DNA of 63,286 bases, counting the filler, from Reticulomyxa filosa (taxonomy: Eukaryota; Protista; Foraminifera), in assembly GCA_000512085.1 (NCBI GenBank). It is 10 parts of 10 records of this genome, joined end to end, with 100 filler letters (N's around TTAATTAATTAA, not from the genome) between each part and the next. Parts side by side here need not be neighbours in the genome. Positions count along the whole stretch, not along the records: positions 49,922 to 57,090 come from ASPP01027226.1; 9 more parts are not named here. The stretch is one strand, 5' to 3'. Position 1 is the first letter of the stretch, and every line of letters starts with the position of its first letter. Positions 1 to 63,286 of this stretch are shown piece after piece. The position numbers and the translations under genes are program-made. Under the pieces are notes generated by a model. It did no database searches and was not told the DNA's origin. It saw only the letters and a list, made by a program, of their open reading frames with translations.

Positions 1-919
1 TTTCGACGTGGTCGTGGGCAACTGCTCAGTGTTTATAGAGTAATAAGTGATATAGTTTTAACTTTTGTGTCTCCATTGGATTTGCCGTCTGGCATTGATT
101 GCAGATGCTTGGTTGGAGCGACTATTGCAAAAACAAAACAAAACAAAACAAAATTTAAACATAAAACAGAAGTATTCTCATTGGATTTGTGTTAATGTTA
201 CTGCTAGTTTTAGTGTTAGTGTTGACAATATGCCTTTTTTTGAGAATGTCCATTTGCAGTGGCATTAGTTGTGGAATGCTTCAGTCTCACCTAATTCATT
301 TGCGTTCGTTGCTTGATCGATCGCGCTTTCTTTCGTCCAATTACGATCGCAGCGTTTCAATATCCGCTTGTTCAAACTCACTTCTTCATACTCAACTTCG
401 TCTTCCACCAAACTGAACCACTTTTTCATCAGTTCGGAGCTGGTGAACCGCCCTCTAATATTGTAATATCATTCCAAACTGACAATCAAAATTATATACA
501 TTTATATACATAATATATTAATTTGAGTAAAAATAATCTTGCATTAATTGCAACTCTTGCAAAAGTTAACTTTTTTCTTTAAACTTTGTATTTTTGTTTT
601 TCAGTTTTGTTGGTGTCGTCGAAGGACTCCAATCTCAATTTGGCTGTCATTTCGCCAGTGGTGCTCACCTGATGATTTTTCGAAAACTGTCCACATATAT
701 ATCTTGGAATTTGAGATCAAGAACAAGACCGCCAAAATGTTTGTCAAGTCTGTCAAGTGTTTTTCGCGCATTGCTTTTTTGAACAGCAAGTAATACGTTT
801 GTTCGGTGTAAGTGGATATCATTCTTTACTTTGCGAGTCACCGTACGAGAAAAATCTAACAAACAAAAAAATTTTTCGGACTTTGTCTTTCTGTTTATTG
901 TTGATTTGAAAACTTTCAA
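1..919 (-). pseudogene. Decayed coding-like sequence, unknown product
   Basis: Protein-like frames (NVLLAVQKSNARKTLDRLDKHFGGLVLDLKFQDIYVDSFRKIIR*APLAK*QPN*DWSP; SLE*YYNIRGRFTSSELMKKWFSLVEDEVEYEE) broken by in-frame TGA codons. Confidence 0.4.
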
Positions 920-1497
920 CTATTTCGATACCGAGATTATCTTCTGATTATCATTAATCATCAAGATGATTAACATATATATTTAGAATTACAGTACATA
1001 TCGTCGCTGTTTGGAGTTGATAAATTATTGTAAAAAAATAATTATGATGTTATGTGATGTCTAAATGAAAACAATCCGTTTAGCCTTGCCAAGCATGGTT
1101 CCGTGAAAAAATCATTAATGTTTTTTTGAAAATGTTTAAAACCAATATTTTGTTCATATTTCCAAACTATTGTAATAAATTCTAGGTTTATAAATTCGGC
1201 AACTCAAACTAAACATTTGGTAACATCACAAAACTAACAACAGCAAACGACAAGTATATCAGCAAAATTTCGTCCAATTTTCAAAATTTTGTGTTTGATT
1301 TCAAAAAGTTCAAACATGAAATAACCAAATGCTTCTTATTAACTTTATCAAAAAACTCAAAAGAAAAATGTATTGGCTAAGGCAATTTGAAAGAGTAACG
1401 ATTTGGATAAATGAATTTTGTCAAAGATCTTCATTTCCAAAATAAATGCAAAACAAAATGAAAATTTACAAACACAAAAATTAGCAAAAACAAGCGT

Positions 1498-4305
1498 TTA
1501 TTCCCATTCTGTGGTGCCTGGAGGTTTTGGAGTCAAATCTAACGCCACTCTGGCAATTCCTTTGACCTGCAAAATTCTTGTTACCATTTCATTCAATCTA
1601 TTGTATACCCCCAAAGAATTAGTATCATTCAAAGAATAAAACAAGCAAACAAATGTTACATTTTTTCGGGCAAATGAGTGTCAATGACAGCAGGAACACC
1701 GGTCATAAAGTCTCTAGAAATAAATGGTCGAATACAAATGCTTCGAGCTCCTTCGACACCAAAGTTCGATGGCTAGTTTGACCATTAAAAAAAAAACAAC
1801 TACGTAATATCACACAAGGAAACTTATGTGTGAGCTAAAAAACAAGTGTTTTACACGTAACGAAAAGGACAACTGGCACTTGGGCAATGGTATGCAATAA
1901 GTCATTAGAAAGCAATAATTGATTGACAATGTCATCACATTCACGCAATTGATTAATGACATCTGGAATCAATAATGTCTTGGTAATGGATGATTGATGT
2001 CCAGATAAAGCATGACCAAACAAAAAGACACATCGATTTACCTGTCGAACAACTCTGGGAATATCTTTGGCTAGTTTGTACAAGTCGTCCCACGGTTTCT
2101 TGTCCGTAGTGCTCCCACCTGACTTAAGAGTTAATGCTACACAATGACTGTAGCTCCGTCCGTCCCCCTTGAACACCAACTGTACGCACGGCAAGCAAAC
2201 TCACAGCAAATACATCCGTTTCAAATTGTTTCAGTTGCTTTCTGTAAGATTTGTGAAAGGGATATTGAAGCAAGTCCTTGTATAATTGTTTTGTAAAAAC
2301 AAAAGATGAATTGCATACAGAATGGTTTGATCATGTTCAGTTAAATAAGGTTCAGTGGCACAAATGATGCGAATGGCTAAACCAGGTCCGGGAAATGGTT
2401 GTCTCCAAACTAAATGTTTCGGCAAGCCTAACTCGGCTCCCAGTATGCGAACCTCATCTTTGTGATAGTCGGACAACGGTTCCACTACACGACCAGAGGC
2501 CCTAATTGAGGTCATGTATGTATTGTGTTACATTTTGTAAATTATAAAATGAGAAAGTGTGTATTTGTGTAATAACCTGAGCTGTCGCACCAAAAAGGTG
2601 TCGTTGTGATGGGTTTTGATGACATCAGCAGTATTCCCTTTGTTGGCATGTTGCGACGCAGACTCAATAAGGTCCGGCCGTAGAGTTCCCTGAGCAAGCA
2701 TCATTTCATCAAACTTCAAACCAAAGGTATTGCGTACGACATCTTCACATAAACGCATAAAAATATCGCCAATAATTTTGCGTTTGTGTTCTGGATTTGT
2801 GCATTCCTTTAATTTTTTGGTTTCTGCGCCGTCAATGATCGTTGTACCATTGTAAAACATTTCTGAAGCGTCCACGACGTGCACATCAACACCAATGTCT
2901 TCCAGAGCCTTTTTGACCTGTGCACTTTCGTTTTTTCTCATAAAGCCGGTGTCCACGTGAACGCAGTAGATCTGTAATGTGTGAAATGTATGTAAAGTGA
3001 CAGCAAACAGAGAATTGAATAATAAAAGGACCTGTTTTGGATTCAATGCTTGTCGCAGCAAAGCAGTGCAAACGGAAGAATCAACACCACCACTGATCAG
3101 AGACAGGACCTTTTTGTCTTCAACGCAATCGAGTATGTAACTGTAACACAGTCGTATGGACATCGTCCATTGCACAAATAAAAGATAAATGAAAGAAGAA
3201 AGAAACTCAATCGCAGCATCTTTTCGATTGCGCACGGTGAATGAAGGTTTGCAATTGGCAATTTTAAATAAAAAGTTGGTAAATATTTGTGGACCAAAGG
3301 TGGTCAGATCGACCTCTGGATGAAATTGAACACCATAGAAAGGTAGACTTTCATGTTCTGCACTGGAGATTATCTTGTTGCTCGACTTTGAAGTAACGAT
3401 GAAGGACTTGCCTGGATTGACTACCATGTCTCCGTGTGTCAGCAGAGCTGTTTACACGTCCCCCCAATAAACATTCAATCAATACTGTGTCATGCTTTCA
3501 AACAGAAACACAGACAATCTCACCATGCAAATTCTTAGAATCGATACTGTCAAACAGTAAAGATTTATCATGTGCCAACTGCAATAGAAATTGACCATCT
3601 TCTCGCTCTTCGCCTCTTTCGACTTTTCCTTCCAATGTGTATGCCATCAACTGAAATCCATAGCAAATTCCCAAAATTGGAATTGTTTTATTCTCTTTGA
3701 AAATCCGCACGTCACACTTGGGCGAGTCGTTTGCATATACACTCGATGGACCTCCCGATATTATTATGGCTTTGTATTTGCGCAGATCTTCCCATTTGGT
3801 GGTAAACGGCACAATTACCGATTGCACATTGCATTCTCGTACTCGTCGATCAATCACTTTGGCATACTGTGCACCACCATCCAAGATCGCCACAACGTCG
3901 TAGATTATTGATGACGACGTTCGTGAGCGACGGGTTATTCCTGCTTGTGGATCATCTTTACTTTCACTTTCGTTCTCTGTCACTGTTATCCAAAAAAAAT
4001 TCATTTGTGTCCATCTCCTAACTTATCAATTCGTAGTCTATTCTGGAAAAACTTGTTTTTAGCATACCTTCTTTATTGACCAATAGTTTGTTAATTCCTG
4101 TTAAGGAGGCTTTTATTTTCTCTTCCGTTTGTTGGTGGTTTTTGTCCAAACTCTCTGCTTGCAGTTGTGACTCAAGTGAATGCACTTCTTTTCCAATTTG
4201 AGTCAAAATCTCTTTCTGATGTGAAATTATATGCTGTTGCGATTTGATCGTCGCATTCGCCGCTTGCAGCTGTTGTTTGAGTTGCTCAAGTTCACTAAGA
4301 GACAT
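1498..4305 (-). CDS. GMPS: GMP synthase (glutamine-hydrolysing), multi-exon, with N-terminal coiled-coil extension
   Basis: GATase motifs [32 protein letters not shown]; ATPPase motifs [35 protein letters not shown]; C-terminus [13 protein letters not shown] (TAA 1498-1500); GT-AG introns; one G-run frameshift near 2165. Confidence 0.95.
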
Positions 4306-4568
4306 GATTTTTTATTATGTTTTCGAACCCGTTGAACTTTTCACGTGTGTTAGAAGAACAGTAAAAAAAGTTGCATTCTCCACAAAATGGCTGATAAACT
4401 CGGCACAAGACCAAAAAATTTTCTCCTTGTGAAAATATCATCTGTTGGAGTAACGCTTGTTTAAGAAAGCACAACCTCAAATAGAGTGGACAAGTCTAAC
4501 TCAAGAACACACTATGACATCTTCCCAACAAGCACTACCCTGGGCACAAACATTGATGATTGAATAGA

Positions 4569-5975
4569 TTATCCAACATTTTTGGTTAAGTCTTCACTGG
4601 GATATTTGGTTTGACCAAAAGAGATAATTCGTTCCATCGCATGAATATATTTTCTTTGCGTTTCGTCATTCATGACATCTTTTTTTTTTTTCAAATGAAA
4701 TATACAAGATTTACAAAAGGAAAATAAAGAAAAATAAATAAATAAGAATAATAAGGACTCTTTCACACATACGCGCAATTTGTGAGGAAAAGATTTTGGA
4801 TCGTCCACTTCGTTCATGGATACCAACCATGGTAACTCCCATGGGCCATGGTGCATTTCCAATGGCGAGCTCCAAAAAAATAGTTTTGGCCAAGCTGTAA
4901 TCCCTTTTTTCGACAGCTTTAACAATTTTTTCAGATTTGTCCAAGACATCGATGGGCACAGTGCGATTCTTTAGTTGTTTAAATAATGGCCGAATATCTC
5001 TACGAGTTTGTTTTTGTCGCATGGTTTCATGTTTTCCTTCAACTGATTGTTTGGCCTCTTCGCTCCTTTGAAGCAATGATTTTTCCCAATCGCGTAGCAA
5101 GCGCTTAAAGAAATATAATACATAGTCTTCACTATGTTCAAAATCATTTCGAGTCATCGGAATGTCATACTTTGATTCCTTTTTCTTTTCGTGTGTTTCC
5201 GACTTTTCTGTTTTGTTGGGTCCGCCCATTGCTATTTTTTGTTTTTGTTATTTTTTTTTAATTAATTGTTAGTCGTGCTGTCGCATTGAATATACACACA
5301 TACATTACCTAAGGCCTCTTGCAATTCCTTTTCGACCTCGTGAGCAATCGTGTGTGAATATTCATTCTTTAAACCTTTACTGGCCCCCTCTTGTTTTTCG
5401 TCTTCCATCAACTCCAGCTGTCGCAAGCGAACTATCCTCTCTTCGTCGGTTTCTCCGAAATAGCGGATGGGTTGACGAAGTTGTCGCAATCGTCGAATGA
5501 CTTCTTCTTCACTCAATCGGCCTTTGATTTGTTCTTTTTTTTTTTGTAACAATCGAATTTTAAAAAAGCACGATTACAAAATTTTTTTTTTTTTGCTTTG
5601 TTTTGAAACGAACCTACTTTTATAATTTTGTCACTCTTTTTTGAAAGGTCTGCCGTGCTTTGATTTGATGAAGTGCTACTTTGATCATTTATGTTACTAC
5701 CGTCATTCAGTCTTCTCAATTTCTTTGGAACAATATAACCATCTTTTTCTTCACGCTGGCGGCGCTTTGCTTGCTATTATGTTTTAAGTATCATTTTAAA
5801 ATGTTCAATCATTTTTGCAAATTGTGTACGCAACTTTCTGTTTCTTTTGTTCTTCCAAATCTCGCTTTTGCACTGAGAGCTCGATTTCTTCCTTCTCTGC
5901 TAACGTCAACCGCTTCGCATTTTTTAATTTCTCTTCTTTCTTAAATTCTTCAATTCTAGAACTTAGAATGTCCAT
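4569..5975 (-). CDS. PRP18: Pre-mRNA splicing factor 18 (PRP4-like/SFM motif + Prp18 domain), multi-exon
   Basis: LSEEEVIRRLRQLRQPIRYFGETDEERIVRLRQLE; AIGNAPWPMGVTMVGIHERSGRSKI; VMNDETQRKYI; ATG at 5975 (MDILSSRIEE). Confidence 0.93.
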
Positions 5976-6614
5976 GTAATATTTGAGTCAATACTCTCTT
6001 CTGTTTATCAATTCATATATTAAAAAAAAAATGCATTTTCGGCCCCTTTTTGCGAGGACAAGAGACCAAACCCTTGGTCAAAACATGAAGAATTTTTGGC
6101 TGAAAGTGAACAAAAAGGTTAACATTTTGCTTAACAAACGCTTCAGCTTAATCCTAGCAAAAAAATGTTCATCTTAATAAATGATTAATTTTATCTATCT
6201 TTAGTTGTACGTTATGGATTGGATATAGATACATTTGGAAATATGACGTTCGCTTTCGAAAATATGCAGATATGTATGAGGAACAAAAAAACAGTCAAAA
6301 TAAGGAGAAACAATAGATAATCGCAACTTGTCAAAAAATGAAAGAAAGGATGAACAGATAAGTATAAAAATCTCAAAACAAAAGTAACGAAGTTACCACC
6401 GAAAGAAATTTCAATTTTGATCACTTGCAATGCTGATTTCGCCAAGTGATCAAAAGGCATGTAACTAAATATCCTTGTCAGTGATATTGTTATTGTTGAA
6501 CAATTGGATGGAATCCATGTGAAGCAAGAAAAAACACCGAAGCAAAGAGCTGACAACATTATTTCAATCCTTAGTATATGACGAATAACGATCCACGAAA
6601 GAAAAACAAACAAT

Positions 6615-8423
6615 TTACAACGCAGTGCCTCTTTCCAAATTGGCTCGAACTTCGGCGGTATATTTTCCATATGCCCTTTCAACCTTTTTGTTGAACACCA
6701 TATTTCTACGATTAATGTAGGTGACATCTGCATCTTCGTAATAGCGACGTCTTCGCTGAAAGGATCTCTTCTTTTCGGTACTATCGCCACAAACACTATT
6801 TGTTGTTGTTTGAAAAAAATAAAAAAATAAAAAAATAACTTGTCATTAAGTTCTTTGACCATTTCTTCAACGGCTTCAGGATCAACATATCCTTCGCCGC
6901 CGTAATCTAATGAATTGACATCAGCCAAGTCTTTAGTGTTGTTATTCTTGATGACACCACCTTTTTGGATTTTGGAACAGCGTTTTTCATACGCATGATA
7001 TAAACTGTTTTGGTTAAATACATCCCATCCAAAGGGTGTCTCTTTTTTCGGATTTATTGGATTTGCTTTCGGCATATTGTGCTGATTCATATAAAAACGG
7101 CATATCTGGGTTGCGAAATGTCTCTTTCAATTTCTTATTTTTTGTTTCCTTTTCTTTTTCCATCTCCGAGCGAGTTCTCTTTTTCCCAATTATTTTGGTG
7201 TCGTTTTCTCGGTTTATTTCTTTTTCGTGTTCTTCTTTTACTGCATTATAATTTAATACTCTTGCCTGATTTCTTTTTTTGTTTTGTTTTTTAATTGCGT
7301 TTCTTTTTGTTAAAAAAAAAAAAAATAAACACACAACAAAACATTTTTTTGTTGCAATTGCCACAAACGAGCCAGTAAAGGATTGGACAGATCCGGCATA
7401 GCACCGCTGTTAGCAATATCTTTTTCTGTGCGAGTGGTACCTTTGCTTGCCACGGCCTCTTGAGACTTGGTCTCAGATGATATTGCGTTTTTTGTTGGCA
7501 CAGACGCTTCTTCTTTCTCTCGTTCTTTGTCTTTATGTTTTTGTGTTTCTTGTTCGATTTCATGAAATAAAGAGTCGAGCATTTCCAATTCCTTTTGGGC
7601 AGCCGTTTTGTCGGCTTTTTTGGTAATAACTCTGCTGTCCTCGGTCTCATTTTCATTTTCATTTTCATTTTCATTTGCATCTTCATTATCATTATCATTT
7701 TCGAGGATATCTTTGTACTCATTCAGCAGTTCATCGTCGCTTACATTCAGTCTGTCATCGTCATCCCAAACAAGCATTAAAATATATACACAGACAGGCG
7801 AACAGAATATGTGACAGACAGACAAAACCATACTTTTCATTCAGCATTTCTTCTTCGATTTGCTTTTCAATATTTCGTAATACTTTCATGTCACCACATT
7901 CCACAATTTCGACTGGAAATTTCGGACGATTCTTCAGATTGACGGGAATGTTTTCGATTGCGCGTACAATTTTCATCCCTGAAATCACTTTTCCAAACAC
8001 CACGTGCTTGTTGTCGAGGTGTGGTGCAGGACCACATGCAATGAAAAATTGAGAGCCGTTGGTATTGGGGCCTCGGTTGGCCATACTAATCAGCCCTTCG
8101 GTGTCATGCTTCAATTGGAAATTTTCGTCTTCAAATTCCTCTTTTTCAAAAATGCTCTCTCCACCCATACCATTGCCACGAGTGATGTCACCCGCTTGGA
8201 TCATAAAATTTTTTATCACTCGGTGAAATTTGTTACCCTTATAACAAAGAGGTTTTTCACTTTTTTTTGAAATTCCCTTTTCGCCTGTGCACAGACATCG
8301 AAAGTTTTCGCAGGTTTTGGGACAAATGTCATTGAAGAGCTCAATTATTATTTTTCCAACTCTTTCTCCAGCAATACTAATGTCTAAAAAAACTTCTGGT
8401 CTTGAAGAGGATTCCGTTGTCAT
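6615..8423 (-). CDS. Cyclophilin-type PPIase fused through an acidic linker to a C-terminal SYF2 splicing-factor domain
   Basis: N-terminal cyclophilin ([40 protein letters not shown]); C-terminal [18 protein letters not shown]...[48 protein letters not shown]; A-run frameshift near 7045. Confidence 0.85.
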
Positions 8424-8727
8424 ATTTTTTTATTATATCGCAGCTAAAAAGGGTTTTGCTCTAAAAAAATTTGAAAACTAAACGAATCTTTCTTTTTTTT
8501 GTTATGAGATTCAAGGCCATATTTTCACAAGTGATAGTAAAACAACAATTTTTTACTCTTTAACGTGAAAATCAACAAAACAAGATTATAACGATATCAA
8601 GCCACAAATTCTTTACTTTTTTGTGAAAAGGGGGTGAAGCATTTAAATCGTCATTGTGCATGTTTTGTTGGAATTTGGAAGAAATCTAAAATTTTTCCAA
8701 TCCATTCAAAAAAGCACAATTAAAGCC

Positions 8728-11700
8728 ATGGATTCAACCCTGGCATACGAATCTTTACAAAAGTATTCACCACTACACAACCCAAGCCCAGCGTTGTACT
8801 CTCAAAACGAATACGTGAATCAAATGAATATCAATCAGGAGCCCTGTTTGCTTGGCTATGAAAATATATTGGGAAGCGACGAACATTTTGAGGCCAGCAG
8901 TTTTGAAGAAAATAACAGTGTGAAAATAGGTCCAATCCATTACGAAGGAAGTGGGAGTGGTCATAGCCGTTACAGTGCAAATATAACAGGGCCGATCAAT
9001 CACAAAACGCCAATGCAATGGAGCAGTGATTTCGGTACAAGCAGCAATAGCAATAACAATAATAACAATAATAACGACGATGATTGTTTGATGGAAAGGA
9101 ATGAGACAAACAGTTGGTTGCCATTGTCACCGTCATTTCTGCACCTGAGCAGTCCCAATTTGATTGGTGAAACAAAGCACAAATTGAGTGCATTGAATAG
9201 TACAATGCATGACAATCAAATTGAAGCCAATAGCATTACTTTGAACAATGATGACCCCAATATGCCACACTTGTATGACAGCGTTTTCATTTTGCCAGCA
9301 TTCAACCATCCAATGTGTTACTTTCCCAATTCGAACGAGTTTACTCCGAACCACACTTTTCTTCGACCGCAAATATATCCGTATACGTACTTTGGTTGTT
9401 TTTTTTTTTGTTTTGTTTTGAATAAAGTGTGGTGTTTGATGTGTTTAGAGAAATGGAACACAGCGACGTGGCGCTTGGACACTTGGGTGGTGGCTGTGCA
9501 TATGATCAATCCTTTGAACATAATGAAGATATGGATTTGAATGGGAATGACATGGAATTGGATGATTGGAGTGCTGTTTTGGATGGGGACGTGGAGATGT
9601 CCTTTCGTCCGGAGGACATGTGCAGAAGCATCACTACAATGACTGCTACGACCACTGGCACTGCTGCTATCCCCATTCCTGTTCCTGCCTCTGCCTCTGC
9701 CCCTGTTCCTGTTCCTGTTCCTGTTCCTGTTTCTGCTGTCACGAACAACATCGGGGATATCAATCCCATTTCAGACATGTGCGACACACAAATGAAAGAA
9801 CAAAACCCTTTGTTGTTTTTGCCAAGTTTGCATTATACGCACTCCGATGTCACACCCAACGCCAATGCAAATCCAAACACGCAAATAAACACTAGTGCAA
9901 TTGACAGTGGTCGGCCAAATACGAACCATTTAATCGTTTCCAATTTGGACAAGGGTACCTATATTTCCTTGTGTTTTAATATATTCGACGAAAAATAAAC
10001 AAATAAACAAATGAATAATGGATTTCAATAGAAAGAAAATTAGTCAATCCGAAATTTTATCGATTGATCAACAGTCTGAAAAGCGAATCTGAAGACGGCA
10101 AAAGCGCGACAAGCCAACGAGCAAATGAGAAAACAGAAGAGCATAAGAGTGCAGAGCATAACCACGGCGAAGATGACGAAGAGCACATTGACAAAGACTG
10201 CAAGTCGACCGAACAGCAATGCAAAAAGAAACGCGGTCGTCCCAAGAAATCCAATATCGCCGTGAAAACAAAAGGCTCTGAAAAAATATCACACACCAAA
10301 CATTGTGTCAAAACTGTTCGTGTGAAATCCGAAGTATGTATGCATACATTTATGTGTGAGTCTCTCAAATTTTATCCAAACTCTAACAAAAAAAAAAAAG
10401 AATTTATTGTCGCGGTCGAATAAAAGCTTTTATCCTGGATACGCCCCACCGAGTGGTTTTTACAAATCGCAACAAGTAAATCAAATGACAGAGGCATACA
10501 AGTCTTTAAATGAAAAGGCGGATCAAATATGTGCAAGGAAATTTGGACAAATGAGCATTACAGCGACAAACGTAATGAAAAACTTAATGAGCGACGACAA
10601 GACCACATTTACAGTGCAGGCGATTCCGAATGGCATTCCCAATTTGTTCCACTATGATCCCACCACCATTTGCGTGGACGATATCAAATGGGACTTTTCA
10701 CAAAACAAAAAGAAGACAACGCAAAAAAACAAAGAAAAAAATAAAAGCAAAAACAAAAATAAAAAACCAAAACAAATGAAAATAAAAAACAAGAAAAAAA
10801 AAAAACTAAAAAAAATTAAAAAAACAACAAAAACGAGTATACCTGTGTCACGTGCACAAAATGCTTTAAAAAAAAGAGGCCGGCCTTGCAAAAAAGATGT
10901 GAAAAAAAAAAAAAGATGGACACACAATCGATGGATCACAATTCGAATGAACCGATGGCACCACCACAGTCCTCACTTGCGGAAGAGGGAGAATCTTGCA
11001 ACGACGGAAAAACGGTGGATGATTTGTCCTCAATTCCTCATTTGGAACAAATGCAAGATTTGACATACTTCTTCAATATGCCGCTGTTGCACGATGCACA
11101 ATCCAAGCTGTTCATCGACAATACCACGAATTTGGAGATCTTGTCGACATTCGACAAAGAAAATCTTCCGACGCAATACATGTCCTCGTTTTCTTCGTCT
11201 TCTCCTCCGAGTGAGGATGCAAATGACCCCGACGCTGAACTTCGAAGGGCATCTTTATTGGCATCGTTTGGAGTGAAATCGGCATTTACCAATTTGAAAC
11301 ACAAAATGGGATATCACAAAGACACGGAAACGTTGGCCACGTCGCCATTGCCCAATCTGCCAAATACGTTTGCAATGACGGAAGAATGTACTTTTGATGC
11401 AAAGAGCAATTGTCCAACGCTGTACACTAATCGCAGTGAGAGTAGCAGCAGTAGCAATAGCAGCACTTGCAGTACAACCACTTCTGCAAGTGACAAAAAA
11501 TTCACGTGCACAAAATGCAATCAATCCTTTGCTCAGAAATGCCATTTTATTCGTCACGAACGACTACAACATGGTATTTCCAATGAAAGTGAACGATATA
11601 TTTGTCAATATTGTCCAAAGTCCTTTAAACAAAAATCCAATCGAAATATCCATGAACTTATTCATTCGTCAGACTACTTCATTAGTCATTTCTGGCGATG

Positions 11701-12184
11701 TGATTATTGTCCATTGGAAGTACCGGAAACGAAACGTCGCTTCACCAGAAAGTCTTCTTTGAAACGTCACATTGATAGCAAACATCTCGAAGTGACCTGG
11801 GATCAGGTCAAAAAACGATTACCAGAGCCTCCTGTCCGAGAAACAGACGACGAATGGGACATCCATTCATCCTCACAAACTATCATCCATTCCGATCAAT
11901 CTTCACAAAACAAAAGCATCGAACTTACAGCTAACGACAAATCCACTCCAATATTTCATGCCAACGGAAGCCCTAAAAAAAAACGTGGGCGACCCGTAGG
12001 TTCAAAGAATGCAAAGAAGAAAACATCCAATGTTTTGGTTACCGATATCTTTCTCCAAAATGAAAATAGTCTTTCTCAAAATAGTGTTTCTACGGAATCG
12101 CTGCACTTTTCCAATACACCAACAACTCCCCATCTTGCAGTTACTCCGCAAACTACTCATTCATCTAATTGCAAATTGTCATAG
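8728..12184 (+). CDS. Putative transcription factor: low-complexity N-terminus, AT-hook motifs and three C2H2 zinc fingers (exon structure partly inferred)
   Basis: KKKRGRPKK, KKRGRP and KKKRGRPVGSKN AT-hooks; CTKC..HERLQH, CQYC..HELIH, CDYC..HIDSKH fingers in ORF 10886-12184; upstream ORFs can be joined through GT-AG introns. Confidence 0.75.
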
Positions 12185-12798
12185 CCAATTTAAAATCAGA
12201 AAATACAAAATGAAATGGATTTTTTTTCTCTTAATATTTGCAAAGTTTATTACGGTTTGATTTTCCTTATTTTGGTTGTGTTTTTTCACTTGTCTTTGTC
12301 AAGATTCGCTTGTTTTTGTTTTTTTTGGATTATTTGTGAGAAGAAGACTTCCGGCTGGAAGGAGATTTTTCAGATTCTCCAAAAAATCTTATTGAGAGGG
12401 CGAAGAAAAACAAAAAGTAATATTTTGATTTTTGTTTGTTTAAGTCCCTTCCTTTTGTAGGAGTATCTGGTTGTTTTTTCTTCTTCTCATTTGTCATTTT
12501 TCTCTCGTGAGTTTTTCTTGGTTTTTTGTTTTTTTTTTTGTTGGTTTGATTTATTGTAAAACGCAATGGTACGTTCCTTCAAAAAAAAATCAGTTTCTCT
12601 TCATTTTTGTAATACAAATCGTATACAAACATTTTTGCGTATCCTAATTCTCCAAATAAAAATGAGATCGTTAAACACAGTTTTCGGTAATGTAACAAAG
12701 ATTTTCAGATTTAAAATTTGTTTTTAATTTTTTGTTCATATTTGAAGATCTTTCTTCTCGGGCAATGGGAAAGAGATCCTAAAAACATAATGCTTGAG

Positions 12799-12898
12799 NN
12801 NNNNNNNNNNNNNNNNNNNNNNNNNNNNNNNNNNNNNNNNNNTTAATTAATTAANNNNNNNNNNNNNNNNNNNNNNNNNNNNNNNNNNNNNNNNNNNN
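12799..12898. other. Artificial contig-joining spacer (N44-TTAATTAATTAA-N44); identical spacers at 16208-16307, 36454-36553, 39618-39717, 42741-42840, 47953-48052, 49822-49921, 57091-57190, 61551-61650
   Basis: Identical 100-nt N-run with an all-frame-stop linker occurs nine times; genes are truncated at these points. Confidence 0.98.
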
Positions 12899-14589
12899 AT
12901 TTTGGCAGGGGCGTCCAATTTCAAATTGAAAGAAATCGAAGCTATCACTTATTGAAGCGAAAACATTGTATATTATTTTAGTTTTTTTGTTCTTCTTCCA
13001 CAAGAAAAAATACAATTCTTTTTTTATTTTTTTTAATTTTAAAATTAATGTTTTGTTATTTTCCAATGAAAAGAGATAACTTTCTAATTCTTTTATTAGT
13101 GAGCAACATAACATTATTTTCAACAACGAATAAAAAATAAATTGCAAAAATTTAGTTTTATTTTTGAATGTCAAAAAATAATGATTATTATCCAATGAAT
13201 CTATCAATTGTAACGAAAATAGTCTTCTTCAGAATTAGCTAACATAATATAATCTGTTTGGACAAGATTTCTTTTTGCTGGCTTGTACATTTTTTTCATA
13301 TTAGTATTAGCAAGATTTTGACAAATCATTGTATGATTTTTATCGACCAAAGTGAATAAATAACAATAAAAAATTTTTATCGAAGTTAGTTGATTTAAAC
13401 ACAATACTTTAAAAAAGACATTATACAAAATTAATTTTTTATTTTTGTTTTCAATTTCACTTTTTTAATTAAACTTTATGTATCCTCAATTTCGCTTTTC
13501 TATAATTATTATTTCACAAATTATATAAAAAATTTATTTTAAGGATTCAACGTTAGTTTTACCTAGATCCTTAGTTTTATTTTATCACAACAAATCTATT
13601 AAAAGAAAAGTGCTTTTAAGGATCTGTTTACAAATTGTTATGAAATTAATCAATATTTATTATAATTCCATAATAATAAGCACTTATTGGCACATATGCT
13701 TTAATGCCACCTCTAAGTAATGACAAAACCGTTTGTTTTTAGTTTAAATCTCAAAATCTTATAAAAACATTTCATTATTGTTTCTTTTTTTTGTTTTCTT
13801 TATATATTGTGTATTTCTTCATCTTTTATATTGATTTGTTGGATCACATTTTGTATTTCTTTTTTTAATTTATATGACATAGAATTTTTTTTAAACAGTT
13901 TTCCACCGTAAAAATTTCATGTTGCAGAAAAAATGAAAAATTAGTTTATTTTGATAAAACACTTTAAATTTTATTGAAATTTTTGAAAATTTACTGGTAT
14001 GAAAAATTTAGCTGAATTTGGTTAAAAAAGTTTAAATTCGATTTTTTTACTAAAAAAAATTTATCCTAAAAACGAAAACAATTAAATGATTAAAATTTTG
14101 GTTTATAAATATTACAAAAAAAGACAATTGTCATTTATAAAAAATTTTCATTTTTGATTAACTAAGTCATTATGAAATTAGAAATAAAAATTGTTCCAAT
14201 TTTGCAAATTTTTTGCACATGCCAGAGGATAACAAAATAGTAATAATTGGTCCGATCTTTTTTAACGAATTCGCTTTTTCCTAACAAGTTTGAAATAGCA
14301 TAAAAAAATAACTCAAAAAACGTAAATTTCACAAAAACGACAAACTTCAAAACTTGTTATAACATATTTTAAAAAGAAAAATGATTATTTTTTTCTTGTT
14401 GCTGCTATATTCTGTAACTTCTCTTCTAATAATCCTTCATTTTTCACCTTTTTTTTTAAAAATACAATTTGACTTTTGTTCTTTTTATAGTTATATTTGA
14501 CACCTCATATAGAGTCACTTTGTTTTCATTACTTTTTTTATTGAATATATAATGAAAAGAAAAAGACTATGTAAATGTTCTTTATTGCT

Positions 14590-15600
14590 TCAAGGCATGA
14601 GTATTAAAAAAACTGCAAAAACAAGAACAACGACAACAATTATATTTAGTAAACTCATGGCAAAGTATTGTTGAATTTAGTTGATATAGAAGATGCTGTA
14701 TAAAAATGCTTTATGATATTTTTTTCATTCGTTGTCTCAAGTTCGAGAATATGTGCTATTACTTGATTGAAATGGCTATTGCTACTATAAAACCAATTTC
14801 AATAAAATAAAAAAAAAAAAAACAAAAATTATGCAGAAGTAAGGAGAAGAAAAAAAAGCAATTATTATGAAGAAGGTAATGAACAAACTAATAAACAAAA
14901 ACATTTTCAAATTATTGATAGTGAAGACGAAGGGGACAGTAATGATGATGTAATTTTGAATATAGCATTATCTCCAAATAAAATAAAAATTCAAATAATG
15001 AAAACCTCAACGAAGAGAAAGCGGACGACAATACTACTAGCGTCAAACGAAAGGATTCAACAATGAGAAATCCAATAAGACCGCTGGCTTCTCAAGCTAA
15101 CCGTTTAACAATAAAAGAAACATCGAATCAAGAAAAGAAACGGCCAAATATAGTCACTACTAAACAATTACATCTTCATTCAGATTTAAAAATAGATTAA
15201 ATACCTTCACATAATTCAGTTGTCCAACTTATGAGATTTTCTCAAGTGCCCCAAACACAATTGCTATCGACACATCAGTAAATGTGTCATCCACAAACAT
15301 AAACTTGCCACTAGATCAAAATGACAAATATAACTTACCAAATTATGAGAATATTGCACTAAATACTAAAGAATATCACGATATAGATGTTAGTAGCGGG
15401 CAATTGACATTTATAAAGAGCTTTACTTAGAACTAAACGCAAAGGTGGAACGACTAGAACAAAAACTGTAAGATCAAGAGGAACGCCATCGAAAAGAAAT
15501 TGAAACTTTTGCTGAAAAAAATGAAAAGTAAGAATGAATTGATCAAGGAAATAATAAAATTAAATGAATCCAATGCAAGATCATCTACTGCTCTTTAAAT
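14590..15600 (+). pseudogene. Degraded coding-like sequence, unknown
   Basis: Protein-like segments (EVRRRKKSNYYEEGNEQTNKQKHFQIIDSEDEGDSNDD) interrupted by stops and frameshifts. Confidence 0.3.
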
Positions 15601-16327
15601 GATCAATAACATAGTTTATGTGAAAATAATACGGTAAATTGCAGAAAAAACTGCAATAATAAATGGTATTATATGAATATAATCCATTTTCTCAATGAAA
15701 AATAAAGATTTAAACCTTAATTTTTTTAAAATACTAATCTTGTATTTTTTAAAATTAAATTCCTTTTTTTTTCTTATTTTCTTTATTGTTGATATTTTTA
15801 ATTGACATCATTTTATCTGAATGAAGTTAAATATATGACATGTTACACCCAAAAATAGTAATGTAGAATTTTCTTTTAGGAAAAAAAATATTGGAAAAAT
15901 TTTTAAAAATTTCTATGTATTAAATCTATAAATAAAACTTTGCAATATGCCTTGAAATACAAATAAATCAAAAATTAGTTTTTTTCACACGTTTTGACTG
16001 ACAAAGAAAAGTAAGAAGCATAGCAGGACATTCTCTTTACTGAAAGGAAAAACATTCCTGATATGCTGGTGATTATGAAAAGTATAATAGAAAATTATCT
16101 CTTTTATTTCTTTTATTGTTCACCAAATTGTGTTCTTGGACGTATTTTGGACTAATTGCATATTTGCAAAAAAAGTATTTTGAAGAGCTCTTTGACTTGG
16201 AGATTGANNNNNNNNNNNNNNNNNNNNNNNNNNNNNNNNNNNNNNNNNNNNTTAATTAATTAANNNNNNNNNNNNNNNNNNNNNNNNNNNNNNNNNNNNN
16301 NNNNNNNTTACTCTTTCTTCTAATAGG

Positions 16328-16447
16328 GAACATGGAGAACTTCAATATCAACAACAATTACAAAGAACTAATCCTGAAGAGTTTAAAAAATTATTAGAAA
16401 GAAATGGTATTAAGTATGATCCTAATTACATTAGAGTGACTGGATAA
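16328..16447 (+). CDS. Terminal exon of an unidentified gene truncated by the contig start
   Basis: Pyrimidine tract + AG, then EHGELQYQQQLQRTNPEEFKKLLERNGIKYDPNYIRVTG*. Confidence 0.45.
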   Translation, partial: EHGELQYQQQLQRTNPEEFKKLLERNGIKYDPNYIRVTG

Positions 16448-17599
16448 AATACTATTTCTTTTTTTTAAGGATTGGTATCATGTTCAAAAAAAAAACTTTA
16501 CTCCAATTATTCTCTTCAATTTTGTCATTTGGTAAAAGTCAGAATCTCTTTTATTTTCAATCCATTAATTATTTCAACATTGTGATCCGCCAATGGAATA
16601 TTATAAATTTTTAAAATATCGGGTTAAAATATTTGCATTATATAGAAAAGATTCTACCAAAAAAAAGATGAAAGTTTTGTTTCTTTACTTTTCGTTTTTT
16701 TATTTACAGTCGTGTTAAAACGACAGTCATTTTCACCTTTTTTGTTTGTTTTCTTGTCGAACGTGAACGACTATGTTTGAATCCAAAAACCACCCGAACT
16801 TGTTTGGTACACCGTACTAGTAGTCCTTTGTTTTCAATCACAAATGTTCTCCATGGCAAAGTCCAAGGTTTCGAATCACCTTGTTTCAAGCAGTAATGAT
16901 TAGAACAGATTGAGCGCATAGCATTTGAAATATACGAACACGAGGACAGCATATTTGTGGATAACATACTCTTTCAAATATTTCTTGGTGCAACATAAGC
17001 GTTTTGGATCACATTTTACCACATCATTTCATACGCTCAAAGCAATTTTCGACAGCAAGTTGACAATTTTTGGATACGCACACGTAAACAACAGTTCCAT
17101 CTTGCTCCAGTGCGTTACTTTTTCTTTGTGCCAATTTTTTTTCATTACTGCAGCTTTATTCTATATCTTGACGAACAGTACATATGTTAAAACACATCAA
17201 GACCATTCAAGTAAAAAAATTGTAAAGATATCTTGATTAAGACCCAATCACAGCTTAGACCCTTGCATGTGCAAGCCCCCCAATGCATAGCACCAGCTAA
17301 TGTCTCTATTATAGCAAACAATGCACCAAATGACATGTAGACATACCTATTGCAACATTGTGTTGTAGCTACAATATTCTAGTTGCAGCCCCCGTACAGC
17401 ATAATCTGCATGTTTACGTCATACAACACTCACATTACTCCACTTGTGTCTCTAACAGTGCGGTTACTGTGCCTAGCTGATCCACAGATAAGAATCTCGG
17501 TGCTTGCTTTACATTAAGTTACGCTACCGATATTTCATTAATCTAAAGGTTTTAAAAAAAAACAATAAATTATTTATATACTAAACTAAAAAAGATTTT

Positions 17600-18560
17600 A
17601 CAGTCGCATGCTTCTGTTGCAACACTTTGATGAAACATTACAGATATTAGTTATCACCGCTTCCGCTACCACTTGTTTCGAATAAATTAATGAAATTTAA
17701 TGTCTCTTTGTTGCCTTGTTTGTTGTCATTATTAATGCAATTTGAATCGATGCTTTTGCATATCATCCATTCATGTTTTCATTACACCGTCATTTCCAAG
17801 TCCAGCCAATAAAATGAGTTGCTCACACCAAACAAATTGCGTTCGTAACTTTGGTGTAAACATTTTTTTCTCTTATAGCTTTTCGCCAACAAACAAATTA
17901 TTATACTATTACGTAATGCACTGTCACATATTTATACATAAAAAGCTCTTTAAATGAATTTAAACTTATTGTACTTGATTTTCAAAAGTTCGTTATTACA
18001 TTAATTTGTTTTTGTATTTCATCACATTGTTTGCTTTCCAATACTATGTATGACTGCTTTTTCAGTTTTTTCAACTAGTCTTCGAACTTATTTTGTGTCT
18101 ACATACATGCGTTTTTCAACGCTCAGTTCGTCCAACACTTTGTGTAAAGTATCACCACTGCACTCGCTGTTCTAGTTTGAAGTTTTCGATCTGTTTCTGT
18201 GCGTATTTGTGGCCAAGATGTCTTGAAATTTTAATCGATTCAATTGTAGATTGGCCATTTCCAATTCATTTGTAGTGTCTTGTTATGTCATATAACGATA
18301 TCAGATTCGCCAAATTCTTCGTCATCTTCTCATTTTTGATTCGCGAGCCTATAATTGTCGTTTCATTTTTTTTATTTACTTGTAAGACGACTTGCTTTGT
18401 TTCAACATCGCTGTTATCCCGACGCACTGTTTCTGTTGACAAAACAATATCACGTTAATAAATATTATTAATAAGAATAAAACTGATTTAAAAAATATAA
18501 CTTAAAGTGCTTTGATGGTAAAATCATCAAATATTGGAATAGCACACTGTCGGACAAGCC
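17600..18560 (-). pseudogene. Decayed paralog of the HOOK-family gene at 30876-33562
   Basis: Direct nucleotide similarity, e.g. 18110 gcgtttttcaacgctcagttcgtccaacactttgtgtaaagtatcaccactgc vs 31686 cgtttttgaacgtgcagttcgtccaacacttcctgcaaagtgtcgccactgc; ELEMANLQLNRLK vs ELEMTKLQLNRLK; many stops. Confidence 0.8.
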
Positions 18561-19216
18561 AATGAGAAGAGAACAAAACGACAAGAATAAAAAAAGAGTT
18601 TAGTCGTTGTGAAAACGTTCACTTTCCTTTTTTTTGTAAGTTGTTTAGTTAATTTTTTTAAATCATACCAAGTCAAAAATTCAAATTGAATTAATTTTGT
18701 ATTGAAAATATGCAATTTATTCAATTATCAAATAAAATTTAAAAAAAGCTAAAGCAAACCGTTTCAACAAAGATTGCCCAGCTTGGCTAATATTGTAAAA
18801 TCAACTACGTGCAATGTGCTCGTCTTCTAACATAAGCAATTTCTTGAAATTTATTTTGGTTTTGTATTGTTATAACTAAAACTAGTAGTAGACTGTTACT
18901 TTCAATTTATTTTCTTAAATTTCTCAATTTTGCTCTTTAAAGTTGGCAATCTGGTGACAGCAGCAACAAGTAACTAAACACTTCCAAAGTGTAAAAAAAG
19001 GCTGTTAGAAAGCAATTGAGTTTTTGCTTTTTTTATCTTCGACCACAGTAGTGACTGTGAAATGCTCTACGTTACGCAAACAGCAAACAAAATAAAAAAC
19101 CTTGTTGAATCTAATATGTAAGATCACTTTCTACCAAACAAAGAAATATTTTCAATCAAACACTTACACGTCATGTTCGTTTCAAATGACTCGTTTACAA
19201 ATGTGCTTATTTGAAA

Positions 19217-21777
19217 TTATTGAATGAGACAAGGTCCGTCCTGTTTCGCAAGTTTTTGTCTTGCTTTGAGTTTCTGGCTTTGCTGAATTCTATCTAATTC
19301 CATCTGTTGTTGTTTTCTCATATCTTCCGTGACAACCAACTCGTCCACGGTCTGTCCGTCATTCTGCGCATGATATTTCAAGTTATCATACGAAGAAGAT
19401 GGCTGCTGTTGGGAAGACGACGGGTGGTCAAATTTGCTCATGGCCTCCGCTTGTTGCAGTTTCAAACTGTTGAATTGTTCATCGGTCATTCCTAATTCGT
19501 TTCGTAAGCGCTCAGAGTCCGGAGCTGAATTTTTTTTTTTTGGGATGTGATTATGTATGTGTATATGTACTATACATATATATTGAATGTGATTATGTGA
19601 TGCACAGTATTGTGTTTCACTACTAACCGACAACGTATACAACGTACACACAAGTACAAGCCAAATGTGCAATACACAAACGTAGCTGGCAATATCGGCA
19701 TTCAGATTGCGTGGCGGCTCCTCGGAAGTGTTTTCCTCATTTTCCAGTGCCTCAACGACAAGTTGGTCCATTTCATTCTCTTGGTCTTGATTGGCTGAGG
19801 TGTTTCGATAAGTCCAAACATAACAAAAAAAAAAATCAATGATTTGCAAAGACATTTCAATACGTGTCAAATGTATGTTGTATATGTAACGTGAAGCGGC
19901 AGGTCGAGAGGGCTGAGCATTGTCAACGACATCTTGGGGTGGGTGTTCGGACTCGTCTGTCGTGTTCCCTCGTGTTCTCTCTTCATTCGTCAACTCTGTT
20001 TTTTTTTCTTCCAAATCTTCCATTGACCTTTCATCCACGTCTTCATCGTCATTTTTATCTTTATCTTTATCTTTATTTGCATTTGCGTTTTCATGTTCGC
20101 TTCTAACTTGATCTACATGTTGCTCTTGTGCATTTGGTCGTGATTGTGATTGTGGTTGTGGTTGTGGTTGTGGTTGTAGTTGTGGTTGTGGTTGTGATTG
20201 TTCTTCCACTGCCGAAGGTGGTGGATTCGACACTTGCGCAACAGACGTCGGGACTGCGTCTGGTTCAGTGGATGCCACGTCATTAGCGGACAATGCTACA
20301 TCGGATGATGGTTGAGTCGATGGAGTAGATGATGGATGACCAGTCAGTTGCGACTGTGATGGTTGTTGTGCTTGTCCTTGTCCTTGTTGTGGTTGTTGGG
20401 ATACTTGTGGTTGTGGTTGTTGGGATACTTGTGGCTGCGGTTGTTGTGGCTTTAACATTGGCAGCAAACGAAAATCATTGCCGACAAAAACTTCGTCTCC
20501 ATGCATTTGTGTAAGAGTTTGCCACGTGATTCGAGGATCAGCGTCGACGATGCCCTCGTCCGTCACAAGCGTGTACAAATAATCTCCTCTTTTGTAAAGT
20601 GTGCTAAAATGATTGTTGTGAAAAAACACAGCCAATTCCCCATTTTGCAACAGTTCGTGCAATCGAATCAATCCATATGCAGTTATTTGTTGTGGTGTCT
20701 ATGCCAATTCATTCATTTCCACACGTGTATATGTATATGTATTAGTTTTGCTTTTGTGTCGTTCCCCAAATCAAATAACAATGACAAGAACACAAAACTT
20801 CATTCAAGTACTGTCGAATGACATCCTTTTCCGCTTCCAACTTTTGTATTTCCTCATCGCTCAATTTTTTGTCATAGTCCTCGCTACTTACGTACTCCAC
20901 CAACTCGTTGTACGACTTGTGTCCAATCAGTTTGAACAACTTTTCATTCTAAAAGGCGAGACACAAACACCAACACTGGCATTGTCTCGCAGTCTTGTTC
21001 GTGCATAGTCATGTCTCATTACAATCGATTTGCATACACAAATCAAAAATACAAATGTACAGTATATGTTTATGTAAAAACTTGCTTGTGGGTCGACAAC
21101 CCAACCGTGGTATATTCGAATACTGTAATTGTCGAACATTGCAATTTGAGGAGTAAATTCAAACTCCGACGCGTCTTTGAACTTAATGTTTAAATCTATT
21201 TTTTTTTCACCGATCATTTTTTTTTTTACTAGTCTGAATGCAACCTCACACTTTTTTTTTTTTTTTTTTTAAAATCGATCAATAATTACCTAAACCTTTT
21301 TCCAATTGTGGAAACAATGCAACACAATCTTCAATGTTTTGAATCCCATTTGCTGTTTCTTGCTCTGAACTCGCATTTTCCAATGATCTTTTTTTATTGT
21401 TGTTATTATTGTGGGTTGTTTTTTTGTGTGATATTTAATGTGGTCTTGTGTGCAGAATAGGAACAATACTTCAAAACAACAGACGCAATAACCGTGCAAA
21501 CAATCGGTGCAAGTGCTCTTTTAGACCATTTGTCAGGTCACTAAATTTTATAATTGATAAGTTCGAATTTATTCGGATATCATTTCGCAACAACAACAAG
21601 TTACAAATACCAATTAAGGGACACGGACCGCCAACATTTTGTAGAATGCGGTGTGTTCGTTTTCCCTTCATTTTTTTTTAATAACCTTTTTTTTTCATTA
21701 TAGTCCATTTACAACAAAAAAAAAATTGCATATAGAGACATAACATTGAATACTATTGACTGTATAGTATATTCCAT
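19217..21777 (-). CDS. MINDY1: MINDY-1/2 (FAM63) family deubiquitinase, multi-exon, Q/P-rich tail, C-terminal CaaX
   Basis: ILQNVGGPCPLIGICNLLLLR (catalytic Gln/Cys), HGWVVDP, FFHNNHFSTL (catalytic His), LVTDEG; ends CLIQ*. Confidence 0.9.
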
Positions 21778-22231
21778 TTTCACTATGCTAATCTTTAAAT
21801 TTCAAAATACTAAACTCTTCTGTGCCCCTTTTTTGTTTGTGGTTTTCTAATCAATACTGGTACGTATGTAATTTTTCTATTGCCTTTTATGTAATTGTTC
21901 GTCTGTGAATAAAAAGTATTGATGTTTACTTGCAAAGTGAAGTGTTAATCCGAAATTGGCTCAAAAACGGTAAATAGTCTGTTTCTTGCAATCACAACAA
22001 AAAATGCCACAGTTCTAAAAGTGGTGCTGACATTAATTTTTCGCCATTATCAATTGATTCGTTATTTGATGTAAGTATTGATAGTTCCGCAATTTTCAAG
22101 ACAACAACTTGTCGTACTTTATTCATTTTTGACGCTTGCACACATTGTTAAGGAATTTTGAGTCGCTAGGTTCCGTGTTTCTCAATTTCGTCATTTCAAA
22201 CTTTTTAAGCATTATTGATAGTGGCTATCAA

Positions 22232-24425
22232 ATGAGCGACTCTTGGAACAATACAAGTGGTACCATTTGGAGACCCAATCGACCGGATTTAGGCAGTGAT
22301 CCTCATTCCTATTATCAGATGTATTTTTGTAACCACGCTCATACCCAACAATATGTATTTTTAACCTCAAAACGCCGTCAATTTGTGACACGCATATACA
22401 CATACACACTACAAATGAAGAGATGAAATTGTATTTTGACAGGAACAAAAACAACCATCGAAAGAAGCGATCACAAAATGGGTACACTCCATATGAAGAC
22501 AAGTTAGATGAGGAAAGCGGCACAGAAAGTAGGAATCTGTTGCTTCGGCGAAACGATAAAAAGTACAACAGTAACGAGTTTGATTCGTTTGACGAGCAAA
22601 TACAAAAAAAAAGCAAGAGTACATGAAACACGATAAACAGCTGCAAAATCAAATCCAAACATCGCTCGAGAACCAGCAGCGTAAACAGGAGCAATATCTG
22701 CACGAAAAAGATCAAATATTTGCGACCAATACAAACGGTCAAAAACATAAACAATCAAATGCTCCTTCCTCTTCAGTACCTTCTCGATCAACCAAGCGAG
22801 CATTTGTCAACCATACTTCCACAAGTTTGCAATCTGCATTTAGAAGGAGAGAGAAAAAAAAAAAAGGGGTTAAAAAGAAGAAAAAAAAAAGAAGTGTTTT
22901 TGATGACATAGCAAATTCAGAAGTGAGTGGCAACGCGTTTCCTCGTATTTTGAGACGACCGAATAAAGCAAGAAATAATGAAACAGCTGTTGGAACCTCG
23001 ACGACGACAAGTGGGAACGATGGGAGAAATACTGGCCCACACGCAAATGAAGAGTTGAGACGAGGCATCGGTACGACCACAGAGTTAGTAGGAGGGGCGT
23101 CCACAACCCCGGCGATTTTGAAAGACTTTGAAACGAAGCTTTCGTTGCAAGAAAATAACAATAACAGCAATAGTAACAATAGCAATAACAACAACAATAA
23201 TAACAAAGAATTAAGCAATACAAAGAACGAATCCAAGGAATTAAAAAAAGCCAAAGACAAAGATACGACTGGAAACGAGGAAAAAAACAATGATAAAGAA
23301 TCGCCGGATCGTGTCACGAAGTCGTGGGCTGACTTGGATGAAATGCCTTCTACAGATGATGAACAGCATCGCAATAACGACATTAACAAACAAGACAAGC
23401 ATAATCATTACCATAGCAATCAAAAAGGCGATGATTATTTCAACGACAACAATGACAATGACCATTACAATGGTAATGATAATGACAATGATGATGACTA
23501 TTATCATGATGAACGTGGAAATGACAGAGACAAACAATCTGAAGATCGAGAGTATGAAGAAGAGGTATGACGATTTGCACTTTGCAAATAAGATACTTTT
23601 TTTTTTTTTTTTTTTTTGATTGGCTGACTGACTGACTGAGTAAATGGATAGACGAATGGATGAGTGATGTTGTGTTGATTGCGCTCGTGGACAGAATGAA
23701 AAACCTCGATCGAAGCAAAACTTTTCCACGCAGGATGTACGGTCCACAGAGCAGCAACAAAAAAAAAAGGTCGTGGATTTCAGAGTCAGTACCGAAATGA
23801 CGAGGCTTCTTCGACCTCACATGCACCAAAGCGCGATCAGTCGGAACGAGGGAAGCACAGGACACGAACAGCCGAGTACGGTGGAACGGCCACGAATCAC
23901 GGCCGAAAAAATGTCGAGTATAACTCCTCCTCTTCTTTTCGCCAAAGATATGATGACGCTCAATATGATCAATATCATCAATATCATCAATATCACCAAT
24001 ATCACCAATATGATGAACACAATCAATATGACGATTATGACGATGAACACAATGACAATAGTGGTGGTGGCAACGCCAAACATTCGCGTGCTCATTATGG
24101 ACATTATAACAAATCGAAAAAAGAATCTTCTTATTTTCATAATAATAATAACAACAATGAAGAGAATGCCACTTATCACACTTCGAACGAACGTGGACAT
24201 CGTCGTGATAACAAACAGAGCCATTCACACCGCTATCGTAATAACAATGAACACACGGGTCAGAGCCAACCGTCGGGGTATTTCACTCGCCACGCAAGGA
24301 GCAATAGTGCCACTGCCAACACAACTGGATTTTATACATCGACATTCAAAAATGAAATGTCTGCTCGTGGCAAACAGTCGAAACATTCCGCTCATACCCA
24401 ACGTGGGCGGTTTGGATATCAATAA
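22232..24425 (+). CDS. Orphan low-complexity/disordered protein (N/D/H/Y/Q-rich), multi-exon
   Basis: ATG 22232 (MSDSWNN), 315-aa ORF, last exon with QYHQYHQYH repeats ending RGRFGYQ*; A-run frameshifts. Confidence 0.6.
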
Positions 24426-25313
24426 TTCGCATCTTTCGATCTTGTTGTGCTGTTGACCCGCTCAACTTATCCCTCCTCTACACCCTTCAAAGTGACAATG
24501 TAAATGTAGTTGGTGCGTCTCTTTCCACAGGTACCATCATTTTGTGTCTTGAGAGCATTTTGGAGAGTTTTTCTTTTTGTTTTTTTTTTAATGTTTTGAA
24601 GAGAAAGAAAAACCTTCGTTGCATTTTCCTACCTTCTTGTCGCATTTAAAGTAGGAAAACTTGAACACTCTTTAGTTGACTTCCTTCCTCAAAAATTAGT
24701 CTTGCCACAAAAAAGTGGAGTTTGTAAATATTATCAAATAAATAAATATTTTCACCATTTTTCACAAATGATGAGTGGCGGCAAATTGAAAACTCAAAAT
24801 ACGGTACAGTCGATATGTAATAATCTACAAAAAATAAATGGTATGCTTGTGATGATACTTTGAAGATAAGCAGATTTTCTCCGTGAATACAAACATTTAA
24901 TCTTAATTAAAAAAAATACTATCTTTTTTAAACATGGCAATTGTGATGAAGTTTTTTACCTATCAAAGAAAATATCGTGATGAATTCATCACACTAATAT
25001 TCTGAACAATATTATTTAGAATGGGCTAATAATTATCAACACTCAAAGTAAAAATCACATTAAAACTTTTTCTCCAACATTTTATGCTTTCTCCAATTTT
25101 TCACATATACTTTGCTATAAATCTTTGGAATATCTGAAAAGATTAAGATTACCAAATATAAACTCGAGACTTAAACGACAAAGCACAGCAAAGGAAAAAA
25201 ACGCAGTGAACAAAAAAACGGGGAAAGTTTGAGAAACTTTTGTTGTTTGTTGACTAACTTTTCTTCTACTTATTACTTTTACTTTCTTGTGAATTAGTTT
25301 ATTATTTTTAGCG

Positions 25314-25954
25314 ATGTCCTTTTTACCACCAAAACCAGGCAGCAAATCAACCGAAGAAAAACCAAGCCCCTTCAAAGTGGCGTTGTCGTTGTTTTTGGTG
25401 TCCCTGGTCGCAGGAAAGGTGAAAGGTTCCTTAGAACATAAAGGACCACCACCAAAACCAACTCCACCTGATTTTGTTGAAACATTGTTGACCGTTGCTT
25501 TGGCCAAAGGTGATTAAAAAAAAAAATTTTTTTTGAGGATAAGCATTGTTTTTTATTTATTTATTAAAATATAGCGACATTGGAACGAGCTCATGAGAGC
25601 TTTTTGCGAGAAAATCTGGCATCCTTAGTTGCTGCCCCAGCAGCGGCCGCTTTGCTTGTTGCTGCTACCGCAGCGTTGGTGAAGGCCCAAAAGGAAGGTG
25701 ATGTCCCTGAAGACACGATTCCAAAGGTTGTTATTTCTTTATTGGTGGCTTCCTTGGTGTTTAAGGAATTGAAAGATATTAAAGACGCCACTGCTCCACC
25801 GACGCCAAAAGTCGACCTGAAATTGGCCATCGCTGTCGCTGCTGCTTTGCACGTTACCGATGAGTTTGTCCATTTAGTGCCTCAACTCATTGAAGCAGCA
25901 ATTAAAACTTACTTTTTAACACGAGCTTTGGAACTTGTTTTGCCAAAGAAGTAA
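25314..25954 (+). CDS. Orphan ~190-aa hydrophobic/amphipathic protein with an internal two-fold repeat; two exons
   Basis: ORFs 25314-25517 and 25580-25954 join in frame through a phase-1 GT-AG intron (GCCAAAG|gtgatt...atatag|CGACATTG). Confidence 0.8.
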
Positions 25955-26766
25955 CTTTCTAGGTTTTTTTTTCCTATAATTATTCTAATTGAACTTGGAT
26001 AACTCAGTTTTACCTCATTTACGAGGAGAAAAAACGAAAAAAAGGGGAACCACGTATGTCACGCCATTGTTTTTGCCTGACATGTGCACAACATTTTTAA
26101 ATATGTGACTCATTGAACCACTTTTTAAAAAAAGGTCTATCAGTTGTGTTTTCCGCTTTCAGATGTGATTTTCTTGCACAGTTATTTTGTGTGCACGAAT
26201 AAATAAAAAGTAATATGCCCAGAAAAAAAAAAGCTAACTAAATTTTATTGCTAGTTGTGCTGTAGATGGATAGCTTTTCTGTCACATTTTTATGTGTATA
26301 ATTTTGAAAAAATGTGTTGGGTGTAAGACTTTAGGAATTATGCTATCCATTATTTATATCCCGAAAACTGAAAGACCTCTCTACACCACAATATGCATCT
26401 GAGCGACGCAGGTCGGTCGGATGTGGTAATTATAAGTATGCGACTAAAATGTTTTTGTTGATGCATGAAAAATATTTCCGTTAGTTACAAGTAATGTTCA
26501 TTTTTTAGAATTAACAAGATCAAGCAAAATTTCTCAGAAACACGTTTTAACTTGCATCCTTTTTTTGTTTCCAAAGTTACGTTTGGGTTCGCTGAGTTTG
26601 GCAAGTGACCCGAAATTTTTGGCTTGAAATAGCCGTAAATAATAGATTTAGGTAAATATATTTACAATTTCACGAGGAAAACAAAACAAAAAAGATCATT
26701 AGAAAAGCGTCGTGTTACACAAATCCCTTTCTTTTACGAAAAGAAGAGTAATTGGTTATCAAAGCA

Positions 26767-28241
26767 ATGAGTAAAAAGAAAGCGGAGCGCAAAGTGTGCG
26801 GCTGCCAAGCGACCGCACATTCGCTGTTGACGAACTGTCTAAACTGTGGCAACATTGTGTGTGTAGTGGAAGCGAATAATCCATGCAGTTACTGTGGGAA
26901 AGAATTGAATGTGAAGCGACAATCAAAAGCCCTTTCCTCGACATCAGATGGCGATCTGAATAAAGCGATGGAATTGAAGGATCGATTGTTGCGCTACGGA
27001 GTGGAGAAGAAGACGACAAGGATAGTGGACGATAGTGGCGATTTTTATGAGAACGACGCGGACAACATTTGGCTATCGCAGCTGGAGCGACAACGAGCAC
27101 GCGAGAAGCAAAAAGAGAACGAAGAGAAGATGAACCAATCGCGAGCAGATGTGTCAGTCGAAATTGCGCTGGACATAGGAAGAGGGACAATTGAGACGAT
27201 CGAAGATAAAACGCCTAAGTACATCACCGTGGCTAAGCCTGAGACCACGGAAGAGAGGACCAAAGAAGTGCAATCCTATTATCAGTCGAATATGACCGGA
27301 CGCGCCAGTGAGGTGTATGCGAGTCTTCAAAAGCTAATGCGAAGCGAAAGTGCCGCAATTGCGAACACTCAAAAACAAAAGCAACAACGAAATCACGACG
27401 TCGCCGCCGATGATGACGAGGATGCAAACAATCCCGATAACGGACTTGATCATGGCAAACACGAACATGGATCCGAATTTCACCGACTTCAAGATGCCCC
27501 CTATTTTGAGCAGGCCGACGAACAAGAAGAAGATGATAATGCTACAACAAGTGATAACAAAACTCGGCCCATGAAAAAAGTTGCTGATGAAGATGGAAAT
27601 GAAGAAAAAAAGAAAAATGAGGAGGATAATGCGCCAGCTCAAAATATTGGATTGGCCATGAGTGATATTGTCCCCACTAAAAAGAGGAGGAAACGGGGCG
27701 CCACTTCCTCCACGCGGTCCAAATATTATGGCAATGAGAAGGACGAAGGGGTTTGCTTGTCCATGCATCAACCCTGGGCCAGCTTGCTCGTGTGCGGGAT
27801 CAAACGCATTGAGGGGCGCAGTTGGAACACTCAGTATCGCGGACGGTTGTGGATTCGCCTCGGCAAGACGACAACCCATCCTTTTGAAATTGAAGAAATC
27901 GAAAAACGTACATGGAAGTTTATAATAAATCCAAGTCGGCCATACCCTTTCCCAAAGACTATCCTTGCAGTGCTGTGCTGGGTTGCGTTGACTTGGTCGA
28001 ATGCTTGTCGAATGAAGAATATACGGAACAGTATGTCAACACTAGCTTATCCAAAGAACTCAACACCTCTGCTTTTTGCTTCATTGTTGAACGGCCTATG
28101 AAGTTGCTACTCCCCAGTGCTATCACCGGGGATCACAAACTCTTCAAAATCCCTTCTCAAAGAATTCAAGCTTTAGCTCAAGGACTTCGCCCTGTCTCCG
28201 CTGAATGGCAAAATGCTTCGGCTCCAAAGCCGAACAAATAA
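26767..28241 (+). CDS. TRIP4: Activating signal cointegrator 1 (C2HC5 zinc finger + ASCH domain)
   Basis: CGCQATAHSLLTNCLNCGNIVC..CSYCG; TRIVDDSGDFY; CLSMHQPWASLLVCGIKRIEGRSW..RGRLWI; FPKDYPCSAVLGCV; small indels near 27855-27910. Confidence 0.9.
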
Positions 28242-29014
28242 TTGTTTTCGCTACAGTAAGCGAATCTCGTTAGAGAAGGCAAATGGAAGAGAAAGGATAA
28301 GATGGAGAATGGCTTGTGCTGTTCACGCACTTCAATTCATTAATTTCACTTAAAGAAATATCCAAATCGCGTGCTTTTTTTTATCTTGCTTTTGGCTTTG
28401 CAGCAATTAATATCGTGCTAGAAAAATAGTGAAACGTATTTTGTTTTAATATTTTTAGAGTGCCGCCCACATAAAACGCCTTTTTCGAAATGAAATTGCA
28501 TTTCCTAACACTTTCTTTTAAGAAAAACATATAAATGGAATAGAAAATTTAAACATTTACAAATTTCACTTTTTTTTCAACCAAAAACTTGAAAATATAA
28601 TAGTTCTGAAAAAAAATTGTAAGTGATTTAAAAGATTTCCCAATTATCCAGAGGATTTTTATCTGACGAAAATCTTTTTTTGTCGTATACATCAATAAAA
28701 AAACTTTATGTTTCATACAACATTTATTTGAAAAGGACGCTTTTTAATGAATGAAGAAAAACAGTGCCCAATTCATTTTAAGCCTCATGTTAAGGCCGAC
28801 ATTGTTCACATCGTCACAAAAAAATTGACAAAACACAATCTTATGTCTTTTTAGTTTCACACAATTGACACTTTAAAAGGAATGAAGAGGCTACAAACAA
28901 AACATTAAAAAACCGTGATTATATATTATGTTGTTGTTATCCCTCCTATGATTATTTATTTAAAAAATGCCTGTATACCATTTATATTGTATTTTGAGTA
29001 TACATGAGCAGTTT

Positions 29015-29951
29015 TCAAAACATTCCTACTCGATTTAAAATCAAAATTTGATCGCGTTGTTGTGGTTCCAAGAGTGGAATAGCTTTGTACAATTGGATGA
29101 CACATCTCAAAACAAACAGTTCAATAAAAATCATTAACACGAACAAAATGACAGAGACGACATTTTGCCCATACCAATAGATGAAAAACGCTCGTGCGGC
29201 AATTTCCAATACCAAACAAATTATGTAAGCTCCCAAATAAGTGCGTCTCAACATTTTGGCGCCATAATAACCCGCCAACGCTAACGCTGCAACCAAAAAG
29301 AATATAATTGACAAAGTCAATCCAAACAAAATCAAAAATATGAAATCCATTATCGCAAATATACGAACAAATCGACACAATTTCACAAGTTGTAGCACAT
29401 TCAGGTCATGATGTAAATGGGCATGATGCATCGGTATTGGATCGGCCATCCCTTCACCATTACCAGCATCATACATGTACGGGTTCACACCAACATTATT
29501 CCTATTTAAAAAAATTTTTTCTAACTTTCCGATGTCATTTTTGCTTTTTAAAGAAAAAATCAATTTTACGTATACTTTTTTTTAATGTTTATCTCCCTTT
29601 TTTTCATTAAAAAAAAAATCAAAACTGAGACATATTTACGACGACATCAGGATTGGGATTATAATTGGGAGGCGGTATGCTATTTATCGGTCGAACAACC
29701 ATGTGTAACGTGGATTGATCCACTATACCGTAATTAGTCAATGAGTTAGTGTCAATTTTAAGCTCTTGAGCTCTATAAATTAATCGCTGTCGCTCTGGGA
29801 TTACATTTCGTTCTCGTTCTATTGCTTGTTTTAAATCTCCCACGGTTGCTGTTGGCGCAATTTGAACCGTAAATGTCGTTCCGTCTAATTGCTTAATTGT
29901 CACTGTTATTGAAACAACATCTGCTGCTATTATTTCACCGTTTGTATCCAT
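29015..29951 (-). CDS. N-terminal ubiquitin-like domain + about four transmembrane helices; two exons (intron 29502-29625)
   Basis: ITVTIKQLDG..TVGDLKQAI..QRLIYRAQEL..LTNYGIVDQSTLHMV UBL fold with no C-terminal GG; hydrophobic helices in exon 2; in-frame splice. Confidence 0.8.
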
Positions 29952-30875
29952 TTCTGCGACTTTCTGAAGTGTTATTTATTTATTTGTTCGCTTCAGTACT
30001 CTTGAAAATATAGTCGTTGTTAGATACCTTCGAAATCAGCCAAAAACTTTCACTTTATCTTTCAAATCAATTTTAAAAAATTAAAAAAACGACAGAACCT
30101 TGTCTTTTTTTTGCTTCTATGTTTTTTCAGTTCAAGTTTAGTTTTCTCTTGATCATAATTAATACACTCGTACTCTACAATTAGGTTACTCCGTTTTAAC
30201 ACACTCTTCTACCAAAAATTAAACTCAAGCGCTAAAAATGCAATAAAGCAACATCCAGTTTTAAATTTTTTTGATAACAGCTTCGTTCAATATTTCCAAT
30301 TTTCATATACAACATACCTTATATTTTAAAAAATTGCTGTTGTCTATAATAACAATGCGTAATTAGCTTTTATTTTATTTTGCAATTTGAAACTTTTTTT
30401 AAACTAGTTTTGAATCTTACAAAAATTCCCTTTTTAGAATTTTTAAAATAAAAATACAAAAAAACAGCTTGTTTTTTTTAGGTTCAATTATATTAAAAAA
30501 TGTTTATTTTTGGTATTGATAATTTTTTTATTATTCGACCACAGGAGCAAGATTAATTTTTTTGTGCTGAGTGTTAACGAAACGTCATATTTTTATTTTT
30601 TTCGCCATGAAGATATTTGACTTCATTCACATTAAATTAAAGTTCGAACCAAAAAACCAAACCCATCGAACAAACAAAAAAACAAATAATAAAAACAGAA
30701 AGCAGAGGAATAAAATAAAAAAGCAAAACAAACAATGTACTATTTTTCACATTGGCTGTCCAATTTCAACAACTTTTCAACAACATAAAAAAAAACCAAA
30801 CCAAAATACACCCATCCACCACGTTATGCTTTTAAATTTTATTTGTTTTAATTGTCCACCCCTAAAGGTCGCTTT

Positions 30876-33562
30876 TCACACATTGTTTCCAAAGTAATTT
30901 TTTGACTGTTGTAAACGCGTTCTGGAAACATCTTGTTGAAGTTTGTTTTGATTGGAAGCAGCAGCCATGGCATAAGTATTGGACAAAGAACTGCGATATG
31001 AGTTCAAGTTCAAGTTGCTGGCACTATTACTGTTTCCAAATTCCAAATTTTTCCAATCGTAGCTTTTTGGTTTGAGATCATCCGTTGTGTAAAATTGAGG
31101 AATATTTTCCTTTCCTTTGCGCGATGTCATCAGTTCAAATGAATTTCTTACCCCTCGATTGCCATTCAAATCGAGATTTTTGTGGAGCAATCCAAGTTTA
31201 TCATCGCTATTCAAATTCATATTTCCACTTTGTACCGTCTTTTCCAAAGCCAGTCCATAAAATGCGTTGCTCACGCCTAACAACTCGCGTTGATAACTTT
31301 CGTGTGTCAACTTTTTTTCCTCTTGGAGCTGTTCCGCCAACAAACAAGACATTTTGTATCACTAAGTATTGCATTTACTATACATATACAAACTTTTCAA
31401 ATGAAACTAAACTTCTTGGACTTGCTGACGAAGACTTTCAATGTAGCCTTTATGCAATTCGCAATCGTTGGTCTTTTGCGCGTGCAACTGCTCCAAAGCG
31501 GAATGATACTCTTTCAACTTTTTCTTTTGATCAGTGGAAAATTGCGTGATTGCATCAATTTGTTTTTGCAATTCGTCACACTTTTTGCAGTCTAATCCTC
31601 GATACGACGGCAGTTTCAGTTTTTCTTTCAACTCGGTTAGTTCCTTCAGCGCGTCTTGGTATTATTTTGCGTTTGCGTACACAGACGTTTTTGAACGTGC
31701 AGTTCGTCCAACACTTCCTGCAAAGTGTCGCCACTGCGTTGACTGTTTCCAACACCGCGAATCTTGTAATCCATCAATTGTTGTTTGTATTGTTCCGCTT
31801 GTTCCTAACAACGTTATATGTGTTATTTGTTGATTCAAAAAAAAAAATATTTGTATGTATTATGTACATAAAATTATTTACAACTAACTTTTAATTGCGG
31901 AATTTGTTTTAATTGACATTTCAATTCAAAGTTTTCGTTAAAAAGTTGATCATTTCGGAATTTCTGGTTTTCGAGTTCTTTCGTTTGCGCACTGGTGGCC
32001 AAGTCGTCTTGGGGGTACTTTTTAAACTGCATGTCGTACGATTTCAACCGATTTAATTGGAGCTTGGTCATTTCCAATTCCTCTCGGTACTGTCGGATTT
32101 GCGTATCATGCAGCGATCCCAGTTGCGCCAACTCTTTCGTCAACTTATCGTTTTCGCTTCGCAAGCTGCGAATTGTCGTTTCATAGTTTTTCATTTCCTT
32201 ACAAAACGAGGTGCTTTGTTCTTCCAACAGCGCTATTTTCCCCACGTAGTCTTTCTGTTTTAAAAAAAAAAAAAACAGCATTAAAAAAAAAATTTATTGT
32301 TAATAATAAAACCGATGAAAAACACACATAAAAAAAAAAAAAACGTATACTTTTTTTTCAAAAAAAATAAAAAAAAAAATTAAACAAAACTTCTTTTCTT
32401 TGAAATTCTTGGGTCATGTTGTTTCGCACACGATCTTCTAAAAACTTGTACTCATCTTTAATTCGAGTGTTTTCCGTGGCCAATTGTTTGCACTCGGTTT
32501 GATAACGCGACAGGTCGTTTTGCAAATTAAGATTCTCTTGTTCCAACTGTCGAATCAAGTCTTTGTTAGAATCCAAAAGGTATTGGCTACTCGTGCTGTA
32601 CATGTCATTGGTCAGCTTGCCAACGCCACGACTTTGTGGAGGAGACATGAGCAACTGATTGCCACTGCTGCCGTTGCCATTGGTATCAAATGCACGAAAC
32701 TCAAACGTCGCGTCGTTGCCTTGGTTGCTATTGCCGTTGCTGTTTAACATCGATCGCGTATATCGTGGCATAACTGGACTTTGCATTGCTATTCTCCGCG
32801 TTTTGTCATACTTCCGAGCTGAAAATTGCAGGAACGAATGTTGCGAGTCGTTCAACTTGTTTGAATTGTTATTGTTCATATTTGTGTTGCCATTTGCATT
32901 GTTATTATTGTTTCCATTTTTTATGGCAATCGGAGTTGATAATGAGTCATTCCCAATATCGGCGTTTGGATCCACAAACCCATTTTGCCGTGTCAACTCG
33001 TCCAACAGCTGCACTAAAAACATTTGGTCCGATGCGTCCAATTTCAACATTTTTTCCACGGCTTCTTCCCTGTTATCGGACTTTATCGCTGCCAATAACA
33101 CTACTTCCATTAGTGATACAAAATCTATTCCGGAGTTATTTGTTGGTGTGTTTGGGTATTTTATTTTGTTAGTTGCTCTTTATTATTGGATATTGACATT
33201 GATACTTTTTTTTTTTAAAAAAAAAAATTTTTACATACCTTTTAGGTTGTCGGCCAAATGCCAGCGCTGCCGGCTCAATCGTGTCTTTGAAAAACAGATC
33301 GTCGTTTAAAACGTCAGTATAAAAACGTTCCAATGCTCCCTTTAGCTGCTTCATGTTACTTATTTTTGCAAAACCACTGTGCGGTGTCAACGCAATGCTT
33401 CCAAGGTCAAAATGCTTCGGTGACAAAATCGCTAAAAATTTGAAAAAATAGCACACCGTCTGACAGTTCTTCCAGACTTTTGATTTGTGTTGATGTCAAC
33501 CCGAATAGGTTCATCCATCTCACCATTACTTCACAAATTCGTTCATCGCTAAATTTAGACAT
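30876..33562 (-). CDS. HOOK/CCDC88-family protein: N-terminal Hook (CH-like) domain + long coiled coil; multi-exon
   Basis: MVRWMNLF..SLEELSDGVLFFKFLAILSPKHF..KISNMKQLKGALERFY..LMEVVLLAAIKSDNREEAVEKMLKLDASDQMFL; heptad-rich downstream exons; A-run frameshift near 33445. Confidence 0.8.
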
Positions 33563-34953
33563 CTTGGCAGCTAGAAATTGGACCTGATGTTTTCAACTTT
33601 TTGGTTCTTTTTGAAGAAAAGACCTTCCGAGGGTTGAGTCAAAAAAACTTCATCAGCAGCTGATTTGTAATTATTATTTTCTTAATGCAATCAAATAATC
33701 TTTTCCAAAAAAATGCATTTAAAAGTAGATTGCTGCCATTCTCTTATGACAATATTAGTATCTGAAGACAAATAAAAAAATTGAAAAAATATTTTTGGTG
33801 TGAAAAAAAATGTTTGAAATGTATTCGAAATTGTGAAAATTGGAAACATTTGAAAGACTTGAACAACGAAGTGAAATTTGTAATAGTGTTAAAGTCAACA
33901 TTTCGAGCAGTAACAAGAGCTGGAAGGGGCAAAGACTGAATATTTGTGGACAGCAGACGCTTTTAAATATTTTTTTCAGCGAGTTTGGAGCACATTTTAC
34001 AATATAATTTCATATATTGATGACAAAAAAAGTTTGAATATTGAAAAGAGCAAGTCACACAATAAAAAACTAAACTAACAGAAAAAGGACGTATTTTAAA
34101 TGGCAAATTCGACAATTTTTGATTTTTTTTTGAAATGGTCAAAGATATTATTTTCTGACAAACAATAAATTGGGAACGATTTATCTTCATCATGTATGTA
34201 GGGCAAGTCCCTATTATAAGTATCCAAACGTCAAGGGAACGGAGGAATCCCCAGTATGCTAAACTTTCTCAACAAACTTACTTCTTACTTTCCTTGCTTT
34301 TCTTTTGTTATCTTGTTTTATTATTTAAATTTATTTCGTTTTACGAAAATCCTATTCTTTTCTTAGTAAATACGTTTCGTATTACAGTTAGTGTACCAAT
34401 ACTATCAGCAGACGTCCCACATGTAAATCATTTAACAGCATCATTTAACATATACTTTGCATTACATTCATTTCAAGTATTTTACAAATATCTTTGTCGA
34501 ACATGATAAAATAAAGTGTTTTATTTGAAAAAAAAAAATAAAGTATACAAAAAGATAGGACATTTGATCATACTGGTGGTATGGTATATTTCAAACGTGA
34601 TTGTTAGCTACAACACCACAGTTGGAGCTCCGCCAGTACAACACAATATGTATATTTACTGCATGAATAACTAAATATATTTTGACGAAATATTATATAT
34701 ATTTGTTATTAATACTATATCTACAATTTGTATTGAATAAACGAAAATCAAATGTAGTGTTATTGTCATTATTAATTACATTTGAGTAGATACTTTTGTT
34801 GGTTATACATTCATGTTTCTACTTTGCAATATCATTTTCAAATTATGTCAATAAAATCAATTGATCAAAACTCGTGTTCATAACTTTCGTATGTTCATTT
34901 TTTTTTCTATATTGAAAATATTTATTATACAATAAAACAAATCATTTTATATA

Positions 34954-35081
34954 CAGTAGGTTGCAAAGAAAACTGAACGCCTAAAACGATATTCTATGAT
35001 GATAATTGATTTTCTCAATGAAAAATCAATTATCATCATAGGATATCGTTTTAGACTTTCAGTTTTCTTTGCAACATACTG
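34954..35081. mobile_element. Palindromic MITE/foldback element with TA target-site duplication (Tc1/mariner-like ends)
   Basis: TA|CAGTAGGTTGCAAAGAAAACTG...CAGTTTTCTTTGCAACATACTG|TA; ~60-bp arms with ~4 mismatches; the same terminus recurs at 63268-63286. Confidence 0.8.
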
Positions 35082-38074
35082 TAATTACGTAAATATTTTC
35101 AAATGAAATTAAACTATTGTAATTGATGAAATATACTTTCAATATATTATTTATTTACTTTACAACAATTGTTCATTCGATTGTGAATATGTACCAACGC
35201 GAAAACATAGATTTTCGTATAAAATCGAGTGCTTAGTTTAATTTGTTTTACAGTCCAATACTAATTATGATAAAGCAGTTTCAGTTTTTCTTGCAATTAG
35301 TCTCTAAATTTTTTTGCGTATATCAATGGGACATTAGTATTGCCACTTCATTTACTGTTTCCAATACAAATTTTCAATTGTATTGCTATAATTTTTCATA
35401 ATAACATTATACATATTATTTATTGAATAAAAAAATATTTTTACAAAATATTATTTAAACGAACTTTTAATTGAAATATCAATTGAAGCAAATACTTCAA
35501 TAAAAAGTCTTCGTTAAAAATATTTATCCGTTTTGGAATTTGATTCTTTCGATTTTATTCGTTTGCACAATAATATCAAAGTCGTATTGTGATTTTAACA
35601 TATTCAATATTATCTTGTTTATTTTCAATTCATATCAATAATGTTCGATTTTTGAATCAACACAACAGTATATAAGCTTTGATAACTTTTTCGTTAATTC
35701 TTCATTTTAGCTTTTTAATATACAAATTGTTGTTTTATAATTTTTCAATATAACTTGCATCGATATTTTTTTCGCAACGTACTCTTTCTATTAACAAAAA
35801 AACAAACTGATTGTCGTTCAAAAAGTTTGTATAAAATGTTTCTTTAGTTTCTTCATGTGATCCAAAACTATCAAATTATTTGAAAGTGTCTGTTTTCCAA
35901 AAATATTCGGTCTTCGTGCTCTTTTATTCCAAAGGCTGCATTTTCCTTTGAATCTGTTTCAATCATTGTTACGTCTTGAGACTAGGTACTTGCAAATTTT
36001 GTACTTTGTTTTCAGTCCACAAAGTTTCCATGGCAGAAAATGATACAGTATCTAAAGAGATGTTGAATTGTTGACTTTGGATTCAAATGTTAGCCTTTAC
36101 GTTCACTAAGGTACAAAAAAAAGGGGAAACGCTGCTGACTTTAACACAAAAGTATTTATAAAAATTTTTTTGTTGAACCAAAGACAAAAATTTCTTTGAT
36201 TAAATCTTGTTTTTGTTTTATCTTATTTCTGAGATGTTGGTATTTTGATATGTGCGTAGTGTATGCTTGGAAATGAAATTTTTTTTTTACATTAGTCTGA
36301 TGTCTGTAAAGTAAACACTAAAAAAAGCAAAGAGTGACATAGCAATACATATAACTACGTTACAGTTGACTTTTTCCCTCTTCAGCCATTTTTTTTTCCA
36401 AAAGAGCAAATTAATTGAATATAAATTTTTAGTAATTTTTCAATAGTTGCTCANNNNNNNNNNNNNNNNNNNNNNNNNNNNNNNNNNNNNNNNNNNNTTA
36501 ATTAATTAANNNNNNNNNNNNNNNNNNNNNNNNNNNNNNNNNNNNNNNNNNNNATATTGCCATTTTTTAAAAGTGATTAAACTTAATGACAATATAAATT
36601 ATTCTATTTGGTGATTATTATCATTGAAATTACTTAGAGTGGAGATTTATCAAAAATACTCAATCAAATGCTTCTATTTCATGTCACAATTTGTACAATT
36701 GATAAACAAATATATATAAAAATTAAATTACAACAAATTATTTCAAAAAGCATCAACATTACGAATATTATCAAATGTATTTAAATCAAACATATTTAAT
36801 ATCTAACAAATTCTCACATGAGAATTTGCCATAAAATAACAAAACTAGATTTTTTGTGGAAATTGATATAATTTAAAGAAGTTAATGATATCGTCCTTTT
36901 GTATTTCCATTGTGATTTCTAAATATCTGTTTTCTACTAAGTGAATAGATTGGACTTTTTATATACAAGTGAAATTCCTATTTCTAATTTTACTTATAAA
37001 TTCATTGTTACTCCTTAGCACAATGAGCAATATAAAAAAAAAAAAAAGAATGTCTCCAGAGAACTTTGAGACTTTTTGTTTCAAATTAATCAATTTATTT
37101 GTTTAATTTACAAATATCAAGACTTGAAATGAATTTACTTATTGTTGGGACAAATTATGTAAAGCAATTCTTAATTCTTCTTGAAAATTTATCAACAAAT
37201 CATTCATTTAAAAAATTTCATCAAAGCGAATTTGATAAATGATATATTGAATTATTGAAAGATAAATCTATCAATTATCAACAGGTATTTGGAAATACCT
37301 AATTTCAAAAAAAATTATATCGCTATCTTTGCAAGGCAATAGCATCAATAATATTCATCCAAATCAAACAAACAAAAAAAAATAAGCAATGATAAGTCAG
37401 TATTGCATCAATTCTATCTTCTTTTTTTTTAACAGAAATGGCAAAAATAATTTAGAACATCATCTAAATTCATTTGCAATGCAATGCCAATGTTATTGTT
37501 CTTCTCATTTTTTTGCACTTTGTTCATAAGGCATGACAGGATGTGGAAAAAGTATGTTTAAATTTAGTTTTAACTGAATTGTTTGTGTTTGTCCTTATTT
37601 TTATTATTTTTTATTGGCAGATATATTTTTCAACACATATTAGATATTGCTGTACTTTTAATACTTATTCAGATATATTGTTATTACTAGTATAATTTGA
37701 TCTGTTCATTTCAAATTTGATATCAATGAACTGACTCAACAAAGCATAATCTAATACTAGATATAGTTTATTACAATTGCATTTGCGAGATTGCCAACAC
37801 ACCACTGTCAGTCATTGTCGTTATTCGCCTGTGCTATTGTCGACACTATATATTTTCATCTAATCTTGCTTTTACTCCTTTTTTTTTTGTAAATTTTTAA
37901 AATTGGCTTATTGGACAGTAAAGCAATCCTTGTTTTGATTTCTATTATTCCTAGCTTTAGATTTGTGCAATTTAAAAAAAAAAATTGAAATAATTTACAA
38001 ATTCGATCTTATATGAAAAAAAAAACAAGAGTTTTCAAACTGCTCAAAAAAGAGATTGAATAAAATAAAAGGAG

Positions 38075-39617
38075 TTAATTGAGTGCAACCATATTTTGGT
38101 TGGTAAGATAAATGGCACTCTGTTGAGACGAGTTCCATTTGTCGGTGCGATCGTAGTTCAGATAGCCATCGCATTCTTCTTCAATATCGGTTATCTGAGT
38201 ATAGACAACAGCTGCCAAACCATCCTTGTGGAATTGGGTAATGGCTTGACTCATCTGAATATAGCGATCTGCAAAAGCTTGAGCAGATGCCACTCTTTCA
38301 TAAGCATAGCAGCCATTTTCAACCCACTCTTTGTTTGACACAAAATAGCCCAAGCCTCCATATTCGCCCAACGCCGAGTATTGTGTTGCAGAGGGTTGAT
38401 TGTCTTGAGGATCGGGATACGTATGGATATCATTCACATTGCCAAAGCCAAAATTGTTTGCAAGTCCACCACTGTCTGCATCCACAGGGCGTGATTGATC
38501 CCACGACTCCACCATTGACACAATATAACTTACATTTGGGAACACTTGCCAACAATCATTTTCATTGAAGGTTTCCCATTGTACAATACTATTGTATATA
38601 TATACATATACATTTACATGTCATATAATATATCTTGCATAAAAAGAGGGAAGAGAAAGGAGTTTTGGAGTCTCTTTTTTTTTTTTGAGTGTGAACCTTG
38701 GATGGTTGATTTTTTTCAAAACCATGGCCTGCAAATCTCCAATGAAATACGGAATGGTGTCCGTAGTTGCACCTCCATACTTTTGCACGGCGTCTTGCCA
38801 CACGATAATGCCCAAGTGATCGGCATAATAGTACCATCGCTCTGGATTCACTTTTTGATGCAGACGGACCATGTTCAAGCCATAGCGTTTCACCGATTGC
38901 AAATCATACTTTAACGCATCGTCCGTTGGAGCTTAAAAAAAATATTATTATTATTATCCCATTTTGTATACGTAGAAAGCAAACACAATACCAAAAAAAA
39001 AAATCAATCGTTACCAGTGTAAAGACCATCTGGCCAAAAGCTCTGATCCAACCATCCTGCTAAAAATATTGGTTCATTATTAAGCAATGGTCTGTTCACT
39101 GCAGGACCTCCTCGGGCTCCACTTATCTATTTTTATTATAACATACATATATACATGTATACATATATGTATATACACATATTTATATATATATATATAT
39201 GTATATGAATGTGTGTAATAACTCTGCATTGGTTGACGATTGCATTTGGTCGACCACTTTTTAACCAACATTGAGGGGTGCTATACTGGTCGCATCCAGG
39301 AATGCCATATGCCCTATAAAGTGATTATGTTATACGTAAGGGAAAAGAGAGAGAGAGAGAGAGCCAAAGCAAGAGAAAACACACCAGGCCAAACAGCCTT
39401 GAGTTTTGTTGCACAGAGCCCAGCACAGGTTGTAATCCGACGCATTCAAAGTGATGGGATAGCCACTCATATCGCTGCCGGGACGGTCGTAATACATCTG
39501 CGCGCCCGTGTCCGGACGTACGTATTCGCCCAACGTATAACTGCGGACTCCAAAATACGTCTCAACTTTGTCTCCACTTTCCAACGATATCTACGAACAT
39601 ATACACACATATATATA
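38075..39617 (-). CDS. Glycoside hydrolase family 2 (3' part), multi-exon, with a PAN/Apple-like domain inserted before the TIM barrel
   Basis: DKVETYFGVR; LNNEPIFLAGWLDQSFWPDGLYTAPTDDALKYD; NMVRLHQKVNPERWYYYADHLGIIVWQD; WETFNE (acid/base); DIHTYP; LGEYGG (nucleophile); YTQITDIEEECDG. Confidence 0.88.
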
Positions 39618-39717
39618 NNNNNNNNNNNNNNNNNNNNNNNNNNNNNNNNNNNNNNNNNNNNTTAATTAATTAANNNNNNNNNNNNNNNNNNNNNNNNNNN
39701 NNNNNNNNNNNNNNNNN

Positions 39718-39867
39718 CTAGCCGTTGTGTTCGATCAGCAAGGCCTTGCAGTGGGCAAACAGCTGCTCGCTGCTGATCAGCGGCAGCGCAGGCTGCGCTG
39801 CCGGCTGGCTGCCGGCCGGCAGCAGTGCCGCGGCCAGCGAATCAAGCGTAAGACTGAGAGTACTCAT
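39718..39867 (-). CDS. hemP: Hemin uptake protein HemP/HmuP-like (truncated at contig end)
   Basis: LISSEQLFAHCKALLIEHNG resembles the HemP core; lies directly downstream of a TonB-dependent iron receptor; the TAG sits exactly at the contig edge. Confidence 0.65.
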   Translation of the reverse strand: MSTLSLTLDSLAAALLPAGSQPAAQPALPLISSEQLFAHCKALLIEHNG

Positions 39868-39895
39868 CGGTGTAACCAGGGTCGGGTCATCATGT

Positions 39896-39925
39896 AAAAC
39901 GCACCCCTGCCTAAAGCAGGGGTGC
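39896..39925 (-). terminator. Hairpin after the receptor gene
   Basis: GCACCCCTGC-TTTAG-GCAGGGGTGC stem followed by GTTTTA on the minus strand. Confidence 0.55.
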
Positions 39926-39967
39926 CGGTACAGGCCAGGCCACCGCACGCAGCAGCCCGGCAGCGAC

Positions 39968-42210
39968 TTAGAACGTGAAGTTCGCGGTCAGGTTGGCGGT
40001 ACGCGGGGCACCCGGAAGGTAACGGGTACGGTTGTTGTTGAGGGTGGAGATGTACTTCTCGTCAAACAGGTTGTACACGTTCAGCTGCAAATCAACGTTC
40101 TTGTTCAGCTTGTAGCTGGCCATCGCATCGACCACGGCGTAGTCCTCGATACCCTTGATGGCATCGCTGCTGCGGCTCTTGGCATTGTTGTGTTTGCCCA
40201 TGTAACGCACGCCGCCGCCAATAGTAAGGTCATGGCTCAGCTTGTAGCTGGTCCACAGCGTGGCGCTCATCTTGGGCGACCAGTCGGAAGGAATGCCGGT
40301 AGACGCGGCCGTCGCCCCCTCTTTCACCTCGGTTTCCATATAGGCTACCCCTGCACTCAGTTCCCAAGCCGGGGTCAGCTGACCCACCAGACCCAGCTCG
40401 ACACCCTGAATCTGGCGCTTGCCGTACTGGGCAAAAGTATTGGTGTTGCTATCCAGCTTGGCCAGCTCGTTCTTGTTGGTAGTCTGGTAGATGGCGGCGG
40501 TCAGGCCCAGCTTGTTATCCAGCACATCCCACTTGGTACCCAGCTCGATGTTCTGGGTTTCTTGCGGGTCCAGCGCCGGGTTATTGGCACTGGTATTGGA
40601 CGTATCCAGCTGGAAGTTGTCACCACCGGCCGGCTTCTGCGAGGTAGCGTACGACAGGTAAATGCTGCCATTGGCCGCCGGCTTGAACAGCAGGCCCAGC
40701 TTACCGCTCACCAGATTGCCGGACTTCTCCAGGCTAGACGGCACCTTGGTACCTACCGGCAGCGTCGGATGGCTGGTGGCCGTCGAGATGCTGACATTAT
40801 TGGTCTGGGTACTGTAGTGCTCGAGACGCAGGCCACCGCTGACTTGCCACTGCTCGTTCAGCTTCAGCGTGTCAAAGGCGTACAGGGCCAGGGTGTCGGT
40901 ACTGCCTTTGTTGCTGGCACCGGTCAGGGTAGGCAGCACCGTCGGTTTGTCTGCGCTGTTAGGGTTGTACAGATTGGCCACAGGGCCCGCAGTGCCATTG
41001 GCATTGCTGCGACCGTAGCTGTTTTGCGACTCGTGCAGCATTTCGATACCGCTCAGCAGTTCGTGCTCGATGCTGCCAGTCTTGAAACGGCTGTTCAGGT
41101 TGGTCTGGTTGGCCAGGATGGTGTTGTCCTGCAAGTTCGACTGTGCGCTACGGGACACGGTCCAGCTGGCCGGGTTATTGACATCGGCCAGGGTATGGCC
41201 GCCCAGCGCATGCAGTACGCGATCGACCTTGGAGCGGCCGTAACGGGTGATGTTGGTCAGCTTGTTGCCGTTGGCAAACGTGTGTTCCAGCTTGCCGGTG
41301 ATCATGTCGGCGCTGACGTCTTCGTAATCGGAATCCAGACCGTAGAAGTTCTTGCTGTTGACTTCTGCTGCCGTACGGTTACCCAGGCTACTGTGGTAGT
41401 AACCGGGCAACCCCAGCGTGGAGGTACCGCCGTCCGGCACATTGTCTTGCTTGACGTGCTGCAGATTCAGGCTGAACACGGTATTGGTGCCCAGACCGGT
41501 AGCCAGCGACACCGCTACACCGTCGGTATTTTTTTCTACTTTGTCACGACCGGCCACACCACCTTGCTGGCGCAGCAGGTTCACGCGCACGGCGGTGGTA
41601 TCGTCGATCACCTTGTTGGCGTCCAGCGTAAAGCGCTGGTTATCGGCAGTGCTGGCACCGATGCTGCCAGCAATGCTGTCTTCCAGGTTAGCCGTTTTGC
41701 TGATCAGGTTGACGTAGCCACTGGCAGCACCACGACCGATATCGGCGCCGGCAGCACCTTTCACCACCTCGATCTGCTCCAGGTTGAAGGCATCACGCGA
41801 CACCGACCCAGGTCGCGTACGCCGTCGACGAAAGTGCTGCTCTGCGCAGCAAAACCACGCATGTAGAAGGTATCGCCGGCACTGGAGTTACCACCTTCAC
41901 CCAACTGCATGGTAATGCCAGGGGTATTGCGCAGCGCATCCATCAGCGACACCGCGCCTTGCTGCTGCAGCACTTCCTTGCTGATCACGGTAACGGTCTG
42001 CGGGGTATCCACCAGCGGCTGAGTCAGCTTGGGCGACGCCGACTTTTCTTTCTTGATGGCCGGGGTGGTTTGTTCCGGGGCCGCTACCTTGGTGGTCGGC
42101 AGGGTCGCTTCGGTTTGCGCCAGCACCAGGGCCGGCATGGTCAGCAGCGCGATGGCAGCAGCTTGTCGACCCAGGGTCTTGCTGCTTTTGATGTATGCAG
42201 AGTGAGCCAA
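39968..42210 (-). CDS. fiu: Bacterial TonB-dependent siderophore receptor, Fiu/catecholate-like (single frameshift near 41805)
   Basis: GGAG SD + TTG start at 42210; signal peptide; PLVDTPQTVTVI..DALRNTPGIT..GDTFYMRGF..VDGVRD..SRDAFNLEQIEVVKG plug; NVYNLFDEKY..PGAPRT..ANFTF with C-terminal Phe; GC-rich, intronless. Confidence 0.9.
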
Positions 42211-42313
42211 TTGATTCTCCAAACGGGATGTCGTGAGTGGTTTTGCTGGCTTACTGCGTCAAACACCCTAGGCGGCGGGCGACAGCTGGCTGGCTACATT
42301 GCTTTTGAATTTG

Positions 42314-42336
42314 TTAATGATAACAACTATCATTAA
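42314..42336. promoter_or_regulatory. Fur box upstream of the TonB-dependent receptor
   Basis: TTAATGATA-ACAAC-TATCATTAA inverted repeat close to the Fur consensus, an AT-rich island in GC-rich DNA. Confidence 0.8.
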
Positions 42337-42463
42337 TTTTACGCAACATTTGTTCATACATTGGCAACACACTGCCGATACAAACCCGGCGGCGGCCTGC
42401 CACGCAACGGCCAAGCCCTGCCGCCGCCAGCAGGGACAAGCCTGGCCTGGCAGCGCCAGCCGC

Positions 42464-42504
42464 AAAAAAGCATGCCCCCGCCTGCATAGCAAACGGGGGC
42501 ATGC
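42464..42504 (-). terminator. Rho-independent terminator of the upstream flavoprotein gene
   Basis: GCATGCCCCCG...CGGGGGCATGC stem followed by TTTTTT on the minus strand. Confidence 0.8.
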
Positions 42505-42522
42505 CGTTGACGGGCTGCGGGC

Positions 42523-42740
42523 TCAGTACACGTCGCGGCAGTAGCGCCCTTCTGCGGCCAACGCGTCCAGCGTTGCCTCGCCCAGCACCTCGCGCAATAC
42601 CGCATCCACGCCACTGGCCATGCCGGCCAGGCTGCCGCAGACGTAAATAGCCGCGCCGTCTGCCACCCACTGTTGCAAGCGCTCCGCCTGCTCGGCCAGT
42701 ACGTGCTGCACGTAACGGCGCTGCGCCTGATCGCGCGAAA
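42523..42740 (-). CDS. C-terminus of a CysJ-like/PiuB-like NADPH-dependent flavoprotein oxidoreductase
   Basis: FSRDQAQRRYVQH..GAAIYVCGSLAGMASGV..GRYCRDVY*, an FNR-family NAD-binding C-terminus. Confidence 0.85.
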
Positions 42741-42840
42741 NNNNNNNNNNNNNNNNNNNNNNNNNNNNNNNNNNNNNNNNNNNNTTAATTAATTAANNNN
42801 NNNNNNNNNNNNNNNNNNNNNNNNNNNNNNNNNNNNNNNN

Positions 42841-42876
<36 letters not shown>

Positions 42877-42986
42877 GTTGTTGCATTAGCGTTCTCAGAC
42901 AAAGAGTAATATGCGTGTATACATACACATATACAAATACGTATAAGTATATACATATATTTATTTATTTATTTGTACAAGATAAA

Positions 42987-43713
42987 TCAAACTTCTAAAT
43001 CATGTCGAAATTCTAATTCTTCTTCTGCAGTCATTGGAGGAGGTGCATTTGGAGAAAGTGGGGGTCCACCGGCATTGCCTGCAATTTCTTGTTGAATGGC
43101 CTCTTCCAAGCCCTTTTTTTTTTCCCCCCCCCCCCCATATTTTATACACATATATAATATACATGTATATATGTATATGCTGACGATGCAAAAAAAAAAA
43201 AAACACACACTTCTTTTTTATGAGACTTGAAATGGAATACTTACTAAGAAAGAAAGAAAGAGAGATGCTATAGGTGCACTGAAAGATGTGAAAGTAGGTA
43301 ACTGTTCCCGTCGCATCCATGGAACCACCGAGCCCGTAATTTGTCTTGATTCTTGACAAAATGACGTTATCGTTACCCGAAAATACTGACTCGGTGCGCC
43401 CTTTTCGGAGCGATGAATCACTGGTCCTTTTCTTCATCGATCCTGTTTTTGGAGCACTATCCGCATCGAAACTCTCTCGAAACACCATCGTTCGAGATCG
43501 CTCTGTTCTCTCTCCCACTTCATTTTCAATTGGGTTCCCGCTTTCGTTCTCTTTCAAGTTTGATACACTTTGATTGGCAATCTCCATTGACTGTTGGCTG
43601 TCTGCATTGTTGCCTGTGTCTCCATCTTCTGGATTGTCTTTTTTACGGAGTTCTGCTTCCACATCCTCATAATCGTCGTCAGTACCCAACGAAGATTGGG
43701 GACTGTGAGCCAT
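42987..43713 (-). CDS. 5' part of an unknown eukaryotic gene (acidic/Ser-rich N-terminus)
   Basis: ATG 43713, ~137 codons, intron, exon GLEEAIQQEIAGNAGGPPLSP..; truncated by contig end. Confidence 0.6.
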
Positions 43714-45360
43714 ATCTGCACTTGATATAAAATTAAAAATTGATGAAGAATTTTTTCAGGAAAGAAAGAATCACCTAGTTAAGCTTTCAACTTTCTTCGT
43801 GCCACAAGAGATTGCAAAGTGTTTCAAAAGAAAATTTGCAGTAATTTTATGTGAAAAGAAAAAAAAAGACAATATTTCTTTTTTAAAAAAAAGAATGACT
43901 TTGTGTGTACATCATTTCCTCAAATCTGAATAAAATGTCTATATTGTCCTAAGAAGCAATCACTAGTGGTAAAGATTACGAAAAACTTCAAAACAAAAGA
44001 GTGAACGTAAGCGAAAACGAATCAACACAACAAAAGCAGATGCAATTGCCATTGTAGAAAATAGTATCGTACATGCAAAAAATAAGCAGTAATATTTCAA
44101 TATTCTTATTTTCTGCGCAGTTTTGATTTTCAAAAATTCACTAGTGTAATAATGTTGTTCAATTTATATATCAATTTTTTTAAAAAATTCCTTCATTTGT
44201 TGTTCTGTGAGTCTAAACAGATATGTCAAAAAAATTTGTTTATGTATTTATTTTCATTTTTATAAACAAAACTATGCACACAAATATAAAATAAAAAAAT
44301 AGTTCGAAGCTAATTATTATCAATTGATATTTAAATATTATTGCAGTTCCAATCGATATATGTGTTCATACTGCCAGTATAATTACAGTTATTGTAGTCA
44401 CTATCATATGTATTATCATTGAAAATATGCTTATTGATTTACATAGATTTATTCAACTAACAAAATAATTCACACACCTAGCAACAGTTCAAGCGTAAAT
44501 TTCGATTTTTGAAAGCAACAAAAACAATTTAATTTGAAATAGCAACTACAATGGAAAAAAAAACACTAAATTAGAATTTGCGAAAAATTTTGTGATAAGT
44601 TAAATTAAGTTTCAATGTTTGTTTTTATGGAGAAAATCGGTTAATAATTCTATTTTCATGCTGAAAGTACACATTGATCTTTTTACATTCATATGCAACA
44701 TTTGTAATAAAGAGCACAATGAGAGTTGATTAAAAAGCTGTGTCATATACAAAAATTCTTGGCTATAAGTTTAAAAGATGATCAAGACTAAATTTTGCAA
44801 TACCTGGAACATATAAAACAAATGATCATTTTTACATTGTAAAATTCGCTTTGTAGGATAAGTTCACATTATACAATCTCAAATACTAAGGAAACGGTGG
44901 GTTAAAACCCTATTCACAACACAACTCACTTTTGTGTTTTCTTCACTTGTTTTCCTTTCTTGTGTTGAAATTATTTTTGTTAATTTAATTTCCTTTTACT
45001 GAAGTTGCTTTTTGGAACTAAGTTCCTTTCGTATTACACTTAGTCATCTCACTATTCCTACAGCTTTATGAGTAAAAATTTGTAAAGAAGCATGCAAACA
45101 AAAACAAGTCAAAAGTGCGTAAAACACTTTAAGTTTAAATTTCAAACGATGTTAACCTTCTATCCAAAAAGTTCGCTGTAAAATTCTATAACAAAAAATG
45201 TAACACAGTATTCGAACAAATTTATTATAAAAAAAATATCTACTGCTACATTTTGCAAACAACTAAAAATAATTTGAACATATATACATTCGATGACTTA
45301 CACTAAAAACAATAAAGTAATTATGCAAGTAATTTTATATAATCATAAACGAAAACCACC

Positions 45361-45513
45361 AGAAAAATAAAAAATTTGGTTTGAAACAAAAGATTTAAAA
45401 AAACATTAAACGAAAAAAAAGAATTCAGCCAGAACAAGGGCCAGAGGAACTATTTTTTTTAATTTTAGTTTTTTTTAGCCTTTTGTTCCAAACCAAATTT
45501 TTATACTTTTTCT
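45361..45513. repeat. Degenerate inverted repeat (~60-70-bp arms, ~20-bp spacer)
   Basis: taaaaaatttggtttgaaacaaaag... pairs with ...cttttgttccaaaccaaattttta. Confidence 0.6.
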
Positions 45514-46953
45514 TATGTAAAAAAACATGTAACTTCTTTAGACCAACATTGGCTAATGACTGCTTTTTTTCACAATAAGTGTTTTTTACCAATTCGCTTC
45601 ATTTTTGGTTTTACTTCGTCGTAAAACAAAAAGAATGATAAAGTGTAATACAAATATCTATATATTATATATTTTTCAATAAAAGCGATTAAATTTAAGT
45701 CAATAAAAATGGACAACAAAAATATAAAGTGTTTTTGTAGATAGTTTCGAGAAAAGTGATTTCAAGATTCATTTGGACCTTGGCGATAAATAGTAGATCT
45801 TGATCTATGTGTAGGATGTTATCAATACAAATCGGTGCTTTATCTTTTGTCCAAAGAAGATCAATTATTTCATATTTGTAAAGCAACGGACTTGTAGACA
45901 CAAATTAACGAAAGATTCAAGTCTTGAAGGAAAAATAACTACATAATTTGTAAATATTTTTTAAAACGTGTTTTGGATTCATTTCTTGCACCTTTATCTT
46001 CAAACTGTTACATATATATGGCAAAGCCTCGGAAGTGTAAGGAAAGCTAACTGAACTTAAAGTCACTTTTCCAAACTCTCAACACCAGTTCTTTTTGCAA
46101 ACAAATAAATTAATATTTTTACATACTTTCACATTATTAAGGGGCAAATTACCATATTTGTTAGAATTTTCAAAAATCAAAGCGTAGATATGTTTTTTCA
46201 CCGTGTAATGCTAATTTTAGAAGAGATATTGTGCCATTGGATTCACAAACGATTTCTCCAGGTTTGATAGTTTATTTGTGATAACACTTTCGAAACTCTA
46301 AATTTTATTTTAAGTTTAGAGTGTGTTTTATCTTATCATGTATTGCAAGCAATGAAGAGAGCGAATTGAGAAAGAGGCAACACAGTCTAAGATTTGTATT
46401 ACGCTTGGAGGCACCGGATTGAGGGGGTGTTAATTTGACACTACAATCTTTAATCCCTTCCTAAAAATGTGTGAATTAGATTTTTTTTTGGTGCTTTACG
46501 CTGTGAAGATTGTTTTATGAACAAACAGTATGCAATCAAAAATTAATTCCTCTAGTACTGTCTCTCTTCGATTCAAAATTAGCAATTTTTTTTTTTTGAG
46601 AAAGATGTGCTTGCGTTTACATCCCAAAACATCATGTTTAAAAACGTCAAGGCAAAGCCAATTTGATAACAAAAGAACCTGCCCCCAAAAAAAAACGACA
46701 CCATAAACTTTCAATGTTTGCAACTTTGTACATAACTTTTTAGTTAAAAACCAATGCCCTCAAAATGGTGCACATTTTCCCCCCTTCCGCTGTTGACTCT
46801 ATGTTAAGGGTAGGAAGGAGAGGCAAATTATTGAAAAAAAGAAAAGTTATATTGACAATGAAAACCAGAGAATAAGTAACAAAGGTATTTTTGCTTGTAG
46901 TTTAAAAAGAAAACAAAAACAACAACAAAAAAAAAAACACGAATGGAACAAGA

Positions 46954-47890
46954 TCATTTAGCAGAAGGTTTAAGCATAGTAAAAGAGCATTTCAAATTGT
47001 CATCCACAGACATAACACTACCACAATTATCAAATTCACCACAATAATTCGGTGCGGAAAAAATAGTTACAAGTTTACGCCCAGCAAAGAACTCATAGCC
47101 ATCTTCAACAACTTGATGGGCACGACAAATTAAGTCAACTTTAAATCCCTTGCAAAATGAGTCAACAACGTCTGGGCCAAATATATACGAGACACCCCGG
47201 TCAGATTCTGCCCAGCCCACTATTTGTTCAGGATCTGCCCACAATAAGTCACATAACAATCCTATATTCCCCCCCCCCAATCAAACAATTGTCATAACAT
47301 ACACTTTATATTATTTATCATCGTTCCTTATTGGAAAAAAACACTATTGACGACTTAGTGCATGCAAAAACAAATATAAAATTAGCAAATGTTACCTGTG
47401 TCCGGTACTCCTGTAGGTCGATGCAATTTTTTAATTTGCTCAAAGGTTTTCAATTCCGGTGACAACCCCCCATGCCTTCATTTGTTATGTTTGTGCAAGG
47501 TGGTGGATGATGGATGAAAGGTGACAAGGCAAGAGAGAGAGGGAGAGGGGAAAAAAAATGAACAATGAGCACTAAAAAAATGTTTAAAAAATATTACAAA
47601 ACATGGTAAATATTTTATCAGCTACGATTGCAGCAACAGGCAAACAATTAAAACAATCTGTGAATCTTTTCCACAAACGCGGCGAATATCGACGTTTGCA
47701 TTCGTCATAAAAACCGTAAATTCGATTGATTGAGGCGCATTCATGGTTCCCACGGAGAATAAAAAAGTTTTCTGGATATCGAATTTTGTATGCCAATAAC
47801 AAGCATATTGATTCAATGCTTTGCTTGCCTCTGTCTACGTAGTCGCCTAAAAACAAATAATTTGCACTTATACTTTTGCCCGGGTAGCCT
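46954..47890 (-). CDS. PP1: Serine/threonine protein phosphatase 1 catalytic subunit (3' part), multi-exon
   Basis: [75 protein letters not shown]. Confidence 0.95.
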
Positions 47891-48706
47891 ATGTGTCTAT
47901 TTTTTTTTTTCCATAAAACGTTATTTTGTAATTACTTTTTTTTTTTGGATACNNNNNNNNNNNNNNNNNNNNNNNNNNNNNNNNNNNNNNNNNNNNTTAA
48001 TTAATTAANNNNNNNNNNNNNNNNNNNNNNNNNNNNNNNNNNNNNNNNNNNNATTGAAATGAATTTGTTTTATTTAATAAATATAAACTTTATAATTAGA
48101 AATAAATGTTTCATTTTGTAAAGTGTTAGCATCTATTATTTGTACATACACACGAATATTATTTTTTCTATTGGACAGAATTCTTCGTTTTGTCATTGCA
48201 AAAAGTTAACAAATTTCTAAAACTCTACAAAGAGAATATGAGCAAACAAGGTTTTGTTTTTCCATAAAAAAAATAAATTTTTTGGAGTCAACAAGAATTT
48301 TTTTGTTTTTGATGATTTATGCAGTTTTAATGTTTCAAAGTCGAAAATTCAAATTCTTACTCTTCTCGATAATCAATTTAAAAACAGAAACAAATATATG
48401 CAAAATTTATAAAAGTTGTGCTAAATTACACTTTTCCTATTTTATTTTCAAACATTCTGCAAAAACTACAAAACACTATTTTCAAAGTTTTTGTTGAAAA
48501 TATTTTTAAAAAAAACGTGTGATATACTTGCATACTAAGTTTTGTACAAATTTTTTAAAAATTTTTTGTCTTTATCAAAAAAACAATTACGTGTATTGTC
48601 AAAATCCTATTTCACGTTGCCAAAAACATTTTTGAAAACTCCTTTATCATCTTGAGAAAAAAAAAATCAACATCTCGTCAAAAACAATCTTAAGCAAAAA
48701 AACAAA

Positions 48707-49821
48707 ATGACAACTCTTAGCAATGAGAAGCAAACTCCAACACAAATAGTATTGGCAAGCTTTATTACAAGCTTTCAGAAAGTTGTTTTATTTATCATAT
48801 GTAATTGTGGTTCAAACAGTCTAAAGAAGAAATTATTCAAGTAATCGTACAACATTGGATTCGAATATTGAAAATTAAATTAGGATGGATCAAAGATTTT
48901 GACAAAATTGTTGTCAATTATGTTAGTTCATTTGTTCTTTCTTTTTTTAAATACTAACTAAAATATTTAAATGTTTATTTAACATAGATATATACTGTCT
49001 TCATGTTTGACACATTTCGTTCGTCATCCAAACTAATCAATACATTCACTGAACATAAGAGTGTTGTGTGGAGTATTGATTATTCAACCTTTGATGATTG
49101 TCAATTCATTTGTTCTGGATCAGATGATAGTACAGTTCGTGTATGGGATGTTGATAACAACAAACAAATTCAATCATTCAATGAACATTCAAATACTGTG
49201 TATTGTGTAAAATTTTCATCATATCATTATCATAATCATCGTCAAAATGTTGTTTGTTCTTCATCAATTGACAAAACCATTTGTTTTTGGAATTTCAAAC
49301 ATAATAAACAATTACAAATATTCAATGGACACACAAAGGCGTTAATGGAATTGAATTTTCACCATTTAATGGTGGTAGATATTTATGTTTTGGATCATTT
49401 GACAATACTATTCGTTTATGGGATGCTGAAACATCAAAATCATTACATGTTTTCAATGGACATGAAATGCTGTTTCGTGTGTTGATATTTCACCATTACA
49501 AAGCAATAATAAAAATGATAACAATAATATTGGTATGATTGGTGGAAATGGATATACAATTTGTTCTGGATCATGGGATAAAACCATTCGAATATGGGAT
49601 ATTGAAACAACCAAACAATTCAATGTATTCAAAGGACATACAAGTTATGTAATGAGTGTAAAATATGGATCAAATGAATTAGTGAATACAATATTATCTG
49701 GATCAGGAGATAAAAGTGTTCGTTTGTGGGATATTCGATCTAATAAACTAATTCAAGTGTTCAATGGACATACAAGTAATGTGAATGCTGTTGAATATTC
49801 ACCATTTGTAATAAATGATAG
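48707..49821 (+). CDS. WD40-repeat protein of a lineage-expanded family (partial; two A-run frameshifts)
   Basis: Repeated GH..V..V.FS..ICSGS.D.TIR.WD; N-terminal exon IVQHWIRILKIKLGWIKDFDKIVVNY. Confidence 0.85.
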
Positions 49822-51877
49822 NNNNNNNNNNNNNNNNNNNNNNNNNNNNNNNNNNNNNNNNNNNNTTAATTAATTAANNNNNNNNNNNNNNNNNNNNNNN
49901 NNNNNNNNNNNNNNNNNNNNNTTTTTTAAAACAAATATATATTTATTGTAAAATACTTAATTTTGTATGGTAATAGAACGATAATTGCATTAGCAGTGAA
50001 AATGTCAATAAAAACAATAAAAATTATTTTTATTTGATAAGCATATAATTAAAGTTAAATGTTTTATCAAATAAAAATTATACTGAAAAATACATTAGAA
50101 TGCAAAAAAAAGTTGACACCTAAAATGCCATCTTATATAGATGATTGATTTTCTTAATGAAAAAACAACATTTAATCAAATTAAAAAAAAAAAGAAAAAT
50201 CTACAAATATGTAGTTTTTATTTGATTTTTATTACATATTTGCTGTTTTTTTCAAAATTTATGTCTTTTATTGATTTTAAATTTTGAAAAAAATTTACAT
50301 CAAGTAAATATTAAGTTGACAATGATATACATATCAAAATAAATTATCACATTTTTTGTAACTATTCTAAATCAATTATTAAAATTATATTTTTTCTTAT
50401 ATGTTCATAAACAAATATTTTCAATACTTTTTATTAAGTATATAATAGCTTATATACTAAATTATATTATTTTTCTTTTGTCCCTTAATAATTGTTTTAA
50501 TTACTTTGTTTGATTTAGTAAATCTTTTATTCTTATATTTGTTAATCTTAGTTTATAAATATTGTTTATTGTTTTAATGTATTAAATAATAGTTAAATCT
50601 TTTATTTTGTTATAACTTTATTCAATCAATTATTGATAGATTTCATCAATTTTAGTTATTTGTTTCAATACTTTATCAATGCAGTTAATAACTAATTTTT
50701 TTTTATCCTTTGATCTCCTTATTTCTACAAATGTCTTAATTTTTCAATCCAATATCGCCTCTTTACATGTATATCTACGTTACCACTTTAATACGTACAA
50801 CTCAAATCTATTTAAAAAATTCTTTGCGTTCGAAAATGTATTTTAAAAAAACTATAAAGAACTTTTTTTGGAACACAAACAAACGTGGTCAATAAATGCT
50901 TCGCAAATACGAAAGATTGCAACATATCGAATCAATTAACGCAATATATAGACGTTAATCAACGCACAAATGGTTAAAATCTTCGTATAAAACAATTACG
51001 ATAACATTAGTAGTAGTTTTTTTTTTTGAACGAAAAATCTATCGAGGATTTTTTTATAACAAAAAAACTTGCCTGAATTTTGGAAAAATTGTTGTCATTT
51101 TAAATTAATAAAATAGAATTCTTTTGTACATTTTCATTAATCCTTTTTAAAATATCGTACCTTTTTGCAAAAATAAATAAACTTATCTTATGAGCTTTTT
51201 ATTTTGGTGAGTGAGTATACTTATATAAATAGTATAAGAGAATATGAAAAAAGGTGTTTTCATATACCAATTGGCTATCTTTTTTTTGTCATATCTAACA
51301 AAAAAACACGTCTGTTTTCTAAAGCTTTCATGCTGTATTTAAATATCAAGTATGCGTATAAAAAAACGAAATAAAACTTGACCATTAAATCAAAATGGAA
51401 TCGCACGTTTGCTATCAACTTTTCATTGAAGCTACATATGACGTTGTGCGAATCTGTTTAAATACATTATTTACAATTTGTTAACAAGTCAAACAAACGT
51501 AATCACAAAGTTACTCAGATTTTTTGAAAATATTATTGTATCAAAAAAAGCGTTGCTAGTTTTTGCTTCTTCGATTTTTTGTTCATTGTTTTTTTTGCTT
51601 TAATTTTTTTAAAATTATTTTGTATCAAAAATTCCTGCAATTTTTTTTAAACTCAAAATACTTTAAGTTGAGCATGTATGTCCATTATTTAGAACATATT
51701 TTTATCAACTTATTTTGATATAAAAGCACTTTCTTCTCAAAGCGGAAGTGTGTTTGATTTGCCAAGAAATTTAGTAGGACAGAAGTCAAAGCATTTTTAA
51801 AAAAAAGGGTAATATATAATCAATAATTTAACTTTTAGATTGAGACTAGCAATTCAAGACTCCCCTATCGGAAATAA

Positions 51878-54261
51878 ATGCCTTCATTCCAAGTTTTTGT
51901 GACGATTGAGTCAAAAAAATATCGACTTGCATTGACATCTTTGACCATTGCAAATTTAAAAGATCAAATCCCTAAAGAAAAGGAAGAACACATGTTAATC
52001 CGAATAACTAGCAATGACGGTCACATTGTTGAAACGGATGAGCAGGTTCGGAATGCAGTAGAAAAAGATGATGCAAATTTTATTGCGTATCTGCAACGTG
52101 CGCAAGTGAAAGAGTGGGACGAAAAAGCGATAGAAGGATATGAAGTAAAGAACCCATTGGTACTATTGGCAGGAGCAATGAGATATGAGCAAGAGCCATA
52201 TGTGGAAGCAGCAAAGCAAGACCTCAAAATACTGCAGCAGCTGTTTGAAAGTGCATTTGGTTACAAAGTGCTTACCTCATACAATTCACAAAATCCAAAT
52301 ACAGAATCTCTCACATTGAATGAACTGGAGGCATTGATTGCAAAGCATTGCAATGCATTGGCAGATAGAGACAATCAAAACAAAGACATGTATGATGGGT
52401 TGATATTTGTGTGGTGTGGATATGGTGGTTTTGGAAGCAGTGGCCACACTCTGATCACAAGTGATGGTCAAAGCAAAGCCTTGCAATCCATTCAAGCGGA
52501 ATTGGCGATCAAAACAGATCATTTGCGAGGAAAACCAAAGATATTCATCAGCATTGTGTATGATGAACAATCACATGTCAAACGTGGATCCATAAAAGAG
52601 AAAAAAAAAAGAAGAATCCAGATTACGGCGTGGATGACACCTTGACGATTTGTGTAAGCATTGCACAGCAGTCTGTCTTGTGCAATGAAAAGAAAGAATA
52701 CGAATTAATAGGGAGCAACTTTACAAGACTTTTTTGTCAAATTGTTGAAAAAAATATGAACAAAAGTGTTGGCTGTATTGTTCGTCAAGTCACCGAAATG
52801 GTGAGTGAATTTGTGCAAACAGCTTGGTCAATTTCGACCGATGTGTATTTGATCCCAAAGTCTTTGGGACACAAAAACAATCCGGAAATGTTATGTTTCA
52901 AGAAACATTGGAACAAAAATTGGAGAAAAGCAAATGTAGAAGCAGCCAAAGTGGTAGAGCAAATGCAAGGCAAAAATGAGCAAGGATTGATCATCGTTGC
53001 AAACAATACTTTGCAATGGCAAAAGATGACCGCTCCAAATGCTTCCAACACCGGGAATGATAGCAACACATTTGTTGCGTTGATCAGTAGCGATCAGACT
53101 GAAAAGAGAGTGTTTGGGGATTATATACTATATGTGATAAAACAAATGAAGATAATTCTAATGGATATACATATTGATGGAAATGTGTATGCAATCGATT
53201 GTGAAGTGCAATGCCAAAACAATGTGATAATTACAACCCAGTTGTTTGTGACAAAGAAAGCTATCATTGATCCAAAGCTGAGACAATCCATGCCACTCAT
53301 TCAATGGGATTCCAAAGTGCATTATGAAATTCCTGTGCAATTCCAGGCAATTGAAGACATTGTTGAGGTGTGCGGAAAGAAAAAACTATTCAATGAAGCC
53401 ATTCAACATTTGCAAAAGCATTTGCAAATTGCGGTCGACAAACTCGGGTTTAATTACCCGTACGTCGCCGTTTCATGCAATTTGATCGGAATCACATATT
53501 CCAGTAAAGGAGAACATGACAAAGCAATTGAATTCTTTGAAAAAGCTTTGGATGTCTTGACCAACATTTTTGGGATCAAGTACGCCTTTGTTGCACAATT
53601 GTATCACAATTTAGGCATTACCTATTCTGACAAAAGACAACATGACAAATCGATTGAATACTATAAAAAGGCTTTAGAAATTCGATTGGATGTTTTGGGG
53701 CTCAATCATGTGGATGTCGCTTGGTCATACCACAATACTGGAGCTGTATACTTTAACAAAGGAGAATATGACAAAGCAATTGAATATTATGAAAAATCAC
53801 TGAAAATCAGGCTTAATATTTTTGGGATCAAACACTCTGATGTTGCTGATTCTTATAACAGCTTGGGAATTGCATACAAAAATGCCAGTCAATATGACAA
53901 ATCCATTGAGTGCCACGAAAAGTCACTGAAAATTCGGTTGGAAATTTTTGAGGGCCAGCATAGTGACGTTGCTCGGTCGTATAACAATTTGGGCATTTCT
54001 TACAAAAATAAAGGCAAGTATGATGAAGCTATTGAATGCCACCAAAAATCATTAGAGATTAGGAAGAAGATATTTGGAAATGCCGAAAAACTTGTCGGCG
54101 ATTCAAACTGGAATTTGGCAGTCGCCTTTGGACAAAAAGGACAACACGAAACAGCTCGCAGATATTATGAGGACGCGTGGAAGGTATACAGCATGTCCTT
54201 AGGAGAATGGAACGAAGAAACGATACAAGCAAAAGAAAATATTAAAATATTAAGTGATTAA
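51878..54261 (+). CDS. PB1/ubiquitin-like + inactive caspase-like (C14 p20/p10) + TPR-repeat protein; intronless, one A-run frameshift at ~52600
   Basis: PLVLLAGAMRY..DLKILQQLFESAFGYKV..YDGLIFVWCGYG..LITSDG..LRGKPKIFISIV; p10-like GSNFTRLFCQIV; six full 42-aa TPRs. Confidence 0.8.
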
Positions 54262-54581
54262 AATTGCAGAAAAATGAAAATATATCTTTCAATATACCAA
54301 AGGGGACGGTTTCTTTAAAAAGATTTTATGCACATTCCTAAATTGTATTTGATTGGGTCACCATGTTATATTTGTTTTGACAGTAACACATTGCTTAAAT
54401 TTGAACAAACATTTGGTTAAGTTTGAATTAGACTTTAAAATTTAATTCAAATGTGTTTATTTTCAAAAATATACAGTGTTATGGAACATATTTCGTTGTC
54501 TTGCTACGTTTTTCCAGTACGTCTTTCCCCGCAAACATAGAAAATTTTTACTCGTTTTCATAAAACGTAATTGAATCGAGA

Positions 54582-55444
54582 ATGCAAGCTTATCGTGCTG
54601 CGTTGCGCCATACAAGAGGCATTGGTCTTAGAACTACTAAAGGATTCAATTGTGTAACACGCCGCACTCATGTCTACGACAAAAGGTCCCACTTGCCTCA
54701 GGACGACACCGCAGTGGTATGTGATCATACCCAGCCTTTCCTCAAAAAAATTACCCCCTGTTTTTTTTGTAACCCCTTTCCAAAGTGATCAAAAAAGAAC
54801 TTTGAAAATAGTAATGACTATTACAAAAATGAGTGTTTTTGAATACGTGAAGTCGAAACTTGTTCACGCTTTGAGGGGCCCAAGGAAGGGAAGAGGGGGA
54901 GAGTGATAAAGACAGATGAAAAAGGGGCTAAGTAAGTAAAGTGAGCGGAAAAATCCAAAACATTTGTATGTGTATGTGGACATGACGGGGGGTGATATGA
55001 TGACAGGTGTATGTATCTCCTTGGGACGCAGATACCCTGAAATTGACTCAACCACGCATTCGTCGATTGAGTCAATATTTTCAATGGGCGATATTTTTGA
55101 GTTTGAGTTACGCATGGTTCAAATTCATCATCGTTCGTGGGCGGCTTAACAAAGTCGAAAAATGGGATCACAAAACCAAATACTGGAAGTTAACCCCCTT
55201 TTTTTTATTAAAAAAAAAGTTCATAAAAAAAAAGTCTTCAAAATATCAATAAAAAAAAGTGACTTTCTAGATTTTATGCGTGTTTGTTTTTTTGTGTAGT
55301 GACGGATATTGGGTCCGTGAGTTTCCTGAAGGATTGGTGGTGAAAGAATTATCCAATGGATCTTATGCCATTGAACCCGCCATTACTCCACGCTTATCTT
55401 GGTCAGAACGCTTTTGGAGATGCGTGTATTGTGTCTGTGATTAA
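54582..55444 (+). CDS. Orphan 153-aa protein, putative mitochondrial single-TM protein (exons 54582-54716, 55007-55188, 55300-55444)
   Basis: Three exons splice in frame through GT-AG; Arg-rich, acid-free N-terminus MQAYRAALRHTRGIGLRTTKGF; hydrophobic YFQWAIFLSLSYAWFKFIIV. Confidence 0.7.
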
Positions 55445-56060
55445 TACTTTAAATACTTTCACTCAAAGAATGTTGATATTAACAAACCAATACAAATAAA
55501 CAAACCCACACACATTGCTAACAGAAAAATCACCTCTTTTTTGTTCAAACTCTTCTCATGTGTCCATTCTTGTTGTTTTCTGTGGGCTCGTTCAAGGTTT
55601 CATCTTTGAAGGAAAACAACAGCTTATGAAAAAAAAACAAAACAAAACAAAATGATTTGGAACGAATCTTCAGTTCCAATGATTATATTCTTCATTTCTT
55701 AGTTTGAAAGGTGAAAAATTGATTTTCTTTATATCTGACAAAAATTTTTTAAAAGCTAAATATTAGGGATTTATTCCGATTTTAAAGAAAATTCCTTGAC
55801 CAAGTAGAGGGTTTTTTCGAACAAAGTACCCCGCTGTTGTGGTTCTTCGGAAGTGCATTAATTACGTTGGATTATTCAAAAAAAATCTTATTCTTACATT
55901 CAAAAAATTGACAAAAAACGTTAATTCGATCCATTTCGACGTAATTTTCTTTTATAGATTTGTGAAAACAATAATAGTTTTTTTAAAAGTGCTAAAGTTT
56001 TTAAAAAAACCACTTTTTAAAGCTCAGGTCTGACGTTGAGTAACAAAAGTTGGATTGACA

Positions 56061-57018
56061 ATGACATCATTTTCACCAGAGGAGATTGCACAATTTCAAC
56101 AAATATATAATGCGAGTGATATCAATGGTGATGGCGTGTTGGACAAGGAAGAGGCAATAACGTCTCTGAAAGGTCTTGGGTACAAACACGATGCGTTGAG
56201 ATGGGCACTGAAGAGTGTAAGAAACTTTTTTTTTTATGCCTAAACCTCCATTCACCCACTAAAAAAAAAAGGGAGGAAGAAGATGATAAAATGAGTAGGG
56301 TAAATAATTGGAACGAGACACTAAGAAAAAAAAAAATGGAAAAAAAATTAGGCGGACAAAGACGGTAATGGTTTAATTACATTTGAGGAGTTTTTATTTG
56401 CATTGTCGCAACTGAAGAAAAACCACGGATTTTCCGCGAAAGAAGTGGGGTTGTTCCGACAAGCGTTTGATGCGGCAGACAAGGACAGAAATGGGAATTT
56501 GGACTCAAATGAGTTGGTTTCGGCACTCGAAAATCTGGGTTATCGTCGTGATTCTGCGGTCACCGCTTTGGAAATAGTGAAGTGTAAAACATTTATAAAA
56601 AAAAAAAAAAAAATTGTTGTGTTAACTTTGTTTACATATGTGTATATGTACATATGCATTATATAGACATAAGCATATATGCATATACATTCATATATGT
56701 ATATGTAAGTATATATATATATATATGTATATACAAACAACATTCTATTGTTTGTTTGTTTTTTTGCAGGCGGATACAAATAAAGACGGCACGGTCGACT
56801 TTGATGAGTTTTTAGAGGCGCTATGGAAAGTAAAGCCCGTCGGCCATGGATTTCCCCCAGACAAAGTGTCCGACTTCCGAAGGCTGTTCAACAAGTTGGA
56901 CGTCAACAAGGACGGCCGTTTGGATCAAAACGAAATCATCGAAGGACTTAAACGTTTCGGTTTTCACAGCGAACAAGTCAAGACCTTGTTACAGCAAGTT
57001 TCGACTCTTTGTAACCTT

Positions 57019-57059
<41 letters not shown>

Positions 57060-57090
57060 GATATATATATTACTCTTGTTTGAAAGTGTG
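56061..57090 (+). CDS. Multi-EF-hand calcium-binding protein (at least 5 EF hands, truncated)
   Basis: Loops DINGDGVLDKEE, DKDGNGLITFEE, DKDRNGNLDSNE, DTNKDGTVDFDE, DVNKDGRLDQNE. Confidence 0.9.
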
Positions 57091-57190
57091 NNNNNNNNNN
57101 NNNNNNNNNNNNNNNNNNNNNNNNNNNNNNNNNNTTAATTAATTAANNNNNNNNNNNNNNNNNNNNNNNNNNNNNNNNNNNNNNNNNNNN

Positions 57191-57230
<40 letters not shown>

Positions 57231-57292
57231 AAACGAAAGTGTAATCATACGTATACATTTAAAAAAAACAAAGATAGGAACACGTAAGCAAG

Positions 57293-60200
57293 AAGTAACT
57301 TGTGCCAAGGGAAGTAACACCTCGAACAAAGCCATCACCGACATGTTTTGGCTTTCCTCTCGCTTGCTGAATCCTTCTTTCGGCTTGATAATCTTCGTCC
57401 AACGTCATAATTTGCGTTGCTTGACTGACGGTAGTGGTGACTTTGGAGGCAGCTCCAAAGACTCCGGAAATGGTTTTGGACACCAAACTCGATGTCCCTT
57501 TGCTAATGCCGCGGGTGAAGGCCATGGGACTCTCCACCAACCCTTGGGCAGGCTCGTAAAAGAAATCCTTAACGCCCGTGCCCACGTTTCCAACCAATTC
57601 CATCGGGTTCCCCAACAAGTTCAAAGACCCAAACAACTTAAAGCCTTCGCGCAACGCCTGTTGGCGATAATGCGAGACAATTGGATTGATCAACGTCTCC
57701 GTGCCTCCGTACGCATTTTCCACTGAAAACGAATTGAATCTCATCGGCGCACTTTCAATGTCTCCGAGCATGGTTATAAGAGTATTGATCAAGTTTGTGA
57801 CGAGCCACACGATCGGATTGGTACCTATCGAATGCGGTCGACTTATGGCATCCACGCAAAACGATATATCAATTGCCAAGGGTTGAAAATGAAAAGTTTT
57901 GAAAAAGTATCGTTGCAAAGCTCCAGATAGAATTCGAGATATTGTCTGGAGTTACACAAGATAAGTTATGTATACGTATACGTATTTATTTATTATATAA
58001 TATTTATATATATGCAACCTATACATATATATAAACACATCTAATCTTAACCCGGACTTCTTTATCATATTCATAGCTAAATGTCTCTTCGATAAACTCT
58101 TGAGCAAACCTGAAAATGTCCCAAATCAACGTCTCTTCCATTTCGAATTTCATTTTTTGGATTAGCACGTTGAATCCTTGCACGACAATCAGATTGGATG
58201 TGTCACTGACATTGGCAATGTTCAGACTTAATTGCAAAAACGGCTTCTTTTGCTTTGGAGGCTGAGGGATGGGTGCAAGCAATGAACAATAACGAGCGGA
58301 TCGCCTTTGCGTGTCGATTTGGAAATGGTCCACAATCAACTCCACTGCTTTTGCTCGATGCTTTGGTGGATCTTTGCGGAGATCTTGCTCGCACTGAGAT
58401 ATAGAAGCTCGCGGGGATGGTTATCGACGACGCTTATCCCAAATAATGGAATGTCTCCTCGAATGTTAAAACTGTTGAGCAGCGAAGGCGCTGGGGCTTT
58501 CGTATACGTCCACGCTAGTGTCACCGTGTATTCTTCATCGGCAAAGTCGTTCAGAATGGGTTGCAATGAGACCACTTGCATTTTCAAAGGCAGTATTATC
58601 CCCTTTGTTTACACCAAACAATATTCTTTTGCAATGTTGTTTTTTTTCTCTTTACAAAAAGGGGTGGGGGGGTTATGTGAAAGAAATAAATGATGCACTT
58701 AACATCGTCAGTTTCAAATAGCTCTGATTTTTCTTCGAGAGTTTTTTTCTTGTCATTTGCCGGCTCTTTTTTTTCTTCATTCGCGTTAAAAGCTTGACTT
58801 TGTTGCAGCTCGGCGTACCCAAGCATTGCTTCCTTTTGGTCGTGGCCGATGGTCCAAATCTCCACCTTTAGTTTGTCTGTATTGGCATAGCAATGCAAGA
58901 TTCACAACTCATTAAATAAAAAACAAAAACAAAGAGAGAGAGAGAGAGAGAGAGAAAAAGATAAAACTTTGTCTGGATCTCGGAGTGAAAAAGTCTTCAA
59001 TGGCACAGCTGTTCAGCAAACAGATCTTCGCCCAGTCGTAATTTTCGATTTTTTGCCAAGCGCAAGATAACGAAGCATCAACTAGAGTGTGTTTGGTGTT
59101 TTCATTGTACACCTTGCAAATGGCAATGCGATGGAAAGCCTGTTGATGTCGGAGCAGCGAGATATCATCGATAGTGTCTTTTCCAATTTCCTCGAGCAGT
59201 CTCTGCTGGACCTTGTTCAGGGTCAACTTACGTGCCTCCAATTTGTCAATTTCAAAGTCCATCTTTTCGGTCTTGGATCGAATGACCGTTGTACGAACAC
59301 GAACGTCCCCGTAAAGGACATTTCCAATTTTCGCTCCGGCGGACCGAAGAGATAGCCAGCGGTCCATCGTTCTCCCCGAAATCTGGTCGATTTCGTCGGG
59401 AAGGATGATCACTCCTCCCAAGTAGTCATCCGACAGCATTCCCTCATGATACACGGCGATATTAATAGGGTGCACTTCCTTGGCATTGATATTGAAATGG
59501 AAATTCCAGACGGGATTGCACGTGTGCTTTTGTGTGGGACTCCTTTTTTGGTTCCCTTTGATCGTGATGATGACGTAAGGATTGGTTTCTCGTCCAAACG
59601 TTTTCGGAGGGATATTTCGGGCCTCCATCACCTCCACCAGCAACTCCACATTGCCTTTTGGCGTGGAGTCAGTGTTCGGATGACGCAACTCCGAAATTTG
59701 CTTTTCCAATTTCTGCAGCTCAGACTTGATCAACTCTTTGCGATTGTTCACAATCGGCTTGTACTTCTCCAATAGTGGCTTCAGGTCCAATCCTTTCAGT
59801 TTCAACTGACTCACTTTTTCTTGTTTTGGAATTTTGAAATCGGAAATAATCAATGCCTTTGTCGGACCATGCATTTCGATGGCGCAATATAACACCATAT
59901 TGCTTTCGGCAAACTCGATTTTGGGATAGCTCGGCTCGTTCTCGCGCATATCAAATTTGTATTGCTTCAACTTTGTCCCTTTGATTTCCACCAAAATCTT
60001 CTTCGTTTGCTCCAAGTCATACCACGCGAATGGCACATCGTGCAAGGGCTGCACAACCTCCCATTGATTGGATCGCTTTTGGCAAAAGCGGATTTCCGTC
60101 GTCAACGTTTGGTTGATGATGTGCAAGGGCGGGAACTCTTGGTCTGCTTTCGTTAGGCTAATGTACAGCGATGCGAACGCATTCGTCGTTTGAATGCTCA

Positions 60201-61450
60201 GCAGATCTAACGTCGGCGCCGTCTCACGTCGAATGCGAATCACATTGTTGCCCACCTCGCCAATATTCACAAAGCTCGACCATTGTTGCTGTTCGATCGT
60301 GGTTGGAGTGGTCATTCCCTCTGCCTCTGAATGCGGCACGATGCGGAATTGAAGGGCCTTACGCTTCACTGGCGCGTTCCAATGGAAGTGGATATATCCA
60401 TTTGGTACCAATCGAATGGGTTTGTTGCTGTTGATCTCGCTCGAGTTTACTTGGATCTAATCAAACAAATGTAATAGCATTACATTGTTCAAGAAATATA
60501 ATAATAATAATAATAACAAAAAAAAAAAAAAAAAATACTTGTCGGATTTCAATGACATCGCCAAAACAATTCTGAATAATGTGTCTTGGAGCCAATGTGA
60601 TACGTTTCACCAAACCTCGGAATATACCGGTCACTAGAGCAATTTCGACTCCCACTTCGAATTCGTAGTTGCGTTGGTCGCGCGAGTCTTTCTTGCCTTG
60701 CAGCTTTTCCACGCGTGTGTAATTGCCGACCGCATTGGCCGCAAATGGCTCCGAAAAGTCACAGTTTGGCGTTCGGACGTACACTCCTTCCTTGCTTCCG
60801 TCGGGGAAGCCAAGCATGATGGGCTCCATCTCTTCCAACTTTTTGTCCGAGTAACGCTCGCCATCACTTTTCAGTCCTCCGACGATCGATTTACCTATGA
60901 GGAATGCATCCAATATTATCGACTTTTTTTACTTAGATAAAAAAAAAAAAAATGCATTTTCTATCTCTCTCTCTCTCTCTCTCTTCTTTTTTTTTTTTTT
61001 AAGCTAGATAAAGTATACCATCCCAAGATGGTATCAAATGCAATCCGGTAATGTCATATATCCAATAAGGAACATAAAAGGTAACCAAATGACTGCCCTT
61101 CCCCAATTGGGAACATTCAATGCGTGCATAGAGCAGGAATTGCGTCGTGATCTCCGAAAAGACAAAGTCTTCCACGTACTTTTGATTGGACTCAGAGTCA
61201 TAGGCGCTTCTTGCGTCTTTCAGTACTCGCTTCCATCCTTTTTGCCCTTGCCACTGCAACTCGCGAAGTTTCAGGTTGGCCATCAATAACTGGCTTTGTG
61301 GAAGGAAGCACATGTCCAAGGCTTGGCCCGAATGCAGCGATCGCTGACACTTTGTGCCTTTCTGTTGAAATAATACGTCCAAAGTGTCGGGCAGCAAGTT
61401 TTCCACTCGAGCAGATGGCCAAACGTCGTATATTATTCGTTCATGTTCGT
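57293..61450 (-). CDS. VPS13: VPS13-family lipid transfer protein, internal/C-terminal fragment (VAB/SHR-BD, C2, APT1/VPS13_C, ATG2_C)
   Basis: YVPYWIYDITGL; RITLAPRHIIQN; PPLHIINQT; GISVVDNHPRELLY; FGSLNLLGNP..GTGVKDFFYEPAQG..ISKGTSSL..PKHVGDGF. Confidence 0.9.
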
Positions 61451-61769
61451 TGTCTTTGTGTGTCTGTTGTTTTTCAATGGAAAATGTGCAAACACGTCAG
61501 TAGAGAACAATATACACATATATGTATACATATACATATATATATGTATANNNNNNNNNNNNNNNNNNNNNNNNNNNNNNNNNNNNNNNNNNNNTTAATT
61601 AATTAANNNNNNNNNNNNNNNNNNNNNNNNNNNNNNNNNNNNNNNNNNNNTATAGAAATATTTCAGTGATGTTACTATAAACATTGAACTCCTTTTTGTT
61701 GAAATATTTATTATCACTTAAAAAAAATAAAATATTAAAATAAAAAAAAATAGACAGAAATAGCAACAA

Positions 61770-62808
61770 GAATAATTTTGAGAAATTGGTCTCGAACACT
61801 TTGCATTAGATTGGGATGGATTGATGAGTTCAACAAAATGATTGCACGATATGTTTCGTCTAAATATATTTTATTATTATTAACTATAACATATACACAT
61901 AAATATAATATTAAAAAAAAAAGGCTAAATATTATAAATTATTACAAGTCTTTTCCAGTGCATTCACATAATGTAAAAACAGTAAAATTTTCACCAGATG
62001 GTAATGAAATTGTTTCATCTTCTTATGATAAAACAGTTAGAATATGGGACGTTGCATCAGGAAAAGCAATTCATAGATTGAAAGGACATTCAAATTGGGT
62101 TACTTATGCACAATTTTCACCTGATAGTAATATTGTTGTTTCTTGTTCAGGAGATGAAACAATTCGATTATGGGATGTAAAATCTGGACAAAAACTAAGA
62201 ATATTAAAAGGACATTCTAATGTCGTAGCTGTAGCACATTTTTCTCCAGATGGTCAAATAATTGTATCAGGTTCATGGGATGAAACAATTCGATTATGGA
62301 ACGTATATTCTGGAAAAGAAATCAAAAAATTAGAAGGACATTCACATTGGGTAAATGATGTTCAATTTTCTCCAAATGGTCAAACAATTGTATCATCTTC
62401 TACAGATAAAACAATTGGAATATGGAATGTACAAACAGAAAAAAGAATAAATACTTTGCAATGGCATTCGATGCGGTATTAAAAGCACAATTTTCTCCAG
62501 ACGGTTTTAATATTGCATCTTGTTCAAGTGATAAAACAATAATATTATGGGATATGATAATAGGAAAAGCATTAAAAATATTTGAAGGTCATTCAAATGC
62601 GGTAACAGATATCCATTTTTCATTAGATGGTCAAACTATTGTATCATGTTCATGGGATAATACAATTCGATTATGGGACGTAAGATCAGGACAAGAAGTA
62701 CAAAAATTGGAAGGACATTCAGATTATGTAACAGGAGTAGATTTTTCGCCAGATGGTAATATTATTGTATCATCTTCTTTTGATCAAACAGTCAGATCAT
62801 GGGGATAA
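61770..62808 (+). CDS. WD40-repeat protein, same family as 48707 (frameshift near 62475)
   Basis: N-terminal ILRNWSRTLCIRLGWIDEFNKMIARY, then about seven GHS.V..FSPDG..IVS.S.D.TIRLWDV repeats. Confidence 0.88.
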
Positions 62809-63267
62809 TAAAAATTACTTTTTCTCGATTTTGTAAATTTGTAACAAATAAATGTTTAGAAAATGCTTTAGCTTGGTTCAATTCAATTTTTTTAGTGCAT
62901 AAGTATGTTTTAATTTTGGAGAAAATTGTTGGAAAATATAATTAGAGCGAAAATACTTATTTTCGAATTCAAAGACCTTGAAACAGTCAAGTTGGTGAAC
63001 GAACCAAAGTTGCAAGTGAAAACAAAATCGAAGACTCTCTAACTACAGACAACATGATTTTCACTGAATCCATCTTTCAATGTTTGAGTTGTGATGTCAG
63101 TTTCCAAAAGAATATTTGGAATTTTTCTTAGTAGATTTCTTTTTTTTGAAAGGAGCTTTTATTTGTAGACTGGTGCTTTGGTAGAAAAAGAACTGCTTCA
63201 AAAGTGTCCAATTTCAAAAAATTGGAGTTTTTCATTATAAGATTATTCATTCTTTTCATATACCTGC

Positions 63268-63286
63268 TACAGTAGGTTGCAAAGAA
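63268..63286. mobile_element. Start of another copy of the same MITE (truncated by the window end)
   Basis: TACAGTAGGTTGCAAAGAA is identical to 34952-34970. Confidence 0.7.

What the first reader, a model, noticed from the sequence alone, without database searches (positions are those of the whole stretch)
51878..54261. PB1-like + catalytically dead caspase-like domain + variable TPR array: candidate protist sensor/scaffold
Seen: two ORFs joined by a single A-run frameshift give a ~790-aa intronless protein. Its first ~75 aa look like a beta-grasp/PB1 module (QVFVTIESKKYRLAL..LKDQI..ITSNDGHIVETDEQV). A caspase p20-like domain follows and carries the caspase/paracaspase-type GKPKIF strand, but both catalytic residues are replaced: the GHG/SHG His becomes CGYG and the QACRG Cys becomes SIVYD. 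Then come a p10-like segment, a linker domain and six full 42-aa TPRs. The TPR positions after the VA/VG dipeptide vary between repeats (AVSCNL, AQLYHN, AWSYHN, ADSYNS, ARSYNN, GDSNWN). Established: pseudo-caspases such as cFLIP regulate active caspases, and repeat-sensor plus effector architectures mark innate immune receptors. Inference: this may be one member of an expanded receptor family in which TPRs sense ligand, PB1 polymerises and the pseudo-caspase recruits or regulates an active paralog. That would be an undescribed caspase-based signalling or immune system in this lineage.
Basis: partly seen in the sequence, partly recalled or inferred. Interest (0 to 1): 0.82.

Follow-up and report, generated by a model that had tools for sequence, protein, structure and literature searches.

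The report
Foraminiferal PB1-like dead-caspase TPR protein
This is one copy of a large gene family, found here only in the foraminifer Reticulomyxa filosa, that joins a PB1/CIDE-N-like clustering domain, a caspase-like domain that has lost both catalytic residues, a domain with no known relatives and a TPR repeat array. The single frame break is probably an assembly error.

Summary
The piece is Reticulomyxa filosa contig ASPP01027226.1, and the gene is already annotated as hypothetical protein RFI_31063.

- **Gene model.** Two ORFs, 51878-52645 and 52630-54261, are out of frame across an A10 run (52601-52610). The annotators bridged the break with a 41-nt "intron".
- **The break.** Two paralog loci have similar frame breaks at homopolymers, which points to assembly error. 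No reads covered the site.
- **N-terminal domain.** Residues 1-75 fold as a beta-grasp closest to PB1 and CIDE-N domains (Z 8-9).
- **Caspase-like domain.** It is homologous to caspases; a family profile hits only caspases in the PDB. Tyr replaces both the catalytic His and the catalytic Cys.
- **Family.** Of 50 caspase-like domains collected, only 2 (P0003, P0120) keep both His and Cys.
- **Middle domain.** This 170-aa domain defines the family: 116 clusters, and 18 of 20 sampled were R. filosa. It has no fold or sequence match.
- **TPRs.** Six exact 42-aa KLC-type TPRs follow.

Function as a non-catalytic scaffold or sensor is inferred. The immune-receptor reading is untested. Caspase-like proteins in Reticulomyxa were already published; this domain architecture was not found in the literature searched.

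The parts
51878..54261 (+). Whole gene (RFI_31063 locus). Best model is a single exon of about 793 codons with one frame break.
   Evidence: ORFs. Identity to P0004 and the contig ASPP01027226.1. Start and stop agree with paralogs.
51878..52102 (+). N-terminal beta-grasp domain (residues 1-75), PB1/CIDE-N-like.
   Evidence: AF2 pLDDT 83. VIA Z 9.1-8.0 to MEK5, Bem1, MEKK2/3, PKCiota and p62 PB1 and to FSP27 and DREP2 CIDE-N; ubiquitin-like proteins score lower. Foldseek top hit is Bem1 PB1. The family profile hits Bem1 PB1 in PDB sequences at E 0.035.
52142..52600 (+). Caspase-like large-subunit (p20-like) part, frame of ORF1.
   Evidence: Pfam Peptidase_C14 E 0.0032 on residues 96-225. Alignment A1. 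Family profile against the PDB hits only caspases. P0003 scores Peptidase_C14 3.5e-19.
52421..52423 (+). Tyr182 codon (TAT) at the catalytic His position (motif CGYG).
52559..52561 (+). Tyr228 codon (TAT) at the catalytic Cys position (motif SIVYD).
52601..52610 (+). A10 homopolymer, the most likely site of the frame break between ORF1 and ORF2. It lies in the variable linker between the two caspase subunits.
   Evidence: Similar homopolymer-associated breaks occur in paralog loci L002 and L003. Not covered by reads.
52612..52896 (+). Caspase-like small-subunit (p10-like) part, frame of ORF2.
   Evidence: Aligned with paralogs in A1. The family profile aligns this part to Dronc residues about 364-429.
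52897..53379 (+). Middle domain of about 160-170 aa, the defining module of the family. Mixed alpha/beta with no known relatives.
   Evidence: Alignment A3 has 10 invariant columns. AF2 pLDDT 84.6, pTM 0.80. No Pfam hit, no PDB sequence hit, no Foldseek hit, best VIA Z 3.8, Atlas TM at most 0.42. 116 clusters in 1.84 billion representatives; 18 of 20 sampled are R. filosa.
53380..53460 (+). Helical cap or partial repeat leading into the TPR array.
   Evidence: Helix 144-166 of the mid-domain model. Sequence.
53461..54216 (+). Six tandem 42-aa TPR units (KLC/TPR_12 type).
   Evidence: Pfam TPR_12 5.8e-77 and TPR_10 9.3e-50. Exact 42-aa register. No DNA-level tandem repeat.
52259..52303 (+). Annotated 'intron 1' of RFI_31063. 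It is in fact conserved coding sequence (15 aa of the p20-like part).
   Evidence: P0004 lacks 15 residues that paralogs keep, including nearly invariant columns. A public contig from run X1 lies colinear over 52075-52332.
52558..52598 (+). Annotated 41-nt GT..AG 'intron 2' of RFI_31063, used to bridge the frames. It removes the Cys-position Tyr and part of the linker.
   Evidence: P0004 against the ORFs. Paralogs carry 18-29 residues here. Introns inferred by eye from the sequence of the neighbouring gene are about 135 and 189 nt.

Best explanation
Shown:
- The locus is a member of a large family found here only in Reticulomyxa filosa.
- Its domain order is: PB1/CIDE-N-like beta-grasp, caspase-homologous domain, orphan alpha/beta middle domain, six KLC-type TPRs.
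- In this copy the catalytic His and Cys are both Tyr, so it cannot be a cysteine protease of the caspase type.
- It sits in the large, mostly inactive clade of the family.

Inferred with fair confidence:
- The gene is one exon.
- The single frame break at the A10 run is a homopolymer length error of the draft assembly, not a real lesion.
- The two internal 'introns' of the public model are annotation patches.

Inferred by analogy, low confidence:
- The protein acts as a non-catalytic scaffold or adaptor.
- The beta-grasp domain drives head-to-tail homo- or hetero-oligomerisation, as PB1 and CIDE-N domains do.
- The dead caspase domain pairs with other family members, possibly the few that keep His and Cys.
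- The TPR array binds a peptide ligand or cargo.
- The role of the middle domain is unknown.
For: - Identity of the locus.
- Caspase homology and the Tyr/Tyr replacement.
- N-terminal domain fold. Weak Pfam hits to beta-grasp families: GRHL1_C in 5 of 29 members and CIDE-N in 1.
- Middle domain is conserved, has no known relatives and is found almost only in R. filosa.
- Family architecture among 131 proteins: 34 N-domain/caspase/mid, 28 N-domain/mid, 12 caspase/mid, 45 mid only.
- Catalytic state over 50 caspase-like domains: His position Y 28, H 13; Cys position Y 27, C 5, W 5. Only P0003 and P0120 keep both, and both have the same domain order.
- Gene model: residues removed by the annotated introns are conserved in paralogs.
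- Paralog loci L002 and L003 show the same kind of frame switch, at an A9 run and at a G4/A7 run, inside conserved coding sequence.
- ORF2 stays open for 543 codons after the break.
Against: - No read evidence covers the A10 run, so a real frameshift (pseudogene or null allele) is not excluded.
- No expression data were found.
- ORF1 alone is below the Pfam cut-off.
- No member of the N-domain alignment hits the Pfam PB1 model. PB1 is therefore a fold-level resemblance.
- Nothing tested here bears on oligomerisation, heterodimerisation or ligand binding.
Confidence: 0.7

Rival explanations
1. The frameshift is real. This copy is a recently inactivated pseudogene, or a null allele, in a fast-turnover multigene family.
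For: The frame break is in the deposited sequence. Homopolymers are also mutation hot spots in vivo. The family is very large, and many members are partial or rearranged models. No reads cover the site.
Against: There is only one lesion, sited exactly in an A10 run. Both flanking ORFs are fully open and conserved. Two of two other paralog loci inspected show the same kind of homopolymer-associated break, which fits a systematic assembly error better than three independent recent inactivations.
Confidence: 0.2
2. One reading: the family is an innate-immune or cell-death receptor repertoire. The TPRs sense ligands, the PB1-like domain polymerises, and the dead caspases recruit or regulate the rare active caspases.
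For: - The family is large, found here only in this lineage, and has modular N-terminal composition.
- Variability is concentrated on one face of TPR helix A.
- Active-site-intact members share the architecture.
- The nearest folds of the N-terminal domain include CIDE-N, a filament-forming domain of apoptotic nucleases.
Against: - There is no NTPase switch module, no death-fold domain and no known immune domain.
- The TPR units are old and diverged, not the near-identical repeats typical of rapidly diversifying receptors.
- Loss of His and Cys is recurrent and mutationally cheap.
- No functional, expression or infection data are available.
Confidence: 0.2
3. The family are cytoskeletal or transport adaptors. 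The KLC-type TPRs bind cargo or motors in the very active microtubule transport system of Reticulomyxa, and the dead caspase and PB1-like domains serve as assembly modules.
For: The TPRs are of the kinesin-light-chain/NPHP3 type (TPR_12, TPR_10, TPR_NPHP3). UniRef names one family member 'Kinesin light chain'.
Against: No KLC heptad-repeat region or any motor-binding element was detected. The TPR_12 type is widespread in unrelated proteins. The idea rests on general knowledge of the organism, not on a test done here.
Confidence: 0.1
4. The public gene model RFI_31063 (795 aa, with short introns at 52259-52303 and 52558-52598 and a 3' extension to 54420) is correct.
For: The second intron has GT..AG ends, and the model is in GenBank. 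The mean annotated intron length in this genome is 87 nt (PMC13746701).
Against: Both 'introns' remove residues that align with conserved paralog sequence, including nearly invariant columns and the Cys-position residue. A public contig is colinear across the first one. The paralogs aligned end close to where the ORF stops, at 54261, so the 3' extension is unsupported. Other models in the family use the same patching at homopolymer breaks.
Confidence: 0.03

Closest known systems
Animal caspases (MEROPS C14A; e.g. Dronc, caspase-3)
   Same: - They are the only PDB proteins hit by the family profile.
- The large- and small-subunit order is shared.
- The strand before the catalytic Cys (KPK-hydrophobic) and the small-subunit helix motif are conserved.
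- Intact paralogs carry GHG and ACRG motifs.
   Different: - This copy has Tyr at both catalytic positions.
- There is no CARD or DED prodomain; a PB1/CIDE-N-like beta-grasp takes that place.
- A C-terminal orphan domain and a TPR array are fused.
- The organism is a rhizarian protist.
Pseudo-caspases such as cFLIP (CFLAR)
   Same: A caspase-homologous domain without the catalytic Cys, coexisting with active paralogs in the same genome.
   Different: - cFLIP has tandem DEDs and a defined partner (caspase-8); no partner is known here.
- Here the inactive state is the rule (48 of 50 domains), not the exception.
- Heterodimerisation was not tested.
PB1 domains (Bem1, p62, MEK5/MEKK2-3, PKCiota) and CIDE-N domains (FSP27, DREP2, DFF40/45)
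   Same: The beta-grasp fold matches at Z 8-9.1 and rmsd about 2-2.6 A over 68-73 residues. An acidic stretch lies where the PB1 acidic (OPCA) motif or the CIDE-N acidic patch lies. Bem1 PB1 is also the best relevant hit by sequence profile.
   Different: No Pfam PB1 hit and only one weak CIDE-N hit among 29 members. A canonical OPCA motif or basic-cluster Lys was not established. Polymerisation was not tested.
Bacterial TPR-CHAT (Csx29 of Craspase) and other TPR-fused caspase-like peptidases
   Same: A clan CD caspase-like domain fused to TPR repeats that act as a regulatory or binding module.
   Different: - In TPR-CHAT the TPRs are N-terminal and the peptidase is active.
- The CHAT family is distinct from C14A.
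- It works with a CRISPR effector.
- No homology beyond the shared fold classes is implied.
STAND/NLR-type receptors with TPR sensor arms
   Same: Three-part logic: N-terminal interaction or effector domain, central domain, C-terminal repeat array. The family is large, lineage-specific and has modular N-termini.
   Different: The central domain is not an NTPase: no P-loop, no NACHT or NB-ARC hit, and no fold match.

Membership tests
Peptidase C14 / caspase-hemoglobinase fold | Significant sequence match to the family model | tested here: met
   ORF1 alone scores E 0.0032, 17.6 bits, below the 21.4 cut-off. It is 34% identical (blastp E 5e-44) to P0003, which scores 3.5e-19 over model positions 4-223 of 233. 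The family profile hits only caspases in the PDB, best 4.5e-5.
Peptidase C14 / caspase-hemoglobinase fold | Catalytic His-Cys dyad | tested here: not met
   Tyr182 and Tyr228 occupy the positions aligned to the Dronc catalytic His and Cys. The protein is a homologue but not an active member.
Peptidase C14 / caspase-hemoglobinase fold | Three-dimensional alpha/beta caspase fold of this copy | not tested
Peptidase C14 / caspase-hemoglobinase fold | Large-subunit part followed by small-subunit part | tested here: met
   The profile alignment runs from the His strand through the small-subunit helix of Dronc (residues 262-429). The window's second piece aligns with the paralogs' small-subunit part.
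PB1 domain | Beta-grasp fold closest to PB1 structures | tested here: met
   Model pLDDT 83. Z 9.1 to MEK5 PB1, 9.0 to Bem1, 8.4 to MEKK2 and 8.0 to PKCiota and p62, with rmsd 1.9-2.6 A. Foldseek top hit is Bem1 PB1 with TM 0.65/0.69.
PB1 domain | Match to the Pfam PB1 sequence model | tested here: not met
   None of 29 members lists PB1 at E up to 10. The only support is a marginal profile hit to Bem1 PB1 in PDB sequences, E 0.035.
PB1 domain | Acidic OPCA motif and/or conserved basic Lys used for head-to-tail pairing | tested here: inconclusive
   The consensus has a conserved acidic stretch (ITD..G..IETD) at the place aligned to the Bem1 region, and Lys residues in the first hairpin. Equivalence to OPCA or the basic cluster was judged by eye only.
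CIDE-N domain | Fold and sequence match | tested here: inconclusive
   Z 8.6 to FSP27, 8.2 to CIDEC and 8.0 to DREP2, tied with PB1. Pfam CIDE-N E 0.0064 in 1 of 29 members.
TPR (TPR_12 / KLC type) | Tandem helix-turn-helix repeats matching the TPR models | tested here: met
   TPR_12 5.8e-77 and TPR_10 9.3e-50. Six units in exact 42-aa register.
NLR/STAND receptors | Central P-loop NTPase (NACHT or NB-ARC) | tested here: not met
   No NTPase family in Pfam scans. No Walker A motif was seen on reading the family alignment of the middle domain. The middle domain has no fold match.
cFLIP-like regulatory pseudo-caspase | Heterodimerises with and regulates an active caspase paralog | not testable with these tools
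   Active-site-intact paralogs exist (P0003, P0120), but no interaction data are available.

The most novel reading that the evidence does not exclude
Foraminifera carry a caspase-based signalling or cell-death system of their own design, built from a family of more than 100 members. A PB1/CIDE-N-like polymerising prodomain replaces CARD or DED. An orphan central domain replaces the NOD. KLC-type TPRs act as sensors. Mostly dead caspase domains tune a few active ones (the P0003/P0120 type).
Probability: 0.2. Interest if true: 0.8.

Novelty: new variant of a known kind. Interest (0 to 1): 0.55.

Why it matters
True caspases (C14A) are usually treated as animal proteins. Reticulomyxa is the known protist exception, and its sequences are used to root caspase trees.

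This work shows that most of these foraminiferal caspase homologues:
- are catalytically dead;
- carry a PB1/CIDE-N-like prodomain instead of a death-fold domain;
- are fused to a domain with no known relatives, found here only in this lineage, and to TPRs.

That changes how they should be used as outgroups. It also gives a concrete, testable case of large-scale pseudo-enzyme expansion. In addition, it flags systematic gene-model errors (homopolymer frame breaks patched as short introns) in the only public foraminiferal genome annotation.

Tried and rejected
- **Reads across the A-run.** The run search found one run with a small share of the words, and a single 258-nt contig (52075-52332) that does not reach the break. 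The frameshift therefore could not be checked directly.
- **Genome paper.** The Reticulomyxa genome paper is not held in the library, so the sequencing chemistry could not be cited.
- **ORF1 alone against PDB sequences.** Nothing meaningful.
- **Middle domain.** All of these were blank or weak:
  - Pfam and PDB sequence profile.
  - Foldseek against the PDB.
  - VIA wide search: best Z 3.8, with several cytidine-deaminase-fold chains at Z 3.0-3.6. The conserved Cys residues lie in strands and no His/Cys-x-Glu plus Pro-Cys-x-x-Cys motif is present, so a deaminase reading was rejected.
  - ESM Atlas by shape, TM at most 0.42.
  - ESM Atlas by features, 0.88 to retrotransposon Pol beta-barrel clusters with low shared features, treated as chance.
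- **A true short intron as the frame bridge.** Considered and rejected, because the 'intron' aligns as coding sequence with paralogs.
- **Frameshift just after the Trp codon at 52631.** Rejected, because the ORF2 frame already matches paralogs from 52621 on.
- **Tyr/Tyr as a selected new dyad.** Downgraded, because both changes are single transitions and recur on the tree.
- **Rfam and small ORFs.** Rfam gave nothing anywhere on the piece. Pfam gave nothing for the small ORFs at 54582-55249.
- **Bacterial promoter and terminator scan.** Not above shuffled expectation, and not relevant to a eukaryote.
Full report
**What the piece is.** The 7169-base piece (49922-57090) is contig ASPP01027226.1 of the Reticulomyxa filosa draft genome, GCA_000512085.1. 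The finding lies on an annotated gene, hypothetical protein RFI_31063 (P0004, 795 aa). Coding GC is about 0.36-0.41, against 0.15-0.26 upstream.

**The observation.** ORF1 (51878-52645, 255 aa) and ORF2 (52630-54261, 543 aa) are on the + strand, two frames apart. Both frames are open between 52567 and 52645, and that stretch holds an A10 run at 52601-52610. Pfam gives TPR_12 at 5.8e-77 on ORF2 and a sub-threshold Peptidase_C14 match on ORF1 residues 96-225 (E 0.0032).

**Gene model.**
- The public model joins the ORFs with a 41-nt GT..AG 'intron' (52558-52598). It also removes 45 in-frame bases (52259-52303) and adds a 3' extension.
- Aligned with paralogs, both removed stretches are conserved coding sequence. 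The first holds nearly invariant columns. The second holds the residue at the catalytic Cys position and part of the variable inter-subunit linker, where paralogs have 18-29 residues.
- A public contig is colinear over 52075-52332.
- Introns I inferred by eye from the sequence of the neighbouring EF-hand gene are about 135 and 189 nt.
- The ORF2 frame matches paralogs from about 52621, and the ORF1 frame up to the A-run. The break is therefore best placed in the A10 run.

**Is the break real?**
- No reads cover it.
- In two paralog loci I inspected, the annotated proteins also skip conserved residues, exactly where the reading frame switches.
- In L002 (P0009) the switch is at an A9 run. In L003 (P0022) it is at a G4/A7 stretch. 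Family-consensus sequence continues in the other frame in both cases.
- Three of three loci with homopolymer-associated breaks inside intact, conserved coding sequence point to assembly error rather than repeated recent pseudogenisation.
- I put about 0.7 on an intact gene and about 0.2 on a real frameshift. The rest covers other possibilities, including slippage on the A-run.

**N-terminal domain.**
- An alignment of 29 family N-termini (A2) gave an AF2 model with pLDDT 83 and beta-beta-alpha-beta-beta-alpha-beta order.
- The Foldseek top hit is Bem1 PB1 (TM 0.65/0.69).
- In the VIA re-alignment the top 13 chains are all PB1 (MEK5, Bem1, MEKK2/3, PKCiota, p62) or CIDE-N (FSP27/CIDEC, DREP2) at Z 8.0-9.1 and rmsd about 2-2.6 A. 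Ubiquitin-like proteins score lower.
- The family profile finds Bem1 PB1 among PDB sequences at E 0.035.
- Pfam gives no PB1 hit, one weak CIDE-N hit and five weak GRHL1_C hits.
- Verdict: a PB1/CIDE-N-like fold, with family membership unproven.

**Caspase-like domain.**
- Paralog P0003 matches Peptidase_C14 at 3.5e-19 over the whole model and is 34% identical to ORF1.
- A 20-row family profile hits only caspases in the PDB: Dronc at 4.5e-5, then caspase-3, -7 and -6.
- The alignment runs through the small-subunit helix.
- In it, the family Tyr of CGYG pairs with the catalytic His, and the Tyr of the K-I-T-Y-K type strand pairs with the catalytic Cys.
- In the window these are Tyr182 and Tyr228, both TAT codons.

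**The family.**
- The middle-domain profile (A3) found 116 clusters among 1.84 billion representatives, 77 of them at E up to 1e-30.
- Eighteen of 20 sampled clusters are R. filosa. The other two are repeat-like hits from one SRA assembly.
- Among 131 collected proteins: 34 have N-domain/caspase/mid order, 28 have N-domain/mid without the caspase domain, 12 have caspase/mid, and 45 have the middle domain only. Many are partial models.
- Over 50 caspase-like domains, the His position is Y 28, H 13 and N 3. The Cys position is Y 27, C 5 and W 5.
- Only P0003 and P0120 keep both residues, and both have the same domain order.
- On a quick tree these two sit in a well-supported six-member subclade together with close dead relatives. 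The window sits in the large, poorly resolved, mostly dead clade.
- The His state changes at least 13 times and the Cys state at least 5 times on that tree.
- His (CAY) to Tyr (TAY) and Cys (TGY) to Tyr (TAY) are each single GC-to-AT transitions. Recurrent Tyr can therefore be mutational drift after loss of catalysis, not necessarily a selected dyad.

**Middle domain.** It is the most conserved part (47% mean column identity, 10 invariant columns). It models confidently (pLDDT 84.6, pTM 0.80). It has no Pfam hit, no PDB sequence hit and no convincing fold match, and no P-loop. I treat it as an orphan domain of unknown role.

**TPRs.** Six units of exactly 42 aa are of the KLC/NPHP3 type. There is no DNA-level tandem repeat, so they are old. 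Across 40 family units, entropy peaks at unit positions 4, 7, 11, 14/15, 35 and 39. The spacing of positions 4-15 fits one face of helix A; 35 and 39 I take to be loop positions. This fits a binding surface but does not show positive selection.

**Mechanism.**
- Shown: the architecture, the loss of catalytic residues, the family size and the coexistence with intact paralogs.
- Inferred: a non-catalytic scaffold. The beta-grasp domain oligomerises, the dead caspase domain pairs with relatives, and the TPRs bind a ligand or cargo.
- The immune or cell-death receptor reading and a transport-adaptor reading are both open, and neither was tested.

**Literature.** Caspase-like proteins of Reticulomyxa that group with animal caspases are published (PMC5982838) and are used as an outgroup (PMC10959488). 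That paper does not mention TPR, catalytic residues or inactivity. Searches for Reticulomyxa or foraminifera with TPR, caspase or pseudo-caspase found no description of this architecture.

The joined read-through protein was not submitted to any tool; its two pieces were searched separately. The caspase-like domain of this copy was not folded.

Noticed in passing
window 56061-57090 (+): The neighbouring gene encodes a multi-EF-hand protein with introns of about 135 and 189 nt, inferred by eye. A further EF-hand exon at about 56770-57000 lies beyond the annotated end (56666). The gene probably runs off the contig, so the public 156-aa model looks truncated.
   Followed up: partly
L002 4340-4365 and L003 4210-4270: Paralog gene models RFI_15137 (P0009) and RFI_12347 (P0022) also skip conserved residues, exactly where the frame switches at an A9 run and at a G4/A7 stretch. 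Homopolymer frame breaks patched as short introns may be common in this annotation, and may lower its reported mean intron length (87 nt).
   Followed up: partly
window 52025-52036 (N-terminal domain residues about 50-53) and alignment A2: A conserved (I/V)-E-T-D tetrapeptide sits in the N-terminal domain of most family members. It equals the textbook preferred cleavage motif of caspase-8-type enzymes. It lies in the structured acidic stretch, so the conservation may be purely structural.
   Followed up: no
P0109 (RFI protein, 846 aa): This model reads middle domain, TPRs, then N-terminal domain and a Pfam-significant Peptidase_C14 domain (2e-12). It is probably two adjacent family genes fused by the annotation, which suggests that family members lie in tandem.
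   Followed up: no
P0095 and P0127 (from SRR5664279): These are the only non-Reticulomyxa hits of the middle-domain profile among the clusters sampled. They match profile positions about 104-146 in 15 and 6 tandem stretches, as if the beta-hairpin part of the domain resembled a repeat protein from an unidentified organism.
   Followed up: no
window 54582-55444: A stretch of raised GC (0.38-0.42) holds several 50-116 aa ORFs on both strands. It has no annotated gene, no Pfam hit and no Rfam hit.
   Followed up: partly
L003 5420-8122 (-): Next to paralog RFI_12347 lies a gene whose product carries both HSP70 and PARP Pfam domains, an unusual combination.
   Followed up: no
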